Part shown: positions 1-64,000 of the stretch, in pieces
Numbering within the stretch: the first letter of the stretch is position 1
How the letters are laid out: each line of letters begins with the position of its first letter
Assembly (NCBI RefSeq): GCF_003334815.1
Contig: NZ_QOWO01000009.1
Direction: 5' to 3' (one strand)
DNA: 64,000 nucleotides
Source of the DNA: Escherichia coli
Lineage (GTDB): Bacteria > Pseudomonadota > Gammaproteobacteria > Enterobacterales > Enterobacteriaceae
The notes under the pieces: generated by a model
Told to the model about the DNA's origin: nothing
The model's input: only the letters and a program-made list of their open reading frames with translations
Databases searched by the model: none
Position numbers and translations under genes: made by a program

Positions 1-14040: not shown

Positions 14041-14077
14041 CGCCTGACCTTTTCAGGTGCTCAGTGGGGATTGAACA

Positions 14078-14701
14078 ATGCTCGTCTATTGGCTGGATAT
14101 AGTCGGCACAGCGGTATTTGCCATCTCCGGCGTTTTGTTAGCCGGAAAATTGCGTATGGACCCTTTTGGTGTTCTGGTACTGGGCGTGGTAACCGCAGTA
14201 GGCGGCGGGACAATTCGCGACATGGCGCTGGATCACGGCCCGGTATTTTGGGTGAAAGATCCCACCGATCTGGTCGTTGCAATGGTCACCAGCATGCTGA
14301 CCATCGTGCTGGTGCGCCAGCCAAGACGCTTACCAAAATGGATGTTGCCGGTGCTGGACGCCGTTGGTCTGGCGGTGTTTGTCGGCATTGGCGTGAATAA
14401 AGCCTTTAATGCGGAAGCCGGTCCGTTAATCGCGGTTTGTATGGGCGTCATTACTGGCGTTGGCGGCGGGATCATTCGTGATGTTCTGGCCCGCGAAATC
14501 CCCATGATTTTACGTACAGAAATCTACGCAACTGCCTGTATTATCGGCGGTATTGTCCACGCTACGGCTTATTACACATTTTCCGTACCACTGGAAACAG
14601 CCAGTATGATGGGCATGGTCGTGACGCTATTGATTCGGCTGGCGGCTATTCGTTGGCATCTTAAGCTACCGACGTTTGCGCTGGATGAGAATGGGCGTTG
14701 A
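14078..14701 (+). CDS. yadS: UPF0126 inner membrane protein YadS
   Basis: Track ORF 14078..14701, 207 aa, highly hydrophobic with glycine-rich repeats (TRIC-like membrane protein). Confidence 0.85.
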   Translation: MLVYWLDIVGTAVFAISGVLLAGKLRMDPFGVLVLGVVTAVGGGTIRDMALDHGPVFWVKDPTDLVVAMVTSMLTIVLVRQPRRLPKWMLPVLDAVGLAVFVGIGVNKAFNAEAGPLIAVCMGVITGVGGGIIRDVLAREIPMILRTEIYATACIIGGIVHATAYYTFSVPLETASMMGMVVTLLIRLAAIRWHLKLPTFALDENGR

Positions 14702-14710
14702 AGAGAGAAG

Positions 14711-14737
14711 ATGTGCCGGATAGTTTATCCGGCACAT
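14711..14737. terminator. 27-bp near-perfect palindrome between convergent yadS and erpA (putative bidirectional terminator)
   Basis: ATGTGCCGGATA-GTT-TATCCGGCACAT: 12-bp arms, 3-nt loop, placed 10 nt after yadS stop and 10 nt after erpA stop; no U-tract. Confidence 0.45.
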
Positions 14738-14747
14738 GAACAACAGA

Positions 14748-15092
14748 TTAGATACTAAAGGAAGAACCGCAACCGCAGGTGCTTTTCGCGTTCGGGTTGG
14801 TCACGATGAAACGAGAACCTTCCAGACCTTCGGTATAATCAACGGAACCGCCGACCAGATATTGCAGGCTCATCGGATCAACCACCAGGCCAACGCCCTG
14901 TTTTTCGATGGTCATATCGCCTTCGTTCACCTGATCATCAAAGGTGAAACCATACTGGAAGCCGCTGCAACCGCCACCGGTGATATACACGCGTAATTTC
15001 AGATTCGGGTTATCTTCGTCAGCGATCAGGCTTTTAACTTTGTTGGCTGCTGCGTCGGTAAACTCCAGCGGCAGTGCTACGTCATCACTCAT
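14748..15092 (-). CDS. erpA: iron-sulfur cluster insertion protein ErpA (A-type carrier)
   Basis: Track ORF 14748..15125 (-); trimmed to M12 [20 protein letters not shown]..., 114 aa, C-terminal CGCGSSF motif. Confidence 0.9.
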
Positions 15093-15173
15093 ATTTTGCT
15101 CCAAACGACATCGGCAATTGGGCAAATTCTAACCCAATAATAATCGCCATTATCTAATACCCTGGTATTTCGT

Positions 15174-16613
<1,440 letters not shown>

Positions 16614-16819
16614 TCATACAAATAAGATGACGGCATTTTACTCGCACGTTCCATGAAAATCCTTTGCAAAGCGTAATGTTTCAAATGCACAAAACTTTTA
16701 TACTCTAAGAAATCAGGATTGCACCAGTACAAGCAGCCTGATGTTTGACGAGTATTTAACTTGTTATGAATAACATAGAATAGCAGCCATTCACTTTTTC
16801 TACGAATCAGGAACCCTCC

Positions 16820-18100
16820 ATGAGTAAGTCTGAAAATCTTTACAGCGCAGCGCGCGAGCTGATCCCTGGCGGTGTGAACTCCCCTGTTCGCGCCTTTACT
16901 GGCGTGGGCGGCACTCCACTGTTTATCGAAAAAGCGGACGGCGCTTATCTGTACGATGTTGATGGCAAAGCCTATATCGATTATGTCGGTTCCTGGGGGC
17001 CGATGGTGCTGGGCCATAACCATCCGGCAATCCGCAATGCCGTGATTGAAGCCGCCGAGCGTGGTTTAAGCTTTGGTGCACCAACCGAAATGGAAGTGAA
17101 AATGGCGCAACTGGTGACCGAACTGGTCCCGACCATGGATATGGTGCGCATGGTGAACTCCGGCACTGAAGCGACCATGAGCGCCATCCGCCTGGCCCGT
17201 GGTTTTACCGGTCGCGACAAAATTATTAAATTTGAAGGGTGTTACCATGGTCACGCTGACTGCCTGCTGGTGAAAGCCGGTTCTGGCGCACTCACGTTAG
17301 GCCAGCCAAACTCGCCGGGCGTTCCGGCAGATTTCGCCAAACATACCTTAACCTGTACTTATAATGATCTGGCTTCTGTACGCGCCGCATTTGAGCAATA
17401 CCCGCAAGAGATTGCCTGTATTATCGTCGAGCCGGTGGCAGGCAATATGAACTGTGTTCCGCCGCTGCCAGAGTTCCTGCCAGGTCTGCGCGCGCTGTGC
17501 GACGAATTTGGCGCGTTGCTGATCATCGATGAAGTGATGACCGGTTTCCGCGTAGCGCTAGCTGGCGCACAGGATTATTACGGCGTAGTGCCAGATTTAA
17601 CCTGCCTCGGCAAAATCATCGGCGGTGGAATGCCGGTAGGCGCATTCGGTGGTCGTCGTGATGTAATGGATGCGCTGGCCCCGACGGGTCCGGTCTATCA
17701 GGCGGGTACGCTTTCCGGTAACCCGATTGCGATGGCAGCGGGTTTCGCCTGTCTGAATGAAGTCGCGCAGCCGGGCGTTCACGAAACGCTGGATGAGCTG
17801 ACAACACGTCTGGCAGAAGGTCTGCTGGAAGCGGCAGAAGAAGCCGGAATTCCGCTGGTCGTTAACCACGTTGGCGGCATGTTCGGTATTTTCTTTACCG
17901 ACGCCGAGTCCGTGACGTGCTATCAGGATGTGATGGCCTGTGACGTGGAACGCTTTAAGCGTTTCTTCCATATGATGCTGGACGAAGGTGTTTACCTGGC
18001 ACCGTCAGCGTTTGAAGCGGGCTTTATGTCCGTGGCGCACAGCATGGAAGATATCAATAACACCATCGATGCTGCACGTCGGGTGTTTGCGAAGTTGTGA
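16820..18100 (+). CDS. hemL: glutamate-1-semialdehyde 2,1-aminomutase
   Basis: Track ORF 16820..18100, 426 aa, [26 protein letters not shown]... Confidence 0.95.
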
Positions 18101-18109
18101 TCCAGCATG

Positions 18110-18240
<131 letters not shown>

Positions 18241-18257
18241 GCCGTTATATGGAAAAA

Positions 18258-20240
18258 TTAACGGCTCTGCTTTCTCAACAAATAGATAAAATATGGCGCG
18301 CCGATAAAGGTTGACAGCAGCCCCGCCGGGATCTGGAATGGAAACAGCACCATCCGCCCACACCAGTCAGCGAACACCAGCAGTAAACCACCCACCAGCG
18401 CCGAAATTACGATGTGTGGCATCGTCCGTCGAAAGCCCATCATCCGCGCAATATGCGGTGCCATTAAACCAACAAAACTCAACGGTCCAATAGTCATCGT
18501 CGCGGTCGCCGTCAGGCAAGCCGCTAACAGCAGCAGCGCAATTCGCGTCGGCGTCAGCGCCATTCCTACGGCTCGGGCGGTATCACCACCCAGCGGTAAA
18601 ATGGTCAGCCAGCGGCGGCACAGCGGGGTAATCGCCAGCAAAATCACCATCACAATTCCGGTGCGCCAGACCTGCGCATCGGTCGCGTTGTAGGTCGAAC
18701 CGGAAATCCAGGTCAGCACTTGCGCCATTCGCGGGTCACCACTTGCCTGCAACATCATCAAAAGCATGGTGAACGCGGTGCTTAACGCCATCCCCGCCAG
18801 TAACATACGGTGTGGGGAAAATCCACCGCGGCCGGCGGCGATCATAATGATCAACAGCGTCACCGCCGCGCCGAGACTGCCTGCAGGTAACAGCCAGCCA
18901 AAGGCATTACCCGGCACCAGAAACAGCATCAACACCACGCCAAACGCCGCGCCGGAGCTAATCCCCAGCACTTCCGGGCTTGCCATCGGGTTTCCGGTCA
19001 GTCGCTGAATAATACAGCCCGCCACCGCCAGCATGACGCCCGCAAACAGCGCCGCCATAATTCGCGGCCAGCGCCAGGGCATTAAATCCTCGAGCAACGC
19101 CCCGCTCGCCCACGTCCAGCCGTGCGCATCACGACCAAACGACAGCGCCACCACCACAGCCATCAACAGCAGCACGCCGCCCGCGAGGGCAAACGCCAGC
19201 ACATGTTGGCGTTCAGCCGCGACACGATCGTTGACCTTCATATCCGGCGCGCTAATGCTGCGTAAACGCGGCAACAGCCACAGTAGCAGCGGCGCACCGA
19301 TCAACGCAGTGACCGAACCGGTGGACACTTCCATCCACACGCGAGTCAGCCAGAGGATGATTTGATCGGAAAGCCAGAGGATCAGCGCACCAATCAACGA
19401 CGCCAGCATCAGTCGTGGCAGCAGACGCCGCGCCCCCAGCATTTTTGCCAGCAGCGGCGCGAACAACCCGATAAAGCCGATAATCCCCACAGCGTTCACC
19501 AGCAGCGCACTGATGACAATCGCCAGCGACAGCGCCGCCAGACGCGCAAGCGACAAGGCCAGCCCGAGATTGCGCGCCACGCCATCATCAAGCCCCATCA
19601 GGGTTAACGGACGAAGTAGCAGCAACGTCAGCATCACACCGCCCAGCAGCTGCGGCCATAAACGCTCAACGCCGCCCCAGTCGGTTTGCGTCAGCGTTCC
19701 AGTGCTCCACAGAAACATGCTTTGCAGTTGGTCATGATGGAAGATAACCAGTAACTGATTGATTGCGCCGCAATAAAGGCTCACTACCAACCCCGCGAGA
19801 ATCAGCGTTACCGGCGACAGCCGTTTCCCCCACGCGACGCCAAAGACAATTAAGCCAACAACACAAGCCCCTGCCAGCGCAGCAAACTGGCTCGCCATCG
19901 CACCAGGGATCGCCCAGAGCGTAGTGACGGTAATCCCCAGTTGCGCGCCTGTAGCAACGCCAAGCGTCGTCGGCTCCGCCAGCGGGTTACGCAGCACTTG
20001 CTGAAACAGCACGCCCACCAGCCCCAGACCCGCGCCCACCAGCAGCGAAATCGCCAGACGCGGCAACAAGCTGTAGTGAAAAATCATCTGCTCGATGACG
20101 TCAATATCCGGCGACCAGGCAGCCTGCGCCCACTGGCTACGCGGCAGCGCCTGCGAGAAGTTCATCCAGGTGAGCGCCGTAGCGACAATCACTAACAGCG
20201 CCAGCAATAACGCCGGGAAAAGCGCAATTCGTTTACTCAC
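18258..20240 (-). CDS. fhuB: ferrichrome ABC transporter permease (fused double permease)
   Basis: Track ORF 18258..20240 (-), 660 aa; start overlaps fhuD stop. Confidence 0.95.
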   Translation of the reverse strand: MSKRIALFPALLLALLVIVATALTWMNFSQALPRSQWAQAAWSPDIDVIEQMIFHYSLLPRLAISLLVGAGLGLVGVLFQQVLRNPLAEPTTLGVATGAQLGITVTTLWAIPGAMASQFAALAGACVVGLIVFGVAWGKRLSPVTLILAGLVVSLYCGAINQLLVIFHHDQLQSMFLWSTGTLTQTDWGGVERLWPQLLGGVMLTLLLLRPLTLMGLDDGVARNLGLALSLARLAALSLAIVISALLVNAVGIIGFIGLFAPLLAKMLGARRLLPRLMLASLIGALILWLSDQIILWLTRVWMEVSTGSVTALIGAPLLLWLLPRLRSISAPDMKVNDRVAAERQHVLAFALAGGVLLLMAVVVALSFGRDAHGWTWASGALLEDLMPWRWPRIMAALFAGVMLAVAGCIIQRLTGNPMASPEVLGISSGAAFGVVLMLFLVPGNAFGWLLPAGSLGAAVTLLIIMIAAGRGGFSPHRMLLAGMALSTAFTMLLMMLQASGDPRMAQVLTWISGSTYNATDAQVWRTGIVMVILLAITPLCRRWLTILPLGGDTARAVGMALTPTRIALLLLAACLTATATMTIGPLSFVGLMAPHIARMMGFRRTMPHIVISALVGGLLLVFADWCGRMVLFPFQIPAGLLSTFIGAPYFIYLLRKQSR

Positions 20241-21127
20241 GCTTTACCTCCGATGGCGTTATCCAGAACGCGCACAAAGTGCATTGCCGAGAGCGTCGCA
20301 CCATAAAACCAGACTGCAGGTACGCGCTGAAAGCGTCCGGCGCGGACAAACGGCATGGCCTGCCACAGCGGCGTTGCCATTAGCGCATCCATGTCTTTGC
20401 TGTTGTCGTGATCAAAACAGAGCACATCAACGTCTTTATACGCCGCCAGACGATCGATACTGACGGCGGTACTGCCCCAGAAGTTGGTTTCCCCTTGCCA
20501 GGCATTTGGGATGCCGTACTCATCAAGAATTTCCTGGAACAAGCTGTTTGGACCGAAGACCAGCATATGGCGCGGATCGATAAGCGTCGTCAGCAATAAC
20601 GGACGCGCACCACGCTTCACAAAGCGGGGTTTCATGCTGCGGATAAAGTCTTCATATTGCGCTAAATGCGTTTCCGCTGCGCTTTGCAGGTTAAGTAAAT
20701 CTGCCATTTCCGTCAGCGATTTACGCGCCATCGCCAACGGCTGTTTGCCGTCACTGAAGTTAAATCCGCGACCCGGCGCAATACGAGCCAGCATTTCTGG
20801 TGAAGGGCCATATCCTGCCGACCAGACCATAAACGATGGTTTCATTTCGGTCAGCAGTTCAAGGTTAGGTTCTGTGCGCAAACCGACGTCGATCACTGAG
20901 TCCGGCAATGGTGGTTCGCTGACCCACAGGCGATAGTTGATGGTATCCGCCACGCCGTAAGGCACGATGCCGAGCGCCAGCAGTAATTCCACCGGCAACC
21001 ACTCCAGCGCCACAATACGATTGGGATCAATAGCCGCCGCGTGGGCGGTATTCATCTGCCATAACAACGGAGAAAGCGCCATCGCCGTTAACAGTCGACG
21101 GCGCGAAATAAGAGGTAAGCCGCTCAT
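20237..21127 (-). CDS. fhuD: ferrichrome periplasmic binding protein
   Basis: Track ORF 20237..21130 (-) begins at a TTG; trimmed to ATG (M2) MSGLPLISRRRLLTAMALSPLL (Tat-like signal), 296 aa; its ATG overlaps the fhuC stop (TGATG). Confidence 0.9.
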   Translation of the reverse strand: MSGLPLISRRRLLTAMALSPLLWQMNTAHAAAIDPNRIVALEWLPVELLLALGIVPYGVADTINYRLWVSEPPLPDSVIDVGLRTEPNLELLTEMKPSFMVWSAGYGPSPEMLARIAPGRGFNFSDGKQPLAMARKSLTEMADLLNLQSAAETHLAQYEDFIRSMKPRFVKRGARPLLLTTLIDPRHMLVFGPNSLFQEILDEYGIPNAWQGETNFWGSTAVSIDRLAAYKDVDVLCFDHDNSKDMDALMATPLWQAMPFVRAGRFQRVPAVWFYGATLSAMHFVRVLDNAIGGKA

Positions 21128-21924
21128 CAATAAACAAAACTCACAGGTGCAGCACCCGCCGGATGCGGCAAAATACCCATCGGGATGCCATAAATCATTT
21201 CGAGGGTTTCGCCGCGCATAATTTCCGCAGGCGTTCCCTGAGCAATCATTTCACCGCCGCGCAGGGCGACCAGATAATCACAGTAGCGTGCCGCCATATT
21301 GATATCGTGCAACACGGCAATGACCGTCAGGCCACGCTCCTGACTTAAACGGTGCACCAGCGACAGCACATCAACCTGGTGGGCGATATCCAGCGCCGAG
21401 GTCGGTTCGTCGAGCAACAGACAACGGCTATCCTGCGCCACCAGCATGGCGATCCACGCCCGCTGACGTTCGCCGCCAGAGAGACTATCGACCAGCCGAT
21501 GCGCCAGCGGTTTTAAGCCAACCAGCGAGATAGCTTCCTCGACTTTTTCGCGATCTGCCGCCCCAAAGCGCCCCAGCGCGCCATGCCACGGGTAACGACC
21601 AATCGCCACCAGTTCACGCACGGTCATCCCTTCTGCCGGAGGAAGCTGCTGCGGCAAATAAGCCACTTTGCGGGCAAACGCTTTGCTGCTCCAGCTTTCC
21701 AGCGGTTGGGCATCAAGAAGAATCTCCCCTTCCGACGGCGGCTGATGACGGCCAAGCATTTTGAGCAGAGTGGATTTACCAGAACCGTTGTGACCAATCA
21801 GACCGGTCACTTTCCCGGCAGGAAAGGTTAACGACAGCGGATGCAAAAGCGTGCGCCCGGGCACACGAAAGGAGATATTACGCAGTGCAAAAGTGGTATC
21901 GGAATGATTCGTGTATTCCTGCAT
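21127..21924 (-). CDS. fhuC: ferrichrome ABC transporter ATP-binding protein
   Basis: Track ORF 21127..21966 (-); trimmed to M15 MQEYTNHSDTTFALRNISFRVPG..., 265 aa, Walker A GHNGSGKST. Confidence 0.9.
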   Translation of the reverse strand: MQEYTNHSDTTFALRNISFRVPGRTLLHPLSLTFPAGKVTGLIGHNGSGKSTLLKMLGRHQPPSEGEILLDAQPLESWSSKAFARKVAYLPQQLPPAEGMTVRELVAIGRYPWHGALGRFGAADREKVEEAISLVGLKPLAHRLVDSLSGGERQRAWIAMLVAQDSRCLLLDEPTSALDIAHQVDVLSLVHRLSQERGLTVIAVLHDINMAARYCDYLVALRGGEMIAQGTPAEIMRGETLEMIYGIPMGILPHPAGAAPVSFVY

Positions 21925-21974
21925 AACAGCCAACTTGTGAAATGGGCACGGAAATCCGTGCCCCAAAAGAGAAA

Positions 21975-24218
21975 TTAGAAACGGAAGGTTGCGGTTGCAA
22001 CGACCTGACGTTCTGCGCCCCAGAAGCAGCCATAAGTGTTAAAGCAGCTGGCGACGTATTCACGATCGAACAGGTTGTTAACATGCAGCGCCACGTTGGA
22101 GCCAGCCATGCCGACTCGCGCCAGATCATAACGTACTAACGCATCCACGACCGTATAACTTCCCACTTTAAAGGAGTTAGCCGGATCACCATAACTGGAG
22201 CCAGTATAACGACCACCGGTGCCCAGCGTCAGACCTGAAAGCGGACCGTCAAAGAAGGTGTAGTCAGCCCACAACGAAGCCATGTGTTTTGGCACCTGTG
22301 CAGGCGTATTGCCTTTATAGGTAGTATCGGTGGTGTATTCCGCATCGGTGTAAGTATAAGAACCGACTACGTTAACACTCGCCGACAGCGCCGCTTTCGC
22401 TTCGATTTCTACGCCACGTGCGCGGATCTCGCCACCTTCAACCGAGAAGAAGGAACCCTCAGGGTCCGCCATCAGGTTGTTGGTTTTAGTGAGATTATAC
22501 ACGGCACCAGTAACTACAATCGGACGATCTTCCGGTACATATTTCACGCCGACTTCATACTGCTTACCTTTAGACGGTGCGAAAATATTACCATCCTTCC
22601 CAACTTGCGAAGAAGGTTCAAACGATTCGCTATAGCTGAAGTAAGGTGTTACACCATTATCAAACAGGTAGTTAACACCACCACGCCAGGTAAACTGTTT
22701 GTCATCACGTTTATCGGTCGTCCCGGCAACGCGGTTAAGAGATTCTTGATCTGCCCAGTCATAACGACCGCCTAGGGTGACCAGCACTTTATCCCACTGC
22801 GCCTGATCCTGAACATAAACGCCCGTTTGTTTCTGTTTATTCAGAATGCGGTAAGGGCCGGAGTTTGCCGGATCTTTGGCATTGAAGTCGAAATCGGTAT
22901 TCACCGGATTGTACAGATTGAGCAGTGGCACAGAGTCGTCGTAACCAAACCAGGCGTTGATGTCATTACGCATACGCATAAAGTCGACACCGGTCAGCAG
23001 GGTGTGGTCGATATCGCCAGTGGCAAACTTGCTCTGCAACTGGGTATCAACGGAGAAGTTTTGCAGCTTCTCATCATCAACGACGTATTTACGTGCCAGA
23101 TAATGGCCTTTATCCGCTGGCGCTAATGCCGCACACTGTTTGCTGTAAGCATTCGCCGGATCGGAGCAGACGCCGTAACCATAAACGCTGTTTTGCGAGG
23201 TTTTGTTTTCAGCAAAGCGCAGGTTCTGACGCACAGTAAAGGTGTCGTTAAATTCGTGATCGAAGCTGTAGCCGACCATCTTCTCATTACGAGAATAGGT
23301 GTTGTTCTTCGCCCCTTCATTAAAGTCTGTCGGCAGACGCTTACCGTTCGGCAGCGGCTCAACGGTTCCCTCTTTCGGCAACCAGCCGTAATAACCGGTT
23401 TCCGGCTCGTTCTGGAAGTAAGAAAGGAAGGTAAAATTGGTTTTATCATCCGGACGCCAGGTGAACGCCGGTGCAATAGCATAACGCTGCTCTTCTGACC
23501 CTTTCTGCTGGGCATTGGCAGAACGCGCAAGACCGGTCAGGCGATAAGAGTAAACACCGTCATCATCCAACGAATCGCTAAAGTCAAAACCAGTCTGGAA
23601 CAGGCTGTCAGTACCGGCTTTAAACTGAACTTCTTTCAGCGGTTCGGTGGTCGGACGCTTGCTGACCATATTCAACAGGCCGCCAGGACTGCTTTTACCG
23701 TAAAGCACGGAAACCGGGCCACGCATAATTTCAGCGCGTTCCAGCATATACGGGTCAATGACCGCATCGTTATAGAAGTTGCCCTGCAACTTCAGGCCAT
23801 TCAGATAGTTATTCTGGCTTTGGCCTTCTGCCGCAAAGCCGCGAATGATCAGGTGGTCATAGGTGTTGGATGCGCCACGCGTACCAACAGAGACACCCGG
23901 CGTGTAGCTAAGCGCTTCTTTTACCGACTTCGGCTGATGCAGCGCCATCTCTTCGGCGGTCACAACAGAAATAGACTGTGGCACTTTTTGAATCGGCGTA
24001 TCGGTTTTAGTGCCGGTAGCAGACTGTCGCGCCGCAATAGTTGCAGCAGGCCCCCATGCGCTTTCTTGCGGCGCAGGTGCAGCGGTAACGGTGATAGTGT
24101 CTTCTTTCGGTTCAACCGCTGCCTGTGCATAAACAGACATGCCGCTAACCGCTGTGGCTACTACAACTGCGATTTTACGCAGTGAGTGTTTTGGCTGAGC
24201 TGTTTTGGAACGCGCCAT
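21975..24218 (-). CDS. fhuA: TonB-dependent outer membrane ferrichrome receptor (phage T1/T5/phi80 receptor)
   Basis: Track ORF 21975..24218 (-), 747 aa, signal peptide MARSKTAQPKHSLRKIAVVVATAVSGMSVYAQA, C-terminal ...ATATFRF beta-barrel terminus. Confidence 0.95.
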   Translation of the reverse strand: MARSKTAQPKHSLRKIAVVVATAVSGMSVYAQAAVEPKEDTITVTAAPAPQESAWGPAATIAARQSATGTKTDTPIQKVPQSISVVTAEEMALHQPKSVKEALSYTPGVSVGTRGASNTYDHLIIRGFAAEGQSQNNYLNGLKLQGNFYNDAVIDPYMLERAEIMRGPVSVLYGKSSPGGLLNMVSKRPTTEPLKEVQFKAGTDSLFQTGFDFSDSLDDDGVYSYRLTGLARSANAQQKGSEEQRYAIAPAFTWRPDDKTNFTFLSYFQNEPETGYYGWLPKEGTVEPLPNGKRLPTDFNEGAKNNTYSRNEKMVGYSFDHEFNDTFTVRQNLRFAENKTSQNSVYGYGVCSDPANAYSKQCAALAPADKGHYLARKYVVDDEKLQNFSVDTQLQSKFATGDIDHTLLTGVDFMRMRNDINAWFGYDDSVPLLNLYNPVNTDFDFNAKDPANSGPYRILNKQKQTGVYVQDQAQWDKVLVTLGGRYDWADQESLNRVAGTTDKRDDKQFTWRGGVNYLFDNGVTPYFSYSESFEPSSQVGKDGNIFAPSKGKQYEVGVKYVPEDRPIVVTGAVYNLTKTNNLMADPEGSFFSVEGGEIRARGVEIEAKAALSASVNVVGSYTYTDAEYTTDTTYKGNTPAQVPKHMASLWADYTFFDGPLSGLTLGTGGRYTGSSYGDPANSFKVGSYTVVDALVRYDLARVGMAGSNVALHVNNLFDREYVASCFNTYGCFWGAERQVVATATFRF

Positions 24219-24237
24219 TGGTATATCTCTGATGTAA

Positions 24238-24280
24238 AGTGAATGATAACGTAAACGAGAATGATTATTATAAAGATAAG
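24238..24280 (-). promoter_or_regulatory. fhuA promoter region with Fur-box-like sequence
   Basis: Minus strand CTTTATAATAATCATTCTCGTTTACGTTATCATTC, 20-60 nt upstream of fhuA ATG, resembles the Fur consensus GATAATGATAATCATTATC; fhuA is a known Fur-repressed gene. Confidence 0.55.
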
Positions 24281-24397
24281 ATAATATTCGAAACGCTGGC
24301 GGGTTCGCAAGCGGTACGCAATCTGAGCGTTCCTGAAGGGTTAATAAACAACCAGATGAAAAGAAAGGGTTAATATCTTAGATGGGATGTTATTTTA

Positions 24398-24420
24398 CCG
24401 GATGGCAACTCGCCATCCGG
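24398..24420 (-). terminator. hairpin downstream of mrcB (possible terminator)
   Basis: CCGGATGGC-AACTC-GCCATCCGG 9-bp stem 18 nt after mrcB stop; no strong U-tract on minus strand. Confidence 0.3.
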
Positions 24421-24437
24421 TATTTCACGCTTAGATG

Positions 24438-26972
24438 TTAATTACTACCAAACATATCCTTGATCCAACCGGCTACACCGTCGCTGTCTTTCTGCTCTTG
24501 CTGAGCAGGTTGCTGTTGCGGCTGTTGCTGCGGCTGAGAAGACTGATCAAACGGATTGCCTGACGGCTGCTGCTGCATCTCGCTCTGCTGGCACAGCGAT
24601 TGCGGATCGCTGGTCCAGACCGGCAAGATACGCATGCCACCGCTGCAAACAAAGTTGCCGTCGTAGTCCACGCCCATATCTGCAATATCTTCTGGCGGAA
24701 CAAGATTCAGCGGCGTTGGCGTCTGGTTAGCCAGATAACGCTGATAAATCGACATTGCCCCGCTGGCACCATACAGTTTGGTCGGCTGGTTGTTATCACG
24801 GCCGACCCAGGTGATGGTCACCGTGCTGCCGTCAATGCCCGCAAACCAGGTATCTACGTTATTGTTGGTAGTCCCTGTTTTCCCTGCCAGATGCAGGTTC
24901 GGGTATTTCGCCCCAAGCTGACGACCCGTACCGCGTTGTACCACCTGCTGCATGGTCCATAGTGTCAGATACGCCGCCTGCGCCGGAACAGCGCGTTCCG
25001 CCTGCGGGAAGCTCTGATACAGCACTTTGCCATCTTCCGCGATTACCGAACGCAGCGCAGAAAGCGGTGCACGGTTACCACCGCTGGCGATGGTCTGGAA
25101 TGCCTGCGCCACTTCGATTGGCGTTAAGTTCAACGCCCCCAGCAGCATTGCCGGAACCGGATGCAACTGATCTTTCGGTACGCCCAGTTTAATCCAGGTC
25201 TCCGTAACCGCAGGCAGCCCCAGCGCCATCCCCAGATTTACCGTCGGCACGTTCATCGAACGGGTCAACGCATCCACCAGCATCACTCTGCCGCTTTCGC
25301 TATAACGACGGTCATCATTCTGCGGTGACCAGACCTGGCCATTCGGCTGACGCAGCGCAATTGGCGCATCCGCAATCCACGTATTCAGACGATAGATTTT
25401 CGGCTGGCTTAAGGCCGTCAGATAAGTCGCTGGTTTTGCAAGGGAACCAATCGAACGACGCGCCTGCATCGCACGGTTGTAGCCCGCAAATTGCGGCTCA
25501 GAACCTCCGACCATCGCACGAACTTCACCACTAAAGCGGTCGACGACCACAATCGCAGTTTCAAGATCGCTCAACTTACGCTGTTTCTTCAGTGCCGGAA
25601 TGCCTTCCACGGCGGCTTTTTCTGCCGCGTCCTGGGCCACCGAGTCAAAGGTAGTGAAGATCTTCACGCCGGAGAGATCTTTTACCTTATCGCCCAGTTT
25701 TGCCTGCAGCTCCTGACGCACCAGTTGCATAAAGGCTGGCTGAGGAGAGATCACCCCACCGCGCGGCTGAACCCCCAGCGGACGGGCACTCAACATGTCA
25801 TAGAGTTCTTGATCAATAATCTGTTGCTGTTGCAGCAGACGCAGCACCAGATTACGTCGCTCCAGCGCCAGTTTTGGGTTACGCCACGGGTTGTAGATGG
25901 ACGCCCCTTTCACCATACCGACTAACAGCGCCTGCTGGTCGAGGCTTAGCTCTTCTACCGGGCGACCAAAGTAATACAAGCTTGCCAGCGGGAAGCCGCG
26001 GATTTCGTTGTCGCCGCTCTGACCGAGATACACCTCGTTCATATACAGCTCAAGAATACGGTCTTTGCTGTAACGCGCGTCCATGATCAGCGCCATGTAA
26101 GCTTCGTTCGCTTTACGCCAGTAAGAACGCTCGCTGGAGAGGAACAGGTTTTTCACCAGCTGTTGCGTCAGCGTACTCGCACCCTGTACCGTGCGTCCGG
26201 CGGTCAGGTTTGCCAGCACCGCACGTCCGATTGAGTAGAGACTGATTCCATCATGCTCGTAAAAATGACGGTCTTCTGTCGCCAGCAAAGTATCCACCAG
26301 CAAATCCGGGAAACCACTGCGCGGCACAAACAGACGCTGCTCACCGTTTGGCGAAGAGATCATGGTGATCAGACGCGGATCAAGACGGAAGAAACCGAAC
26401 TGACGGTTGTTCTCCATATTGACGATCGTCGCCAGATGATCGCCATCAAAGGTCAGACGCGCGCGCACCTGTCCTTCTTTACTGTCCGGGAAATCAAACG
26501 GACGGCGAATCATCTCAATGCTGTTGGCCTGCACGGTAAATTCGCCAGGACGGGTCATTTTCGACACCTGACGATACTGGGTCGCCTCCAGCAGCTTCAC
26601 CATCTCGTTCTTGCTGATGGTCATGTCTGGCTCAAGATTGACCATTCGGCCATAAACTGCCGCAGGCAGTTGCCAGACCTTGCCATCAATACGGCTACGA
26701 ATTTTTTGATCGAGATAAACGCCGTAAATGGCGATCAGCACGGCAAAAACGATAGCCAGTTTTAGCAGTAGCCATAGCCAGCCGCGTTTGCCACGAGGCT
26801 TACGCCCTTTGCCTTTGCCCTTACCTTTGCGCGGCATCGGTTCTTCATCCTCATAGTCATCATAATCGTCGTAATCATCGTCATCTTCGTAACGACGACG
26901 GCTTACCTTTTGTTTGACCGGACGCGTCGGTTTCCCTTTGCGTCCAATTGGCTCGCGGTCATTCCCGGCCAT
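24438..26972 (-). CDS. mrcB: penicillin-binding protein 1B (bifunctional transglycosylase/transpeptidase)
   Basis: Track ORF 24438..26987 (-) begins at a TTG; trimmed to ATG (M6) [21 protein letters not shown]..., 844 aa, GGAG Shine-Dalgarno upstream; internal Met46 (start at 26837) corresponds to the known shorter gamma isoform. Confidence 0.9.
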
Positions 26973-27068
26973 GCTTTTTCTCCGCAATATTCAGGCGCAA
27001 AAGCCCGATTTTCTGTTCTTCTGTTACAAGACAGAAGAAGATATCTCTCAAAATTTGTGCTCGATCGG

Positions 27069-27157
27069 TCCCCTCTCCCTTGAGGGAGAGGGTTAGGGTG
27101 AGGGTGAACGTGCGCGCTGATGCCCTCACCCCGGCCCTCTCCCACAGGGAGAGGGAG
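27069..27157. repeat. array of three GC-rich stem-loops (dyad-symmetric repeat) between hrpB and mrcB
   Basis: CCCTCTCCC-TTGA-GGGAGAGGG (27071-27092), GGGTGAGGG...CCCTCACCC (27096-27131), CCCTCTCCC-ACA-GGGAGAGGG (27135-27155); a further inverted repeat TTCTTCTGT-TACAAG-ACAGAAGAA lies at about 27020-27045. Confidence 0.6.
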
Positions 27158-27167
27158 AAAACCAACC

Positions 27168-29597
27168 TTACGAATACTTTTTCGTCCGTCGCGTCGGTGC
27201 AGTATTTGCCGGGTCGTCCGGCCAGACATGTTTGGGATAACGCCCTTTCATCTCTTTTTGCACCTCACGGTACGCTCCTTTCCAGAAGGCGCTCAAATCT
27301 CGTGTGATTTGTAATGGCCTTTGGGCAGGTGAAAGCAACTCCAGCACCAGCGGCACGCGCCCCTGGGCGATCGTCGGATTGGTGGCCTCGCCAAACATCT
27401 CTTGCATTCTCACCGCCAGCGCGGGCGGGTTATCTTCATGATAACGAATGGCGATCCGGCTTCCCGTCGGCACAGTGTAATGCGCAGGCAATTCACTATC
27501 CAGACGTTGCTGCATTCCCCAATCAAGTAATCCGCGTAGTGCCTGATAAATGTCGAGTGATTTCAGGCCGCGTAGTGAATGTACGCCAGTCATATGTGGC
27601 AGCAGCCACGTTTCCAGCGCTGCCAATAAACTTTCATCATCAACCGCTGGCCAGTCATATTCCGGCAACCACTTTGCGGCGCATAACAAACGCAAGCGTA
27701 GCTGTTCCGCTTCCGCCGTCCAGTTGAGCACGCTTAAACCTTTATCACGGATGCCATTAAGCATCGCCTGATGCAACTCGTCTTCTGACGGTTTCGCCAG
27801 CGGCTGCACTTTCACCGTCAACTGACCGATTTGTAGCCGACGCCAGGCTTTCAGCGTACCTTGCGCGTCATCCCACTCCACAGTGTCAGACTGCTGTACC
27901 AGCTGCGGGCAGCGTTGTACTAACTCATCAATATCGACCAGCAGCGCCAGTAAAATCCGCGCATCCGGCGAGGCGCTGCCCTGCAATAATAACGGTGCGA
28001 TCAACCATTCGTGGCGGCTTAGCGCGTCGTTGGCATCGAGCATCGCTCCCATGCCGTTTGCCAGTTGATAGCGTCCATCTTGCCCACGGCGACGAGCAAT
28101 GCGATCGGCAAACGCCCCGGCAAGTAGCGGCGCGATAAGCGAACTGTCTGCCTCACCGCCACGTACGTTTAAGCGTTTTAACAGTTGCTGACTACGTTGC
28201 TGCCAGGCTGGTTGATTGCGCGAAAACGCCACGCCCAGGTCACTATTGCCCATCCGTGGCGGCTCTTCGAGAATGGCGGCAATTTTTGCCGCGGTAGCAG
28301 CTTCGTCGTCGTTCTTCGCGCTAACCAGCATTGCCGCTAAACGCGGATCGTTACCCAGCGCTGCCATTTTTTGCCCTTGCGCACTAAGCCGTTCACCCTC
28401 CAGTGCCCCCAGCATTTGTAACAGACGTTTCGCGGCCAGTAGATTCACTACTGGCGGTTGATCCAGCCAGCTCATCTGCGCCGGATCGCTGCATCCCCAT
28501 TGCAGTAATTCCATCAGCAAACCGGAAAGATCGCTTTGTAAGATCTCCGGTTCACTTTGCGCCGCGGCGCGTTCTGCTTGTTCTTTGGCGATTAAATGCA
28601 GGCTGATACCCGGCTCCAGACGCCCGGCGCGCCCGGCACGCTGCGTCATGGATGCCTGGCTAACGCGTTGAGTAATCAGTCGCGTAAGCCCCGTGCGCGG
28701 ATCAAAACGCGCCACACGCTCCTGGGCACAATCCACCACCAGACGAATACCTTCAATGGTTAAACTGGTTTCAGCAATATTGGTCGCCAGCACCACTTTG
28801 CGCATCCCTTGCGGTGCCGGGAGGATCGCTTTTCGCTGATCGTTCAGCGACAACGCGCCATACAGCGGGCAGAGCAATACATCACTGCCGATGCGCGAAG
28901 CCAGTTGTTCCTGCACACGCTGAATTTCTCCGACGCCAGGTAAAAATAACAGTAATGATCCGCTTTCCTGACGCAGCATTTCAGCGGTGGCTACCGCAAC
29001 GGCATCGTCAAAACGCTGATGCGCGGGCAGCGGTAAATAACGGCGTTCAACCGGAAACGAGCGCCCTTCTGAGATGACGACAGGCGCTTCTGGCAGCATT
29101 TGCTGCAAGCGGTCGTTGTCCAGGGTAGCCGACATAATCAGCAGTTTAAGGTCATCACGCAGACCTTGTTGCACATCGAGTAACAGCGCCAACGCCAAAT
29201 CCGCCTGCAAGCTGCGCTCATGAAATTCATCAAGGATCACCAGTCCAACACCGCTCAGTTCCGGGTCACGCTGGATCATGCGCGTCAGCACGCCTTCGGT
29301 AACCACTTCCAGGCGGGTATTCGGCCCGACGCAGTTTTGCGCACGCATCCGGTAGCCAACGGTATCGCCTGGCTTTTCGTTAAGCAGCTCCGCCAGCCGT
29401 TGCGCGACGTTACGCGCCGCCAGACGACGCGGCTCCAGCAGGATAATTTTCCCGTTAATGCCGGGATGCGCCAGCAGTTGCAGCGGCAGCCAGGTTGATT
29501 TCCCGGCCCCGGTCGGCGCACTTAATAATACCTGCGGCGCACAATCGAGAGCGGTAAGTAATTCAGGTAAGACGGCAGCAACGGGCAACGACGACAC
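27168..29597 (-). CDS. hrpB: ATP-dependent RNA helicase HrpB (DEAH-box)
   Basis: Track ORF 27168..29642 (-), 824 aa; called from GTG (codon 16) to give the 809-aa protein (VSSLPVAAVLPELLTALDCAPQVLLSAPTGAGKST), with GGAG 9 nt upstream; the ATG at 29642 remains an alternative start. Confidence 0.8.
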   Translation of the reverse strand: MSSLPVAAVLPELLTALDCAPQVLLSAPTGAGKSTWLPLQLLAHPGINGKIILLEPRRLAARNVAQRLAELLNEKPGDTVGYRMRAQNCVGPNTRLEVVTEGVLTRMIQRDPELSGVGLVILDEFHERSLQADLALALLLDVQQGLRDDLKLLIMSATLDNDRLQQMLPEAPVVISEGRSFPVERRYLPLPAHQRFDDAVAVATAEMLRQESGSLLLFLPGVGEIQRVQEQLASRIGSDVLLCPLYGALSLNDQRKAILPAPQGMRKVVLATNIAETSLTIEGIRLVVDCAQERVARFDPRTGLTRLITQRVSQASMTQRAGRAGRLEPGISLHLIAKEQAERAAAQSEPEILQSDLSGLLMELLQWGCSDPAQMSWLDQPPVVNLLAAKRLLQMLGALEGERLSAQGQKMAALGNDPRLAAMLVSAKNDDEAATAAKIAAILEEPPRMGNSDLGVAFSRNQPAWQQRSQQLLKRLNVRGGEADSSLIAPLLAGAFADRIARRRGQDGRYQLANGMGAMLDANDALSRHEWLIAPLLLQGSASPDARILLALLVDIDELVQRCPQLVQQSDTVEWDDAQGTLKAWRRLQIGQLTVKVQPLAKPSEDELHQAMLNGIRDKGLSVLNWTAEAEQLRLRLLCAAKWLPEYDWPAVDDESLLAALETWLLPHMTGVHSLRGLKSLDIYQALRGLLDWGMQQRLDSELPAHYTVPTGSRIAIRYHEDNPPALAVRMQEMFGEATNPTIAQGRVPLVLELLSPAQRPLQITRDLSAFWKGAYREVQKEMKGRYPKHVWPDDPANTAPTRRTKKYS

Positions 29598-29670
29598 AAA
29601 ACGCTCCAGAGGGTTAACATTCTTCGCGCCACATTGTAGCATCGCGGTAATTCATAACCGAGTGCCTCAC

Positions 29671-30920
<1,250 letters not shown>

Positions 30921-31097
30921 TAAAGTAAGTAACTGGTTAATTTACATTCTGGTCGCGTGCGCAAATACGCTTTTCCTCACACAGTTGTCAAGTGTTACGT
31001 TTAGATAATTGCTATCCGGAAAAGCATCTGCTATTTATAGCGGCCTCATTTTTCCCCCGAACATGGGGATCGATAGTGCGTGTTAAGGAGAAGCAAC

Positions 31098-31553
31098 ATG
31101 CAAGAAGGGCAAAACCGTAAAACATCGTCCCTGAGTATTCTCGCCATCGCTGGGGTGGAACCATATCAGGAGAAGCCGGGCGAAGAGTATATGAATGAAG
31201 CCCAGCTGGCGCACTTCCGTCGTATTCTGGAAGCATGGCGTAATCAACTCAGGGATGAAGTCGATCGCACCGTTACACATATGCAGGATGAAGCAGCCAA
31301 CTTCCCGGACCCGGTAGACCGTGCAGCCCAGGAAGAAGAGTTCAGCCTCGAACTGCGTAACCGCGATCGCGAGCGTAAGCTGATCAAAAAGATCGAGAAG
31401 ACGCTGAAAAAAGTGGAAGACGAAGATTTCGGCTACTGTGAATCCTGCGGTGTTGAAATTGGTATTCGCCGTCTGGAAGCGCGCCCGACAGCCGATCTGT
31501 GCATCGACTGCAAAACGCTGGCTGAAATTCGCGAAAAACAGATGGCTGGCTAA
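31098..31553 (+). CDS. dksA: RNA polymerase-binding transcription factor DksA
   Basis: Track ORF 31080..31553; trimmed to M7 [24 protein letters not shown]..., 151 aa, AGGAG Shine-Dalgarno, C4 zinc finger [25 protein letters not shown]. Confidence 0.95.
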
Positions 31554-31581
31554 TTACAGCCGTTCCATCACGTTTACCACA

Positions 31582-31609
31582 GGCGGGAAATGCTCCCGCC
31601 TTATTTTTT
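31582..31609 (+). terminator. dksA intrinsic terminator (leaky; upstream of gluQ)
   Basis: GGCGGGA-AATGC-TCCCGCC hairpin followed by TTATTTTTT (31601-31609). Confidence 0.75.
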
Positions 31610-31619
31610 GTTCAAAGAG

Positions 31620-32516
31620 ATGACAGACACACAGTATATTGGCCGCTTCGCCCCCTCTCCTTCCGGCGAGCTTCATTTTGGCTCTCTGATCGCCGCGCTC
31701 GGCAGCTATTTGCAGGCTCGCGCCCGGCAAGGTCGCTGGCTGGTACGCATAGAAGATATCGACCCGCCTCGTGAAGTTCCCGGTGCCGCAGAAACTATCC
31801 TGCGCCAGCTGGAACATTACGGTCTGCACTGGGACGGCGATGTTCTCTGGCAATCGCAACGTCACGACGCCTATCGTGAAGCACTCGCCTGGTTACATGA
31901 ACAAGGACTAAGTTATTACTGCACCTGTACGCGTGCGCGTATTCAAAGCATTGGCGGTATTTACGACGGTCATTGCCGGGTGTTGCATCATGGACCAGAC
32001 AACGCCGCAGTGCGTATCCGCCAGCAGCATCCGGTCACGCAATTTACTGACCAGCTGCGCGGCATTATTCACGCCGACGAAAAACTGGCACGGGAAGATT
32101 TTATCATTCATCGCCGTGATGGGTTGTTCGCCTACAACCTGGCTGTTGTGGTTGATGATCATTTCCAGGGCGTTACAGAAATAGTGCGTGGGGCTGATCT
32201 GATTGAACCAACAGTAAGGCAAATCTCGCTGTACCAGCTTTTTGGCTGGAAAGTGCCAGATTACATTCATCTGCCGCTGGCGCTTAATCCACAAGGCGCT
32301 AAACTTTCCAAGCAGAATCATGCGCCTGCGTTGCCGAAAGGCGATCCACGCCCGGTACTAATCGCGGCACTTCAATTTCTGGGGCAGCAGGCAGAAGCAC
32401 ACTGGCAGGATTTCAGCGTCGAGCAAATCCTTCAGTCAGCCGTCAAAAACTGGCGGCTTACCGCCGTGCCCGAGTCGGCAATTGTAAATTCAACATTCTC
32501 AAATGCGTCATGCTGA
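31620..32516 (+). CDS. gluQ: glutamyl-queuosine tRNA(Asp) synthetase (GluRS paralog)
   Basis: Track ORF 31590..32516 (308 aa) starts at an ATG inside the dksA terminator hairpin; called from the downstream ATG at 31620 ([23 protein letters not shown], 298 aa); class I aaRS HIGH-like motif. Confidence 0.75.
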
Positions 32517-32575
32517 GCTATGATTAGCCGCTATTTTTTTGTCCTGAATGATGTTTGACACTACCGAGGTGTACT

Positions 32576-33973
32576 ATTTTTACCCGAGTCGCTAATTTTT
32601 GCCGCAAGGTGCTAAGCCGCGAGGAAAGCGAGGCTGAACAGGCAGTCGCCCGTCCACAGGTGACGGTGATCCCGCGTGAGCAGCATGCTATTTCCCGCAA
32701 AGATATCAGTGAAAATGCCCTGAAGGTAATGTACAGGCTCAATAAAGCGGGATACGAAGCCTGGCTGGTTGGCGGCGGCGTGCGCGACCTGTTACTTGGC
32801 AAAAAGCCGAAAGATTTTGACGTAACCACTAACGCCACGCCTGAGCAGGTGCGCAAACTGTTCCGTAACTGCCGCCTGGTGGGTCGCCGTTTCCGTCTGG
32901 CTCATGTAATGTTTGGCCCGGAGATTATCGAAGTTGCGACCTTCCGTGGACACCACGAAGGTAACGTCAGCGACCGCACGACCTCCCAACGCGGGCAAAA
33001 CGGCATGTTGCTGCGCGACAACATTTTCGGCTCCATCGAAGAAGACGCCCAGCGCCGCGATTTCACTATCAACAGCCTGTATTACAGCGTAGCGGATTTT
33101 ACCGTCCGTGATTACGTTGGCGGCATGAAGGATCTGAAGGACGGCGTTATCCGTCTGATTGGTAACCCGGAAACGCGCTACCGTGAAGATCCGGTACGTA
33201 TGCTGCGCGCGGTACGTTTTGCCGCCAAATTGGGTATGCGCATCAGCCCGGAAACCGCAGAACCGATCCCTCGCCTCGCTACCCTGCTGAACGATATCCC
33301 ACCGGCACGCCTGTTTGAAGAATCGCTTAAACTGCTACAAGCGGGCTACGGTTACGAAACCTATAAGCTGTTGTGTGAATATCATCTGTTCCAGCCGCTG
33401 TTCCCGACCATTACCCGCTACTTCACGGAAAATGGCGACAGCCCGATGGAGCGGATCATTGAACAGGTGCTGAAGAATACCGATACGCGTATCCATAACG
33501 ATATGCGCGTGAACCCGGCGTTCCTGTTTGCCGCCATGTTCTGGTACCCACTGCTGGAGACGGCACAGAAGATCGCCCAGGAAAGCGGCCTGACCTATCA
33601 CGACGCTTTCGCGCTGGCGATGAACGACGTGCTGGACGAAGCCTGCCGTTCACTGGCAATCCCGAAACGTCTGACGACATTAACCCGCGATATCTGGCAG
33701 TTGCAGTTGCGTATGTCCCGTCGTCAGGGTAAACGCGCATGGAAACTGCTGGAGCATCCTAAGTTCCGTGCGGCTTATGACCTGTTGGCCTTGCGAGCTG
33801 AAGTTGAGCGTAACGCTGAACTGCAGCGTCTGGTGAAATGGTGGGGTGAGTTCCAGGTTTCCGCGCCACCAGACCAAAAAGGGATGCTCAACGAGCTGGA
33901 TGAAGAACCGTCACCGCGTCGTCGTACTCGTCGTCCACGCAAACGCGCACCACGTCGTGAGGGTACCGCATGA
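32576..33973 (+). CDS. pcnB: poly(A) polymerase I
   Basis: Track ORF 32555..33973 begins at a TTG; the annotated 465-aa protein ([22 protein letters not shown]) corresponds to initiation at the in-frame ATT codon at 32576, the non-canonical AUU start reported for pcnB. Confidence 0.8.
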
Positions 33974-34449
33974 CAGTGGCGTATATTGCCATAGGCAGCA
34001 ATCTGGCCTCTCCGCTGGAGCAGGTCAATGCTGCCCTGAAAGCATTAGGCGATATCCCTGAAAGCCACATTCTTACCGTTTCTTCGTTTTACCGCACCCC
34101 ACCGCTGGGGCCGCAAGATCAACCCGATTACTTAAACGCAGCCGTGGCGCTGGAAACCTCTCTTGCACCTGAAGAGCTACTCAATCACACACAGCGTATT
34201 GAATTGCAGCAAGGTCGCGTCCGCAAAGCTGAACGCTGGGGACCACGCACGCTGGATCTCGACATCATGCTGTTTGGTAATGAAGTGATAAATACTGAAC
34301 GCCTGACCGTTCCGCACTACGATATGAAGAATCGTGGATTTATGCTGTGGCCGCTGTTTGAAATCGCGCCGGAGTTGGTGTTTCCTGATGGGGAGATGTT
34401 GCGTCAAATCTTACATACAAGAGCATTTGACAAATTAAACAAATGGTAA
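33970..34449 (+). CDS. folK: 2-amino-4-hydroxy-6-hydroxymethyldihydropteridine pyrophosphokinase
   Basis: Track ORF 33970..34449, 159 aa, [65 protein letters not shown]; ATG overlaps pcnB stop (ATGA). Confidence 0.95.
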
Positions 34450-34453
34450 TTTA

Positions 34454-34478
34454 TTTATATTGCGAATATAAATATTTT
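34454..34478 (+). terminator. AT-rich hairpin after folK (weak putative terminator)
   Basis: TTTATATT-GCG-AATATAAA stem-loop followed by TATTTT. Confidence 0.3.
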
Positions 34479-34479
34479 C

Positions 34480-34818
34480 TGAAAATCATATCTCATCTCT
34501 TTCCTTAATTACGATTTTAGTTTAAACATCTCTTTGCGGAAATAATATAACTTCCTATAAATAAATATCAATCCCATCTCCATACCCTAACCAATTGCAC
34601 TTGTGAACTTATTTTTACTTAATTTTGAATTAAGTAAATTTAATTTGTTCAAAAGCTTCTAAAGTGCACAATAGGCGACCTAATGAACAATGGTTGTAAA
34701 TTTGGGTAACAAATATCATTGCTCATTAATATCTAACATTTGTTTCTCCTATTTGTGTCATGAATAGTCATTCTTCAAACATGTAGTCTGACTAATGGAA
34801 TTTTATTAAAGGATTTTT
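34480..34818 (+). promoter_or_regulatory. AT-rich upstream regulatory region of the yad fimbrial operon
   Basis: About 340 bp of very AT-rich, curved-DNA-like sequence with long A/T runs immediately upstream of yadN; typical of silenced fimbrial promoters. Confidence 0.4.
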
Positions 34819-35403
34819 ATGTCTAAAAAATTAGGTTTTGCCCTGTCTGGTCTTATGCTGGCGATGGTTGCAGGTACTGCTTCTGCTGATATGGACGGCG
34901 GTCAGTTAAATATCAGTGGTCTGGTTGTTGATAACACCTGTGAAACCCGCGTTGACGGCGGTAACAAGGATGGTCTGATCCTGCTGCAAACCGCAACCGT
35001 TGGTGAAATCGATGCTGGCGTACTGAATGACACCGTTGGCGCTAAAGCTAAACCTTTCAGCATCACCGTTGACTGCAGCAAAGCAAATCCGAATCCAGGT
35101 AGCACGGCTAAAATGACCTTCGGTTCTGTTTTCTTTGGTAACAGCAAAGGGACTTTGAACAACGACATGTCTATTAACAACCCATCTGACGGCGTTAATA
35201 TCGCTCTACACAATATTGATGGTTCCACTATCAAACAGGTTCAAATTAACAACCCTGGCGATGTGTATACTAAAGCCCTGGATGCAACGACAAAATCTGC
35301 TGTTTATGATTTTAAAGCGTCTTACGTTCGTGCCGTCGCAGACCAAACAGCAACTGCTGGTTATGTAAAAACTAACACTGCATACACCATTACTTATCAG
35401 TAA
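34819..35403 (+). CDS. yadN: fimbrial major subunit-like protein
   Basis: Track ORF 34819..35403, 194 aa, signal peptide [23 protein letters not shown], type 1 pilin fold features (conserved Cys pair, C-terminal YTITYQ). Confidence 0.9.
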
Positions 35404-35500
35404 GTATTCACCAGTTAAATTGATTGAATGAATATACAGGGAATAATAATTTCTATTTTATATTATTCCCTGTTTTAATTAACTCTATCAGGGATGGTTT

Positions 35501-36241
35501 ATGTTTTTTAACACCAAACATACAACAGCTTTATGCTTCGTAACCTGTATGGCTTTTAGTTCATCGTCTATTGCGGACATTGTCATTTCGGGTACTCGCG
35601 TAATATATAAAAGCGATCAAAAAAGTGTCAACGTACGTCTGGAAAATAAAGGGAATAACCCGTTGCTTGTCCAGAGTTGGTTAGATACTGGCGATGACAA
35701 CGCTGAGCCTGGCAGTATTACAGTCCCTTTTACTGCTACGCCGCCAGTATCGCGTATTGATGCCAAACGTGGGCAAACAATCAAATTAATGTACACAGCC
35801 AGCACCTCACTGCCTAAAGACAGAGAGAGCGTGTTCTGGTTTAACGTACTGGAAGTTCCACCAAAACCAGATGCAGAAAAGGTCGCGAATCAAAGCCTGC
35901 TGCAACTGGCATTTCGCACACGTATAAAACTTTTCTATCGCCCGGATGGATTGAAGGGAAATCCCTCTGAAGCCCCGTTAGCCCTGAAGTGGTTCTGGTC
36001 AGGTTCAGAAGGTAAGGCGTCATTACGAGTGACCAATCCAACCCCTTACTACGTCTCTTTTAGCAGTGGTGATTTAGAAGCTAGCGGTAAACGCTATCCG
36101 ATTGATGTGAAAATGATTGCACCATTTAGTGATGAGGTCATGAAAGTCAATGGCCTTAATGGCAAAGCGAATTCTGCAAAAGTGCATTTTTACGCCATTA
36201 ATGACTTTGGTGGCGCAATTGAAGGTAATGCCAGGCTGTAA
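35501..36241 (+). CDS. yadV: periplasmic fimbrial chaperone (PapD-like)
   Basis: Track ORF 35501..36241, 246 aa, signal peptide, PapD-like chaperone motifs. Confidence 0.9.
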   Translation: MFFNTKHTTALCFVTCMAFSSSSIADIVISGTRVIYKSDQKSVNVRLENKGNNPLLVQSWLDTGDDNAEPGSITVPFTATPPVSRIDAKRGQTIKLMYTASTSLPKDRESVFWFNVLEVPPKPDAEKVANQSLLQLAFRTRIKLFYRPDGLKGNPSEAPLALKWFWSGSEGKASLRVTNPTPYYVSFSSGDLEASGKRYPIDVKMIAPFSDEVMKVNGLNGKANSAKVHFYAINDFGGAIEGNARL

Positions 36242-36275
36242 TCAGGCAAGGATATAATTCCGCAGGAAGCATAGC

Positions 36276-38873
36276 GTGACTATAGAATATACTAAAAATT
36301 ATCATCATCTGACCCGTATCGCCACGTTTTGCGCGCTGCTGTATTGCAATACTGCTTTCAGTGCTGAACTCGTTGAATATGACCATACCTTCCTGATGGG
36401 GCAGAATGCATCTAATATTGATCTCAGCCGGTACAGTGAAGGTAACCCCGCTATACCGGGTGTTTACGACGTCAGTGTTTATGTAAACGACCAACCAATC
36501 ATTAACCAAAGTATTACATTTGTCGCAATTGAAGGAAAAAAGAACGCCCAGGCTTGTATCACATTAAAGAATTTATTGCAGTTTCATATTAATTCTCCCG
36601 ATATAAATAACGAAAAAGCCGTTCTGCTTGCCAGGGATGAAACGCTCGGCAATTGCCTCAATTTGACGGAAATTATCCCTCAGGCTTCTGTTCGTTATGA
36701 CGTTAACGATCAACGTCTGGATATAGACGTTCCTCAAGCCTGGGTAATGAAAAATTACCAAAACTATGTTGATCCATCGTTATGGGAAAACGGCATTAAT
36801 GCGGCCATGTTGTCATACAACCTCAACGGATATCATAGTGAAACCCCTGGTCGAAAAAATGAAAGCATTTATGCTGCATTTAACGGTGGGATGAATTTAG
36901 GTGCATGGCGACTGCGTGCCTCGGGCAACTACAACTGGATGACCGATTCTGGCAGTAATTATGATTTTAAGAATCGGTATGTTCAGCGTGATATCGCCTC
37001 GCTGCGTTCTCAACTCATTCTTGGTGAGTCTTATACGACGGGCGAAACCTTTGATTCCGTCAGTATCCGAGGCATTCGTTTATACAGTGACAGCCGCATG
37101 TTGCCTCCGACTTTAGCCAGCTTTGCGCCTATCATTCATGGCGTTGCCAATACCAACGCCAAAGTCACTATTACGCAAGGTGGCTATAAGATTTATGAAA
37201 CGACGGTGCCGCCAGGCGCTTTCGTCATTGATGATCTGAGTCCGTCAGGGTACGGCAGCGATCTTATTGTTACCATCGAAGAATCCGATGGCTCAAAGCG
37301 GACATTCTCGCAACCTTTCTCATCCGTTGTTCAAATGTTACGCCCTGGCGTTGGACGTTGGGATATTAGCGGCGGTCAGGTCTTAAAAGATGATATTCAG
37401 GATGAGCCTAATTTATTTCAAGCAAGCTACTACTACGGCCTGAATAACTATCTGACGGGTTATACCGGTATTCAGATAACCGATAATAACTATACCGCTG
37501 GTTTGTTAGGTCTTGGTCTGAATACTTCAGTTGGTGCATTTTCTTTCGATGTGACTCATTCCAATGTTCGTATCCCGGATGATAAAACATACCAGGGGCA
37601 AAGTTATCGTGTTTCCTGGAACAAGTTATTCGAAGAAACAAGTACTTCACTGAATATCGCGGCCTATCGCTATTCGACACAGAATTACCTTGGTCTTAAT
37701 GATGCACTAACTCTAATTGATGAAGTGAAACATCCCGAACAAGATCTTGAACCGAAATCCATGCGTAATTACTCACGCATGAAAAATCAGGTTACGGTCA
37801 GTATTAACCAACCGTTGAAATTTGAGAAAAAAGATTACGGTTCATTTTATCTTTCCGGAAGTTGGTCCGATTACTGGGCTTCCGGACAAAATCGTAGCAA
37901 TTACTCTATTGGCTACAGTAACAGTACATCCTGGGGCAGCTACAGTGTCAGTGCCCAGCGTTCATGGAATGAAGACGGCGACACTGACGATAGCGTTTAT
38001 CTTAGTTTCACCATTCCAATTGAAAAATTACTTGGCACTGAACAACGTACTTCAGGTTTCCAGAGTATTGATACTCAAATAAGCAGTGACTTTAAGGGTA
38101 ATAACCAACTCAACGTTAGCAGCAGTGGCTATAGCGATAACGCTCGCGTCAGTTATAGCGTGAATACTGGCTATACGATGAATAAAGCCAGCAAAGATTT
38201 GAGTTATGTTGGGGGTTATGCCAGCTATGAGTCACCATGGGGAACGCTGGCAGGTTCAATTTCTGCAAATAGCGATAACAGCCGTCAAGTTTCTCTCAGC
38301 ACCGACGGTGGTTTTGTATTGCATAGCGGTGGACTGACTTTCAGTAATGATAGTTTTAGCGACTCCGATACACTGGCGGTAGTTCAGGCTCCAGGTGCTC
38401 AAGGAGCGCGAATAAATTATGGCAACAGTACTATCGATCGATGGGGTTATGGTGTCACCAGCGCTCTTTCTCCTTATCATGAAAACCGTATCGCGCTGGA
38501 TATCAACGATCTTGAGAACGATGTTGAATTAAAAAGTACCAGTGCAGTAGCTGTACCGCGTCAGGGTTCAGTCGTCTTTGCTGATTTTGAAACCGTGCAA
38601 GGGCAATCAGCCATTATGAACATCACACGAAGTGATGGTAAAAATATTCCATTTGCTGCAGATATTTATGATGAGCAAGGCAATGTCATTGGTAATGTTG
38701 GACAGGGTGGACAAGCATTTGTTCGTGGTATTGAGCAGCAGGGAAATATCAGCATTAAATGGCTCGAACAAAGTAAACCCGTAAGTTGTCTTGCGCATTA
38801 TCAACAAAGCCCAGAAGCAGAAAAAATAGCACAATCTATTATTCTGAATGGAATTCGGTGTCAGATTCAGTAA
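36276..38873 (+). CDS. htrE: outer membrane fimbrial usher
   Basis: Track ORF 36276..38873 (GTG start), 865 aa, recognised as HtrE usher. Confidence 0.9.
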   Translation: MTIEYTKNYHHLTRIATFCALLYCNTAFSAELVEYDHTFLMGQNASNIDLSRYSEGNPAIPGVYDVSVYVNDQPIINQSITFVAIEGKKNAQACITLKNLLQFHINSPDINNEKAVLLARDETLGNCLNLTEIIPQASVRYDVNDQRLDIDVPQAWVMKNYQNYVDPSLWENGINAAMLSYNLNGYHSETPGRKNESIYAAFNGGMNLGAWRLRASGNYNWMTDSGSNYDFKNRYVQRDIASLRSQLILGESYTTGETFDSVSIRGIRLYSDSRMLPPTLASFAPIIHGVANTNAKVTITQGGYKIYETTVPPGAFVIDDLSPSGYGSDLIVTIEESDGSKRTFSQPFSSVVQMLRPGVGRWDISGGQVLKDDIQDEPNLFQASYYYGLNNYLTGYTGIQITDNNYTAGLLGLGLNTSVGAFSFDVTHSNVRIPDDKTYQGQSYRVSWNKLFEETSTSLNIAAYRYSTQNYLGLNDALTLIDEVKHPEQDLEPKSMRNYSRMKNQVTVSINQPLKFEKKDYGSFYLSGSWSDYWASGQNRSNYSIGYSNSTSWGSYSVSAQRSWNEDGDTDDSVYLSFTIPIEKLLGTEQRTSGFQSIDTQISSDFKGNNQLNVSSSGYSDNARVSYSVNTGYTMNKASKDLSYVGGYASYESPWGTLAGSISANSDNSRQVSLSTDGGFVLHSGGLTFSNDSFSDSDTLAVVQAPGAQGARINYGNSTIDRWGYGVTSALSPYHENRIALDINDLENDVELKSTSAVAVPRQGSVVFADFETVQGQSAIMNITRSDGKNIPFAADIYDEQGNVIGNVGQGGQAFVRGIEQQGNISIKWLEQSKPVSCLAHYQQSPEAEKIAQSIILNGIRCQIQ

Positions 38874-38889
38874 CTACAAGGGACGTCAA

Positions 38890-39459
38890 ATGATAAAAAC
38901 AACGCCACATAAAATAGTGATACTGATGGGAATATTATTATCACCCTCAGTATTTGCAACGGATATTAATGTAGAGTTTACAGCCACTGTCAAAGCGACA
39001 ACCTGTAACATCACACTTACTGGTAATAACGTCACGAATGATGGCAATAATAACTACACATTGAGAATCCCTAAGATGGGTCTGGATAAGATCGCGAATA
39101 AAACGACAGAATCTCAGGCTGATTTTAAACTGGTTGCCAGTGGGTGCAGCAGTGGCATCAGTTGGATTGATACCACTCTGACCGGAAATGCATCATCAAG
39201 CTCACCTAAGCTTATTATACCGCAGTCTGGTGATTCATCTTCGACGACAAGTAATATCGGTATGGGTTTCAAAAAACGGACTACTGATGATGCCACTTTC
39301 CTTAAACCTAACAGTGCGGAAAAGATACGCTGGAGCACAGACGAGATGCAGCCCGATAAGGGTCTTGAAATGACCGTTGCGCTACGTGAAACAGATGCAG
39401 GGCAAGGTGTACCGGGGAATTTTCGTGCACTGGCGACGTTTAATTTCATCTATCAATAA
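38890..39459 (+). CDS. yadM: fimbrial subunit-like protein
   Basis: Track ORF 38848..39459; trimmed to M15 MIKTTPHKIVILMGILLSPSVFA (signal peptide) with AAGGGA Shine-Dalgarno; 189 aa. Confidence 0.85.
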   Translation: MIKTTPHKIVILMGILLSPSVFATDINVEFTATVKATTCNITLTGNNVTNDGNNNYTLRIPKMGLDKIANKTTESQADFKLVASGCSSGISWIDTTLTGNASSSSPKLIIPQSGDSSSTTSNIGMGFKKRTTDDATFLKPNSAEKIRWSTDEMQPDKGLEMTVALRETDAGQGVPGNFRALATFNFIYQ

Positions 39460-39470
39460 GAAGGATAATT

Positions 39471-40076
39471 ATGATGACATTTAAAAATTTACGTTATGGA
39501 TTATCCAGCAGTGTCGTTTTGGCTGCCTCATTGTTCAGCGTACTCTCTTATGCGGCAACAGACAGTATTGGACTGACCGTTATTACTACTGTAGAAATGG
39601 GTACTTGTACCGCTACATTAGTAAATGACTCTGATCAGGACATTTCTGTTGTTGATTTTGGTGATGTATATATTTCTGAAATCAATGCCAAGACCAAAGT
39701 AAAAACATTCAAACTCAAATTCAAAGACTGTGCGGGTATCCCCAATAAAAAAGCGCAAATAAAATTAACCAAGCGAGCCACATGCGAGGGAACTGCTAAT
39801 GACGGTGCGGGGTTTGCAAATGGTTCCACAGCCGCAGATAAAGCAAGTGCTGTCGCCGTTGAAGTCTGGAGCACTGTAACTCCGGCAACAGGGAGTGCAA
39901 CACAATTTAGCTGTGTAACACCAGCATCACAAGAGGTAACAATCTCCACTGCAGCCAATGCGGTCGTTTATTATCCGATGAGTGCACGCCTGGTCGTGGA
40001 AAAAAATAAAACCGTAAACAATGTCACTGCGGGTAAGTTTTCTGCACCAGCCACATTTACAGTAACCTATAACTAA
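39471..40076 (+). CDS. yadL: fimbrial subunit-like protein
   Basis: Track ORF 39471..40076, 201 aa, signal peptide, C-terminal TFTVTYN pilin-like strand. Confidence 0.85.
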   Translation: MMTFKNLRYGLSSSVVLAASLFSVLSYAATDSIGLTVITTVEMGTCTATLVNDSDQDISVVDFGDVYISEINAKTKVKTFKLKFKDCAGIPNKKAQIKLTKRATCEGTANDGAGFANGSTAADKASAVAVEVWSTVTPATGSATQFSCVTPASQEVTISTAANAVVYYPMSARLVVEKNKTVNNVTAGKFSAPATFTVTYN

Positions 40077-40102
40077 CAGACTTACAGATTCAGGAACTAT
40101 AT

Positions 40103-40699
40103 ATGCATCCCACTCAACGTAAGCTGATGAAGAGAATAATTCTGTTTCTGTCATTACTGTTTTGCATCGCCTGTCCAGCCATTGCTGGACAGGATATTGA
40201 CCTTGTTGCCAATGTAAAAAACAGCACCTGCAAAAGCGGAATCAGTAACCAGGGTAATATTGATCTTGGCGTCGTTGGGGTGGGATATTTTTCAGGTAAT
40301 GTTACTCCTGAAAGTTATCAACCAGGTGGAAAAGAGTTCACTATCACTGTATCCGACTGTGCATTACAGGGAACTGGCGATGTGCTAAATCAGTTACATA
40401 TTGATTTTAGAGCCCTTAGCGGTGTCATGGCTGCTGGCTCTAGGCAAATATTTGCTAATGAAATTTCGTCAGGAGCAAGTAATGTAGGAGTAGTTATATT
40501 TTCTACTCAGGATTCGGCGAATACATTCAATGTTCTTAATGCTTCAGGCGGATCTCGTTCCGTTTATCCAGTAATGTCGGATGACATGAATGGTTCATCC
40601 TGGAAATTTAGCACCCGAATGCAAAAAATCGATCCTGCATTGAGTGTTACATCTGGTCAACTTATGAGCCATGTGTTAGTGGATATTTACTACGAATAA
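40103..40699 (+). CDS. yadK: fimbrial subunit-like protein
   Basis: Track ORF 40103..40699, 198 aa, signal peptide. Confidence 0.85.
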   Translation: MHPTQRKLMKRIILFLSLLFCIACPAIAGQDIDLVANVKNSTCKSGISNQGNIDLGVVGVGYFSGNVTPESYQPGGKEFTITVSDCALQGTGDVLNQLHIDFRALSGVMAAGSRQIFANEISSGASNVGVVIFSTQDSANTFNVLNASGGSRSVYPVMSDDMNGSSWKFSTRMQKIDPALSVTSGQLMSHVLVDIYYE

Positions 40700-40748
40700 C
40701 AAACAAAAACAGCGCAAACCATAACAATAAAGAAACATTGGAGTAAAA

Positions 40749-41987
40749 ATGAAGACTATCTTCAGGTACATTCTTTTTTTAGCACTGTATTCTTGTTGTA
40801 ATACAGTCAGTGCATATACAAGTTTTATTGTGGGAAATAATGCAGGAGTTGATAACTATCGAGGCCCCTCCACTGCCGCACAGATGACCTTTAATTACAC
40901 ATCAACAGCAAGCAACTTGGTTTTTTATAAACCCACGCAGCTCGGCCCGACTGGGGTAAAAATGTACTGGTCATACCTGGATACAGGTACCGGTGGTGGT
41001 ATTCTTTACTGCAATACATCTGGCAGAGCGAATCCTGGTCCAATAACTATTGAAAATGCCATGGTCTATTCAGGTAAAGATTATGGCGGACATAAACTAT
41101 TTAATACATCTGTTCCTGGTCTGTATTACACCATGTTAATATCAAGGGTCTGGTCTGCATACGATACAATAACTGACATTCAATCGCCAGGAATCTATAT
41201 CGGAGATCCTTCCAACCAAGAATTTTTCTTTTCCGTCACAGACAGCGATCTACAAACTAAGGGTTGCAACAAAGCAGACGACTACGATAAGTTTTGGGCT
41301 ATTGGTGGTATAGTACACAACATAACTGTTGAATTTTATACAGATACTAATTTCGATCCTACACTTAATCAGCAAGTCCAGTTATCCAGTTCATCAAATT
41401 ACCTTTATTCGTTTAAGGCCTACAGTCCTGGTACAAAAGTTGTAGATCACAGCAACCACATTTATGTCAATTTCACACTGAATAATGTCAAATTAACCTT
41501 ACCAACATGTTTTACCTCCATACTTACCGGGCCATCAGTCAATGGTTCAACGGTTAGAATGGGAGAATATAGCTCTGGGACAATTAAAAATGGCGCTTCA
41601 CCTGTTCCCTTTGATATCTCGCTTCAGAATTGTATTCGTGTGCGTAATATTGAAACAAAACTCGTCACTGGAAAAGTAGGTACTCAAAACACACAACTGC
41701 TTGGTAATACGCTTACTGGAAGCACTGCCGCCAAAGGCGTTGGCGTACTCATTGAAGGTTTAGCAACCAGTAAAAATCCGCTAATGACATTAAAACCTAA
41801 TGATACGAATTCTGTTTATATAGATTATGAAACCGAAGATGACACCTCCGATGGGGTTTACCCTAATCAAGGTAACGGCACATCACAGCCTCTTCATTTC
41901 CAGGCAACATTAAAGCAAGACGGGAATATTGCTATCGAACCCGGCGAATTTAAAGCCACCAGTACTTTCCAGGTAACCTATCCCTGA
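40749..41987 (+). CDS. yadC: fimbrial tip adhesin-like protein (two-domain)
   Basis: Track ORF 40749..41987, 412 aa, signal peptide; long N-terminal domain plus C-terminal pilin domain ending FQVTYP. Confidence 0.85.
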
Positions 41988-41990
41988 TAA

Positions 41991-42027
41991 CGTAGCAGCA
42001 CTGTCACCTTCTGGCAGTGCTGCTACG
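41991..42027 (+). terminator. stem-loop after yadC (putative operon terminator)
   Basis: 13-bp arms CGTAGCAGCACTG / CAGTGCTGCTACG with 11-nt loop, 4 nt after yadC stop; weak U-tract. Confidence 0.4.
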
Positions 42028-42100
42028 GATAAATCATTGCCCCCACCAATGTGACTGATAAAATGCCAGACAGCACAACATCAATTTATCAGGATACGTT

Positions 42101-42895
42101 ATGAAACCGACCACCATCTCCTTACTGCAGAAGTACAAACAGGAAAAAAAACGTTTCGCGACCATCACCGCTTATGACTATAGCTTCGCCAAACTCTTTG
42201 CTGATGAAGGGCTTAACGTCATGCTGGTGGGCGATTCGCTGGGCATGACGGTTCAGGGGCACGACTCCACCCTGCCAGTTACCGTTGCCGATATCGCCTA
42301 CCACACTGCCGCCGTACGTCGCGGCGCACCAAACTGCCTGCTGCTGGCTGACCTGCCGTTTATGGCGTATGCCACGCCGGAACAAGCCTTCGAAAACGCC
42401 GCAACGGTTATGCGTGCCGGTGCTAACATGGTCAAAATTGAAGGCGGTGAGTGGCTGGTAGAAACCGTACAAATGCTGACCGAACGTGCCGTTCCTGTAT
42501 GTGGTCACTTAGGTTTAACACCACAGTCAGTGAATATTTTCGGTGGCTACAAAGTTCAGGGGCGCGGCGATGAAGCGGGCGATCAACTGCTCAGCGATGC
42601 ATTAGCCTTAGAAGCTGCTGGGGCACAGCTGCTGGTGCTGGAATGCGTGCCGGTTGAACTGGCAAAACGTATTACCGAAGCACTGGCGATCCCGGTTATT
42701 GGCATTGGCGCAGGCAACGTCACTGACGGGCAGATCCTCGTGATGCACGACGCCTTTGGTATTACCGGCGGTCACATTCCTAAATTCGCTAAAAATTTCC
42801 TCGCCGAAACGGGCGACATCCGCGCGGCTGTGCGGCAGTATATGGCTGAAGTGGAGTCCGGCGTTTATCCGGGCGAAGAACACAGTTTCCATTAA
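42101..42895 (+). CDS. panB: 3-methyl-2-oxobutanoate hydroxymethyltransferase
   Basis: Track ORF 42101..42895, 264 aa, [37 protein letters not shown]... Confidence 0.95.
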
Positions 42896-42906
42896 GGAGT
42901 CACGTT

Positions 42907-43758
42907 GTGTTAATTATCGAAACCCTGCCGCTGCTGCGTCAGCAAATTCGCCGCCTGCGTATGGAAGGCAAGCGCGTGGCGCTGGTGCCTACCATGGGTA
43001 ACCTGCACGATGGCCATATGAAGCTGGTCGACGAAGCCAAAGCCCGCGCCGATGTGGTCGTCGTCAGTATTTTCGTTAACCCGATGCAGTTCGACCGCCC
43101 GGAAGATCTGGCTCGTTATCCACGGACCTTGCAGGAGGACTGCGAGAAGCTAAACAAACGTAAAGTGGATTTAGTTTTCGCCCCTTCGGTAAAAGAGATC
43201 TACCCGAACGGTACTGAAACCCACACTTACGTTGACGTTCCTGGCCTTTCGACCATGCTGGAAGGTGCCAGCCGTCCGGGACATTTTCGCGGCGTTTCGA
43301 CTATTGTCAGCAAGCTGTTCAACCTGGTCCAGCCGGACATCGCCTGCTTCGGTGAAAAAGATTTTCAGCAACTGGCGCTGATCCGCAAAATGGTTGCCGA
43401 TATGGGCTTCGATATTGAGATTGTCGGTGTGCCAATTATGCGCGCCAAAGACGGTCTGGCGCTAAGTTCCCGTAACGGTTATCTGACGGCGGAACAACGC
43501 AAAATTGCGCCTGGTCTGTACAAAGTTTTAAGTTCGATTGCTGACAAATTGCAGGCTGGGGAACGGGATCTCGATGAAATTATTACCATTGCGGGGCAAG
43601 AACTGAATGAAAAAGGCTTCCGCGCCGATGATATTCAGATTCGCGATGCCGACACATTGCTGGAAGTTTCTGAAACCAGCAAACGGGCAGTAATTCTGGT
43701 AGCCGCCTGGCTTGGCGATGCTCGCCTGATCGACAACAAAATGGTCGAGCTGGCGTAA
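42907..43758 (+). CDS. panC: pantothenate synthetase
   Basis: Track ORF 42907..43758 (GTG start; AAGGAG 9 nt upstream), 283 aa, ...[10 protein letters not shown]... HIGH-type motif. Confidence 0.95.
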
Positions 43759-43762
43759 TACT

Positions 43763-43793
43763 TAACTGGCGCTACGGCTGATGGCGCCAGTTA
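43763..43793. terminator. inverted repeat between convergent panC and yadD (putative bidirectional terminator)
   Basis: TAACTGGCGC / GCGCCAGTTA 10-bp arms with 11-nt loop, followed by TTATTAATTT. Confidence 0.4.
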
Positions 43794-43831
43794 TTAATTT
43801 ACCCCACGTCATCTGTCATAACACAGGTAAC

Positions 43832-44014
43832 TTAAATAAGGTTAATTACCTTATCAATCTCAGCAAGAGGTAAATTTGCCATCTCTGCAACGTCTTCCCG
43901 AGACATTCCTTTACTCAGAAGACGCTGGGCGAATTCCTGACTTACTTCCTGTCTTCCCTGCTGAATCCCCTTCTCAATCCCTTTCTCTTCAAACCACTGC
44001 GCCAGCGTCATCAT
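43832..44014 (-). CDS. candidate intragenic small protein (C-terminal 60 aa of YadD/RpnC; putative Rpn_S-type product)
   Basis: In-frame ATG-ATG doublet (minus-strand start 44014) preceded by ACGGGAGGGGAGTCT (GGAGG 7 nt upstream); would encode MMTLAQWFEEKGIEKGIQQGRQEVSQEFAQRLLSKGMSREDVAEMANLPLAEIDKVINLI; not verified. Confidence 0.4.
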   Translation of the reverse strand: MMTLAQWFEEKGIEKGIQQGRQEVSQEFAQRLLSKGMSREDVAEMANLPLAEIDKVINLI

Positions 44015-44734
44015 AGACTCCCCTCCCGTTTCCCTGTCTCTCAACACACCGTAAAACAAATCCGCTTGTTCAGTATGACCGCGTTGCAGCATATAGTTTT
44101 GCATGGCAACTAACTGACTTCCGCTAGTGTACCCTTCGTCGATCAGCGTGACCAGTTGCTCAAGCAATAACATTAAGTCGCGCTGGCGAATATGTTTTTG
44201 CAGTAGTTCGAGAATCGCAATCCGCCGATGTTGCATGATTTCGTCATCCGGTGTGATGGTGATATCCACCAGCGGGAAAGGACTGTTATAGACGCGTCGC
44301 GCCAGCTCCGGCGAGTAAAACATATCAAACCAGCACATTGATAGCGGATAAGGTGTGGCCTCGCCCTGATAAAACAGTATCGGCACCACCAGCGGCAGCT
44401 TATCGTGGTCAGCCTCCAGATGCCGGTGCATGGCGGCTATAGAATAACGCATCATGCGAAAGGCCATTTTCTTATCCGGCTTGCTTTGGTGTTCAATCAC
44501 AACATGCAGATAACCGGGATTGCCCTGCATTTGCACGGAATAGAGCACGTCCGTGCTGTGTCCTTTCAGGCTCTCTTCAATGAAACTCCCCGACTCTAAA
44601 TGAAGCGTGTTGAGGTCACAAAGTTCGCGTAATTCCACTGGCAAATGTATCTCCAGAAAGTCGCGAGCCGTCTCCGCATGCATTAAAAATTGTTTAAATA
44701 CCGCGTCATGCGGTGTGGTACTCGGTGCATCCAT
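43832..44734 (-). CDS. rpnC: Rpn-family recombination-promoting nuclease (YhgA-like, PD-(D/E)XK, transposase_31 family)
   Basis: Track ORF 43832..44734 (-), 300 aa, MDAPSTTPHDAVFKQFLMHAETARDFLEIHLP...; recognised as YadD (RpnC); AGGGA Shine-Dalgarno upstream. Confidence 0.9.
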   Translation of the reverse strand: MDAPSTTPHDAVFKQFLMHAETARDFLEIHLPVELRELCDLNTLHLESGSFIEESLKGHSTDVLYSVQMQGNPGYLHVVIEHQSKPDKKMAFRMMRYSIAAMHRHLEADHDKLPLVVPILFYQGEATPYPLSMCWFDMFYSPELARRVYNSPFPLVDITITPDDEIMQHRRIAILELLQKHIRQRDLMLLLEQLVTLIDEGYTSGSQLVAMQNYMLQRGHTEQADLFYGVLRDRETGGESMMTLAQWFEEKGIEKGIQQGRQEVSQEFAQRLLSKGMSREDVAEMANLPLAEIDKVINLI

Positions 44735-45007
44735 CTTCCCTGTCTTCCGTGTGGCTTTGCGTGAAGGCAGTATCCAGTCAAGGCGCGCTATCGTCAGCCA
44801 CCTCTTTATTGTTTACCGAGCAGCGTTCAGAGAAATATCAATTCGTTACAGGCGATACATGGCACGCTTCGGCGCGGTACGCAAACTGCTGACGCAAATG
44901 CCGTCAGATGAGTAGACACTAAACAAAAATCGGGCAATACTGCGTGAGAATTTCCTCAAAGCAGGCATCGCCTGCTTCGTTAACGACAGGGTAGAAAGGT
45001 AGAAGTT

Positions 45008-45388
45008 ATGATTCGCACGATGCTGCAGGGCAAACTCCACCGCGTGAAAGTGACTCATGCGGACCTGCACTATGAAGGTTCTTGCGCCATTGACCAGGAT
45101 TTTCTTGACGCAGCCGGTATTCTCGAAAACGAAGCCATTGATATCTGGAATGTCACCAACGGCAAGCGTTTCTCCACTTATGCCATCGCGGCAGAACGCG
45201 GTTCGAGAATTATTTCTGTTAACGGTGCGGCGGCCCACTGCGCCAGTGTCGGCGATATTGTCATCATCGCCAGCTTCGTTACCATGCCAGATGAAGAAGC
45301 TCGCACCTGGCGACCCAACGTCGCCTATTTTGAAGGCGACAATGAAATGAAACGTACCGCGAAAGCGATTCCGGTACAGGTTGCTTGA
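45008..45388 (+). CDS. panD: aspartate 1-decarboxylase proenzyme
   Basis: Track ORF 45008..45388, 126 aa, [31 protein letters not shown] (self-cleavage site G24-S25). Confidence 0.95.
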
Positions 45389-45391
45389 TTG

Positions 45392-46621
45392 TTATCCCTG
45401 CGGCTGGTTACTCACCAGCCGCGACATCGTCTCCAGCGAATCCGTTCTTAAGATATAAAGTCGTTTTAGTAACAACGGATTATCCCCCGGTTTTACTTTG
45501 CCTTTCATGGTTGTCACCGCCAGGTGAAATCCGGCATCGTTTGCTGCCTTCACGGCGTTGTCATTAAATCCGCCAAACGGATACGAAAGATACCAGACAT
45601 GCGGATTAAATTGCGCCAGAGCGCGGCGTGAACGTGCAAAATCAAACAGAATATTGTGCTCACTACGGCTCAGTAATATGGGTCGGCGATAACCATCTAC
45701 CCGATGCAAAAAATGGGTATGTGACTGGAAATCAAATACATCGCGAATTTCGTTAAGCTCAGAAACGCTCATAAATTGCAGCGATTTTGGGTTCCACTTC
45801 TGCGGGTGACGTTTGATGCGTGAGGTAACAATAAACGCCGTCGCCTTCATGCCATATTGTTTCAACACAGGATACGCATAGCGGCTCACCGACTTGAGGC
45901 CATCATCAAAGGTAATCACCACCGCTCGCGCAGGGAGATTGATCTTATTCTTCACGTAGCCTTCCAGCTGCACCATGCTCAGTGTCGCGTATCCCCTGTC
46001 ACGCAGCCAGGCCATCTGGTTATTGAAAGCGCGTACCGATGTGGTCGTCGAAGTATGGCGAAAACGGGTGTTTTCTTCGTCGCGCAGAATATGGTGATAG
46101 GTTAGCACCGACAGGCCATTATCGGGTTGGGCATCCAGTGCGCTGATATAGGCCAGTCGATCGCCAATACGGATCTGATACCAGGTTTGATTTAACCTGT
46201 CTTTCAGTTTATGCAAAATCGGGTAGCGCAAATTGTCCGCCAGTACCCCAAATGGCGCACTTCCCGCACTCGGCGCGTTATAGACCGGCGTATCTTTCCA
46301 GGTAACTAAGTTCTGATTACTCAGCGGCTTGTTGAGGTCGCCCAAACCGTCTTCAACTTTTTGTCGCCCCTGAACCGGCTCGAGATGACCTTTATCGATA
46401 AAACCTTTGCCAAAGCCAAAATTAAATGCGTAATAACTTGCGGCAGTGGGCTCCACGGCAATGATTTGTCCGGCCCGAATATTCCCCACGGTCACCATCT
46501 TGTCACCAATTTGCGCCCAGACCGCAGCATTTTCGATGGTTTGCATATAACGGGCAGGTAACGCGGCACTGACACTTGCGGTAAACAGCATCAGCAGGAG
46601 AATAACAGCTTGTTTGTACAT
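45392..46621 (-). CDS. yadE: putative secreted polysaccharide deacetylase (NodB/CE4 domain)
   Basis: Track ORF 45392..46621 (-), 409 aa, signal peptide [19 protein letters not shown]; C-terminal domain has deacetylase-like TFDDG motif. Confidence 0.85.
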
Positions 46622-46684
46622 GAAAAAATAACCGAGGGTGAAACAACGCTTTTATTGTAGCAAAAGCGCCATCAGAATCGCGGG

Positions 46685-47125
46685 TTAATACTCATACAAA
46701 TTATGTTTGAGGACGAAAGGCGGATTTTTTTGTTGTTGGTGCCAAAGACTACTCACCTCCGGCGCACCCAGTTCGACAATACGCTCGCGAAACTCTGAAC
46801 TGGTCATGGTTTCACGGCAAGCCATCATCTGTTCAATTAACGGTAACGTGACACCAGAAATCACTTCGCAACGGGAGTGTTTGTGGCTTAATAATGAAGC
46901 CACGCGATACGGTGGCGCTCCGGCTATATCGGTTAAGAAGATGACACCCTCACCAGAGTCCGCTTCATGCAGAGCATCGCACATCATGCGGCTGAGCATA
47001 TTAGAGCTTAATCCGCGCCAGAAATTCACGGCCCGGCACTGAAGAAGTGCCCCATGTTTTTTCTCCAGCGCATCCAGTATCTCTTGCGCCCGGTCATCGT
47101 GACAGGTAATTACCCAACCTAACAT
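46685..47125 (-). CDS. yadI: orphan PTS EIIA-like protein (mannose/sorbose family)
   Basis: Track ORF 46685..47125 (-), 146 aa, MLGWVITCHDDRAQEILDALEKKHG...; no EIIB/C/D partner genes in the window. Confidence 0.85.
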   Translation of the reverse strand: MLGWVITCHDDRAQEILDALEKKHGALLQCRAVNFWRGLSSNMLSRMMCDALHEADSGEGVIFLTDIAGAPPYRVASLLSHKHSRCEVISGVTLPLIEQMMACRETMTSSEFRERIVELGAPEVSSLWHQQQKNPPFVLKHNLYEY

Positions 47126-47185
47126 CGCCTTCCTCCTTAGCCGAAAATCAGTCTACCCTGACCATTGTTGATAAAGGGTGATAGC

Positions 47186-47222
47186 CGTCAAAACTCCTCT
47201 CCCCCAAATCCAGAGGAGAGGA
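47186..47222 (-). terminator. yadGH operon terminator (putative)
   Basis: TCCTCTCC / GGAGAGGA 8-bp stem with 12-nt loop (47195-47222); minus-strand GUUUUGACGG follows; 8 nt after yadH stop. Confidence 0.4.
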
Positions 47223-47229
47223 AATAGCC

Positions 47230-48000
47230 TTAGCTACGCAAACCACGTCCACGTTGGATCAGCGACCAACAGATCAAATAAAACGCCACAATAAAGACCA
47301 CCAGTACGCCAAAGGTAGTGACCAGCGGAACATCATTGATACCGAGGAAGCCGTAGCGGAAACCACTGATCATATAAACGATTGGGTTCAGGTGCGACAG
47401 CCCTTGCCAGAACGGCGGCAACAAAGTCAGTGAGTAAAAGACCCCGCCCAAATACGTGAGTGGCGTTAACACAAAGGTTGGCACCAGGCTGATGTCATCG
47501 AACGTTTTGGCAAACACACCGTTCAGCAAACCCGCAAGGGAGAACAACACCGCCGTGAGCACCAGCGTTAAGGCAACGAATACCCACGAATGCACCTGAA
47601 ATGGCACAAAAAACAGTGAAATTGCCGTCACCAGAATGCCAACAAACAGACCACGCGCCACGCCACCGCCGACATATCCGGCAATAATGACGTGAGTCGG
47701 AACCGGCGCTACCAGCAGCTCTTCAATATTACGCTGGAACTTGGCACCAAAAAATGATGACGCAACGTTGGCGTAGGCATTGGTGATCACCGACATCATG
47801 ATCAGCCCCGGTACGATGAACTGCATATAGCTGAAGCCATGCATATCGCCAATACGCGAACCAATCAGGTTACCGAAGATAATAAAGTAAAGGGTCATGG
47901 TGATGACTGGCGGCACCAGCGTCTGCACCCAGATACGCATAAAGCGATGGATCTCTTTCGCCCAGATGCTTTTTAGCGCCACCCAGTAAAGATGCATCAT
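47230..48000 (-). CDS. yadH: ABC-2 type transporter permease
   Basis: Track ORF 47230..48000 (-), 256 aa, six predicted TM segments; start overlaps yadG stop by 4 nt. Confidence 0.9.
   Translation of the reverse strand: MMHLYWVALKSIWAKEIHRFMRIWVQTLVPPVITMTLYFIIFGNLIGSRIGDMHGFSYMQFIVPGLIMMSVITNAYANVASSFFGAKFQRNIEELLVAPVPTHVIIAGYVGGGVARGLFVGILVTAISLFFVPFQVHSWVFVALTLVLTAVLFSLAGLLNGVFAKTFDDISLVPTFVLTPLTYLGGVFYSLTLLPPFWQGLSHLNPIVYMISGFRYGFLGINDVPLVTTFGVLVVFIVAFYLICWSLIQRGRGLRS

Positions 48001-64000: not shown

Follow-up and report, generated by a model that had tools for sequence, protein, structure and literature searches.

Described 3' ends of convergent genes

Four described systems are close to the locus analysed here. 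Rho-dependent transcripts end just past stable stem-loops without U-tracts, with the rut element immediately downstream, and these stem-loops protect against PNPase and RNase II (Dar and Sorek 2018). The overlapping bidirectional terminators catalogued by SEnd-seq consist of a single hairpin in a convergent gap, flanked by the 3' ends of both strands, and the authors of the catalogue call the class Rho-independent (Ju, Li and Liu 2019; Wang et al. 2022). In classical bidirectional intrinsic terminators, a GC-rich stem stands between an A-tract and a T-tract.

The fourth system is the Y-type REP unit, an imperfect palindrome of ~35-40 nt with an apical stem and an internal mismatch, whose basal stem reads GCCGGAT(A/G) ... 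(T/C)ATCCGGC(A). REPs carry a GTAG head tetranucleotide beside the stem, which serves for recognition by RAYT transposases. They occur in many copies, outside genes and at gene 3' ends, and ~60% of them lie between convergent genes.

We analysed the junction between the convergent genes yadS and erpA in a stretch of 64,000 nucleotides (64 kb) of an Escherichia coli genome, hereafter called the window. The palindrome in this junction belongs to known kinds, being a REP and a catalogued bidirectional terminator that behaves like a protective stem-loop of Rho-dependent transcripts. The element is already known: it is annotated as REP14 in strain MG1655, its 3' ends have been mapped, and it figures in a published terminator catalogue.

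A perfect hairpin in the yadS-erpA gap

In E. coli, yadS (+ strand) and erpA (- strand) converge on a gap of 46 nt, which contains the palindrome ATGTGCCGGATA-GTT-TATCCGGCACAT. The arms are complementary at 12 of 12 positions and are separated by a 3-nt loop. The features of the junction are as follows.

14078-14701, + strand: yadS coding sequence, TRIC-family channel protein; its stop lies 9 nt before the stem
14748-15092, - strand: erpA coding sequence, iron-sulfur cluster insertion protein; its stop lies 10 nt before the stem on its own strand
14711-14737, no strand: REP14 palindrome (12+3+12), from the sequence, its folding, the match to MG1655 and the label of Harris et al. 2026

The yadS stop codon TGA occupies 14699-14701, and that of erpA is the reverse complement of 14748-14750. 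The same hairpin forms in both transcripts, with an RNA folding energy of -18.3 kcal/mol on either strand and folding z-scores of -6.4 and -7.7 relative to dinucleotide shuffles. The earlier note on this DNA, made from the letters alone, had described a 27-bp palindrome with perfect 12-bp arms and a 3-nt loop, common to the two convergent genes. That description holds, and the distance of 10 nt that it gave for each stop is right for erpA and one base too long for yadS.

Only one perfect hairpin with 12-bp arms and a loop of 3-8 nt is found in the 64 kb, at 14711-14737. The number expected by chance per 64-kb window is 0.023 analytically, and a mean of 0.05 was obtained in 40 first-order Markov simulations. 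This expectation of 0.02-0.05 per window, taken together with the location, the conservation and the mapped ends, rules out a chance palindrome. Of 5426 complete E. coli genomes, 5425 contain a match to the segment 14640-14810 (95-100% identity), which in every case falls under yadS and erpA. The exact palindrome is present as a single copy in the same proportion (5425/5426). BLAST reported two places per genome, which we read as the two strands of one site. A search for the palindrome elsewhere in the genome, which the earlier note had proposed, returned only the site itself, with no second exact copy in the 64-kb window or the 5426 E. coli genomes. MG1655 is identical over the stretch and carries the palindrome at 176965-176991 (window position = 191702 - MG1655 position, a conversion that was checked). 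A permissive Rfam scan of 14000-15500 yielded no curated RNA family over the hairpin, its sole match being a chance snoRNA hit inside erpA.

Two annotated small ORFs lie nearby on the - strand. yadW (21 codons, 15085-15150) overlaps the start of erpA by 8 nt, and yadX (15 codons, 16607-16654) is found just upstream of clcA. They could serve erpA and clcA, respectively, as leader peptides.

Identity and origin of the element

The palindrome is REP14, which we read as a Y-type REP unit cut down to its basal stem, with the stem now perfectly paired over 12 bp. The earlier note had overlooked this identity, along with the listing of the site as a bidirectional terminator and the moderately U-rich tail on the erpA side. 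In pairwise comparisons, the basal arms GCCGGATA...ATCCGGCA proved identical to those of Y-type units, namely REP16 of MG1655, a Y unit of the window and the units of Salmonella and Citrobacter amalonaticus. The Y-type basal stem, GCCGGATA...TATCCGGCA, is thus intact in REP14, which is also extragenic and placed between convergent genes at gene 3' ends, in the 46-nt gap, and bears its curated MG1655 label in Harris et al. 2026.

Unlike a full Y-type unit, REP14 is only 27 nt long and perfectly paired, with no internal mismatch, and it misses 11-12 apical nt relative to every full unit compared. The GTAG head is absent beside the stem, the flanking sequence being GAAGATGT and, for the opposite strand, GTTCATGT. 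Each genome has one copy of the exact REP14 sequence; the arm motif is also found in REP11 and in the canonical REPs of the window. The RefSeq feature tables of MG1655 contain no REP at the site, nor any REP at all. This absence is uninformative, because the tables likewise leave out an obvious BIME, the one between fhuB and hemL.

Two canonical full-length REP pairs of the BIME-like kind are found in the window. The one between fhuB and hemL (18114-18198) consists of a Y unit and an inverted Z2-like unit, and the pair at 52906-53003 of a Y unit and an inverted Z1-like unit. The flank of the Y unit at 52.9 kb (GTTGTTCATGCCGGAT) resembles the erpA-side flank of REP14 (GTTGTTCATGTGCCGGAT).

In Salmonella and C. 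amalonaticus, a full-length REP unit occupies the aligned position. In the multiple alignment, the palindrome coincides with the basal part of the Y-type unit nearest erpA in S. enterica arizonae, S. enterica diarizonae and C. amalonaticus, and the flank CATGA(A/C)...CAGA is common to the palindrome and the aligned S. enterica and C. amalonaticus units. The palindrome appears to descend from a full-length REP unit at the same locus, independent gain being the alternative.

Mapped 3' ends and Rho sensitivity

Published 3'-end maps and bicyclomycin data place the following features around the hairpin.

14707-14708, - strand: dominant steady-state 3' end of the erpA mRNA (Term-seq, Adams et al. 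2021)
14741, + strand: yadS-direction 3' end, 4 nt past the stem (MG1655 176961; SEnd-seq entry 10 in the reproduced list, stationary phase only)
14708-14741, no strand: 34-nt overlap region transcribed into both mRNAs (SEnd-seq entry 10 in the reproduced list, MG1655 176961-176994)
14551 (approximate), - strand: peak of the Rho termination region for erpA-direction readthrough (MG1655 177151, +; supplementary file 2 of Adams et al. 2021)
14850 (approximate), + strand: peak of the Rho termination region for yadS-direction readthrough (MG1655 176852, -; Adams et al. 2021)

By Term-seq, the dominant primary erpA 3' end maps to MG1655 176994 in LB at OD 0.4, 176995 in LB at OD 2.0 and 176994 in M63 (Adams et al. 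2021). Set against the MG1655 sequence, these ends fall 3-4 nt past the last base of the stem. The Term-seq lists of the same study hold no 3' end on the yadS strand. The latter end comes from the SEnd-seq list of bidirectional terminators of Ju et al. 2019, as reproduced by Harris et al. 2026, where entry 10 spans 176961-176994. In that table, entry 10 has a 12/3/12 stem, AUGUGCCGGAUA, and a dG of -18.9; its 5' flank counts 0 A and its 3' flank 4 U. Also recorded are convergent transcription in a gap region, detection in stationary phase, an effect on clcA:erpA:yadS:btuF and the label REP14, given with an 18-nt overlap. The yadS/erpA locus goes unmentioned in the supplementary material of RepRanger and in that of Wang et al. 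According to its caption, supplementary file 1 of Adams et al. 2021 gives each 3' end with 40 bp of upstream and 10 bp of downstream sequence. Matched to MG1655, its 61-nt strings prove to consist of 50 nt before the end, the end nucleotide itself and 10 nt after it, a mismatch that affects how end positions are read.

Bicyclomycin raises the signal downstream of the hairpin on both strands (Adams et al. 2021). At 177151 (+), antisense to yadS, upstream/downstream reads were 131/15 without the drug and 200/382 with it, giving a Rho score of 16.7 (p 1e-35); the downstream reads in the erpA direction thus rise ~25-fold (15 to 382). At 176852 (-), antisense to erpA, the corresponding reads were 86/20 and 62/70, with a Rho score of 4.85 (p 5e-8). 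The two Rho-dependent regions lie 110-160 nt beyond the hairpin, at positions that are approximate since the scores use 800-nt windows, a scale that does not resolve release at the hairpin itself.

The earlier note had proposed that the palindrome acts as an RNase-protective 3' stem for both mRNAs or as a site of factor-dependent termination. Both proposals fare well, the first with ends 3-4 nt (erpA) and 4 nt (yadS) past the stem, the second with bicyclomycin-sensitive regions downstream on each strand. The 3'-end mapping that it had suggested as a check exists in the published Term-seq and SEnd-seq data, which place the ends next to the stem and not far beyond it.

A proposed 3'-end module common to two transcripts

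We propose, with a probability of about 0.75, that REP14 is a 3'-end module common to the convergent clcA-erpA and btuF-yadS transcripts, working as a pause site and exonuclease barrier backed by Rho. RNA polymerase that gets through the hairpin would travel no more than ~100-160 nt further, Rho being its chief stopping factor on antisense RNA that is no longer translated. The RNA would next be shortened by 3'-to-5' exonucleases as far as the hairpin, so that stable ends remain 3-4 nt past the stem on either strand. A pausing effect of the hairpin on polymerase is also possible, and the tail CUUCUCUCUU may add slight intrinsic termination on the erpA side; collisions and this weak intrinsic termination are possible secondary contributors. 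The hairpin, its mapped 3' ends, the bicyclomycin sensitivity downstream, the conserved pairing and the homology to REPs are established. That trimming and not release at the hairpin produces the mapped ends is an inference, and so is any apportioning of termination among Rho, colliding polymerases and intrinsic release.

The proposal follows the protective stem-loops of Dar and Sorek 2018, with which REP14 shares a stable stem-loop directly 5' of its ends (+3/+4 for erpA, +4 for yadS) and the lack of a proper U-tract. On the erpA side, the fit to this picture is good, with readthrough that depends on Rho and an excess of C over G just downstream. RNA past the hairpin in this direction has a C/G ratio of 4.25 over 40 nt, and the C-over-G values of the 80- and 120-nt windows reach the 98th-99th percentile of the 64-kb window. 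The responsible segment is:

14671-14710, - strand: tract of the erpA transcript just past the hairpin, rich in pyrimidines and C and poor in G (CUUCUCUCUUCAACGCCCAUUCUCAUCC...), a candidate rut and weak U-tract

The fit is weaker on the yadS side, where the first 80 nt show no C-over-G excess (C/G 0.73), the Rho score is smaller and stationary phase alone yields the end. REP14 also differs from the described stem-loops in that one hairpin serves two opposing transcripts, and the role of exonucleases would be carried over to it by analogy.

Further counterpoints bear on the proposal. The bicyclomycin-raised downstream signal could come partly from independent antisense promoters and not from readthrough of the hairpin, a caveat that follows from the 800-nt scoring windows. 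In addition, a genome-wide survey found mRNAs that end in REPs to have no longer half-lives.

Possible polymerase collision

The class to which the SEnd-seq catalogue assigns the site suggests another reading, one that we consider doubtful although still a serious possibility. REP14 could be a Rho-independent bidirectional terminator driven by collision: the hairpin would pause polymerase on either side, a head-on collision would block readthrough, and a trailing polymerase would dislodge the complex, the RNA being released at the hairpin. The site resembles this class in being entry 10 of the reproduced list of overlapping bidirectional terminators between convergent genes, with one hairpin, the ends of both strands flanking it, an overlap of 34 nt and poor A and U flanks. 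The tabulated flanks, with their 0 A (5') and 4 U (3'), are unlike those of a classical intrinsic terminator. The erpA-side end has been confirmed independently by Term-seq, and the authors of the catalogue favour both collision and a pausing role for the hairpin.

Against this reading, the class is described as Rho-independent, whereas at the yadS/erpA locus bicyclomycin-sensitive regions, scoring 16.7 and 4.85 in 800-nt windows, follow the hairpin on both strands. The bicyclomycin data therefore favour a Rho contribution. Collision works best for highly expressed genes, and yadS is weak relative to erpA (baseMean 318 versus 1330). Head-on encounters should be rare because yadS is weakly expressed and stands behind a strong internal 3' end in btuF. 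Moreover, the reproduced list reports the overlap in stationary phase only.

The 3' end in btuF is a distinct feature of the neighbourhood. At the start of the gene, in the signal-peptide region (13257-13275, + strand), a GC hairpin is followed by the T-tract TCTTTTCTTG. A very strong Term-seq 3' end maps to this place (MG1655 178423/178421, 46,000-59,000 reads), classed as the primary end of mtn and as an internal one of btuF. The site is probably an attenuator of transcription towards btuF-yadS and one reason for the low expression of yadS.

Tails and possible intrinsic release

The two tails of the hairpin differ. The yadS-strand tail, GAACAACAGA, has no U-tract, as the earlier note had stated for both flanks. 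For the erpA-strand tail, CUUCUCUCUU, that statement is only partly right: the tail is moderately U-rich, with 6 U in 10 nt (5 in the best 8-nt window). The 7-8-nt U-rich tract that directly follows the stem in a classical intrinsic terminator is found on neither side. A lenient terminator scan called the hairpin on the minus strand only, i.e. in the erpA direction. With the 0.9/0.6 weighting of the TransTermHP-style tail formula, the erpA strand scores -2.8, a marginal pass at the TransTermHP cut-off of -2.5, and the yadS strand fails at -1.5.

REP14 might on this basis be a weak, one-sided intrinsic terminator, in which the hairpin and CUUCUCUCUU would release polymerase without any factor in the erpA direction and the hairpin would only protect the RNA in the yadS direction. 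We regard this as unlikely, although the lenient scan and the tail score speak for it. So do the better tail of E. albertii on the erpA side (UUUUCUCUCU) and the true intrinsic terminators that most other genera have at this position. Intrinsic release is expected 7-9 nt after the stem, and the mapped end lies only 3-4 nt past it. The first tail position is a C, further Cs interrupt the tract, and downstream reads rise ~25-fold with bicyclomycin. Mixed or transitional cases of this kind have been described by Dar and Sorek.

The junction in other Enterobacteriaceae

We fetched 80 orthologous yadS-erpA junctions from Enterobacteriaceae species. The convergent order is kept in all 80, and every gap contains a strong hairpin, the kinds of which differ. 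In an explicit scan, 47 of the 80 loci have a classical bidirectional intrinsic terminator (A-tract, GC stem, T-tract), about 25 a REP-type sequence with no U-tract or a one-sided one, and 4, from Escherichia, the short palindrome. REP14 shares with the classical terminators its position and presumed job; it differs from them in having neither A-tract nor T-tract, in ends that fall 3-4 nt past the stem and in the Rho sensitivity downstream.

Within Escherichia, the gap stays at 46-47 nt and the core stem is invariant (nine sequences compared). In E. albertii, three stem pairs are changed on both sides with pairing kept, and one further pair is mismatched. This compensatory pattern was equalled by 1 of 500 shuffles, and slid structures gave none. 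It is supportive rather than strong evidence that pairing has been kept, all three changes coming from one lineage. The replacement of the hairpin by unrelated ones in other genera is the stronger sign that structure, and not sequence, has been kept.

These comparisons also bear on a DNA-level role, whether as an operator for a dimeric regulator or as a target of REP-associated proteins (RAYT transposase, gyrase, IHF). The perfect dyad symmetry of the DNA is compatible with such a role, and part of the published work on REPs reports functions at the DNA level. Harris et al., however, found their model REP to have no part in organising the chromosome. The GTAG head that RAYT recognition needs is absent, E. 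albertii alters both half-sites with pairing kept, and the hairpins of other genera are unrelated. We find a DNA-level site highly improbable, and the protein-binding site that the earlier note had listed as an option is not supported, on the same comparative grounds. In the CRP consensus, the half-sites are 8 nt apart. A CRP-like operator (TGTG...CACA) was rejected on the 17-nt spacing of its half-sites here and on the compensatory changes of E. albertii.

Several genera show enlarged junctions. In five Buttiauxella loci (L037, L039, L044, L048 and L063), the yadS-erpA gap has grown to ~180 nt and contains a REP that has a T6 tract behind it when read towards erpA's downstream side; the REP is therefore used as an intrinsic terminator there. 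The same gap also holds a long structured repeat with CCCCAGGAGCATAG...TGACTGGGGTGAACG, presumably an ERIC/IRU element from its appearance. The gap reaches 580 nt in Superficieibacter electus and 1025 nt in Kosakonia sacchari, so something has been inserted between yadS and erpA in these two species.

Related REP stubs and distance to the stop codons

A sibling of REP14 in the window is REP11, located between hpt and can (49703-49725) in a convergent gap of 40 nt (49695-49734). It forms a perfect REP-arm hairpin, TGCCGGATG-CAACA-CATCCGGCA, 8 and 9 nt from the stops, and it is entry 6 of the bidirectional terminator list as reproduced. The Term-seq 3' end of can (MG1655 141974, window 49728) falls 3 nt past its stem. 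REP11 differs from REP14 by its 9-bp stem and 5-nt loop and by its detection in log as well as stationary phase. REP21 (phoE/frsA) shares ATGTGCCGGAT, and this sharing suggests that a class of short REP stubs exists.

The short distance to the stops raises the question of translation, which is reported to be lowered where a REP stands no more than 15 nt from a stop codon. By analogy, ribosomes terminating 9-10 nt before the hairpin would have to melt the base of the stem, and stalling and trans-translation would lower the output of ErpA and YadS. The distances of 9 and 10 nt, measured directly, are within the 15-nt range, and the 46-47-nt gap is constant across Escherichia. We nevertheless hold such a damping effect to be quite improbable: ErpA is an essential, well-expressed protein, and many orthologous loci have ordinary terminators equally near the stops, so that the spacing may only reflect compact genomes.

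A more speculative idea, to which we attach little credence, is that REP14, like REP11 and REP21, is a 'domesticated' REP stub. Such a decayed mobile element, having lost its apical stem, would have had its arms perfected, possibly by template-switch correction. It would then have been selected at 9-10 nt from two opposing stops for two jobs, fixing both mRNA 3' ends and making terminating ribosomes melt the stem base.

Meaning of the locus

As a discovery, the palindrome carries little weight, REP14 being annotated, its 3' ends mapped and the terminator catalogued. If the idea of domestication were true, the stub would couple translation termination to the protection of mRNA ends or to tmRNA tagging of ErpA and YadS. 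The locus is a compact test case, since the collision model, stated to be Rho-independent, and Rho termination followed by trimming predict different outcomes at yadS/erpA, and the public data reveal sensitivity to Rho on either side of a terminator catalogued as 'Rho-independent'. Across the Enterobacteriaceae, the junction alternates among classical bidirectional intrinsic terminators, full REPs and a REP stub, which makes it a clean example of terminator turnover.

Follow-up and report, generated by a model that had tools for sequence, protein, structure and literature searches.

A Fur-repressed fhuA promoter and a stem-loop without a U-tract in the mrcB-fhuA junction of Escherichia coli

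Organization of the mrcB-fhuA junction

In the 64,000-nucleotide stretch of Escherichia coli DNA analyzed here (the window), the minus-strand genes mrcB, which encodes PBP1b, and fhuA are separated by a gap of 219 nt (24219-24437; Table 1). The gap is 100% identical to positions 167265-167483 of K-12 MG1655, and a window position w converts to the K-12 coordinate as 167484 + 24218 - w. Of 5426 complete E. coli genomes, 5425 match a 461-nt query spanning the gap, in every case at sites annotated as mrcB and fhuA. The identity to K-12 and the annotations thus bear out the gene names given in a preliminary description of this DNA, which had also placed a Fur-box-like sequence at the fhuA promoter and a hairpin behind mrcB.

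On the other side of mrcB, an "orphan" RNA 3' end was reported at ~27066 (K-12 164636), 94 nt upstream of the mrcB open reading frame (Adams et al. 2021). It falls in the hrpB-mrcB gap and could mark either the terminator of hrpB or a 3' end formed prematurely within the mrcB leader.

Table 1. Features of the mrcB-fhuA junction and related sites (window coordinates unless stated otherwise)
Feature	Position	Strand	Basis or remark
mrcB (PBP1b) CDS	24438..26972	-	ORF list; K-12 annotation 164730..167264 mapped via identical intergenic alignment
mrcB stop codon TAA	24440..24438	-	
Perfect stem-loop UACCGGAUGGC-GAGUU-GCCAUCCGGUA	24396..24422	-	11-bp stem, 5-nt loop, 9-bp GC-rich core at 24398-24420
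Dimorphic junction region	24360-24430		loci L003, L004, L088
G-poor, AT-rich untranslated spacer, candidate Rho loading region	24346..24395	-	base composition
Predicted -35 TTGCGA	24305..24310	-	consensus scan; CTTGC core invariant in 56 distinct orthologous upstream regions
Predicted -10 TATTAT, 18-nt spacer	24281..24286	-	consensus scan; TATTAT, TAATAT or TATCAT across genera
Extended Fur operator, ~42 bp	24239..24280	.	hexamer array, conservation, published gel shift
Second operator core GAATGATAAC	24241-24250		within array 24239-24280
Shine-Dalgarno-like AGAGA, 7 nt before fhuA ATG	24226..24230	-	sequence; CAGAGA conserved in alignment
fhuA CDS, 747 aa	21975..24218	-	ORF list, genome comparison, K-12 annotation
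Second copy of stem-loop, TACCGGATGGC-ACTC-GCCATCCGGTA	L089 3591-3614 (K-12 3181590-3181613); also L087 405-428		ygiC-ygiD gap
Island-type hairpin (DNA) GCTCTCCGCTTATGCGGAGAGC	directly after mrcB		
Citrobacter terminator AAAACCCGCTTCGGCGGGTTTTTCTTT	after mrcB		

Fur operator and fhuA promoter

The Fur-box-like 15-mer singled out in the preliminary description, ATAATAATCATTCTC, lies on the minus strand at 24271..24257. The best 19-mer relative to the Fur consensus GATAATGATAATCATTATC agrees with it at 14/19 positions (24257-24275), and overlapping matches of 11-13/19 occur at 3- and 6-nt offsets from this 19-mer. Matches of at least 14/19 number 7 in the window, against 1.2 expected from Markov simulations. 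Read on the plus strand, positions 24239-24280 resolve into seven in-phase GATAAT-like hexamers (GTGAAT, GATAAC, GTAAAC, GAGAAT, GATTAT, TATAAA, and GATAAG). This array scores 31/42, the top value for both strands of the 64-kb window, while the maximum reached in simulated windows (n = 40) is 26. Because the consensus matches are phased and the array score exceeds all simulations, the Fur site is not a chance match; the segment qualifies as a Fur box, defined either by the 19-bp consensus or by at least three phased NAT(A/T)AT hexamers. The claim of a Fur-box-like sequence upstream of fhuA is thereby upheld, with a correction of its extent, the 15-mer being real but merely the center of an operator of ~42 bp.

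Two further sites in the window resemble Fur boxes. The second-best hexamer array (61351-61408), with three consensus matches of 15/19, lies inside a 617-amino-acid open reading frame (60442-62295, plus strand) and was rejected as an operator, as it consists of GAT/CAT codon repeats that encode the His/Asp-rich run DWDDDDHDHHHHDNDDYHHHD. A 14/19 match, GATAATGGCGATTATTATT, is found on the minus strand at 15136-15154, ~45 nt upstream of an ATG that begins the protein MSDD...; from its position, we take the downstream gene to be probably erpA.

A consensus scan finds TTGCGA-18-TATTAT (24310-24281) as the sole minus-strand promoter-like site in the gap, with a predicted fhuA start site near 24274. 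The hexamer array begins 1 nt after the predicted -10 TATTAT, so that the operator adjoins the promoter. The overlap of Fur box and promoter proposed earlier therefore holds from the edge of the -10 to ~35 nt inside the predicted transcript and does not extend over the -35/-10 pair. A TATAAT within the operator (24272-24267) was considered as the main -10 and rejected; no -35 fits at 16-18 nt, and the motif reads CATAAT in most genera, whereas TTGC...TATTAT is conserved.

Published experiments agree with this picture. Chen et al. (2007; PMC2189734) described a Fur cluster at fhuA whose strongest site, K-12 167439, corresponds to window position 24263. The cluster lies 45 nt upstream of the fhuA ATG, has 19.5 bits, and comprises 3 overlapping sites over 31 bp, and an oligonucleotide carrying the fhuA site was gel shifted by purified Fur at 150 nM (PMC2189734). 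Of their 42 strongest clusters, three lack overlap with a sigma-70 promoter, the fhuA cluster not being among these, and Fur footprints of 30-103 bp are normal (PMC2189734). In vivo, Fur represses a lacZ fusion to the fhuA promoter, and does so more strongly when oxygen is absent (Beauchene et al. 2015; PMC4676285), and fhuA, fhuC, and fhuD are members of the Fur-2 iModulon (PMC10164565). The gel shift and the lacZ fusion corroborate the proposed repression of fhuA by Fur and iron and already rule out the opposite outcome, that of no Fur binding and no iron regulation; the Fur-repressed fhuA promoter is known and experimentally established.

To place the operator in a comparative frame, one genome per species was scanned with the MrcB C terminus, yielding 80 enterobacterial loci. 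fhuA lies downstream of mrcB in the same orientation in 54 of the 80; apart from two of these loci, the genes are 214-360 nt apart. An alignment of 56 distinct fhuA upstream regions contains a 33-nt block, (T/C)ATAATAAT(C/A)ATTCTCGTTTACGTTATCATTCA (window 24272..24240), that is almost invariant across ~20 named enterobacterial genera. This block varies less than the -35, the -10, or the flanks; outside it and the two conserved hexamers, the sequence changes freely, both in the stretches that separate them and farther upstream.

The stem-loop after mrcB

The preliminary description had noted, after mrcB, a hairpin with a 9-bp stem at 24398-24420 and no U-tract. Its arms, CCGGATGGC and GCCATCCGG, are found exactly there, a single match in the window versus 0.02 expected, and the pairing extends to a perfect 11-bp stem at 24396-24422. 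With a folding energy of -20.9 kcal/mol (z = -4.8), this stem folds better than every one of 200 shuffled sequences (0/200 fold as well), and 15 nt separate its start from the mrcB stop codon. The GC-rich stem-loop of an intrinsic terminator is thus present. The 8 nt 3' of the stem on the mrcB strand, AAAUAACA, contain only one U (1 U/8), so the U-tract of such a terminator is missing, and the terminator scan called no terminator-like site at the hairpin on either strand. Because there is no U-tract, the hairpin, judged by its sequence, is not an intrinsic terminator, and read-through from mrcB into fhuA is possible, as may fairly be inferred from the missing tract.

Other classifications were also considered. 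A stable U-less stem-loop at the end of a transcription unit, the mark of Rho-dependent 3' ends, is what lies here. An Rfam scan of 23700-25000 with a permissive E-value gave chance-level matches only, including the potC RNA, which reached 18.8 bits where the gathering score is 44, and the K-12 record has no repeat feature annotated at the hairpin. Within Escherichia, the stem is invariant and only loop and flank bases vary, which gives no covariation support; elsewhere, the sequence is non-homologous. The element is an ordinary, unannotated 3' stem-loop.

Downstream of the stem, the first 50 nt contain 8% G and 22% C. The value of C minus G is at the 95th percentile, yet the stretch is mainly AT rich. 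Windows of 50 nt with at most 4 G make up 0.4% of those on the minus strand, and the spacer is among them; its C-over-G bias is mild, and an AT-rich composition is usual for intergenic DNA. A literature search found no published 3'-end, start-site, or operon data for the mrcB-fhuA junction. No 3' end after mrcB is among the entries consulted from Adams et al. (2021), and neither gene appears in the TERMITe or SMRT-Cappable-seq supplements.

K-12 and other strains have a second, near-identical copy, UACCGGAUGGC-ACUC-GCCAUCCGGUA, which occupies the 37 nt that separate ygiC from ygiD, two convergent genes. The hairpin family numbers 1-3 copies per genome, all perfect palindromes with REP-like arms, and the convergent ygiC-ygiD setting of the second copy fits a 3'-end role of such palindromes.

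Terminators and hairpins after mrcB in related genera

Related loci were scored with the same definition as in the terminator scan, namely, a U-tract terminator within 95 nt of the mrcB stop codon. A canonical intrinsic terminator follows mrcB in 58/82 loci, usually 5-30 nt past the stop, and beyond these, several more loci, L058 and L066 among them, have a bulged-stem terminator. The genera with canonical terminators include Citrobacter, Enterobacter, Klebsiella, Kluyvera, and Kosakonia. None was found in the Escherichia or Salmonella loci of this 82-locus comparison. Nearly every locus has a strong hairpin, for the most part 5-30 nt past the mrcB stop, and the sequences are unrelated between genera. 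The recurrence of non-homologous terminators at one position suggests that selection has favored a 3' structure here and insulation of the two genes. From this comparison, it seems that a structure at the post-mrcB position is under selection but that neither its sequence nor, in Escherichia, its character as a terminator is.

REP-like palindromes follow mrcB in Salmonella, Pseudescherichia, one Citrobacter amalonaticus, and L049. In L016, L023, L025, L049, L060, and L084, such palindromes, of the GCCGGATGGCG...CCGGCCTAC type, lie in the 60 nt that follow mrcB, the site at which most other genera have intrinsic terminators. The orthologous post-mrcB site exemplifies turnover between terminator, REP, and plain hairpin.

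Two junction types within E. coli

The K-12-type hairpin is present in 4850 of the 5426 complete E. coli genomes. In 567 genomes, a ~5-kb, four-gene chaperone-usher fimbrial operon (subunit, chaperone, usher, and adhesin-like protein) lies between mrcB and fhuA instead, in the same orientation as both genes and in place of an 80-nt hairpin segment. These island strains, together with the E. albertii locus L006, carry a different U-less palindrome directly after mrcB, GCUCUCCGC-UUAU-GCGGAGAGC, so that the E. coli hairpins are two unrelated U-less alleles. Homology to K-12 resumes ~140 nt upstream of the fhuA ATG, and the -35, the -10, and the Fur operator are unchanged in the island strains.

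Discussion

We put the probability at roughly 85% that the junction holds two separate elements, a Fur-repressed promoter and operator of fhuA and a U-less, protective 3' stem-loop of mrcB. For the first, a sigma-70 promoter, TTGCGA-18-TATTAT, would drive fhuACDB, with the ~42-bp hexamer array directly after it. Fe(II)-Fur bound to the array, probably as at least two dimers, would extend from the edge of the -10 across the start site and ~35 bases into the transcribed region and, in iron-sufficient cells, block initiation at the fhuA promoter. Fur on the operator may also obstruct polymerase arriving from mrcB.

For the second element, E. coli Rho-dependent transcripts end precisely after stable U-less stem-loops, which protect against PNPase and RNase II and are followed by C-over-G sequence (Dar and Sorek 2018; PMC6061677), and untranslated RNA past such a stem-loop is a typical setting for Rho-dependent termination (PMC6061677). 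By analogy, the 11-bp stem-loop would mark the 3' end of the mature mrcB mRNA and protect it against 3'-to-5' exonucleases, while Rho would end transcription in the untranslated G-poor spacer or transcription would partly run on toward fhuA. Protection of the mrcB 3' end by the stem-loop, with Rho-dependent termination or partial read-through downstream, is what we infer to be most likely.

A different view is that the hairpin stops nothing and that mrcB and fhuA are substantially co-transcribed, a constitutive mrcB promoter supplying basal fhuA expression that is independent of Fur or roadblocked by it. The two genes do share an orientation at a distance of 219 nt, the hairpin has no U-tract, no minus-strand terminator-like site was called in the gap, and both Escherichia alleles are U-less while most other genera have a canonical terminator. 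Set against this, the 219 nt of untranslated, G-poor sequence would be a good Rho substrate (PMC6061677), and Fur bound at 24239-24280 would hinder read-through in iron-replete cells. Moreover, a stand-alone fhuA promoter fragment gives Fur-regulated expression (PMC4676285), and the strong terminator that insulates the genes in most genera suggests that coupling is unwanted. We regard substantial co-transcription as unlikely.

The relationship of the stem-loop to known repeats bears on whether it has a role at all. REP (BIME) elements are imperfect palindromes of ~35 nt with a GGCCTAC-type tail, present in hundreds of copies. The mrcB hairpin occurs in only 1-3 places per genome, therefore does not belong to the REP family proper, and is excluded from it by architecture as well, being a perfect 27-nt palindrome without that tail. 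A REP-derived origin is plausible but unproven, since the REP-like elements that L049 and L016 have at this position begin with exactly the sequence of the Escherichia hairpin arm, CCGGATGGCG. REPs were reportedly found by Newbury et al. in 1987 to stabilize upstream mRNA and by Liang, Rudd, and Deutscher in 2015 to reduce translation when within ~15 nt of the stop codon.

It is conceivable on these grounds that the hairpin is a decayed or remodeled REP-type element, or another small mobile palindrome, and a passenger with no selected role for mrcB or fhuA. The shared arm, the REP-like palindromes found here in Salmonella, Pseudescherichia, and some Citrobacter, and the near-identical copy between ygiC and ygiD speak for this view. 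The low copy number, the lack of both the tail and the bulged, imperfect REP stem, and the silence of the K-12 repeat annotation and of Rfam speak against it, and the recurrence of hairpins at this exact position, in unrelated sequence forms across genera, argues for function. A mere passenger is thus distinctly unlikely. A REP origin and a 3'-end function of the hairpin are, in any case, not mutually exclusive.

The two U-less alleles invite a bolder conjecture, namely, that Escherichia swapped an ancestral strong terminator for palindromes without a U-tract in order to couple transcription of PBP1b and FhuA deliberately. Read-through would then provide a basal, Fur-gated supply of FhuA, and the hairpin would set the ratio by processing or stabilizing the mrcB segment. 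We offer this as speculation that is quite improbable.

The operator, for its part, might be conserved for more than Fur binding. Given the predicted promoter, the near-invariant block at 24272..24240 is transcribed, and its constraint, exceeding that of the -35, the -10, and the flanks, could also reflect an RNA function of the fhuA 5' untranslated region, such as small-RNA pairing or a stability determinant. Seven in-phase Fur hexamers fully account for the block, however, and its length is ordinary for a Fur footprint (30-103 bp; PMC2189734); the Rfam scan gave no match, and a block without sequence variation does not lend itself to an assessment of covariation. An additional RNA role is accordingly very unlikely.

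That the palindrome acts mainly on the plus strand, as a weak terminator keeping antisense transcripts from the Fur box region out of mrcB, is extremely improbable; the stem is there followed by TATTTCAC (4 U/8) and preceded by TTATTTTA, and a promoter-like ATGATA-17-TATTAT lies at 24243-24271 on that strand, but the tail falls short of a terminator, the promoter match is to be expected in a Fur box that is AT rich and quasi-palindromic, and no antisense RNA is known at the locus.

Returning to the two-element reading, its Fur-controlled fhuA promoter has long been established in E. coli iron regulation, and confirming it adds nothing new. The modest additions are comparative: a ~42-bp operator almost frozen across the sampled Enterobacteriaceae, an Escherichia junction that lacks the canonical terminator found between the two genes in most of the other genera sampled, and a dimorphism in E. 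coli between an 80-nt hairpin segment and a 5-kb fimbrial operon. These points open no major question and could steer a small study of Rho termination and operon insulation.

Comparison with known systems

Among known elements, canonical intrinsic terminators of related genera share with the Escherichia hairpin the position after mrcB and a similar stem length and energy; the defining U-tract is absent from all Escherichia loci, and the hairpin is therefore not classed with them. With REP elements, it has in common the arm CCGGATGGCG and an extragenic location just after a stop codon, and it differs in its perfect 27-nt palindrome, the missing GGCCTAC tail, and the lack of a REP annotation in K-12.

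In form, the hairpin resembles the stem-loops at Rho-dependent 3' ends described by Dar and Sorek (PMC6061677), which are likewise stable, GC rich, of terminator size, and without a U-tract or an upstream A-tract. The mrcB hairpin stands just after the stop codon; the mainly AT-rich sequence that follows it has only a mild C-over-G bias, and its Rho dependence is putative.

The fhuA operator has its counterparts in the Fur boxes of fepA-fes, cirA, fhuE, tonB, and fhuF, which are likewise built of phased GATAAT-like hexamers around a 19-bp consensus core and lie next to the promoter. Like these siderophore uptake sites, among which it is itself catalogued, the fhuA site is bound by Fur in vitro and repressed in vivo. 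It is placed slightly farther downstream, reaching from the edge of the -10 to ~+35 relative to the predicted start, and varies unusually little from genus to genus, with no essential difference from the rest of the group.

Follow-up and report, generated by a model that had tools for sequence, protein, structure and literature searches.

A catalogued composite BoxC element between hrpB and mrcB of Escherichia coli, a dispensable DNA passenger with a probable role at the hrpB mRNA 3' end

The palindromic element located between hrpB and mrcB in the window (the whole 64-kb stretch of Escherichia coli DNA analysed here) is, judged by its letters, an already catalogued copy of the BoxC repeat. 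It is considered probable, at about three chances in four, that this composite of two BoxC units is a dispensable passenger of the DNA and that its RNA hairpin fixes the 3' end of the hrpB transcript and protects it against 3'-to-5' exonucleases. The BoxC element has been present in the literature since the 1990s and this exact copy was tabulated in 2015 and 2016; the finding itself matters little. Several leads may nevertheless be worth a separate look, namely the RNA 3' ends mapped at the foot of BoxC elements, a flipped allele in a locus with multiple states, the reoccupation of the same spacer in other genera, a conserved hairpin in the mrcB leader and a doubtful small protein.

Both genes are read from the minus strand of the window and correspond to hrpB (162105..164534) and mrcB (164730..167264) of strain MG1655. 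Positions were converted as window = 191702 - K-12 position, a relation checked at the hrpB stop and at the mrcB start. The locus is organised as follows.

27168-27170, minus strand: hrpB stop codon TAA (from the sequence and the comparison with MG1655)
26972..26970, minus strand: mrcB start codon ATG (same basis)
27071-27079 and 27084-27092: outer motif pair of the A side, CCCTCTCCC and GGGAGAGGG, separated by TTGA
27096-27104 and 27123-27131: middle motif pair, GGGTGAGGG and CCCTCACCC, separated by 18 nt
27135-27143 and 27147-27155: outer motif pair of the B side, CCCTCTCCC and GGGAGAGGG, separated by ACA
27071..27105, plus strand: BoxC/TMECO unit of type A (second loop TTA), CCCTCTCCC-TTGA-GGGAGAGGG-TTA-GGGTGAGGG-T, located by regular expression
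27122..27155, minus strand: BoxC/TMECO unit of type B (second loop CCG), CCCTCTCCC-TGT-GGGAGAGGG-CCG-GGGTGAGGG-C, located by regular expression
27106..27121: spacer separating the two tail-to-tail units, from the alignment of four tail-to-tail K-12 pairs
27062..27163: whole composite with its tails, about 102 nt, delimited to within a few nucleotides by the alignment of filled, collapsed and empty alleles and by the tails common to other K-12 pairs

The motifs reported between the two genes by the initial annotation were all recovered at these coordinates. Its distance of thirteen nucleotides after the hrpB stop holds as an offset, the true gap being 12 nt. The description of one hairpin placed between two copies of another had to be abandoned in favor of two inverted three-block repeats; the supposed middle hairpin arises from the third blocks of both units, which face each other. 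In the 64-kb window, four occurrences of GGGAGAGGG or its complement were counted, all at hrpB-mrcB, against 0.18 expected, and none of 100 shuffled sequences reached this number. A chance origin of the cluster is thus ruled out. Two of the three occurrences of GGGTGAGGG in the window are found at the same place.

Both units display the three-block pattern characteristic of BoxC, i.e. CCCTC(T/G)CCC, a short loop, the purine block GGGAGAGGG, a 3-nt loop and the second purine block GGGTGAGGG. They are intergenic, lying between the hrpB stop and the mrcB start, and form an inverted pair arranged tail to tail, with type A on the plus strand and type B on the minus strand. The unit at 27071..27105 is letter-identical to TMECO no. 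2 (MG1655 164,631-164,597) and that at 27122..27155 to TMECO no. 1 (MG1655 164,547-164,580) in Table 1 of Holder et al. 2015 (PMC4666352). They also correspond to HPG1 no. 6 (type A) and HPG2 no. 5 (type B) of Kaplan et al. 2016 (PMC5100583), where both are placed between hrpB and mrcB as putative G-quadruplex/hairpin motifs. According to Holder et al. 2015, this motif is the BoxC repeat described in the 1990s, which Maher's group came upon again and called the PIT element. It has accordingly received several names: PIT element (Hoyne and Maher 2000), TMECO (Holder et al. 2015) and HPGQ, subdivided into HPG1 and HPG2 (Kaplan et al. 2016). In MG1655, 23 units are counted, always intergenic, including five A+B inverted pairs, one of which is made of no. 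1 and no. 2 (Holder et al. 2015). BoxC was also recovered as a known E. coli stem-loop family in a 2008 survey; the main text of the 2026 HusR paper does not contain the term "boxC". A search of Rfam over positions 26000-28000 with permissive E-values returned no BoxC family and only sub-threshold matches to microRNA hairpins, scoring at most 29 bits against gathering thresholds of 58-105. These look-alikes were rejected, as any long GC hairpin yields such matches.

Dispersed copies were readily found by the genome-wide BLASTN that the initial annotation had proposed. Using the 107-nt element as query, matches were obtained in 5332 of 5426 complete E. coli genomes, almost all of them chromosomal; the median genome has 11 such places and the richest has 26. 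These copies, together with the match to published units, confirm the suggestion of a repeated palindromic element. Four other K-12 BoxC pairs were compared with the present one. Three of them are also tail-to-tail; the units of the lldD-trmL pair are arranged head-to-head around a 59-nt spacer. The four tail-to-tail pairs can be aligned over about 110 nt, including tails located beyond the triplex blocks, the B unit being preceded by TTTTC(T/C) and the A unit followed by GGGGACnGnnnGAGC. In the hrpB-mrcB composite, the tails are AGAAAAC on the B side and GACCGATCGAGC on the A side. The conservation of tails outside the blocks implies that the repeated unit is longer than the published 34-37-nt motif, and the composite behaves, at the sequence level, as a single element of about 100-115 nt. 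Compared with BoxC/PIT/TMECO/HPGQ, the hrpB-mrcB copy is identical in sequence, three-block architecture, intergenic position, A+B pairing and dispersion in the genome. It differs by its shorter spacer, the third blocks being 18 nt apart instead of 28-29 nt in the other K-12 tail-to-tail pairs, which does not amount to a difference in kind. The published descriptions of BoxC, for their part, omit the RNA 3' ends at its feet, the flipped allele and the presence of BoxC in this spacer of other genera.

The comparison of strains shows that the hrpB-mrcB locus varies between at least five allelic states in E. coli: filled, flipped, collapsed, shortened and empty. A 501-nt query spanning the spacer matched all 5426 genomes, with a coverage of at least 80% in 3536 of them. 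The full element is present in the window sequence, in K-12 and in O157:H7, and strain PE164 displays a 12-nt deletion between CCCT repeats. Two distinct collapses, of 64 and 63 nt, leave a single CCCTCTCCC/GGGAGAGGG hairpin. The collapse found in O111:H8 retains the loop of the B unit and that of strain 23CRST031 the loop of the A unit; since different loops are retained, these two events must be independent and are attributed to slippage between 9-nt direct repeats. Such a reduction to a hairpin was named the "palindrome effect" by Holder et al. 2015 (PMC4666352). The empty site, observed for instance in Ecol_448, E686 and O2:K1:H7 strains, is about 102 nt shorter. Finally, the whole A+B composite is flipped relative to hrpB and mrcB in 32 of the 5426 complete genomes, examples being the following.

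L092 (strain 504239), spacer after hrpB: flipped copy
L093 (strain CP53), spacer after hrpB: flipped copy
L013 (strain E69), spacer after hrpB: flipped copy

Even-step sampling of the ranked matches to the 501-nt query gives rough allele shares of about 58% for the full, 5% for the collapsed and 35% for the empty state; the element is thus neither intact nor collapsed at this locus in approximately 35% of complete E. coli genomes. All the deletions observed end in 9-nt direct repeats or in short CCCT repeats, and the internal 9-nt direct and inverted repeats account for a slippage-prone locus with several states. At the junctions of filled, flipped and empty alleles, no clean target-site duplication is visible; a few flanking nucleotides differ and the element is itself palindromic. 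At the DNA level, the element is a dispensable, non-coding and unstable passenger.

This variability can be extended to other Enterobacteriaceae. The region downstream of hrpB was taken from 80 species representatives, and the mrcB start could be located in 74 of them. BoxC units or remnants are found in the hrpB-mrcB spacer of 27 of these 74 species, which are related and do not count as independent observations, and they abut a conserved ATTTTGAGAGAT block. The genera and species concerned include Enterobacter, Lelliottia, Leclercia, Phytobacter, Huaxiibacter, Silvania, Intestinirhabdus and Kluyvera ascorbata. Three-block units are concentrated in the spacers, with 28 in 12.6 kb against 5 in 623 kb of mostly coding flanks. 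Lelliottia V86_10 (L045) carries a full flipped pair, short spacer included, of which 87 of 90 nt are identical to the plus strand of the window, an identity far above what the flanks would predict. In E. albertii and Escherichia sp. MOD1-EC7003, the spacer is in a common empty state, homologous to the empty E. coli allele. No BoxC was found in the hrpB-mrcB spacer of the representatives of Salmonella and of most Citrobacter. In Salmonella (L031, L035) and several Citrobacter (e.g. L017), REP-like palindromes such as gccggataaggcg sit at the BoxC position, so that different palindromic repeats occupy, depending on the genus, the interval that separates the hrpB stop from the conserved TTGAGAGAT block. 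Two histories are conceivable: repeated insertion into a hot spot, or an ancient presence of the element in this spacer followed by many losses and at least one flip. Its repeated filling by BoxC, in either orientation, or by REP would fit a mildly advantageous hairpin after hrpB.

More elaborate arrangements were also encountered in these spacers. In Enterobacteriaceae UBA3516 (L075 4901-5283) and Phytobacter diazotrophicus (L084 4901-5272), three tandem units of about 120 nt are present, each made of a BoxC type-B unit and a T-rich hairpin. The spacer of strain RIT691 (L059 4901-5413) reaches 509 nt and contains 8+8 BoxC blocks. In three Enterobacteriaceae or Citrobacter genomes, additional BoxC units or pairs lie some 2.6-3 kb beyond the mrcB start, apparently in the spacer that follows mrcB.

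L059 7968-8070: BoxC downstream of mrcB
L061 7601-7686: BoxC downstream of mrcB
L064 7663-7697: BoxC downstream of mrcB

At the RNA level, the element is predicted to adopt a very stable structure. Considering Watson-Crick and wobble pairs, the only ones handled by the folding tools used, both strands are predicted to fold at lowest energy into a single long, nested hairpin of -66 kcal/mol as RNA and -33 kcal/mol as DNA, with z-scores of -9.2 for the sense strand and -7.3 for the antisense strand. Three side-by-side hairpins, as pictured initially, reach -56 to -58 kcal/mol and are disfavoured by 8-10 kcal/mol, even if they might be the first to form as the RNA is being made. The stems are followed by GACCGAUCG on the sense strand or AGAAAACC on the antisense strand, neither of which makes an intrinsic terminator, and promoter and terminator scans detected no U-tract terminator-like or sigma-70-like site on either strand. 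The statement that the element is not a simple intrinsic terminator is borne out on both strands by the scan and by the missing U-tract.

Published data of the Term-seq type, which had been proposed as a check of the hrpB 3' ends, place an RNA 3' end at this hairpin.

27066, minus strand (MG1655 164636, plus strand in K-12): mapped RNA 3' end, from the curated Term-seq lists in supplementary files 1 and 3 of Adams et al. 2021

The sequence string given at 164636 by Adams et al. 2021 (PMC7815308) ends with ...AAGGGAGAGGGGACCG, 5 nt beyond the last stem GGGAGAGGG. In the available tables of this source, this end is listed once, with a low score of 987, is classed as "orphan" and apparently comes from the third sheet of three conditions (M63 glucose); no Rho-termination region is listed there near 164.6 kb. 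The same tables contain 3' ends located 4-11 nt past BoxC hairpins at MG1655 positions 632098, 847200, 3781065, 3959467 and 4231270, of which 3781065 is the primary 3' end of lldD. With the present one, six loci of a single Term-seq table therefore end 4-11 nt past a BoxC stem, and the prior descriptions of the repeat, as far as they were accessible, are silent on such ends. These ends sit awkwardly with the published view that BoxC plays no role in gene expression. PIT elements showed neither promoter nor terminator activity and no in vivo effect in earlier reporter work, as summarized by Holder et al. 2015 (PMC4666352).

These observations suggest the following scheme. Being located in the 3' untranslated region of hrpB, the element would be transcribed into a very stable RNA hairpin devoid of a U-tract. 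This hairpin would stop 3'-to-5' exonucleases, so that the 3' end of the hrpB transcript would be set and protected, incidentally or otherwise. The initial suggestion of an RNA-stability element has thus gained a mapped 3' end at the foot of the hairpin; the barrier itself, as well as any effect on hrpB or mrcB expression, is what we infer from it. Such a role would resemble that of REP elements and of the stem-loops found at Rho-dependent 3' ends. Dar and Sorek 2018 reported that stem-loops without uridines protect Rho-dependent transcripts from PNPase and RNase II. Like BoxC, these structures combine a stable stem-loop, not followed by uridines, with a steady-state 3' end a few nucleotides downstream; hrpB differs from them in that the available tables of Adams et al. 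2021 (PMC7815308) list no Rho region at this locus. Any RNA role is not essential, since the element is absent in about one third of E. coli, in E. albertii, in Salmonella and in most Citrobacter.

REP/BIME (PU) sequences are the closest functional parallel. Both they and BoxC are short GC-rich intergenic palindromes, often present as inverted pairs just after stop codons and lacking a U-tract. REP/BIME hairpins stop 3' exonucleases and define mRNA 3' ends, and BoxC may be likened to them in this respect. Unlike them, BoxC belongs to an unrelated sequence family and contains a third purine block with triplex or quadruplex potential. To our knowledge, neither a RAYT-type transposase nor a binding protein is associated with BoxC. 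A REP identity of the hrpB-mrcB element was rejected: the consensus GCC(G/T)GATGCG(G/A)CG... has matches only elsewhere in the window. The distinction initially drawn between this element and the canonical REP sequences is therefore correct, REP-like sites being found at 18114, 18186, 21158 and 52906 and none at the element. As a separate observation, these REP-like matches (GCCGGATGCGGCG and variants) extend over 18114-18198, 21158-21170 and 52906-52918, the sites at 18114 and 18186 forming an inverted pair.

Other functions were considered for the element. The interpretation favored by Holder et al. 2015 and Kaplan et al. 2016 is that it acts mainly as DNA: once single-stranded, it would form a purine-motif intrastrand triplex or a G-quadruplex, leading to polymerase stalling, instability or a structural switch. 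As the main role of the element this is possible rather than probable, and it does not exclude the RNA barrier, with which it is compatible. Oligonucleotides of both types form stable triplexes in vitro, as established by CD and NMR with Tm values of 70-82 C, and TMECO loci are more variable between strains than control loci (Holder et al. 2015). CD data also suggest a G-quadruplex/hairpin switch, and the five or more allelic states of the hrpB-mrcB locus point in the same direction. However, no triplex was seen by DMS footprinting in vivo, and double-stranded DNA of the element behaves as a duplex (Holder et al. 2015). Moreover, the deletions stop in short direct repeats and can be accounted for by simple slippage across a hairpin, so that a triplex is not needed; the instability is a side effect rather than a demonstrated function. 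The position of the element, exactly between the hrpB stop and the conserved block upstream of mrcB, would also suit a terminator or an insulator separating hrpB from the mrcB promoter, all the more as an RNA 3' end is mapped to its foot in the available Term-seq tables and, immediately downstream, a promoter has been proposed from a RpoD holoenzyme SELEX peak. Yet the signal of this 3' end is weak, U-tract and terminator-like site are lacking on both strands, PIT elements are described as devoid of terminator activity in the work summarized by Holder et al. 2015, and the element is missing or flipped in many strains and species sharing the same gene order, which makes this function unlikely. 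A protein-binding site is still less probable. It would be modeled on REP/BIME, which bind gyrase, IHF or Pol I, and the very high conservation of the blocks between copies and genera is in its favor, but no binding protein is reported in the BoxC/PIT/TMECO literature examined and the sequence data are silent on this point.

The least plausible alternative is that the element encodes a small protein, to which only a marginal chance is given. A 2024 paper in Biofilm (PMC10869245) reported a "phylogenetically conserved" 68-aa protein, D8B36_18480, encoded between mrcB and hrpB, whose overexpression lowers csgA 18-fold and which would thus act as a curli repressor. Judged by its size and position, the following open reading frame fits this description.

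26959..27165, minus strand: 68-codon open reading frame with a TTG start, which crosses both BoxC units and continues along the mrcB leader

Public databases list this 68-aa sequence, letter for letter, as a hypothetical protein from at least 1000 contigs, and the 18-fold lower csgA expression obtained with the cloned fragment is in line with a product. This phenotype could, however, stem from multicopy mrcB leader or promoter DNA or RNA. About half of the frame is a reading of the palindromic repeat, and the frame begins with TTG and overlaps, out of frame, the leader and the start codon of mrcB. About 35% of E. coli genomes have lost it, and the 64-nt collapse frameshifts it; it is absent from E. 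albertii and other genera, and the frame is not kept across strains and species. RefSeq annotates no gene at this place in K-12 and the compared strains. The initial annotation had called spurious the two minus-strand frames crossing the element, 26903..27229 and 26959..27165. Both exist, their translations being low-complexity peptides derived from the repeat, and this opinion can be endorsed given the broken frame in other alleles and the RefSeq annotation. The 68-aa frame is most likely not a gene. For annotation, this means that a 68-aa "hypothetical protein" endowed with a curli phenotype very likely corresponds to no gene at all. Many deposited versions of this frame (cluster P0002-P0015) are marked "partial", and several of them belong to contigs about 58-60 kb long. 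Breaks of draft assemblies at the repeat would be consistent with this, "partial" copies being what such contig breaks would give.

Beside the composite BoxC, with its probable barrier role on the hrpB side, the analysis revealed a second structure on the mrcB (PBP1b) side. The features concerned are listed below.

27016..27039, minus strand: hairpin of the mrcB leader (TTCTTCTGT / ACAGAAGAA), conserved and covarying, separate from BoxC
26991..27008, minus strand: a further stem (TCGGGC / GCCTGA), conserved and immediately ahead of the ribosome-binding site, a candidate with one-sided changes
27046..27051, minus strand: TTGAGA, proposed -35 of mrcB, invariant in 71 sequences

A further inverted repeat had been reported at 27020-27045 as part of the element. 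The repeat does exist, its true arms being 27016-27024 and 27031-27039, but it forms a hairpin of its own in the mrcB leader and is found in all alleles, whether or not they carry BoxC. In an alignment of the 85 nt upstream of mrcB, it is found in all 71 distinct sequences; 93.8% of the cells are paired and six of the ten pairs change on both sides. The covariation score is 0.260, against 0.154 for shuffled alignments (none of 500 reaching the observed value) and at most 0.116 for slid controls, and the helix is independently predicted by RNAalifold. The pairing is better on the mrcB-sense strand (93.8%) than on the antisense strand (85.6%), with 68 and 10 wobble cells respectively; this asymmetry, read from the alignment, points to an RNA structure of the mrcB leader. 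No Rfam family matches this hairpin. It was not found described in the literature examined, and constitutes a more interesting by-product than BoxC itself. Shimada et al. 2014 proposed, from a RpoD holoenzyme SELEX peak, the mrcB promoter TTGAGA-17-TGTAAC. Its -10 (27023-27028) falls in the variable loop of the hairpin and is not conserved across genera; with an invariant -35 and a variable -10, this sigma-70 promoter was not taken as established. No experimental transcription start of mrcB is listed in the Shigella M90T or SMRT-Cappable-seq data. As a speculation based on the letters, the invariant UCUUCU arm could pair with a GAAGAA partner or with the GGAGA Shine-Dalgarno. A broader, tentative proposal, doubtful as a whole, would take both sides of the spacer together, with BoxC as a general REP-like determinant of mRNA 3' ends and the mrcB-proximal repeat as an undescribed cis-regulatory RNA hairpin of the PBP1b leader.

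BoxC can finally be placed among other small bacterial repeats. ERIC/IRU, the pneumococcal BOX/RUP and the Neisseria Correia elements are, like BoxC, non-autonomous, intergenic, hairpin-forming, variable between strains and co-transcribed with their neighbours. Their sequences differ from that of BoxC. Correia elements and MITEs possess terminal inverted repeats and target-site duplications, the latter not being seen at the BoxC junctions. A sequence of this kind is found near the end of the window, where the lone third match to GGGTGAGGG is included in CCAGAATCCCCAGGAGCTTACATAAGTAAGTGACTGGGGTGAGGGCG, at about 63850-63905 (minus strand), which presumably belongs to the ERIC/IRU repeats, whose consensus it resembles. 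The match at 63863 was consequently rejected as BoxC, as it lies in this ERIC-like element. In the available Term-seq tables, the same ERIC-like string is listed with an RNA 3' end at MG1655 127845.

Follow-up and report, generated by a model that had tools for sequence, protein, structure and literature searches.

The closest described counterpart of the locus considered here is the dksA-gluQ-rs region of Shigella flexneri 2457T, studied by Caballero et al. (2012; BMC Microbiol 12:226; PMC3542578). In that strain, the distance counted from the dksA stop codon to the first annotated codon of gluQ is 39 bp, a second AUG follows 27 nt downstream, and the terminator hairpin was given a ΔG of -14.7 kcal/mol. 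RT-PCR placed dksA and gluQ on one co-transcript, and a lacZ fusion extending from the dksA coding sequence to gluQ codon 5, but lacking the dksA promoters, had only baseline activity; therefore, in the conditions used, gluQ has no promoter of its own. A fusion that stopped at +527, short of the hairpin, was approximately 10-fold more active than one that contained the hairpin, and mutations in the stem raised expression of the downstream lacZ reporter more than 2-fold. When a His-tagged protein was produced with the native intergenic region in place, Edman sequencing gave the N-terminus expected for initiation at the second ATG, for which the authors noted no obvious Shine-Dalgarno sequence. 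They also reported that E. fergusonii lacks the methionine codon in the loop. The reporter and N-terminal experiments were carried out in S. flexneri with plasmids, and with T7-driven overexpression for the Edman sample, rather than at the native E. coli locus.

For E. coli MG1655, the relevant published data come from a Term-seq study (Adams et al., 2021; eLife 10:e62438; PMC7815308), in which a 3´ end was found at 160097(-), with 3,097,035 reads at OD 0.4 and 254,767 at OD 2.0. Supplementary file 3 of that study lists this end, at +15, under "ORF-internal" for gluQ. Here, we compare these observations with the dksA-gluQ boundary in a 64,000-nt stretch of E. coli DNA (contig NZ_QOWO01000009.1, hereafter the window) and with the same locus in other Enterobacteriaceae.

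Anatomy and conservation of the dksA terminator

From 30216 to 33973, the + strand of the window carries sfsA, dksA, gluQ (yadB/gluQRS) and pcnB in this order, as read from the sequence, the list of open reading frames and the RefSeq annotation. The features of the dksA-gluQ boundary are collected in Table 1. The longest gluQ ORF in the program-made list runs from 31590 to 32516 and encodes 308 aa. It begins at a first ATG (ATG1); a second one (ATG2, 31620-31622) is in frame with it, 27 nt downstream. In Escherichia, dksA and gluQ also share a reading frame, 66 nt apart, with only the dksA TAA intervening (31551-31622). We treat this shared frame as a coincidence, the spacing being no multiple of 3 in most other genera.

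Table 1. Features at the dksA-gluQ boundary, in window coordinates
Feature	Position	Strand	Description
dksA proximal promoter (inferred)	31009..31045	+	TTGCTA, 17 nt, TATTTA; transcription start near 31045
dksA CDS	31098..31553	+	151 aa; stop TAA 31551-31553; from the ORF list and the RefSeq annotation mapped from two loci (L001 and L089)
Terminator hairpin	31581..31601	+	5´ arm AGGCGGGA (31581-31588); loop AATGC (31589-31593); 3´ arm TCCCGCCT (31594-31601)
ATG1	31590-31592	+	start of the 308-aa ORF, within the hairpin loop
T-tract	31601..31609	+	TTATTTTTT; 7 T in 8; read from the sequence
Leader	31610..31619	+	GTTCAAAGAG; 10 nt, A/U-rich, from the T-tract to ATG2, no Shine-Dalgarno sequence
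gluQ (gluQRS/yadB) CDS from ATG2	31620..32516	+	298 aa; stop TGA 32514-32516

The hairpin lies 28 nt behind the dksA stop codon and can be written A-GGCGGGA / AATGC / TCCCGCC-T, with a stem of 8 bp, six of them G-C pairs, and a loop of 5 nt. Folded alone it has an energy of -14.5 kcal/mol, and it is the dominant feature of the fold of its 91-nt context (z = -2.4 versus shuffles). A scan of 30800-32700 for consensus terminators ranked it as the top site (8 pairs, 6 G-C, 7 T in 8). As the preliminary description had proposed, ATG1 falls inside the loop, and the next in-frame ATG comes just past the U-tract, 10 nt after its last T. A second hairpin, in which the U-tract would pair with AAAGAGAUGA, was rejected; it reaches only -3.9 kcal/mol, consists of A-U and G-U pairs, and its sequence is not conserved in other genera.

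The mapped MG1655 3´ end falls within this element. The 61-nt context printed by Adams et al. (2021), TACAGCC...TTGTTCAA, is window 31555-31615; 160097(-) is accordingly at 31605, within the T-tract and +15 from the annotated ATG1. Over windows of 800 nt, DirectRNA-seq coverage fell from 250 upstream to 62 downstream when bicyclomycin was omitted, and from 250 to 72 in its presence; the Rho score was 1.16 ("No"), and the intrinsic terminator score was 7.47, with 3.0 as the cutoff (Adams et al., 2021; PMC7815308). These data show that the E. coli dksA terminator is efficient yet incomplete and does not depend on Rho. The downstream-to-upstream ratio of approximately 0.25 suggests a rough upper estimate of read-through, crude because it comes from 800-nt coverage windows and is confounded by mRNA stability, and the reporter data point to approximately 10%. 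Term-seq or a Northern blot for read-through, and the N-terminus of GluQ, had been named beforehand as checks on the arrangement, and the S. flexneri results answer these checks as well as the refuting conditions set with them. With a short, G+C-rich stem-loop, a U-rich tract directly 3´ of it, an in vivo 3´ end in the U-tract and independence from Rho, the hairpin and T-tract (31581-31609) are a Rho-independent, partly leaky terminator of dksA.

Conservation was assessed in the window together with the loci from one scan of species-representative genomes, which were 80 in number and all from Enterobacteriaceae (81 species); upstream analyses have n = 80, because one locus (L053) is too short upstream. 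The core GGCGGG...CCCGCC precedes gluQ in 75 of the 80 species, while the 28-70 nt to either side vary freely. This pattern, together with the 3´ end mapped in vivo in the T-tract, argues that the hairpin is there beyond chance. The six core pairs are invariant, and four flanking or inner pairs have changed on both sides in a compensatory manner, with pair 7 going from A-U to G-C in four distinct sequences, among other changes. In the stem alignment 92.7% of cells are paired, compared with 52-65% when the partner is slid. The end of the core stem lies 13-28 nt before the gluQ start. Of 5,425 complete E. coli genomes, 3,024 carry exactly the same 91 nt at this site, and in the six variant genomes compared the common change is CAG/CAC (Gln/His) at gluQ codon 7 (window 31638), with the hairpin invariant. 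The T-tract is weak in the Enterobacter group (TTGTTACCG), and termination efficiency may therefore differ between genera.

Some loci of Citrobacter, Kosakonia, Phytobacter and Enterobacter carry extra sequence between the dksA stop codon and the conserved hairpin, such that the dksA stop codon and the gluQ ATG are 86-151 nt apart. The extra sequence lies 60-150 nt 5´ of the gluQ start (L012, L015, L021, L028, L030, L034, L039, L041, L045, L050, L051, L066 and L069). Part of it holds further GC-rich inverted repeats, such as GGCGCACCGC...GTGGTGCGCC in L050 and L051, and in Phytobacter-type loci the hairpin is of another, weaker kind (CGGGGAAAATTTCCCG).

The gluQ start codon

The evidence considered here leads to ATG2 as the true gluQ start, and ATG1 is not the functional one. 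The Edman result, although obtained in S. flexneri, places the start at the second ATG and not at 31590 (Caballero et al., 2012; PMC3542578). The RefSeq (PGAP) gluQRS start is the equivalent of 31620 in the three E. coli genomes that we mapped coordinate by coordinate, including an MG1655 assembly, and the annotated gluQRS CDS is 897 nt long in six further genomes. The chains in PDB entries 1NZJ and 4A91 have 298 aa and begin MTDTQY; residues 11-308 of the long ORF match 1NZJ_A/4A91 over their full length, with no mismatches in the printed alignment. GluQ homologues carry PF00749, a HIGH-type motif, HFGS, is readable in the translation, and GluRS chains of 470-490 aa are matched by GluQ over the catalytic half only. 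Judged by these matches, the gluQ product is GluQRS (glutamyl-Q tRNA(Asp) synthetase, YadB), with a GluRS-type class I catalytic domain and without the anticodon-binding domain.

The species comparison independently favors ATG2, as well as conservation of the hairpin. An ATG stands at the position equivalent to ATG2 in all 81 species. The loop is itself variable; across the 81 species and the Escherichia lineages, E. coli, Escherichia sp. E1V33 and E. albertii alone have an in-frame ATG in it. In Escherichia sp. MOD1-EC7003 the loop ATG is present but put out of frame by a 1-nt deletion in the T-tract, and it is absent from E. whittamii (AATAC) and from AF16, an "E. coli" isolate of 93% identity (ATTAC). 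Among the 81 species, ATG1 is absent from every genus other than Escherichia, and at least eight genera have an in-frame stop codon between the hairpin and the gluQ start. Upstream in-frame ATG, GTG or TTG codons occur in 46 of 80 loci at positions that are not conserved, as expected of chance extensions.

The start at ATG2 lacks a recognizable ribosome binding site. The preliminary description had pointed to AAGAGA before 31620, a proposal that fails here. AAGAGA abuts ATG2 with zero spacing, anti-Shine-Dalgarno pairing of the leader amounts to only -1.7 kcal/mol, compared with -9.2 kcal/mol for the strong Shine-Dalgarno sequence of dksA (duplex energies), and no Shine-Dalgarno sequence was found in the 20 nt before the gluQ start in any of the 81 species (median +0.6, best -4.0 kcal/mol). 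An in-frame TTG at 31608 was considered as a start and rejected; it has no Shine-Dalgarno sequence (+1.9 kcal/mol) and conflicts with the Edman sequence.

Could ATG1 nonetheless be a genuine alternative start, giving a 308-aa isoform when ribosomes or high temperature melt the hairpin? ATG1 is in frame with ATG2 with no stop codon between them, and the Shine-Dalgarno-like AGGCGGGA, 2-9 nt 5´ of ATG1, would pair with -6.3 kcal/mol. The Shine-Dalgarno-like GGCGGGA is, however, the 5´ arm of the stem, such that it and ATG1 are both enclosed in the -14.5 kcal/mol stem-loop. Gene models also begin at ATG1, both in the annotation on which Adams et al. (2021; PMC7815308) relied and in large clusters of 308-aa GluQ predictions in ENA-derived data, but the 10-aa extension of these proteins is the translated 3´ arm and T-tract, and an unrelated extension, MTGGSFPALFFIARS, arises in the same way in Salmonella-type sequences. 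Furthermore, three of the five non-reference Escherichia lineages compared, and every other genus, have ATG1 missing or out of frame, the crystallized 298-aa form has the whole catalytic domain, and the ATG2 product was the only one seen by Edman sequencing (Caballero et al., 2012; PMC3542578). We regard a functional ATG1 as extremely improbable.

The practical value of this conclusion is a warning about annotation. The 308-aa start persists in at least one annotation (Adams et al., 2021; PMC7815308) and in thousands of automatic predictions, and the first 10 residues of that form are merely a translated terminator arm and T-tract. Over-extended GluQ predictions include two 308-aa clusters, with 3,737 and 3,667 members, and one of 313 aa with 2,833; the cluster proteins with over-extended N-termini are P0001, P0002, P0031 and P0027. 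In the 313-aa form, the added residues come from translating the hairpin and T-tract that Salmonella-type sequences carry between dksA and gluQ (loci L025 and L026, 1456-1500). A wrong start has consequences: Adams et al. (2021; PMC7815308) label the end of the dksA terminator in their Term-seq table as internal to gluQ, an artifact that arises because the annotation used began gluQ at ATG1.

Several other starts and ends in the region deserve mention. For pcnB, the equivalent of the RefSeq start is window 32576, which reads ATT, while the mechanical ORF list gives TTG at 32555. A non-canonical AUU start for pcnB was reportedly described by Binns and Masters in 2002. Upstream of dksA, an "orphan" Term-seq 3´ end at MG1655 160652(-), with 48,011 reads at OD 2.0, corresponds to window 31050 (Adams et al., 2021; PMC7815308), and may be the end of the sfsA transcript or of transcripts from distal dksA promoters. 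A weak hairpin, CTGCTATTTATAGCGG then CCTCATTTTT, spans 31028-31053 and overlaps the inferred dksA proximal promoter and transcription start.

Source and possible control of the gluQ transcript

The dksA promoters are the source of the read-through dksA-gluQ transcript. We placed the proximal promoter by mapping the numbering of Caballero et al. (2012; PMC3542578) onto the window, with +1 at 31045, and read its hexamers off the sequence. The two numberings agree throughout, with +509 at 31553 (the last base of the dksA stop codon), +527 at 31571, +590 at 31634 and +1469 at 32513.

The main alternative for the origin of this transcript is a promoter belonging to gluQ itself, stress- or sigma-E-dependent and located in or near the intergenic region, with read-through as a secondary source. 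Two matches in the window resemble such a promoter. The first, at 31586-31616, is a weak sigma-E-like GGAAATG-19 nt-TCAAA; the usual sigma-E spacer is 16 ± 1 nt, and we rejected the match as a promoter because its 19-nt spacer is too long. The second, a sigma-70-like TTCAAA-18 nt-TATATT at 31611-31640, was also rejected, since initiation would fall near 31647, past ATG2 and within the coding sequence, with no other usable start downstream; moreover, its -10 element consists of the conserved codons for Q/H-Y-I. The sequence from the hairpin to the ATG is in any case not conserved between genera. A sigma-24 recognition site for gluQ is listed in RegulonDB according to Caballero et al., who state no experimental evidence for it, and a gluQ mutant has an osmotic-stress phenotype, but their fusion from the dksA coding sequence to gluQ codon 5 without the dksA promoter remained at baseline (Caballero et al., 2012; PMC3542578). 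A separate gluQ promoter thus appears very unlikely, a view founded, where E. coli is concerned, on the reporter results from S. flexneri. The earlier proposal that gluQ is expressed mainly by read-through from dksA is accordingly borne out by the co-transcript, the baseline activity of the promoterless fusion and the effect of the hairpin in S. flexneri, with "mainly" holding for standard growth.

Whether read-through itself is controlled is a separate question. The hairpin might be part of a regulated switch, in the form of a riboswitch-like element, an attenuator controlled by a protein or sRNA, or an operator that controls translation from the start close by. The stem sequence is conserved and, in every species, a gap of 13-28 nt separates it from a start that has no Shine-Dalgarno sequence. 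Two measurements invite the same thought. In S. flexneri, the intergenic RT-PCR signal rose 20-fold in stationary phase, against 1.3-fold for dksA and gluQ (Caballero et al., 2012; PMC3542578), and in E. coli the Term-seq count at the terminator was 12-fold lower at OD 2.0 than at OD 0.4, although such counts are not normalized between conditions (Adams et al., 2021; PMC7815308). Both could reflect regulated read-through, but they were not normalized for that purpose. Caballero et al. (2012; PMC3542578) left regulated read-through possible, while their own search for a riboswitch was negative. The region likewise shows none of the marks of a riboswitch or leader-peptide attenuator that we looked for: Rfam gave no relevant match to the hairpin region at the gathering score or at E <= 1, the minimum-free-energy and centroid folds contain no competing helix or alternative antiterminator pairing, and the spacer between the dksA stop codon and the stem, only 28 nt in E. 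coli, varies between genera. Our literature search found no later work on gluQ-rs regulation. We consider a regulated switch unlikely. The same holds for a combined scheme, in which a factor acting on the conserved GGCGGGAG/CTCCCGCC stem would regulate read-through, for example by raising it in stationary phase or under osmotic stress, and the hairpin would also set gluQ translation; it seems to us improbable to a similar degree. If true, it would amount to two-level control linking glutamyl-queuosine modification of tRNA-Asp to the stringent response.

Elsewhere in the window, Rfam matches above the gathering score were the CssrA sRNA (136 bits, 908-1017, - strand), t44 RNA (83.5 bits, 1856-1942, - strand) and the HtrA 5´ UTR thermometer (77 bits, 10813-10858, - strand).

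An integrated reading and related systems

We put at roughly 90% the probability of a reading that combines a dksA terminator ending near 31605, minority read-through serving as the gluQ mRNA, translation from ATG2, and an accidental ATG1. In this model, most transcripts from the dksA promoters would end in the T-tract, at approximately 31605. A minority, perhaps 10-25% as estimated from the coverage and reporter data, would read through and constitute the only known gluQ mRNA. Ribosomes would then begin at ATG2, behind a short, A/U-rich and unstructured leader that lacks a Shine-Dalgarno sequence, to give the 298-aa GluQ, and we suggest that the unstructured A/U-rich leader and the U-rich tract help initiation, for example via ribosomal protein S1. 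ATG1 would be an in-frame ATG that arose by accident in the loop in the Escherichia lineage, sequestered in the stem with the Shine-Dalgarno-like GGCGGGA. The combination of a leaky terminator with a Shine-Dalgarno-less start would be expected to make GluQ far scarcer than DksA and to leave its transcription bound to the dksA promoters. The physiological meaning of coupling gluQ to DksA, like the size of the read-through fraction, is inferred.

The arrangement is already known from S. flexneri (Caballero et al., 2012; PMC3542578), and it is consistent with current RefSeq annotation. Published data establish the co-transcription, the lack of a separate promoter in standard media, the effect of the terminator on reporters, the N-terminus, the position of the 3´ end and its Rho independence. 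The present analysis documents the anatomy of the boundary, its conservation and the family-wide absence of a Shine-Dalgarno sequence, and it goes beyond the 2012 paper only in the 81-species comparison and in the link to the E. coli Term-seq data. The dksA-gluQ pair is a clear example of how a leaky terminator and a Shine-Dalgarno-less start can make an abundant regulator and a rare tRNA-modifying enzyme of one operon differ greatly in expression, although the principle is well known.

The S. flexneri 2457T terminator, whose published description fits the window base for base, and that of the window have the same anatomy, with the first AUG in the loop, the second AUG 27 nt further on, and dependence on the dksA promoters. 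The hairpin energies are -14.7 kcal/mol in the S. flexneri paper and -14.5 kcal/mol in the E. coli window; the window matches E. coli genomes and the strain of the paper is S. flexneri, and we see no biological difference between them. Two further systems are known to us through their treatment by Caballero et al. (2012; PMC3542578). In the E. coli rpsU-dnaG-rpoD operon, which those authors offer as an analog, T1 is, like the dksA-gluQ hairpin, a partial intrinsic terminator within an operon, and dnaG downstream of it resembles gluQ in encoding a low-abundance enzyme and in having an unusual Shine-Dalgarno sequence; the operon differs in its genes and in having additional internal promoters. 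In E. coli recA-recX, recX is, like gluQ, expressed by read-through of an upstream terminator, which accounts for approximately 10% of recX transcription. recA-recX is a different locus with no start-codon ambiguity inside its hairpin, unlike the dksA-gluQ boundary, where the terminator loop holds the ATG at which gluQ has so often been made to begin.

Follow-up and report, generated by a model that had tools for sequence, protein, structure and literature searches.

Translation of Escherichia coli pcnB, the gene for poly(A) polymerase I (PAP I), almost certainly (probability about 0.95) starts at an AUU codon at positions 32576-32578 of the window (the whole stretch of 64,000 nucleotides that was analysed; all features described here lie on its + strand), a start that caps the synthesis of a protein toxic in excess. 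The reading frame, the Shine-Dalgarno (SD) sequence, the conservation among species, the point where the coding signature sets in and the invariance within the E. coli population all fall on this ATT. The AUU start and its role are already known and curated: pcnB is a textbook exception, shown experimentally in 2002 (Binns and Masters, 2002, Mol Microbiol 44:1287, as cited in PMC2939334, PMC3561954, bioRxiv 10.1101/063800, PMC5499595, PMC4245954 and PMC4447247). Our gene, codon and proposed role are those of that study, with no difference in substance. The initial annotation of this DNA had proposed the ATT as initiator and was silent on its being established; the SD and comparative analyses presented below agree independently with the published start.

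The gene order around position 32,500, read from the list of open reading frames and from the RefSeq annotation of the identical MG1655 region, is dksA-gluQRS-pcnB-folK, as in the enterobacterial neighbourhood of this gene. K-12 MG1655 is 100% identical to the window between 32300 and 33000, a region found in 5425 of 5426 complete E. coli genomes. Upstream, the sequence itself shows the pcnB frame closed by an in-frame TGA (32549-32551), and the first canonical start of the open reading frame that follows (32555-33973) is a TTG at 32555-32557, within a TTGACA hexamer (32555-32560). The ATT, read as fMet, lies in the same frame seven codons 3' of the TTG; the eight codons from 32576 (ATT TTT ACC CGA GTC GCT AAT TTT) give (M)FTRVANF, exactly where the initial annotation had placed them. 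The coding sequence runs from there to 33973 (465 codons plus TGA; RefSeq WP_010723084.1). Its product scores 997.1 bits against the NCBIfam PcnB equivalog profile NF008634 (cut-off 702), with residues 1-464 aligned to profile positions 1-468 of 469, and 523 against TIGR01942 (cut-off 305.65). At its 3' end the pcnB TGA overlaps the folK ATG (ATGA, 33970-33973, from the list of open reading frames and the RefSeq coordinates), an arrangement that suggests translational coupling. The initial annotation had also held that the frame has no ATG or GTG near the N-terminus, which is true of the stretch from the upstream stop to the ATT but overlooks a GTG at 32609-32611 (codon 12, Val12, 33 nt 3' of the ATT, in the context ...RK-V-LS). 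Further in-frame GTGs stand at codons 29 and 31 (32660 and 32666), and the first in-frame ATG, a candidate start for a short isoform, is codon 52 (32729-32731). Codon 29 (32660-32662) is GTG (Val) in E. coli as against ATG (Met) in 73 of 80 related species, and is thus another canonical in-frame codon open to gene callers, as in one of the distant homologs described below (L092).

The ribosome-binding site separates the ATT from every other candidate. We scored the duplex between the 3' end of 16S rRNA and the region upstream of all in-frame canonical and near-cognate start codons between 32552 and 32780. The best value belonged to the ATT (-9.8 kcal/mol), which is preceded by GAGGTG (GAGGUG in the mRNA) at 32566-32571 and a 4-nt spacer, TACT (32572-32575). 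The TTG at 32555 (-2.3 kcal/mol) and the GTG at 32609 (-1.6 kcal/mol) have no SD sequence, and the ATG at 32729, with GAAGG before it, reaches -4.0 kcal/mol at a spacing of zero. An SD at functional spacing before an in-frame AUU is a trait of genes of the infC/pcnB type, and it is present at 32576. The pcnB ribosome-binding site has been called "poor" (PMC3561954), whereas by the duplex energy and spacing computed here the site looks good.

An in-frame ATT is uninformative by itself, as it is an ordinary isoleucine codon. This one is lifted above chance by its SD, by conservation in every species compared, by a switch from non-coding to coding variation at the codon and by the match across E. 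coli populations. We examined one genome per species at 80 Enterobacteriaceae loci with 86-100% protein identity, spanning Escherichia, Citrobacter, Salmonella, Klebsiella, Enterobacter, Kosakonia and others. The aligned pcnB start was ATT in all 80, GAGGTG at -10 to -5 was equally invariant (80/80), and the 4-nt spacer between them differed in sequence among species but never in length. Alignment columns upstream of -11 varied at all three codon positions. Between the ATT and GTG-12, by contrast with these columns, the five variable sites were all third-position and synonymous (ACC/ACT, GCT/GCA, TTT/TTC, CGC/CGT/CGA, AAG/AAA). The coding pattern of substitution begins, then, at the AUU, with power limited by the near invariance of the block. 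Nor is a fixed ATT simply how start codons behave in these genomes, because the folK start flips between ATG (38) and GTG (30) in the same set; the gluQRS start, our other control, was ATG in 67 of 69. The non-canonical codon is kept among orthologs while canonical alternatives upstream are not: 43 of the 80 species have no ATG, GTG or TTG in the interval from the upstream in-frame stop to the ATT, and in three species the stop is as close as -15. The downstream GTG-12 is kept as well. Within the species, the exact 32-mer centred on the ATT (32561-32592) was matched in 5421 of 5426 complete E. coli genomes, and the same 32-mer with any of 12 substituted codons (ATG, GTG, TTG, CTG, ATC, ATA, CTT, GTT, TTT, AAT, ACT or AGT) had no E. 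coli match.

Farther afield, a search of 1.84 billion representative proteins led to nine homologs for which DNA was obtained. Three of them carry the same arrangement of SD and start codon: GAGGTG-tcct-ATT in L082 (62% identity), where ATT is the recorded start in the NCBI assembly record; GAGGTG-tacc-ATT in L083 (67%), called from an upstream TTG; and GAGGTG-tatt-ATT in L085 (62%), called from a GTG at codon 13. In L084 (55%) an ATT occupies the aligned position and the called start is an ATG about 80 nt upstream. In L092 (54%), the conserved N-terminal motif IRRVIELCKKVI follows an in-frame TAG and is accessible solely from ATC or CTG, and the called start is an ATG at about codon 29. This last locus (Logan SRR20241965 contig, around 400-500) retains gluQRS-pcnB-folK synteny and suggests a different non-canonical start codon in its lineage. 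The other four are read as called, from GTG in L086 (48%), from ATG with an SD in L093 (53%) and L094 (51%), and from ATG in L087 (44%). The non-canonical start therefore reaches relatives at about 54-67% identity. Because the more distant homologs use ATG or GTG, we take non-canonical initiation to characterise the enterobacterial clade together with some near relatives, and not PcnB proteins as a whole. The relatives seen here fit the probable AUU starts in many Proteobacteria that PMC3561954 attributes to Binns and Masters. At one of these loci (L083; CP043324.1, 1201-2698, in a 5.0-Mb genome) pcnB is called as two pieces of 316 and 150 aa, which points to a frameshift, a pseudogene or a sequencing error.

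The upstream region offers a further point of reference for the start. A sigma-70-like promoter, TTCTCA-17-TATGAT (32496-32524), overlaps the end of gluQRS; a consensus scan found this 1 site against 0.4 expected, and its motif 'gctatgattagccgct' recurs in many species. It is a candidate for pB, which PMC2939334 describes as the major pcnB promoter. The same paper gives the -10 sequence of the sigma-S promoter pS2, TAAACT, which we locate at 32300-32305, and start sites that, counted from the ATT, lie at -263 to -265, corresponding to 32311-32313 in the window. The published -10 box and start sites fit the window only with 32576 as +1. In many species the TTGACA hexamer at 32555-32560 is retained in part, as TTGACA or CTGACA; we considered it as a -35 box and rejected it, as no -10 hexamer stood at 16-18 nt by eye and none was returned by the scan. 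In the urinary isolate E. coli YD786 (NZ_CP013112.1) an IS4-like transposase of the ISVsa5 family (189-1397 of the locus, L091) is inserted between gluQRS and pcnB, at about window positions 32500-32508. The insertion sits in the pcnB promoter region and leaves the coding sequence from the ATT intact; expression of PAP I in this strain may be altered as a result.

Among other possible starts, the one that survives best is compatible with the AUU: in addition to the AUU protein, a 414-aa isoform could be made from the ATG at 32729 on transcripts of the sigma-S promoter pS1 under particular conditions. This promoter is active in vitro and, under special conditions, in vivo, two bands react with anti-PAP I antibodies on western blots, and a shorter ATG-52 isoform has been raised as a possibility (PMC2939334). 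The GAAGG 5' of the codon and the synonymous constraint on codons 36-49, just upstream of it, point the same way. We nevertheless consider the isoform improbable, as the SD duplex at this ATG is weak and badly spaced, the codon-52 ATG is missing from many species, in which the next in-frame start is elsewhere, and the authors of PMC2939334 themselves call the short isoform unproven. By our mapping to the coordinate, the ATG at 32729 is probably the start that Liu and Parkinson proposed in 1989. The region with the second-lowest synonymous diversity of pcnB (about 0.19-0.22) is that of codons 36-49 (32681-32722), and it may correspond to the internal promoter pS1 or to the SD region discussed in PMC2939334.

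The GTG at codon 12 is a realistic rival start in its own right. Initiation there would yield a 454-aa protein (MLSREESE...) and make the conserved block upstream a non-coding leader. The codon is kept in 80 of 80 species, at least 1000 contigs carry the 454-aa form, which an older O157:H7 annotation also names, and the near absence of variation in the block before the GTG leaves dN/dS little power. Yet the five sites that do vary in codons 3-11 are all synonymous third positions; codons 3-11 are therefore translated and GTG-12 is not the sole start. Moreover, the GTG lacks an SD, the PcnB equivalog profile takes in residues 1-11, and the literature places the start at the ATT. Distant homologs that start from a canonical ATG (L093 and L094) also begin at an equivalent basic amphipathic motif, such as MLIIKKLFKKIF. 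We regard a start at GTG-12 in place of the AUU as very improbable; judged from the alignment, its conservation in every species leaves room for minor initiation that may occur there alongside the AUU. Finally, although the TTG at 32555 is the first canonical start in the open frame, would be taken in by the predicted transcript from the TATGAT promoter and underlies a 472-aa form deposited on at least 1000 contigs, we dismiss the view that it is the initiator and the ATT an ordinary internal Ile codon, since the TTG has no SD, the seven codons between it and the ATT show non-synonymous variation and variation at all positions, and the ATT is the start according to RefSeq, UniProt and the literature. 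The E. coli TTG is a lineage-specific accident, because a canonical upstream start is absent from 43 of 80 species and an in-frame stop lies at -15 to -24 in some, as near as 15 nt.

The AUU has left its mark on the databases. By exact-sequence look-up in a public protein collection we counted four N-termini for the pcnB locus: the 465-aa form from ATT (UniProt PCNB_ECOLI), the 472-aa form from TTG and the 454-aa form from GTG-12, each on at least 1000 contigs, and the 414-aa form from ATG-52 on 39 contigs. The RefSeq/PGAP coding sequence started at the ATT in 3 of 3 records mapped, and a fourth, from E. coli YD786, was consistent with the ATT save for a 1-nt offset. The prediction of the initial annotation that automated callers would misplace the start is thus borne out by the TTG, GTG-12 and ATG-52 forms that have been deposited, but not by RefSeq/PGAP and UniProt, which use the ATT. 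Ab initio callers misplaced the start in distant orthologs too. The practical weight of the AUU lies here: with proteins of 465, 472, 454 and 414 aa in circulation, non-curated annotation gives the wrong N-terminus for PAP I.

The conservation around the AUU goes deeper than the protein sequence. Across the 80 species, some 40 nt from -11 to +28 (32565-32604), which include the SD, the start codon and codons 2-9, are near-invariant, synonymous sites included. For codons 1-9 (the eight given above followed by TGC), normalised codon entropy is 0.033, whereas the gene as a whole averages 0.56; none of the other nine-codon windows, 347 in all, is as low. A rare arginine codon, CGA, is fixed at codon 4 in 80 of 80 species, and other 4- and 6-fold degenerate sites are frozen too. 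The first windows of the neighbouring genes were ordinary in the same genomes, at 0.70 for gluQRS (rank 90 of 170) and 0.60 for folK (rank 24 of 87). The synonymous invariance of codons 2-9 is possibly the sole item of this analysis that goes beyond the literature consulted. It may reflect a stringent context requirement of the weak start codon, or a binding site. Tentatively, and on sequence grounds, the block could be a cis-element that tunes AUU initiation, either as a factor-binding site or as a hairpin that sequesters the SD and holds the AUU in its loop, a proposal that we think unlikely. RNAalifold did predict a small hairpin (CG.GGUG/UACC.CG) with the AUU in the loop and a second, G-U-rich hairpin. 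Neither contained compensatory double changes, and both are retained mostly through sequence invariance; the first is impossible in L085 and weak in L083. The E. coli leader, for its part, folds less well than its shuffles (z = +1.39), 193 of 200 of which were at least as good. We therefore do not regard RNA structure as the established cause of the frozen block, although it may still be involved. A search of 32300-32800 for known RNA families (Rfam) returned none at E <= 1, and the consensus scan placed no antisense promoter in the conserved block.

The mechanism by which the AUU would limit PAP I follows from the decoding of the codon. With a strong SD (GAGGUG) 4 nt 5' of the AUU, initiator tRNA would decode it as fMet to produce the 465-aa MFTRVANF... 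protein. Initiation is expected to be inefficient because the AUU pairs imperfectly with the anticodon of the initiator and initiation factor IF3 discriminates against it. According to the literature, inefficient initiation at the AUU holds the enzyme to a few dozen molecules in each cell and so avoids the toxicity of excess polyadenylation. Discrimination by IF3 against AUU is established for infC (PMC5499595), the gene for IF3 itself, and it is by analogy with infC that we infer IF3 sensitivity of the pcnB mRNA. In the literature linking IF3 and pcnB we found generic mentions only and no report of IF3 dependence, and the literature on ribosome profiling of initiation sites held nothing specific on pcnB that we could find. 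The two genes, which are the only confirmed cases of AUU starts in E. coli (bioRxiv 10.1101/063800; PMC5499595; PMC4245954; PMC4447247), have in common a non-canonical initiator which their orthologs retain and which limits expression. They differ in that the AUU of infC closes a negative feedback loop, its product discriminating against the very codon, whereas any IF3 dependence of pcnB would be feed-forward because PAP I, unlike IF3, is no initiation factor. The two start codons also lie in unrelated sequence contexts. A further parallel is ebpA of Enterococcus faecalis, in which a rare ATT start dampens expression of a protein whose excess is costly; this gene too was mis-annotated, at a downstream ATG (PMC4447247). 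Its product is a pilus tip adhesin, and both protein and organism are unrelated to pcnB and E. coli.

The statement in the initial annotation that a weak start holds PAP I low and that its overproduction is toxic can be found in the literature (PMC3561954; PMC2939334). The AUU, together with the ribosome-binding site, limits PAP I synthesis (PMC3561954), and the limiting of a toxic PAP I by the weak AUU start is likewise described in PMC2939334. The AUU start is the accepted explanation for the low level of PAP I, about 30-50 molecules per cell, and overproduction or deregulation of the enzyme is lethal through polyadenylation of tRNA (PMC3561954). To this, the comparative data add that, across the Enterobacteriaceae, selection fixes the start codon along with its SD, the length of the spacer and the first nine codons. 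If the frozen block is indeed a cis-element, it would add a layer of regulated control of PAP I synthesis to this constitutive limit.

Follow-up and report, generated by a model that had tools for sequence, protein, structure and literature searches.

The 64-kb stretch of Escherichia coli DNA analysed here (the window) carries, between folK and panB, seven intact genes that read in one direction, yadN-yadV(ecpD)-htrE-yadM-yadL-yadK-yadC, as given by the list of open reading frames. All lie on the plus strand, separated by gaps of 11 to 97 bp, and RefSeq annotates the same gene set in a near-identical K-12 record. The sequence is that of E. coli K-12 strains: between 34000 and 42200 it differs from strain ER1709 at a single position, a synonymous SNP in yadM. 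Elsewhere in the window there is a 1-bp indel with respect to ER1709, which puts the two out of register beyond 46628. The observation made in the initial annotation, that of a chaperone-usher fimbrial operon, is confirmed, with the genes at 34819-41987. Table 1 gives the genes together with the elements that surround them.

Table 1. Genes and other features of the yad locus, in window coordinates
Feature	Position	Strand	Description
Left junction	34392-34449	+	Final ~17 codons of folK; DNA identity across haplotypes drops off sharply past ...TTTCCTGATGG
folK-yadN spacer	34450-34818	+	Regulatory region and H-NS target; published 'promoter island' 156927_379
Conserved block GAATATAAATATTTTCTGAAAA	34464-34485	+	Most conserved stretch of the spacer among alleles of the K-12 family and WP4 type (seven-allele alignment)
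Palindrome ACTTAATT-ttg-AATTAAGT	34617-34635	+	Core of a 41-bp near-palindrome (34606-34646); conserved in 6 of 7 related alleles
yadN	34819-35403	+	Major pilin, 194 aa; PF00419 over residues 31-194 (E=9.8e-12); resembles Salmonella StaA
Hairpin after yadN	35436-35477	+	13-bp stem followed by UUUU; fold z -2.9
yadV (ecpD)	35501-36241	+	PapD-like periplasmic chaperone, 246 aa; NF007398, 472 bits (cut-off 285), residues 1-246 of 246
htrE	36276-38873	+	Outer-membrane usher, 865 aa; NF007337, 1701 bits (cut-off 830), positions 3-865 of 865
yadM	38890-39459	+	Minor pilin, StaD/FimF-like; open frame extends back to 38848
yadL	39471-40076	+	Minor pilin; missing in the six-gene WP4-type allele
yadK	40103-40699	+	Minor pilin; NF011794, 311 bits
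yadC	40749-41987 (RefSeq start 40737)	+	Two-domain tip adhesin; adhesin model 885 bits (cut-off 382); PF00419 in C-terminal half
Hairpin after yadC stop	41991-42027	+	16-bp, GC-rich, without U-run; dG -30.4 kcal/mol, z -6.8
panB promoter-like site	42037-42064	+	TTGCCC-16-TG-TAAAAT; conserved sequence begins here, the right edge of the cassette

Gene products and the Yad fibre

The roles first assigned to the genes, those of a major pilin, a PapD-like chaperone, an usher, three minor pilins and a two-domain adhesin, are borne out by family models, Pfam and fold matches. The chaperone, the usher, YadL, YadK and the YadC adhesin are confirmed by NCBIfam equivalog models. YadM, like YadL and YadK, matches pilin equivalog models, and HtrE is matched also by models of FimD, LpfC and other ushers. 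The elements of a classical chaperone-usher system are all present: a chaperone, an usher, pilins of the PF00419 fold with the gene for the major subunit at the 5' end, and a two-domain tip adhesin. In published work YadN is the most abundant subunit.

A search of PDB sequences with YadC returned no match, and Pfam places PF00419 in its C-terminal half with E=7.8e-14. An AlphaFold2 model of the protein (mean pLDDT 74.8) matches the folds of LpfD, CupB6, FimH, FocH, PapG, the lectin domain of UclD and the pilins FimI and FimA. The claim of a two-domain tip adhesin is upheld by this structural prediction, in that the model matches other two-domain tip adhesins and lectin domains. The match to LpfD, the adhesin of long polar fimbriae, and to the F17-like UclD/GafD lectin domains is one of fold, with identity of just 7-14%, and a ligand is not implied by the fold. 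The initial annotation held that the specificity of the adhesin is not deducible from sequence. It is indeed unreadable there, but the ligands are known from published experiments, in which YadC binds xylose and annexin A2.

In the explanation favoured here, the pilins are exported to the periplasm and held there by the chaperone YadV, and the usher HtrE joins them by donor-strand exchange as it threads out the fibre. YadC stands at the tip, followed by YadK, YadL and YadM (in that tentative order) and then by a shaft of YadN. Constitutive expression of the operon yields functional Yad fimbriae (PMC3559732, PMC5797941), and a surface fibre has been reported both for K-12 and for ExPEC (PMC3559732, PMC5797941, PMC13245861).

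These are the Yad fimbriae, yadN-ecpD-htrE-yadMLKC, as described by Korea (2010), Larsonneur (2016) and Ellison (2026): the locus, the gene set, the silencing by H-NS and the tip adhesin are all the same. Outside of E. coli, a close known system is Salmonella Sta (staA-G): after the E. coli models, YadN, YadM and YadL best match those of StaA, StaD and StaE. Sta shares with Yad its chromosomal position and its usher clade (Wurpel et al. 2013, PMC3559732). Nonetheless, the Yad scores all fall under the Sta equivalog cut-offs (for StaA, 122 bits as against 230), so the two are to be considered homologues, not equivalents. Type 1 fimbriae (fimAICDFGH) are different again, with two minor subunits as opposed to the three of Yad, which has neither an invertible fimS switch nor a recombinase and whose lectin domain differs in sequence and has no Pfam match.

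Base composition, silencing and transcription

AT-richness of the kind that marks loci silenced by H-NS is present in the operon and is strongest at the promoter region: 26.6% GC in the 369-bp folK-yadN spacer, as compared with 42.4% in the operon and 51.3% in the whole window. No other stretch of such size in the 64 kb is as AT-rich as the spacer; 369-bp windows equally low in GC amount to 0.024% of the total, and all of them are at the spacer site. The GC content of the spacer is kept at 23-31% in every haplotype and species examined. As for the genes, each of the seven has a GC3 (0.34-0.41) below that of all 46 other genes in the window (mean 0.569, sd 0.040, minimum 0.484; Mann-Whitney U=0, p=2.5e-5). 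The choice of synonymous codons is atypical in yadM, yadL, yadK and yadC (z -2.7 to -3.2) and near normal in yadN (z -0.3). The operon had been described as more AT-rich than the flanking folK and panB genes, and so it is: windowed GC and codon usage both set it apart from its neighbours.

The spacer is the same object as the H-NS-bound promoter island 156927_379 in the list of Panyukov and Ozoline (2013), which maps to 34397-34775 of the window (PMC3661553). The palindrome within it is a candidate site for a regulator. A scan for the sigma-70 consensus, with a threshold of 9 out of 12 positions, found no sense-strand promoter in the spacer, just sites of antisense orientation (34571-34542 and 34827-34800), and for this reason the sequence does not allow the start of yad transcription to be located. 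A CpxR-like site, GTAAA-N5-GTAAC at 34696-34710, was rejected as being at the level of chance (8 matches, 3.5 expected); since seven alleles share TGT.A...T..GTAA without variation, it is kept as a weak lead. The high-affinity motif of H-NS, TCGATAAATT, is not enriched (74 matches, 60.5 expected), and in the spacer it has no match with fewer than two mismatches.

Silencing by nucleoid proteins, initially surmised from the composition, finds its confirmation in the literature, which reports repression of yad by H-NS in both K-12 and ExPEC (PMC13245861, PMC5797941, PMC3661553). Binding of H-NS at yad is seen by ChIP in three data sets, and SlyA induces the operon (PMC5797941), as does BolA (PMC4337573). 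The activity of the yad promoter is up more than 100-fold in an hns deletion, and serum induces yad in ExPEC (PMC13245861). During growth in the laboratory the operon is kept silent by H-NS, bound to both the spacer and the genes, all of them AT-rich. Derepression comes about through loss of H-NS, overproduction of SlyA or BolA, low temperature or anaerobiosis (via ArcA) or, in ExPEC, exposure to serum.

The locus has two hairpins. One is found 3' of the major pilin gene in 16 out of 16 cassettes, usually with a T-rich tail and with sequences that are unrelated, and another after yadC in 14 out of 14, again with sequences that differ. Judged by sequence, the hairpin after yadN may be a partial terminator or attenuator, its U-run probably letting pass only part of transcription, which would give an excess of YadN transcript and so of shaft pilin. 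The GC-rich hairpin after yadC may mark the end of the operon or stabilise the 3' end, and in either case it would probably act on the transcript ahead of the panB promoter. A scan of 33900-42300 with Rfam models (E<=1) gave nothing but a chance match of a miRNA model to the yadN-yadV hairpin.

There are other ways to account for an operon that is silent. It might be silent since broken, a decayed remnant without function, and other strains do show damage: yadC with an internal stop, yadM with a frameshift, and inserted IS elements. In the present sequence, however, all seven frames are intact and of full length relative to curated models, the function of the fimbriae on constitutive expression has been noted above, and assembly of a YadN fibre under a foreign promoter has already been reported for K-12. 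Decay is hardly credible in this strain. Or the 369-bp spacer might be a phase-variation switch, invertible as in fim or dependent on Dam and Lrp as in pap. It does contain several inverted repeats, amongst them a perfect 11-bp pair 96 bp apart and the 41-bp near-palindrome, but short AT-only repeats are to be expected at 27% GC. The spacer has no GATC site (1.5 expected), the annotation of the flanking region shows no recombinase gene nearby, and Yad is stated not to be phase-variable (PMC13245861). A switch of either type is very improbable. Silencing by H-NS is the explanation adopted here. The ecpD-htrE pair was reportedly first described by Raina et al. in 1993 as a two-gene operon related to heat, and the locus might consist of nested units: yadN alone, a stress-responsive and separately driven ecpD-htrE, and a distal unit of subunit genes. 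A U-run hairpin follows yadN in all alleles, the O157-type (EHEC) allele is transcribed as three units according to RT-PCR (PMC11287998), and genomic SELEX gives weak peaks of RpoH and RpoE holoenzyme at about 36260 (in the yadV-htrE spacer) and about 37466 (inside htrE). Because of the three EHEC units and the SELEX peaks, to speak of one operon of seven genes may be to oversimplify. On the other hand, the peaks are of low intensity, the EHEC allele is very divergent from that of K-12 (the ushers are 60% identical), the genes are co-directional and closely spaced, and in both CFT073 and EC958 mutation of hns raises all seven at once (PMC13245861). I regard nested units as rather unlikely, though worth keeping in mind.

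The folK-panB slot and its cassettes

Of 5,426 complete E. coli genomes, at least 4,948 (at least 91%) have a yad-like operon, with a cassette at least 80% complete, in the slot between folK and panB. The other genomes, about 478, are unclassified, and their slots may be disrupted, carry a prophage or contain further alleles. No empty slot was found among the E. coli genomes examined. The slot is filled as well in E. albertii (seen from the folK side, the contig ending before panB), in E. whittamii and two further species of Escherichia, in Citrobacter portucalensis and in a Pseudocitrobacter. The peptide patterns used to scan the genome collection are too specific to reach Salmonella, and synteny with Sta rests on Wurpel et al. 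(2013, PMC3559732), who call Yad "core-associated", find it in the same position as Sta and place the locus in the ancestor of Escherichia and Salmonella. At the left edge of the cassette, the C-terminal tail of FolK beyond a conserved FPDG changes with the class of fimbrial haplotype.

The initial annotation saw in the operon an accessory element, horizontally acquired and set in core DNA. A recently acquired, AT-rich genomic island would fit with a GC3 that lies 4 to 6 sd below that of neighbouring genes and with the prediction by GIST of a horizontal origin for yadN (PMC5797941). It would fit also with the conflict between the usher tree and the species tree, in which the O157 allele is nearer to that of Pseudocitrobacter than to that of K-12, a disagreement that makes the exchange of alleles between species plausible. 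What the island does not fit is the distribution of the operon, with the same slot and the same gene order in the great majority of E. coli, as counted above, and, across three genera, in five further species, nor the origin that Wurpel et al. assign to it. The junctions, at the 3' end of folK and at the panB promoter, lie where homologous replacement, not insertion, would be expected to put them. The annotation of flanking genes shows no mobility signature, be it integrase, transposase, tRNA gene or flanking repeats. Of the marks of a genomic island, atypical composition is present, and patchy presence and mobility signatures are not; atypical composition by itself does not define a horizontally acquired island. 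A recent island is improbable, and the accessory character and simple horizontal acquisition are unsupported as they were put forward, given a slot that is filled so widely in E. coli and in other genera.

I conclude with high confidence that this is the K-12 Yad chaperone-usher fimbrial operon, silenced by H-NS and an ancient fixture between folK and panB, where low GC is a property that the locus maintains and does not point to recent import. Much of this is already published, namely the Yad operon itself, its silencing by H-NS, the promoter island, function on forced expression and the two ligands.

The variety of cassettes takes matters a modest step beyond published knowledge. E. coli has at least three deep cassette lineages, whose ushers share 57-61% identity from one lineage to another, a distance equal to that between the alleles of E. 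coli and Citrobacter, and five cassette types without any cross-match at the level of DNA. One view is that the slot maintains a long-lived, trans-species polymorphism of whole cassettes, in which modules recombine separately and in which AT-richness, the AT-rich spacer and the two hairpins are under selection in all lineages, as opposed to being relics of a recent transfer. The modules would be the spacer with yadN, the chaperone and usher genes with yadM and yadL, and the 3' end of yadK with yadC, and the junctions would be fixed, on the left within the ~17 final codons of folK and on the right immediately ahead of the panB promoter. I put the chances of this view at about even. If it is true, then published "Yad-negative" calls in phylogroups D and E stem from an identity threshold.

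At the yad locus, low GC and binding by H-NS do not amount to a recent or dispensable import, and this is a correction of concept. Polymorphism of the cassettes could improve how the presence of Yad is scored in epidemiology. It bears also on how the specificity of adhesins diversifies, and it offers a test case of whether or not the AT-richness of silenced operons is selected.

An AT-rich cassette in an occupied slot

Sequence 34000-42200 matches E. coli K-12-derived chromosomes, with one SNP relative to strain ER1709, a synonymous change in yadM (39408, Gly173 GGT/GGC). Elsewhere the window differs from ER1709 by a 1-bp change at 46628, in an A-run upstream of yadE, and by SNPs at 6421, 11273, 17342, 19536, 19876, 24201, 25491, 27289, 30593 and 31439 (11 with 39408). 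RefSeq gives the order folK, yadN, yadV, htrE, yadM, yadL, yadK, yadC, panB, and the seven co-directional frames lie where the initial annotation had placed them, except that RefSeq starts yadC at 40737 rather than 40749; it starts yadM at 38890, within a frame open back to 38848. The fimbrial roles assigned to the genes are right. NCBIfam equivalog models recognize the chaperone, usher, YadL, YadK and YadC at full length and above curated cut-offs, the second-best models for YadN, YadM and YadL being Salmonella StaA, StaD and StaE, whose cut-offs are not reached. Pfam finds a Fimbrial domain in YadN and in YadC residues 265-411, and no domain in the N-terminal half of YadC.

The AT-richness claimed for operon and spacer is real and far beyond chance. 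The 369-bp folK-yadN spacer (26.6% GC) is the lowest stretch of that length in the 64 kb, and the operon has 42.4% GC, as against 51.3% for the window. In GC3 each of the seven yad genes is lower than any of the 46 other window genes (mean 0.569, minimum 0.484; U=0, p=2.5e-5), and it declines along the operon, yadN having 0.41 and yadK and yadC 0.34. The codon contrast is weak for yadN, where synonymous choice is near normal; it is clearly atypical in yadM, yadL, yadK and yadC. AT-richness is a stable property of the locus, because in every allele the spacer stays at 23-31% GC and the whole cassette at 42-49%.

It was also supposed that the operon is accessory DNA, horizontally acquired. Occupancy of the slot does not support this. 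Megablast was run on 5,426 complete E. coli genomes, a cassette counting when at least 80% of it was covered; 4,948 (91%) carry one of five types: the K-12 family (3,913), the WP4 type, with six genes and no yadL (459), the O157:H7 type (420), XYEH3314 (155) and E69 (1). Wurpel et al. 2013 likewise classed Yad as core-associated; 94% of the strains they surveyed had it intact, and they place it where Salmonella carries Sta (PMC3559732). When a single genome was scanned for each species, the same folK-panB gene order appeared in E. whittamii, two further Escherichia species, Citrobacter portucalensis and a Pseudocitrobacter, and on the folK side in E. albertii, where the contig stops before panB. 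The annotation of the flanks shows neither an integrase nor a tRNA gene, and no repeats bordering the cassette. The yad locus is an old resident of its site, not an island.

The one seemingly empty slot examined, in E. coli strain 132, has a Mu-like prophage directly 3' of folK. Operons in other strains have been inactivated repeatedly, through a stop codon inside yadC, a frameshifted yadM, and insertions of IS1, IS3, IS903B, ISKpn26 and IS1203 (see table; also genome matches H3, H18, H23, H31, H32, H48 and H51).

Features of the yad locus and of folK-panB loci in other genomes (window positions unless a locus is named)
Feature	Position	Details
Left junction, folK 3' end	34392-34449	identity drops sharply past ...FPDG codons
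Promoter island 156927_379	34397-34775	window = 191702 minus MG1655 coordinate
Conserved palindromic spacer block	34464-34485	GAATATAAATA..TTC.GAAAA; alignment of related alleles
Conserved palindromic spacer block	34606-34646	
Conserved spacer palindrome	34617-34635	ACTTAATT-ttg-AATTAAGT; alignment of related alleles
Conserved 5' leader	spacer	AAGGA ribosome-binding site; alignment of related alleles
Hairpin 3' of yadN	35436-35477	13-bp stem then UUUU; z -2.9
Hairpin 3' of yadC	41991-42027	16-bp GC stem, no U-run; dG -30.4 kcal/mol, z -6.8
panB promoter-like site	42037-42064	conserved; right junction immediately 5'
rpnC, recombination-promoting nuclease	43832-44734	minus strand
Mu-like prophage, strain 132	L002 10908-20410	Mu transposase, Gam, related genes, where yad spacer normally starts
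Disrupted operons	L014 6994-8337; L017 5195-5765	
Second adhesin class	L003 16646-17758; L013 9910-11019; L010 14373-15485; L012 14370-15473	~370 aa
Extra sequence, Escherichia sp. MOD1-EC7003	L007 6422-8469	~2 kb between yadK-like and adhesin genes

The tip adhesin

The reading of YadC as a two-domain tip adhesin holds on its predicted structure. The AlphaFold2 model, derived from nine alleles (mean pLDDT 74.8, lectin core mostly 75-95), matches the tip adhesins LpfD, CupB6, FocH, FimH and PapG, over the whole protein or the N-terminal domain; it also matches the UclD, AtfE, MrkD and GafD lectin domains, sequence identity throughout being 7-17%. The modelled fold is uninformative on ligand; published ligands are xylose-containing glycans and annexin A2 (PMC13245861). 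In the second adhesin class only the pilin domain aligns with YadC (~28% identity). The N-terminal domain is unalignable, which implies a different receptor for O157:H7 and related alleles.

Silencing and transcription units

That a nucleoid protein silences the operon is correct. H-NS represses yad in K-12 and ExPEC, and its deletion raises promoter activity more than 100-fold and brings YadN to the cell surface (PMC13245861). The spacer is catalogued as an H-NS-associated promoter island (PMC3661553), and yadN appears in three H-NS ChIP data sets and rises 2.4-fold in K-12 on SlyA overproduction (PMC5797941). Several yad genes are also induced when BolA is overproduced (PMC4337573). Human serum is another inducer, deletion of the operon lessens tissue colonisation, and Yad is reported as not phase-variable (PMC13245861); constitutive expression yields functional fimbriae (PMC3559732, PMC5797941). 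Every check proposed in the initial annotation has already been carried out and published, and the operon as described there is a known feature of low interest.

To call it one operon may be too simple. Three transcription units are reported for the O157-type allele (PMC11287998), and published genomic SELEX records weak binding by the RpoH and RpoE holoenzymes at two places, near 36260 between yadV and htrE and near 37466 within htrE, which hints at internal stress-responsive promoters. Against several units stands the joint rise of all seven genes in hns mutants (PMC13245861). A consensus scan of the spacer placed no sense-strand promoter. Two palindromic blocks are conserved amid an otherwise fast-diverging spacer. 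In 16 of 16 cassettes the major pilin gene is followed by a hairpin, in most cases ending in a T-rich tail, though the sequences are unrelated; that of yadN probably acts as a partial terminator, enriching shaft-pilin message. The yadC hairpin has a counterpart in 14 of 14.

Divergent cassettes between fixed junctions

Compared with the K-12 usher, those of its own family share 85-98% identity and that of the WP4 type 75%. The O157, XYEH3314 and E69 ushers reach only about 60%, comparable to K-12 against Citrobacter (62%), whereas panB is 96-100% identical within E. coli. By this measure the alleles are extraordinarily divergent. The O157 usher groups not with other E. coli alleles but with Escherichia sp. 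E1V33 (98%), E. albertii (89%) and Pseudocitrobacter (71%). In one published survey, phylogroups D and E came out as mostly lacking Yad, at a threshold of 80% identity to a single usher (PMC13245861); the WP4-type and O157-type cassettes suggest that the threshold may have produced those scores.

Cassettes are mosaic even within the K-12 family. Strain 12689 has an identical (100%) YadN and a YadC of only 64% identity; in Ecol_244 the spacer, yadN and yadC have diverged while the stretch from the 3' end of yadV to yadL is near-identical. The L007 cassette probably carries an additional gene, given its extra sequence. The left recombination junction lies inside folK, because the last ~17 residues of FolK, a housekeeping enzyme, differ between strains and follow the neighbouring fimbrial haplotype. 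Downstream of this hypervariable cassette, at 1.8 kb, lies rpnC, possibly by coincidence.

Deep modular polymorphism of the cassette between fixed junctions is a modest extension of a known feature, and it merits population-genetic follow-up.

Follow-up and report, generated by a model that had tools for sequence, protein, structure and literature searches.

rpnC (yadD), between panC and panD of Escherichia coli, is very probably a gene-within-a-gene toxin-antitoxin module

The rpnC (yadD) gene of Escherichia coli is, with high confidence, a gene-within-a-gene toxin-antitoxin module that pairs the nuclease RpnC_L with RpnC_S, a small protein nested within the same open reading frame. The gene lies in a 64,000-nucleotide stretch of E. 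coli DNA (hereafter, the window), for which a preliminary description had proposed that an Rpn-family nuclease is held in check by a small protein made from an internal start in the nuclease ORF; this is the architecture published for rpnC (Zhong et al. 2023). The system is already known, as its insertion in the pan cluster was reported in 2017, its internal start in 2019 and its toxin-antitoxin function in 2023. Nevertheless, reading the sequence alone sufficed to identify a nested gene that is real, has been validated by experiment and is missing from standard annotation: RefSeq places one CDS at the rpnC locus and omits the nested gene. The features discussed below are collected in Table 1.

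Table 1. Features of the rpnC locus, in window coordinates.
Feature	Coordinates	Strand	Remarks
rpnC (yadD), full-length CDS, product RpnC_L (toxin)	43832..44734	minus	300-aa ORF; RefSeq name rpnC
Nested ORF rpnC_S, product RpnC_S (antitoxin)	43832..44014	minus	60 aa from ATG1, 59 aa from ATG2
Transposase_31 / YhgA-like PD-(D/E)XK nuclease domain, residues 7-207	44114..44716	minus	Pfam PF04754, E=3e-87
Internal Shine-Dalgarno GGGAGGGGAG	44018..44027	minus	two overlapping cores
Tandem in-frame starts ATG-ATG	44009..44014	minus	ATG1 = M241, 44014..44012; ATG2 = M242, 44011..44009
12-nt tandem repeat, 2.7 copies	43956..43987	minus	encodes EKGI EKGI QQGR... in helix 1; TRF
Candidate sigma-70 promoter TGGTCA-N17-TACACT	44126..44154	minus	prediction; ~105 nt upstream of internal start
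panC	42907..43758	plus	convergent with rpnC
panD	45008..45388	plus	divergent from rpnC
Hairpin, 12-bp stem	43763..43793		lies in the 73 nt that separate the stop codons of convergent panC and rpnC

The coordinates agree with the initial account of yadD as a minus-strand ORF of 300 codons that separates panC from panD, both of which lie on the plus strand. Its insertion between these two genes has been described (Kingston et al. 2017, PMC5350276), and in several genera the gene occupies a conserved panC-panD slot. When a 1.2-kb query spanning the gene was searched against 5426 complete E. coli genomes, 5416 contained a match over at least 80% of its length. The hairpin in the gap between the convergent stop codons is likely a shared or bidirectional terminator for panC and rpnC, and in MG1655 the rpnC-panC pair has been catalogued as a convergent excludon (PMC12288877).

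RpnC_L had been characterized as a YhgA-like PD-(D/E)XK (transposase_31) protein, and the Pfam match over the nuclease region (Table 1) confirms this. Its score against the NCBIfam family profile TIGR01784 (298.4 bits) exceeds the cut-off of 52.1. The protein was compared with 64 Enterobacterales Rpn homologs that share 41-96% identity. The catalytic-type residues D10, D62, E81, Q83, R93 and the PDDE sequence at 162-165 are invariant or nearly so in this set, and they align with D11, D63, E82, Q84, R94 and D165 of RpnA, all of which have been tested by mutagenesis (PMC5350276). The NCBIfam RpnA equivalog model scores the protein at 311 bits, under its cut-off of 583, which identifies RpnC as a paralog distinct from RpnA. 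A phmmer search of the PDB with full-length RpnC returned chance hits only, and the only matches in PADLOC v2.0.0, which has no Rpn model, were weak ones to RmrA and C3a178.

On the minus strand, the sequence around the internal start reads ...GAAACGGGAGGGGAGTCTATGATGACG... and contains, just as the preliminary description claimed, an in-frame ATG-ATG doublet directly after the Shine-Dalgarno sequence GGGAGGGGAG. The two cores of this element are differently spaced: GGAGG precedes ATG1 by 7 nt, and GGAG precedes ATG2 by 6 nt, the latter distance being equal to the AAGGAG-N6-ATG spacing of the paralogs. The calculated energy of the duplex formed with the 3' end of the 16S rRNA is -10.8 kcal/mol, which ranks 9-10 among the 5954 ATG/GTG/TTG contexts of the window and 3-4 among its 2017 ATGs. 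The element had been called stronger than most genuine starts, and it does exceed 32 of the 34 CDS starts that RefSeq annotates in the 41 kb around it (median -5.55), with only two being stronger. The primary start of rpnC is weak, as it is preceded by GGAAG (-3.5 kcal/mol) and ranks 28th of the same 34. Initiation at 44014/44011, as proposed earlier, is supported. A published initiation signal lies inside the gene, and the RpnC_S clone of Zhong et al. begins ATGATGACGCTGGCGCAG, i.e. at ATG1 of ATGATG (PMC10400941). However, the start validated by mutation within the family, M244 of RpnA (Zhong et al. 2023, PMC10400941), aligns with RpnC M242, the second ATG at 44011, and not with ATG1.

The internal start is conserved well beyond this allele. 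An ATG occupies the M242 column in 61 of the 64 homologs and is followed by an invariant Thr, and the M241 column is a Leu in 49. Most homologs carry a GGAG-type motif ~6 nt upstream of the M242-column ATG, and the amino acid contexts that encode it differ (KE, EE, GE or GGE). The energy of the motif falls within the top 5% of the codon positions of its own gene in 38 of 64 homologs, and the observed Shine-Dalgarno is stronger than the median of its synonymous recodings in 63 of them (mean -8.3 versus -4.8 kcal/mol). Direct inspection of 15 Escherichia alleles revealed that the GGAGG core and the ATGATG are kept in every one; conservation among orthologs, singled out at the outset as a way to check the reading, speaks in its favor both through this invariant core and through the GGAG-type motif that homologs encode with other amino acids. 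Megablast searches of 5426 E. coli genomes with 61-nt segments, one covering the internal start and two serving as controls, produced similar identity bands that carry no site-level information.

Translation from ATG1 yields MMTLAQWFEEKG...KVINLI and ends with a stop codon at 43834..43832, in agreement with the 60-residue C-terminal product that had been predicted from 44014. In the RpnL-RpnS description, nested starts of this kind fall about 50-75 codons ahead of the stop. A profile built from 20 RpnS sequences matches the crystal structure of RpnA_S (7TH0_A) with E=1.3e-11 over residues 1-47 of 49. RpnC_S is predicted to consist of one long helix and two short ones, as an AF2 model of the 59-aa form (pLDDT 82.8) places helices at residues 3-33, 38-44 and 49-58. 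A Foldseek search of the PDB with this model returned no significant match (best E=0.43, with 7TH0 absent from the top 50), an uninformative outcome given the model's small size and high helix content. Matches of the RpnS profile to designer pentatricopeptide-repeat proteins were rejected, as they are sums of numerous weak repeats, each with E>60. In Pfam scans, DUF4351 (PF14261) matched neither RpnC_S nor the enterobacterial RpnS set.

Four-residue repeats begin at approximately residue 10 of RpnC_S, inside the interval of 8-20 residues from the initiating Met given for RpnS proteins, and their number changes readily because they are encoded by the 12-nt tandem DNA repeat, which TRF finds in 5-7 copies in other strains. 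Across the 15 Escherichia alleles the small protein varies from 50 to 74 aa, mostly via this repeat, and the lengths within the RpnS family step by four (49, 53, 57 ... 77). The RpnC_S+REPEAT gBlock used by Zhong et al., its 12-nt insert encoding KGIE left aside, is identical nucleotide-for-nucleotide to positions 44014..43832 of the window. In strain 2012C-4221 the toxin is frameshifted, and the small ORF and its Shine-Dalgarno are intact.

For rpnC itself, published work demonstrates an internal initiation signal, both tagged proteins, toxicity, SOS induction and recombination upon overexpression, and neutralization by a repeat-matched partner. The internal start of yadD was mapped by retapamulin ribosome profiling (Ribo-RET) and was accompanied by conservation at synonymous sites (Meydan et al. 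2019, 10.1101/520783), and an Onc112/retapamulin initiation signal inside rpnC was also reported by Zhong et al. 2023 (PMC10400941). SPA-tagged RpnC_S and RpnC_L were both seen on immunoblots (PMC10400941), and RpnS levels are higher than RpnL levels (Zhong et al. 2023, PMC10400941). Overexpression of RpnA-RpnD lowers viability and induces a DNA-damage reporter, and in the case of RpnC raises RecA-independent recombination 2.9-fold (PMC5350276). RpnC_S blocks RpnC-dependent SOS induction, as monitored with dinD-lacZ, only when the two partners have equal numbers of 4-aa repeats (PMC10400941 Fig. 4D). In vitro nuclease activity, an L2S2 complex and pH dependence were described for RpnA only (Zhong et al. 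2023, PMC10400941); by analogy, RpnC would be expected to possess nuclease activity in vitro, to form an L2S2 complex that dissociates at pH 9-10 and to cleave more at alkaline pH. Phage defense has been demonstrated for the plasmid paralog RpnP2 only, and no defense phenotype has been reported for chromosomal rpnC; a defensive role for RpnC is likewise conceivable by extension from RpnP2.

The module is, with high confidence, read as follows. The full ORF is translated from its weak ribosome-binding site into RpnC_L, a PD-(D/E)XK DNA endonuclease (residues ~7-207) followed by a C-terminal helical oligomerization domain, and the strong internal Shine-Dalgarno together with the ATG-ATG lets ribosomes translate the final 59-60 codons separately, producing RpnC_S, probably on a shorter transcript made from an internal promoter. 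RpnC_S is the free form of the C-terminal domain of RpnC_L; its long first helix would pair with the identical domain in the toxin and keep the nuclease inactive, and pairing requires the two partners to have equal numbers of 4-aa repeats. Should RpnC_S fall or dissociate, RpnC_L would be expected to damage DNA, induce the SOS response and stop growth; by analogy with RpnP2, its release could limit the spread of phage.

A candidate for the internal promoter, TGGTCA-N17-TACACT, was found upstream of the nested start. By PWM it ranks among the best 0.09% of positions in the window, yet this score is no better than that of rpnC control regions, and a stricter consensus promoter scan returned nothing on the minus strand, this candidate included. 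Synonymous sites within its two hexamers are conserved across the rpnC clade and the Serratia/Erwinia paralogs, and the codons of the spacer vary. Start sites determined by dRNA-seq inside all rpn genes are cited by Zhong et al. 2023 (PMC10400941). It is possible, although we consider it rather doubtful, that two details extend what has been published: that the doubled start of the rpnC clade, with two overlapping Shine-Dalgarno cores each spaced to one ATG, produces two proteoforms (60 and 59 aa) or more antitoxin; and that the nested gene has its own promoter at 44154..44126, kept at synonymous sites from Escherichia to Serratia/Erwinia, with toxin-dead alleles such as that of 2012C-4221 persisting as orphan antitoxins that neutralize an incoming rpnC with an equal repeat number. 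The kind of system is the same whether or not the doubled start, the promoter and the orphan antitoxin are real.

Several other explanations of the locus were considered. The Shine-Dalgarno-like run could simply result from the use of Gly-Gly-Glu codons, and the ATG-ATG could be only a pair of internal methionines, such that no separate protein is made. The preliminary description itself cautioned that the run is spelled by the Gly/Glu codons GGA GGG GAG, and for rpnC taken alone this caution is justified: synonymous recodings of the ETGGES codons still yield a strong element (mean -8.9 kcal/mol), 13% of them being at least as strong as the one observed (P=0.13), and conservation of Met242 and Thr243 could reflect the structure of the full-length protein. 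Because Gly-Gly-Glu gives a Shine-Dalgarno with most codon choices, recoding of rpnC alone cannot separate selection from chance, and the case against chance therefore rests on the family comparison and on published experiments. A GGAG-type motif sits at an equal distance in the paralogs, where other residues and the less common codons AAG/GAG spell it, and all but one of the 64 homologs exceed their null median. In addition, profiling of initiation-stalled ribosomes and a tagged small protein are published for rpnC, and the homologous site in rpnA is abolished by mutation (Zhong et al. 2023); a peak is reported for rpnC, and a peak together with loss of the product on mutation for the family. 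We regard a chance origin as very improbable. It is also highly unlikely that the element serves mainly as an elongation pause that aids the folding of RpnC_L, with the small protein being incidental and functionless. Internal Shine-Dalgarno-like sequences can cause ribosomes to pause, and this one lies where the nuclease region gives way to the helical C-terminal domain. A pause, however, would have no need of a conserved ATG at fixed spacing, and some strains have a free-standing rpnC_Ss or retain RpnC_S after a frameshift in the toxin. Moreover, when RpnC_S is provided in trans, SOS induction by RpnC is suppressed, and this effect is specific to repeat number (PMC10400941).

The small C-terminal product observed in vivo might instead be a proteolytic fragment of RpnC_L. 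RpnC_L is detectable on the same blots, and internal-start mutants are described in the available part of Zhong et al. 2023 (PMC10400941) for rpnA, rpnB, rpnP2 and a C. difficile gene, with none described there for rpnC; the assignment of the small RpnC band to the internal start consequently rests on ribosome profiling and homology. Ribosome profiling with two different initiation inhibitors nonetheless gives a signal inside rpnC, RpnS exceeds RpnL and transcription is reported to start internally (PMC10400941), mutation of the rpnA start removes its small protein (PMC10400941), and the frameshifted 2012C-4221 allele retains the small ORF with its Shine-Dalgarno, all of which make proteolysis an extremely improbable source. 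Lastly, rpnC could be the transposase of a degenerate insertion sequence in the pan cluster, with a DNA-binding HTH at its C-terminus. The family name Transposase_31, an older annotation as a 'putative transposase', an 'ISNCY family transposase' as the top NCBIfam match and faint similarities of the C-terminus to HTH_7/HTH_3 and to resolvase/DeoR-like domains all point in this direction, as does the conserved panC-panD slot. However, the NCBIfam match reaches only 322 bits where the cut-off is 583, and every HTH similarity lies above E=0.001. No inverted repeats flank rpnC within 43600-45100, where the sole direct repeats are two 13-nt copies that fall within or overlap rpnC. Across the E. coli genomes, the query has 6482 places, of which only 35 are plasmid-borne, with a median of one per genome, and a transposase function has been argued against, with neither terminal repeats nor target duplications (Zhong et al. 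2023, PMC10400941). We judge this explanation to be exceedingly unlikely, and retain the reading of rpnC as a nuclease toxin with a nested antitoxin.

Among known systems, the closest comparison is with RpnA (YhgA) of E. coli K-12, which belongs to the same Pfam/TIGR family and shares its catalytic residues at positions shifted by one. Its Shine-Dalgarno AAGGAG aligns with the GGGGAG of RpnC, each located 6 nt upstream of the start in the homologous column, and is encoded by Lys-Glu, whereas RpnC uses Gly-Gly-Glu. RpnA_S (7TH0) and RpnC_S are homologous C-terminal small proteins that both carry 4-aa repeats in helix 1, but RpnC differs from RpnA in having a doubled start (ATG-ATG) and a doubled Shine-Dalgarno. 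RpnP2, from a plasmid of E. coli ECOR13, has the gene-within-gene toxin-antitoxin architecture in common with rpnC and has been demonstrated to defend against T-even and BASEL phages; the likeness drawn here is one of architecture. In some E. coli the same small protein is also encoded by a separate gene downstream of rpnC, rpnC_Ss or ypaA (rpnE_Ss), as exemplified by the 69-aa copy in strain E143, and RefSeq names such genes 'RpnC/YadD family protein'; in contrast to such strains, the window contains the nested ORF only and no second copy. Zhong et al. linked DUF4351 to free-standing RpnS proteins, a domain that RpnC_S does not match.

More distant parallels are found in two other types of system. 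In the type I-D CRISPR protein Cas10d (cited in Zhong et al.), an in-frame internal start similarly produces a C-terminal fragment, Cas11d, that interacts with the full-length product. The proteins are unrelated, and Cas11d cooperates with Cas10d, whereas RpnS antagonizes RpnL. Classical type II toxin-antitoxin operons likewise employ a protein antitoxin that binds and neutralizes a protein toxin and whose expression signals are the stronger of the two. Unlike in those operons, however, the antitoxin of RpnC is the toxin's own C-terminal domain, encoded in the same frame, and the specificity of the pair is set by the number of repeats.

The sequence features noted for this locus in the preliminary description are confirmed, and the nuclease gene with an intragenic small-protein module proposed there is supported. 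The locus holds an already described nested toxin-antitoxin module, RpnC_L/RpnC_S, in which the full-length toxin (RpnC_L, 300 residues) encloses its C-terminal antitoxin (RpnC_S, 60 or 59 residues). Retapamulin ribosome profiling had located the internal start within yadD (Meydan et al. 2019, 10.1101/520783), and immunoblots had revealed both RpnC_S and RpnC_L as SPA-tagged proteins (Zhong et al. 2023, PMC10400941). When the 12-nt insert is removed from the RpnC_S+REPEAT gBlock of Zhong et al., the remainder is nucleotide-identical to positions 44014..43832. That study, which cites transcription starts within all rpn genes, demonstrated that the small proteins (RpnS) block growth inhibition and SOS induction by their cognate long toxins (RpnL), and for RpnA DNA cleavage as well; RpnA_L and RpnA_S form a complex that is consistent with an L2S2 tetramer and dissociates at pH 9-10 (PMC10400941). 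One extra KGIE repeat on either RpnC partner abolishes neutralisation and its addition to both restores it, and phage protection was observed with the plasmid RpnP2, not with rpnC (PMC10400941). Viability drops and a DNA-damage reporter is induced when RpnA-RpnD are overexpressed, and RecA-independent recombination rises upon overexpression of RpnC (Kingston et al. 2017, PMC5350276). Our literature search found no later paper that alters the published account of RpnC.

Features of the rpnC locus, of the rest of the window and of comparison loci (positions refer to the window unless a locus is named)
Feature	Position	Strand	Basis or remark
rpnC ORF, 300 codons	43832..44734	-	ORF translation of window
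panC	42907..43758	+	flanks rpnC
panD	45008..45388	+	flanks rpnC
Internal SD, GGGAGGGGAG	44027..44018	-	sequence
ATG1	44014	-	sequence
ATG2	44011	-	sequence
Candidate promoter, TGGTCA-N17-TACACT	44154..44126	-	looser PWM, top 0.09% of window positions
12-nt tandem repeat, 2.7 copies	43956..43987		encodes 4-aa units
Hairpin, 12-bp stem	43763..43793		73-nt gap between convergent panC and rpnC stop codons
CssrA sRNA	908-1017	-	Rfam, 136 bits, above gathering threshold
t44 RNA	1856-1942	-	Rfam, 83.5 bits, above gathering threshold
HtrA 5'-UTR thermometer	10813-10858	-	Rfam, 77 bits, above gathering threshold
Free-standing second small-protein copy	L075 1655-1864		E. coli E143
Free-standing second small-protein copy	L079 1230-1445		
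Free-standing second small-protein copy	L082 1656-1853		

As described previously, rpnC separates panC from panD on the strand opposite to both; the 64-kb window contains no tRNA genes. Of 5426 complete E. coli genomes, 5416 contain a match to at least 80% of a 1.2-kb query spanning rpnC, and RefSeq names the matched gene rpnC. The toxin contains a Transposase_31 domain (Pfam PF04754, residues 7-207, E=3e-87) and reaches 298 bits with NCBIfam TIGR01784 ('Rpn family recombination-promoting nuclease/putative transposase'), whose cut-off is 52. Mutagenesis has shown that RpnA activity requires D11, D63, E82 and Q84, as well as R94 and a PDDE motif (PMC5350276). Because the RpnC counterparts of these residues (D10, D62, E81, Q83, R93 and PDDE 162-165) show little or no variation among 64 homologs, the RpnC nuclease looks intact.

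Around the internal start, the sequence of the minus strand is GAA ACG GGA GGG GAG TCT ATG ATG ACG, and initiation at ATG1 yields the 60-residue peptide quoted in the preliminary description (MMTLAQWFEEKG...KVINLI). Pairing of the internal SD with the 3' end of 16S rRNA is worth -10.8 kcal/mol, which ranks 9-10 among the 5954 NTG contexts and 3-4 among the 2017 ATG contexts of the window. The statement that it surpasses most genuine starts nearby holds, as of the 34 CDS starts that RefSeq annotates across the surrounding 41 kb (median -5.55) only those of speE and yadI are stronger, and the primary rpnC start (-3.5) ranks 28th. This pairing of a weak toxin start with a strong antitoxin start agrees with the finding that RpnS is more abundant than RpnL (Zhong et al., PMC10400941). 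SD-like runs at least as strong also precede TTG or GTG codons within other ORFs at 46745 and 60613 (minus strand), 30216 and 7145, for example GCCGGAGGTGAGTAGTCT-TTG at 46745 within yadI; since they lack an ATG, most of these are probably due to chance.

The earlier caution that an SD-like run encoded by Gly/Glu codons could itself arise by chance is fair for rpnC alone. When the seven codons upstream of the internal start were replaced by synonymous ones according to the codon usage of the Rpn family, the recodings still averaged -8.9 kcal/mol and 13% equalled or exceeded the real SD. It is the family comparison, not rpnC alone, that settles the matter in favor of more than chance. Scanning one genome per species yielded 74 Rpn loci, of which 64 were full-length and aligned (41-96% identity). 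An ATG occupies the column of RpnC M242 in 61 of these, the other three, all from Pseudocitrobacter, having it one column earlier, and the residue after the conserved Met is always Thr. In most homologs AAGGAG or GAGGAGG ends ~6 nt before this ATG, despite differences in the residues that it encodes (KE, EE, GE or GGE). For 38/64 homologs, the SD energy ranks in the top 5% of codon positions within the same gene, and in 63/64 the real SD surpasses the median of its synonymous recodings (mean -8.3 versus -4.8 kcal/mol); the sequences are related, so these counts exaggerate how many independent events occurred, but the same bias recurs in many distinct amino-acid contexts. Neither the GGAGG core nor ATGATG changes among 15 Escherichia alleles; the codon just 5' varies (ACG, ACA, TCG or ATG), and GAG is replaced by AAG in three.

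Both candidate ATGs were included in the start originally proposed. The RpnA_S start (AAGGAG-N6-ATG ACT ATT GCG), which is abolished by K240R/E241D/M244L (Zhong et al., PMC10400941), aligns with ATG2, and in RpnC a GGAG (44021..44018) lies 6 nt before ATG2. The ATG1 column is Leu in 49/64 homologs. A separate GGAGG lies 7 nt before ATG1, and ATG1 is the codon from which RpnC_S was cloned (Zhong et al., PMC10400941). Either ATG1 or ATG2 may therefore be the codon used. That the conserved family start aligns with the second ATG of RpnC is a small addition to the published account, as is the doubled SD.

A strict consensus scan revealed no promoter on the minus strand, and a looser PWM detected a candidate inside rpnC, ~105 nt before the internal start. 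Its TGGTCA and TACACT hexamers are conserved, even at synonymous positions (GTC, TAC, ACT), among rpnC orthologs and the paralogs of Serratia and Erwinia, and the intervening spacer codons change freely; its PWM score is no higher than those of control parts of rpnC. Another paralog group carries ATGACA-N17-TTTAAT ~27 nt further downstream. Both elements are possible internal promoters for RpnS transcripts, and the conservation of the first at synonymous sites is a further small addition, as a candidate only.

From the conserved Met, RpnS proteins of the family are mostly 49, 53, 57, 61, 65, 69, 73 or 77 residues long. The length of RpnC_S in Escherichia spans 50 to 74 residues. What varies is a stretch of 4-aa units (EKGI, RQEG, RQEV and similar) that starts at ~residue 10. 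The underlying 12-nt repeat reaches 5-7 copies in other strains. A 20-sequence RpnS profile matches nearly the whole chain of PDB entry 7TH0 ('Recombination-promoting nuclease RpnA', 49 aa; E=1.3e-11). The AlphaFold model built from the RpnS alignment (pLDDT 82.8) predicts a long helix (3-33), to which the repeats map, and short helices at 38-44 and 49-58; this predicted arrangement of one long and two short helices agrees with how RpnA_S has been described. Designer pentatricopeptide-repeat proteins in the PDB also gave high summed profile scores through a common helical-hairpin motif ('eAlriArrMLekGid'), a likeness that we rejected since no single repeat is significant by itself (E>60). Faint similarities to HTH_7, HTH_3, KorA, DeoR and resolvases were seen for RpnC_S (43832-44014) and the RpnS alignment. 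All of these probably reflect convergent helical motifs, which may lie behind the old 'invertase' label.

The panC-rpnC-panD order is shared by other Escherichia species, Pseudocitrobacter and Salmonella enterica subsp. diarizonae. In these loci (L007-L010, compared with 42907-45388) RpnC is only 61-64% (Pseudocitrobacter) or 57% (diarizonae) identical to the window copy, as compared to 85-90% for PanC and 96-98% for PanD, so rpnC either evolves much faster than its conserved slot or was acquired independently at the same site; two independent insertions between panC and panD have been argued (Kingston et al. 2017, PMC5350276). No flanking inverted repeats were found around rpnC, evidence against an insertion sequence of the conventional kind. 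For MG1655, a published survey counts rpnC-panC, together with yadE-panD, yfcH-rpnB and rpnA-bioH, among convergent excludons with overlapping transcripts (PMC12288877). Some strains carry a free-standing small protein between rpnC and panC (65-71 aa, with its own 12-nt repeat array), named 'RpnC/YadD family protein' in RefSeq and rpnC_Ss by Zhong et al. (PMC10400941); the window contains no such copy. Finally, a natural allele with a frameshifted toxin and an intact nested antitoxin exists, another small addition to the published account. This allele, from E. coli 2012C-4221 (L081; NZ_CP027437.1, 317-1244), has an 11-nt deletion at gene nucleotides 640-650 (~44085-44095 in the window), upstream of the internal start, that frameshifts RpnC_L and leaves the SD, ATGATG and a 72-aa RpnC_S ORF intact, an orphan-antitoxin state like that of the K-12 rpnD pseudogene.

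Follow-up and report, generated by a model that had tools for sequence, protein, structure and literature searches.

A conserved hairpin in the last codons of yadE probably defines the 3' end of the converging panD mRNA in Escherichia coli

Convergent genes with overlapping 3' untranslated regions have been described as convergent excludons by Lasa, Toledo-Arana and colleagues, and the ExcludonFinder survey reported 165 such pairs in E. coli MG1655 (Sanmartin et al. 2025, PMC12288877). In 146 of these 165 pairs, the predicted terminators lie inside the transcription unit of the neighbour. For scale, the total number of convergent gene pairs in E. coli is about 704 (bioRxiv 10.64898/2026.03.23.713779). 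The panD and yadE transcripts resemble this class in overlapping at their 3' ends, which is what a convergent excludon consists of, and the pair is listed in Table 1 of the ExcludonFinder study. In excludons proper, reciprocal expression and RNase III processing give the arrangement its meaning, whereas the overlap itself is what panD/yadE has in common with them.

Overlapping bidirectional terminators (Ju et al. 2019) form a second point of comparison, because they also place a palindromic hairpin at a convergent junction. An example lies within the window, by which we mean the whole 64,000-nt stretch of DNA analysed here:

49699-49729, both strands: hpt-can bidirectional terminator, with a perfect hairpin at 49703-49725 and Term-seq ends at K-12 141973 (minus) and 142003 (plus).

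Both hpt-can 3' ends fall 4 nt outside the hairpin, in intergenic DNA, and U-runs follow it. In contrast, panD/yadE shows one end, and its hairpin precedes the yadE stop codon.

The closest likeness is to Rho-dependent transcripts with protective 3' stem-loops, which have precise ends just past stem-loops without U-tracts, C-rich downstream sequence, and ends that arise through trimming by PNPase and RNase II (Dar and Sorek 2018, NAR, PMC6061677). The panD mRNA likewise ends a few nucleotides past a stable GC-rich stem-loop that has no U-tract; C exceeds G downstream, and the RNA reported further downstream, which would be panD read-through, is sensitive to bicyclomycin. It differs from the described class in that its stem-loop is located in the coding sequence of a converging gene rather than in intergenic DNA, and has been kept there across the Enterobacteriaceae. 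The model of Rho-dependent transcripts with protective 3' stem-loops is reportedly that of Peters et al. 2012.

The junction is composed of the following elements.

45008..45388, plus strand: panD coding sequence (aspartate 1-decarboxylase), ending GCT TGA with the TGA stop at 45386-45388; 100% identical to annotated K-12 panD.
45389..45391, no strand: the spacer TTG between the stop codons, 3 nt, read from the sequence.
45392..46621, minus strand: yadE coding sequence (periplasmic polysaccharide deacetylase family, PF01522), 409 aa, with the TAA stop at 45394-45392.

On the plus strand the yadE stop codon reads TTA (45392-45394). A previous sequence-only reading of this DNA had given the distance between the two stop codons as 3 nt, and this is correct, both as read directly from the sequence and in the RefSeq annotation of E. 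coli K-12 MG1655, to which the stretch is 100% identical. The neighbouring genes are panB, panC, rpnC (yadD), panD, yadE, yadI, yadH and yadG. The 1-kb junction was found in 5,422 of 5,426 complete E. coli genomes (at least 80% coverage), and its 86-nt core in 5,424. Among the junction-matching records in the E. coli genome collection, 61 are labelled as plasmids, and 452 records match the 86-nt junction in the 90-95% identity band. At least two E. coli haplotypes share the 3-nt gap: TGA-TTG-TTA, as in K-12, and TGA-TAA-TCA (loci L005 and L008), which gives panD tandem stop codons and yadE a TGA stop.

An inverted repeat, GCGGCTGGT-tactc-ACCAGCCGC in DNA letters, begins 12 nt past the panD stop codon and lies entirely within the last codons of yadE.

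45400..45422, plus strand: perfect 9-bp GC-rich hairpin GCGGCUGGU-uacuc-ACCAGCCGC over yadE codons 400-408, identified by folding and conservation.

The codons covered by the hairpin encode S-R-L-V-S-N-Q-P-Q. The 52-nt segment that contains it folds with a dG of -20.6 kcal/mol (z -3.7 against shuffled sequences), and perfect 9-bp hairpins with a 3-8-nt loop occur at only 14 places in the 64-kb window. There is no U-run beside the hairpin on either strand, and a terminator scan gave no call there. The tail behind it is GACAUCGU, with 2 U in 8 positions. A canonical intrinsic terminator consists of a GC-rich hairpin and a run of 7-8 U, and we rejected this assignment because the U-run is missing. 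The panC-rpnC pair, which is also among the 165 convergent excludons (PMC12288877), likewise has a hairpin at its junction.

43759-43831, no strand: panC-rpnC convergent junction, 73 nt, with an ordinary intergenic hairpin AACUGGCGCUAC..GAUGGCGCCAGUU (z -3.9).

Published Term-seq data place the end of panD mRNA immediately 3' of the hairpin within yadE (Adams et al. 2021, eLife, PMC7815308). In that dataset the end is classed as both primary and antisense, a combination that applies to 99 3' ends in one condition, and it maps to K-12 146275(-) in LB at OD 0.4 and OD 2.0 and to 146276(-) in M63. We converted coordinates as window position = 191702 - K-12 coordinate.

45426..45427, plus strand: steady-state panD mRNA 3' end (K-12 146276/146275, minus strand; Adams 2021 Term-seq, supplementary file 1).
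45392..45427, no strand: shortest possible antisense overlap (36 nt) of panD mRNA with a yadE transcript complete to its stop codon, from the mapped panD end and the yadE coordinates.

In all three growth conditions, panD mRNA ends 4-5 nt past the stem, whose last nucleotide is 45422, and 35-36 nt within the yadE coding sequence. The stem-loop sits immediately 5' of the steady-state end, as in transcripts with protective 3' stem-loops, and the U-tract is absent here as it is there. The panD 3' UTR is 39 nt long, and 36 nt of it are antisense to the last part of the yadE coding sequence. Because the panD 3' end lies within yadE, any stop-carrying yadE mRNA is complementary to the panD 3' UTR. 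The sequence-only reading had predicted that the two transcripts overlap in antisense and had proposed 3'-end mapping as the check. On the panD side that prediction is borne out, since the published end falls inside yadE and not before the stop codon, and the listing of the pair as a convergent excludon agrees with it. Its further claim, that the gap leaves no room for a terminator, was mistaken: a conserved hairpin in the last yadE codons marks the panD 3' end, and termination itself would take place beyond it, probably through Rho. The supplements of the SMRT-Cappable-seq and TERMITe studies mention neither panD nor yadE, and Rfam returned nothing relevant for 42500-48500.

Downstream of the mapped end, RNA antisense to yadE is sensitive to bicyclomycin. 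The same study reports a Rho region at K-12 145798(-), where upstream/downstream reads change from 214/27 in untreated cells to 412/373 with bicyclomycin (Rho score 7.2, p 8e-27; PMC7815308); these scores derive from 800-nt windows, which makes the position approximate and leaves the origin of the RNA unproven.

45428..45904, plus strand: read-through zone antisense to yadE, ending at the window equivalent of K-12 145798(-) (Adams 2021, supplementary file 2).

Base composition over the first 100 nt past the panD stop codon is 29% C and 19% G, a C/G ratio of 1.53. Given the 800-nt windows, an antisense promoter inside yadE, and not panD, could be the source of the bicyclomycin-sensitive RNA, but we infer that Rho acts here on panD read-through and not on another antisense RNA. 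Elsewhere in the neighbourhood, a strong Rho region (score 16.9) lies antisense to rpnC at K-12 147624(-) (Adams 2021, PMC7815308).

We propose that the 3' end of panD is probably defined by the hairpin that it shares with yadE codons, by Rho-dependent release downstream and by exonucleolytic trimming back to the stem. RNA polymerase transcribing panD would run past the TGA into antisense yadE and would transcribe the 9-bp hairpin at 45400-45422, which lacks a U-tract. Release would probably occur further downstream, through the action of Rho on untranslated, C-rich antisense RNA. Exonucleases that work in the 3'-to-5' direction would then presumably trim the transcript back to the hairpin and leave a stable end 4-5 nt past the stem, and the hairpin would be expected to stabilise panD mRNA. 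The same 23 nt would therefore double as codons for YadE residues 400-408 and as the 3' element of panD. Such sharing would account for the near-zero spacer between the genes, and panD would do without an intergenic terminator because its 3'-end element sits in the converging yadE gene.

To compare the junction across enterobacteria, we scanned for PanD in one genome per species and obtained 80 loci. In 45 of the 80, yadE converges on panD with stop codons 1-6 nt apart; these include Escherichia, Salmonella, Citrobacter, Klebsiella, Enterobacter, Pluralibacter, Lelliottia and Silvania, and both the length (1-6 nt) and the sequence of the spacer vary across the 45 species. Eight loci have a gap of 32-35 nt, where the spacer has gained a second hairpin, and two have a gap of 61 or 158 nt. 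In a further 4 loci yadE is more than 800 nt from panD, and in 21 tblastn detected none in the 2.5-kb flank. The hairpin was found in all 59 loci that have yadE.

In the eight loci with the longer spacer (L029, L030, L038, L042, L045, L054, L060 and L066; about 2882-2916 in locus numbering), the extra hairpin is GC-rich and has no U-run. Two consecutive hairpins after panD were seen in Kluyvera, in Klebsiella pneumoniae, in a Raoultella and in an Enterobacter. The internally deleted yadE remnant of an Escherichia species (L003, 2885-3138) keeps both the junction and the hairpin.

Covariation was scored in a gapless alignment of 60 sequences, 50 of them distinct, with counts uncorrected for shared ancestry. 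Of 450 pair cells, 443 (98.4%) are paired when read on the panD strand and 417 when read on the yadE strand. In 32 cells the panD strand has G·U where the yadE strand has A·C; the reverse holds in 6, again uncorrected for shared ancestry. The panD-strand fold is the more stable one in 45 of the 50 distinct sequences. Double changes are of the types CG to UA (3 rows) and CG to AU (2 rows), amounting to 5 cells in 2 pairs and few lineages, and one stem position alternates between GC, AU and GU. These compensatory changes fall at synonymous sites of yadE. Of 56 sequences, 54 use CGG for the arginine in the stem. The other two use AGG, and both carry the paired change CCG to CCU; the arginine codons 9 and 14 codons upstream of the stem vary freely.

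This strand preference bears on the possibility that the junction is a collision-driven overlapping bidirectional terminator (Ju et al. 2019; Wang et al.), in which a palindromic hairpin pauses both polymerases and head-on collisions end both transcripts independently of Rho. The hairpin is indeed a perfect DNA palindrome without a U-tract between converging units, as in that class, and the classic pattern of two ends flanking one shared hairpin, each 4 nt outside it, is found nearby at hpt-can. At panD/yadE, however, only the panD-side end is found next to the hairpin, the wobble pairs favour the panD strand only, and the downstream antisense RNA is sensitive to bicyclomycin. If yadE mRNA ended 4-5 nt beyond the hairpin, its last nucleotide would be at about 45395-45396, short of a complete stop codon, and the product would be a non-stop mRNA. 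Expression of yadE also appears too low for frequent collisions. We therefore regard this mechanism as very unlikely.

The loci that have deleted yadE are particularly informative. In L016 (a Pluralibacter MAG) and L043 (Intestinirhabdus), yadE is missing and panD now converges on yadI. Both retain the hairpin about 13-16 nt past the panD stop codon, in non-coding DNA and with compensatory TA to CG changes. Across the 80 species, the best hairpin in the 75 nt past the panD stop codon has a mean dG between -18 and -20 kcal/mol whichever class of locus is considered, as compared with -11.6 +/- 3.9 kcal/mol for random 75-nt windows, and most of these hairpins have no U-run, also where yadE is absent. 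Because panD keeps a 3' hairpin with or without yadE, the hairpin functionally belongs to panD.

These loci also weigh heavily against coincidence, that is, against the hairpin being a by-product of the YadE C-terminal residues and codon usage and the mapped end being a decay intermediate. The stem codons do encode a conserved R-L-V/I-S-N-Q-P motif, mostly with common codons (CTG, CAG, CCG). But loci that have deleted yadE still carry the hairpin, with compensatory changes, an observation that largely refutes the idea; synonymous changes in the stem are paired, a rare CGG codon is fixed there, and distant YadE homologues do not share the C-terminal sequence. The scarcity of perfect 9-bp hairpins in the window argues in the same direction, and coincidence appears extremely unlikely. 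In four loci (L050, L051, L055 and L064), yadE has been parted from panD by other genes, yet it keeps its terminal hairpin. Coding for YadE, or an insertion too recent for the hairpin to have decayed, may thus explain part of its conservation. What the present comparison across species adds is evidence that a hairpin in coding sequence is maintained for the mRNA of a neighbouring gene.

In the two Raoultella loci among these four (L050 and L051, 2941-4177), three minus-strand ORFs of 80, 158 and 173 aa lie between panD and yadE, and in L055 and L064 yadE is displaced by about 0.85-1.6 kb. All four have a different hairpin after the panD stop codon, followed by a T-run in L050 and L051.

On the yadE side, the gene is driven by an active, regulated promoter of its own, which carries a repressor site and whose activity in stationary phase depends on RpoS (Reg-Seq, PMC12133099). 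Because of this promoter, yadE transcripts must cross the junction. No yadE-strand 3' end stands beside the panD entry in the three Term-seq condition tables, and none is found at K-12 142003-160097 in LB at OD 0.4; the Adams 2021 tables also contain no Rho region antisense to panD (PMC7815308). Folding and scanning identified one candidate within panD:

45339..45375, minus strand: candidate E. coli-specific yadE terminator, GUACCGGAA..UUCGCGGUAC with the tail GUUUCAUUUCAUU, opposite the panD 3' end.

This candidate is a 9-bp bulged hairpin (45375-45352) with a U-rich tail, and it may act as a terminator in E. coli. As a conserved yadE terminator it was rejected, since in other species its pairs are broken at third-codon positions of panD and are uncompensated. 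The fold energies of the antisense panD end differ little between species with and without an adjacent yadE. Most likely, yadE transcription reads into antisense panD at a low level.

Alternatively, the overlap might be a regulatory excludon that lets either gene lower the other, through polymerase collision or through cleavage of the duplex by RNase III; the sequence-only reading had pointed to a potential for such interference and for RNase III-sensitive duplexes. In its favour, RNA-seq coverage of the two genes overlaps in at least 50% of 58 samples, the definition by which ExcludonFinder lists the pair among its 165 (PMC12288877), the mapped panD end guarantees at least 36 nt of overlap, the yadE promoter is independent and regulated by a repressor site and RpoS, and the close spacing is ancient, with 1-6 nt in 45 species. 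In the ExcludonFinder study, validation by dsRNA did not prove feasible for convergent pairs, p19 capture being uninformative for them (PMC12288877). Against regulation, the Adams 2021 tables contain neither a yadE 3' end nor a Rho region antisense to panD, and no extra constraint is seen on the spacer or on the antisense panD sequence. A hairpin of the same kind follows panD in the 21 species without yadE in the 2.5-kb flank and in the 4 with yadE more than 800 nt away, which indicates that panD is independent of yadE. Accordingly, we consider a regulatory role for the overlap unlikely. It is more doubtful still that the forced 36-nt overlap couples the two genes such that de-repression of yadE (by RpoS, salt or redox stress) lowers panD mRNA and the supply of beta-alanine and CoA, or the reverse, with the hairpin as a long-maintained dual-use element. 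Nothing in this analysis supports a shared pathway for a predicted periplasmic polysaccharide deacetylase and a cytoplasmic aspartate decarboxylase (cf. PMC12288877).

The panD/yadE overlap is real but ordinary: the pair and the panD 3' end already stand in published genome-wide tables, the proposed sharing of a hairpin and Rho-dependent release fits a described class, and the finding opens no new biological question. It does illustrate that a near-zero convergent gap is not the same as a missing terminator, because the 3'-end signal may sit in the coding sequence of the neighbour, where selection can preserve it over the whole history of the enterobacterial family. Genome annotation and engineering can both make use of this point: an edit that deletes or recodes the 3' end of yadE would take the 3' hairpin away from panD and could alter panD expression, a consideration for strains that produce beta-alanine or pantothenate.

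We also considered whether the YadE C-terminal tail arose by read-through into an older panD terminator. This was rejected, because the tails of distant homologues (30-50% identity) are comparable in length but differ in sequence, and there is therefore no sign of a recent extension. The reading frame does continue past the present stop codon:

44846..45391, minus strand: open frame beyond the yadE stop, 182 codons, antisense to the whole of panD.

Protein databases contain YadE variants of 586-591 aa (P0002, P0003 and P0005-P0007), one of them named from E. coli 5-366-08_S1_C1. In P0002 at least, the yadE stop codon is changed to Gln and the ORF spans panD in antisense. Two further variants differ internally, P0001 being a 599-aa YadE with an internal duplication and P0008 a 376-aa YadE with an internal deletion.
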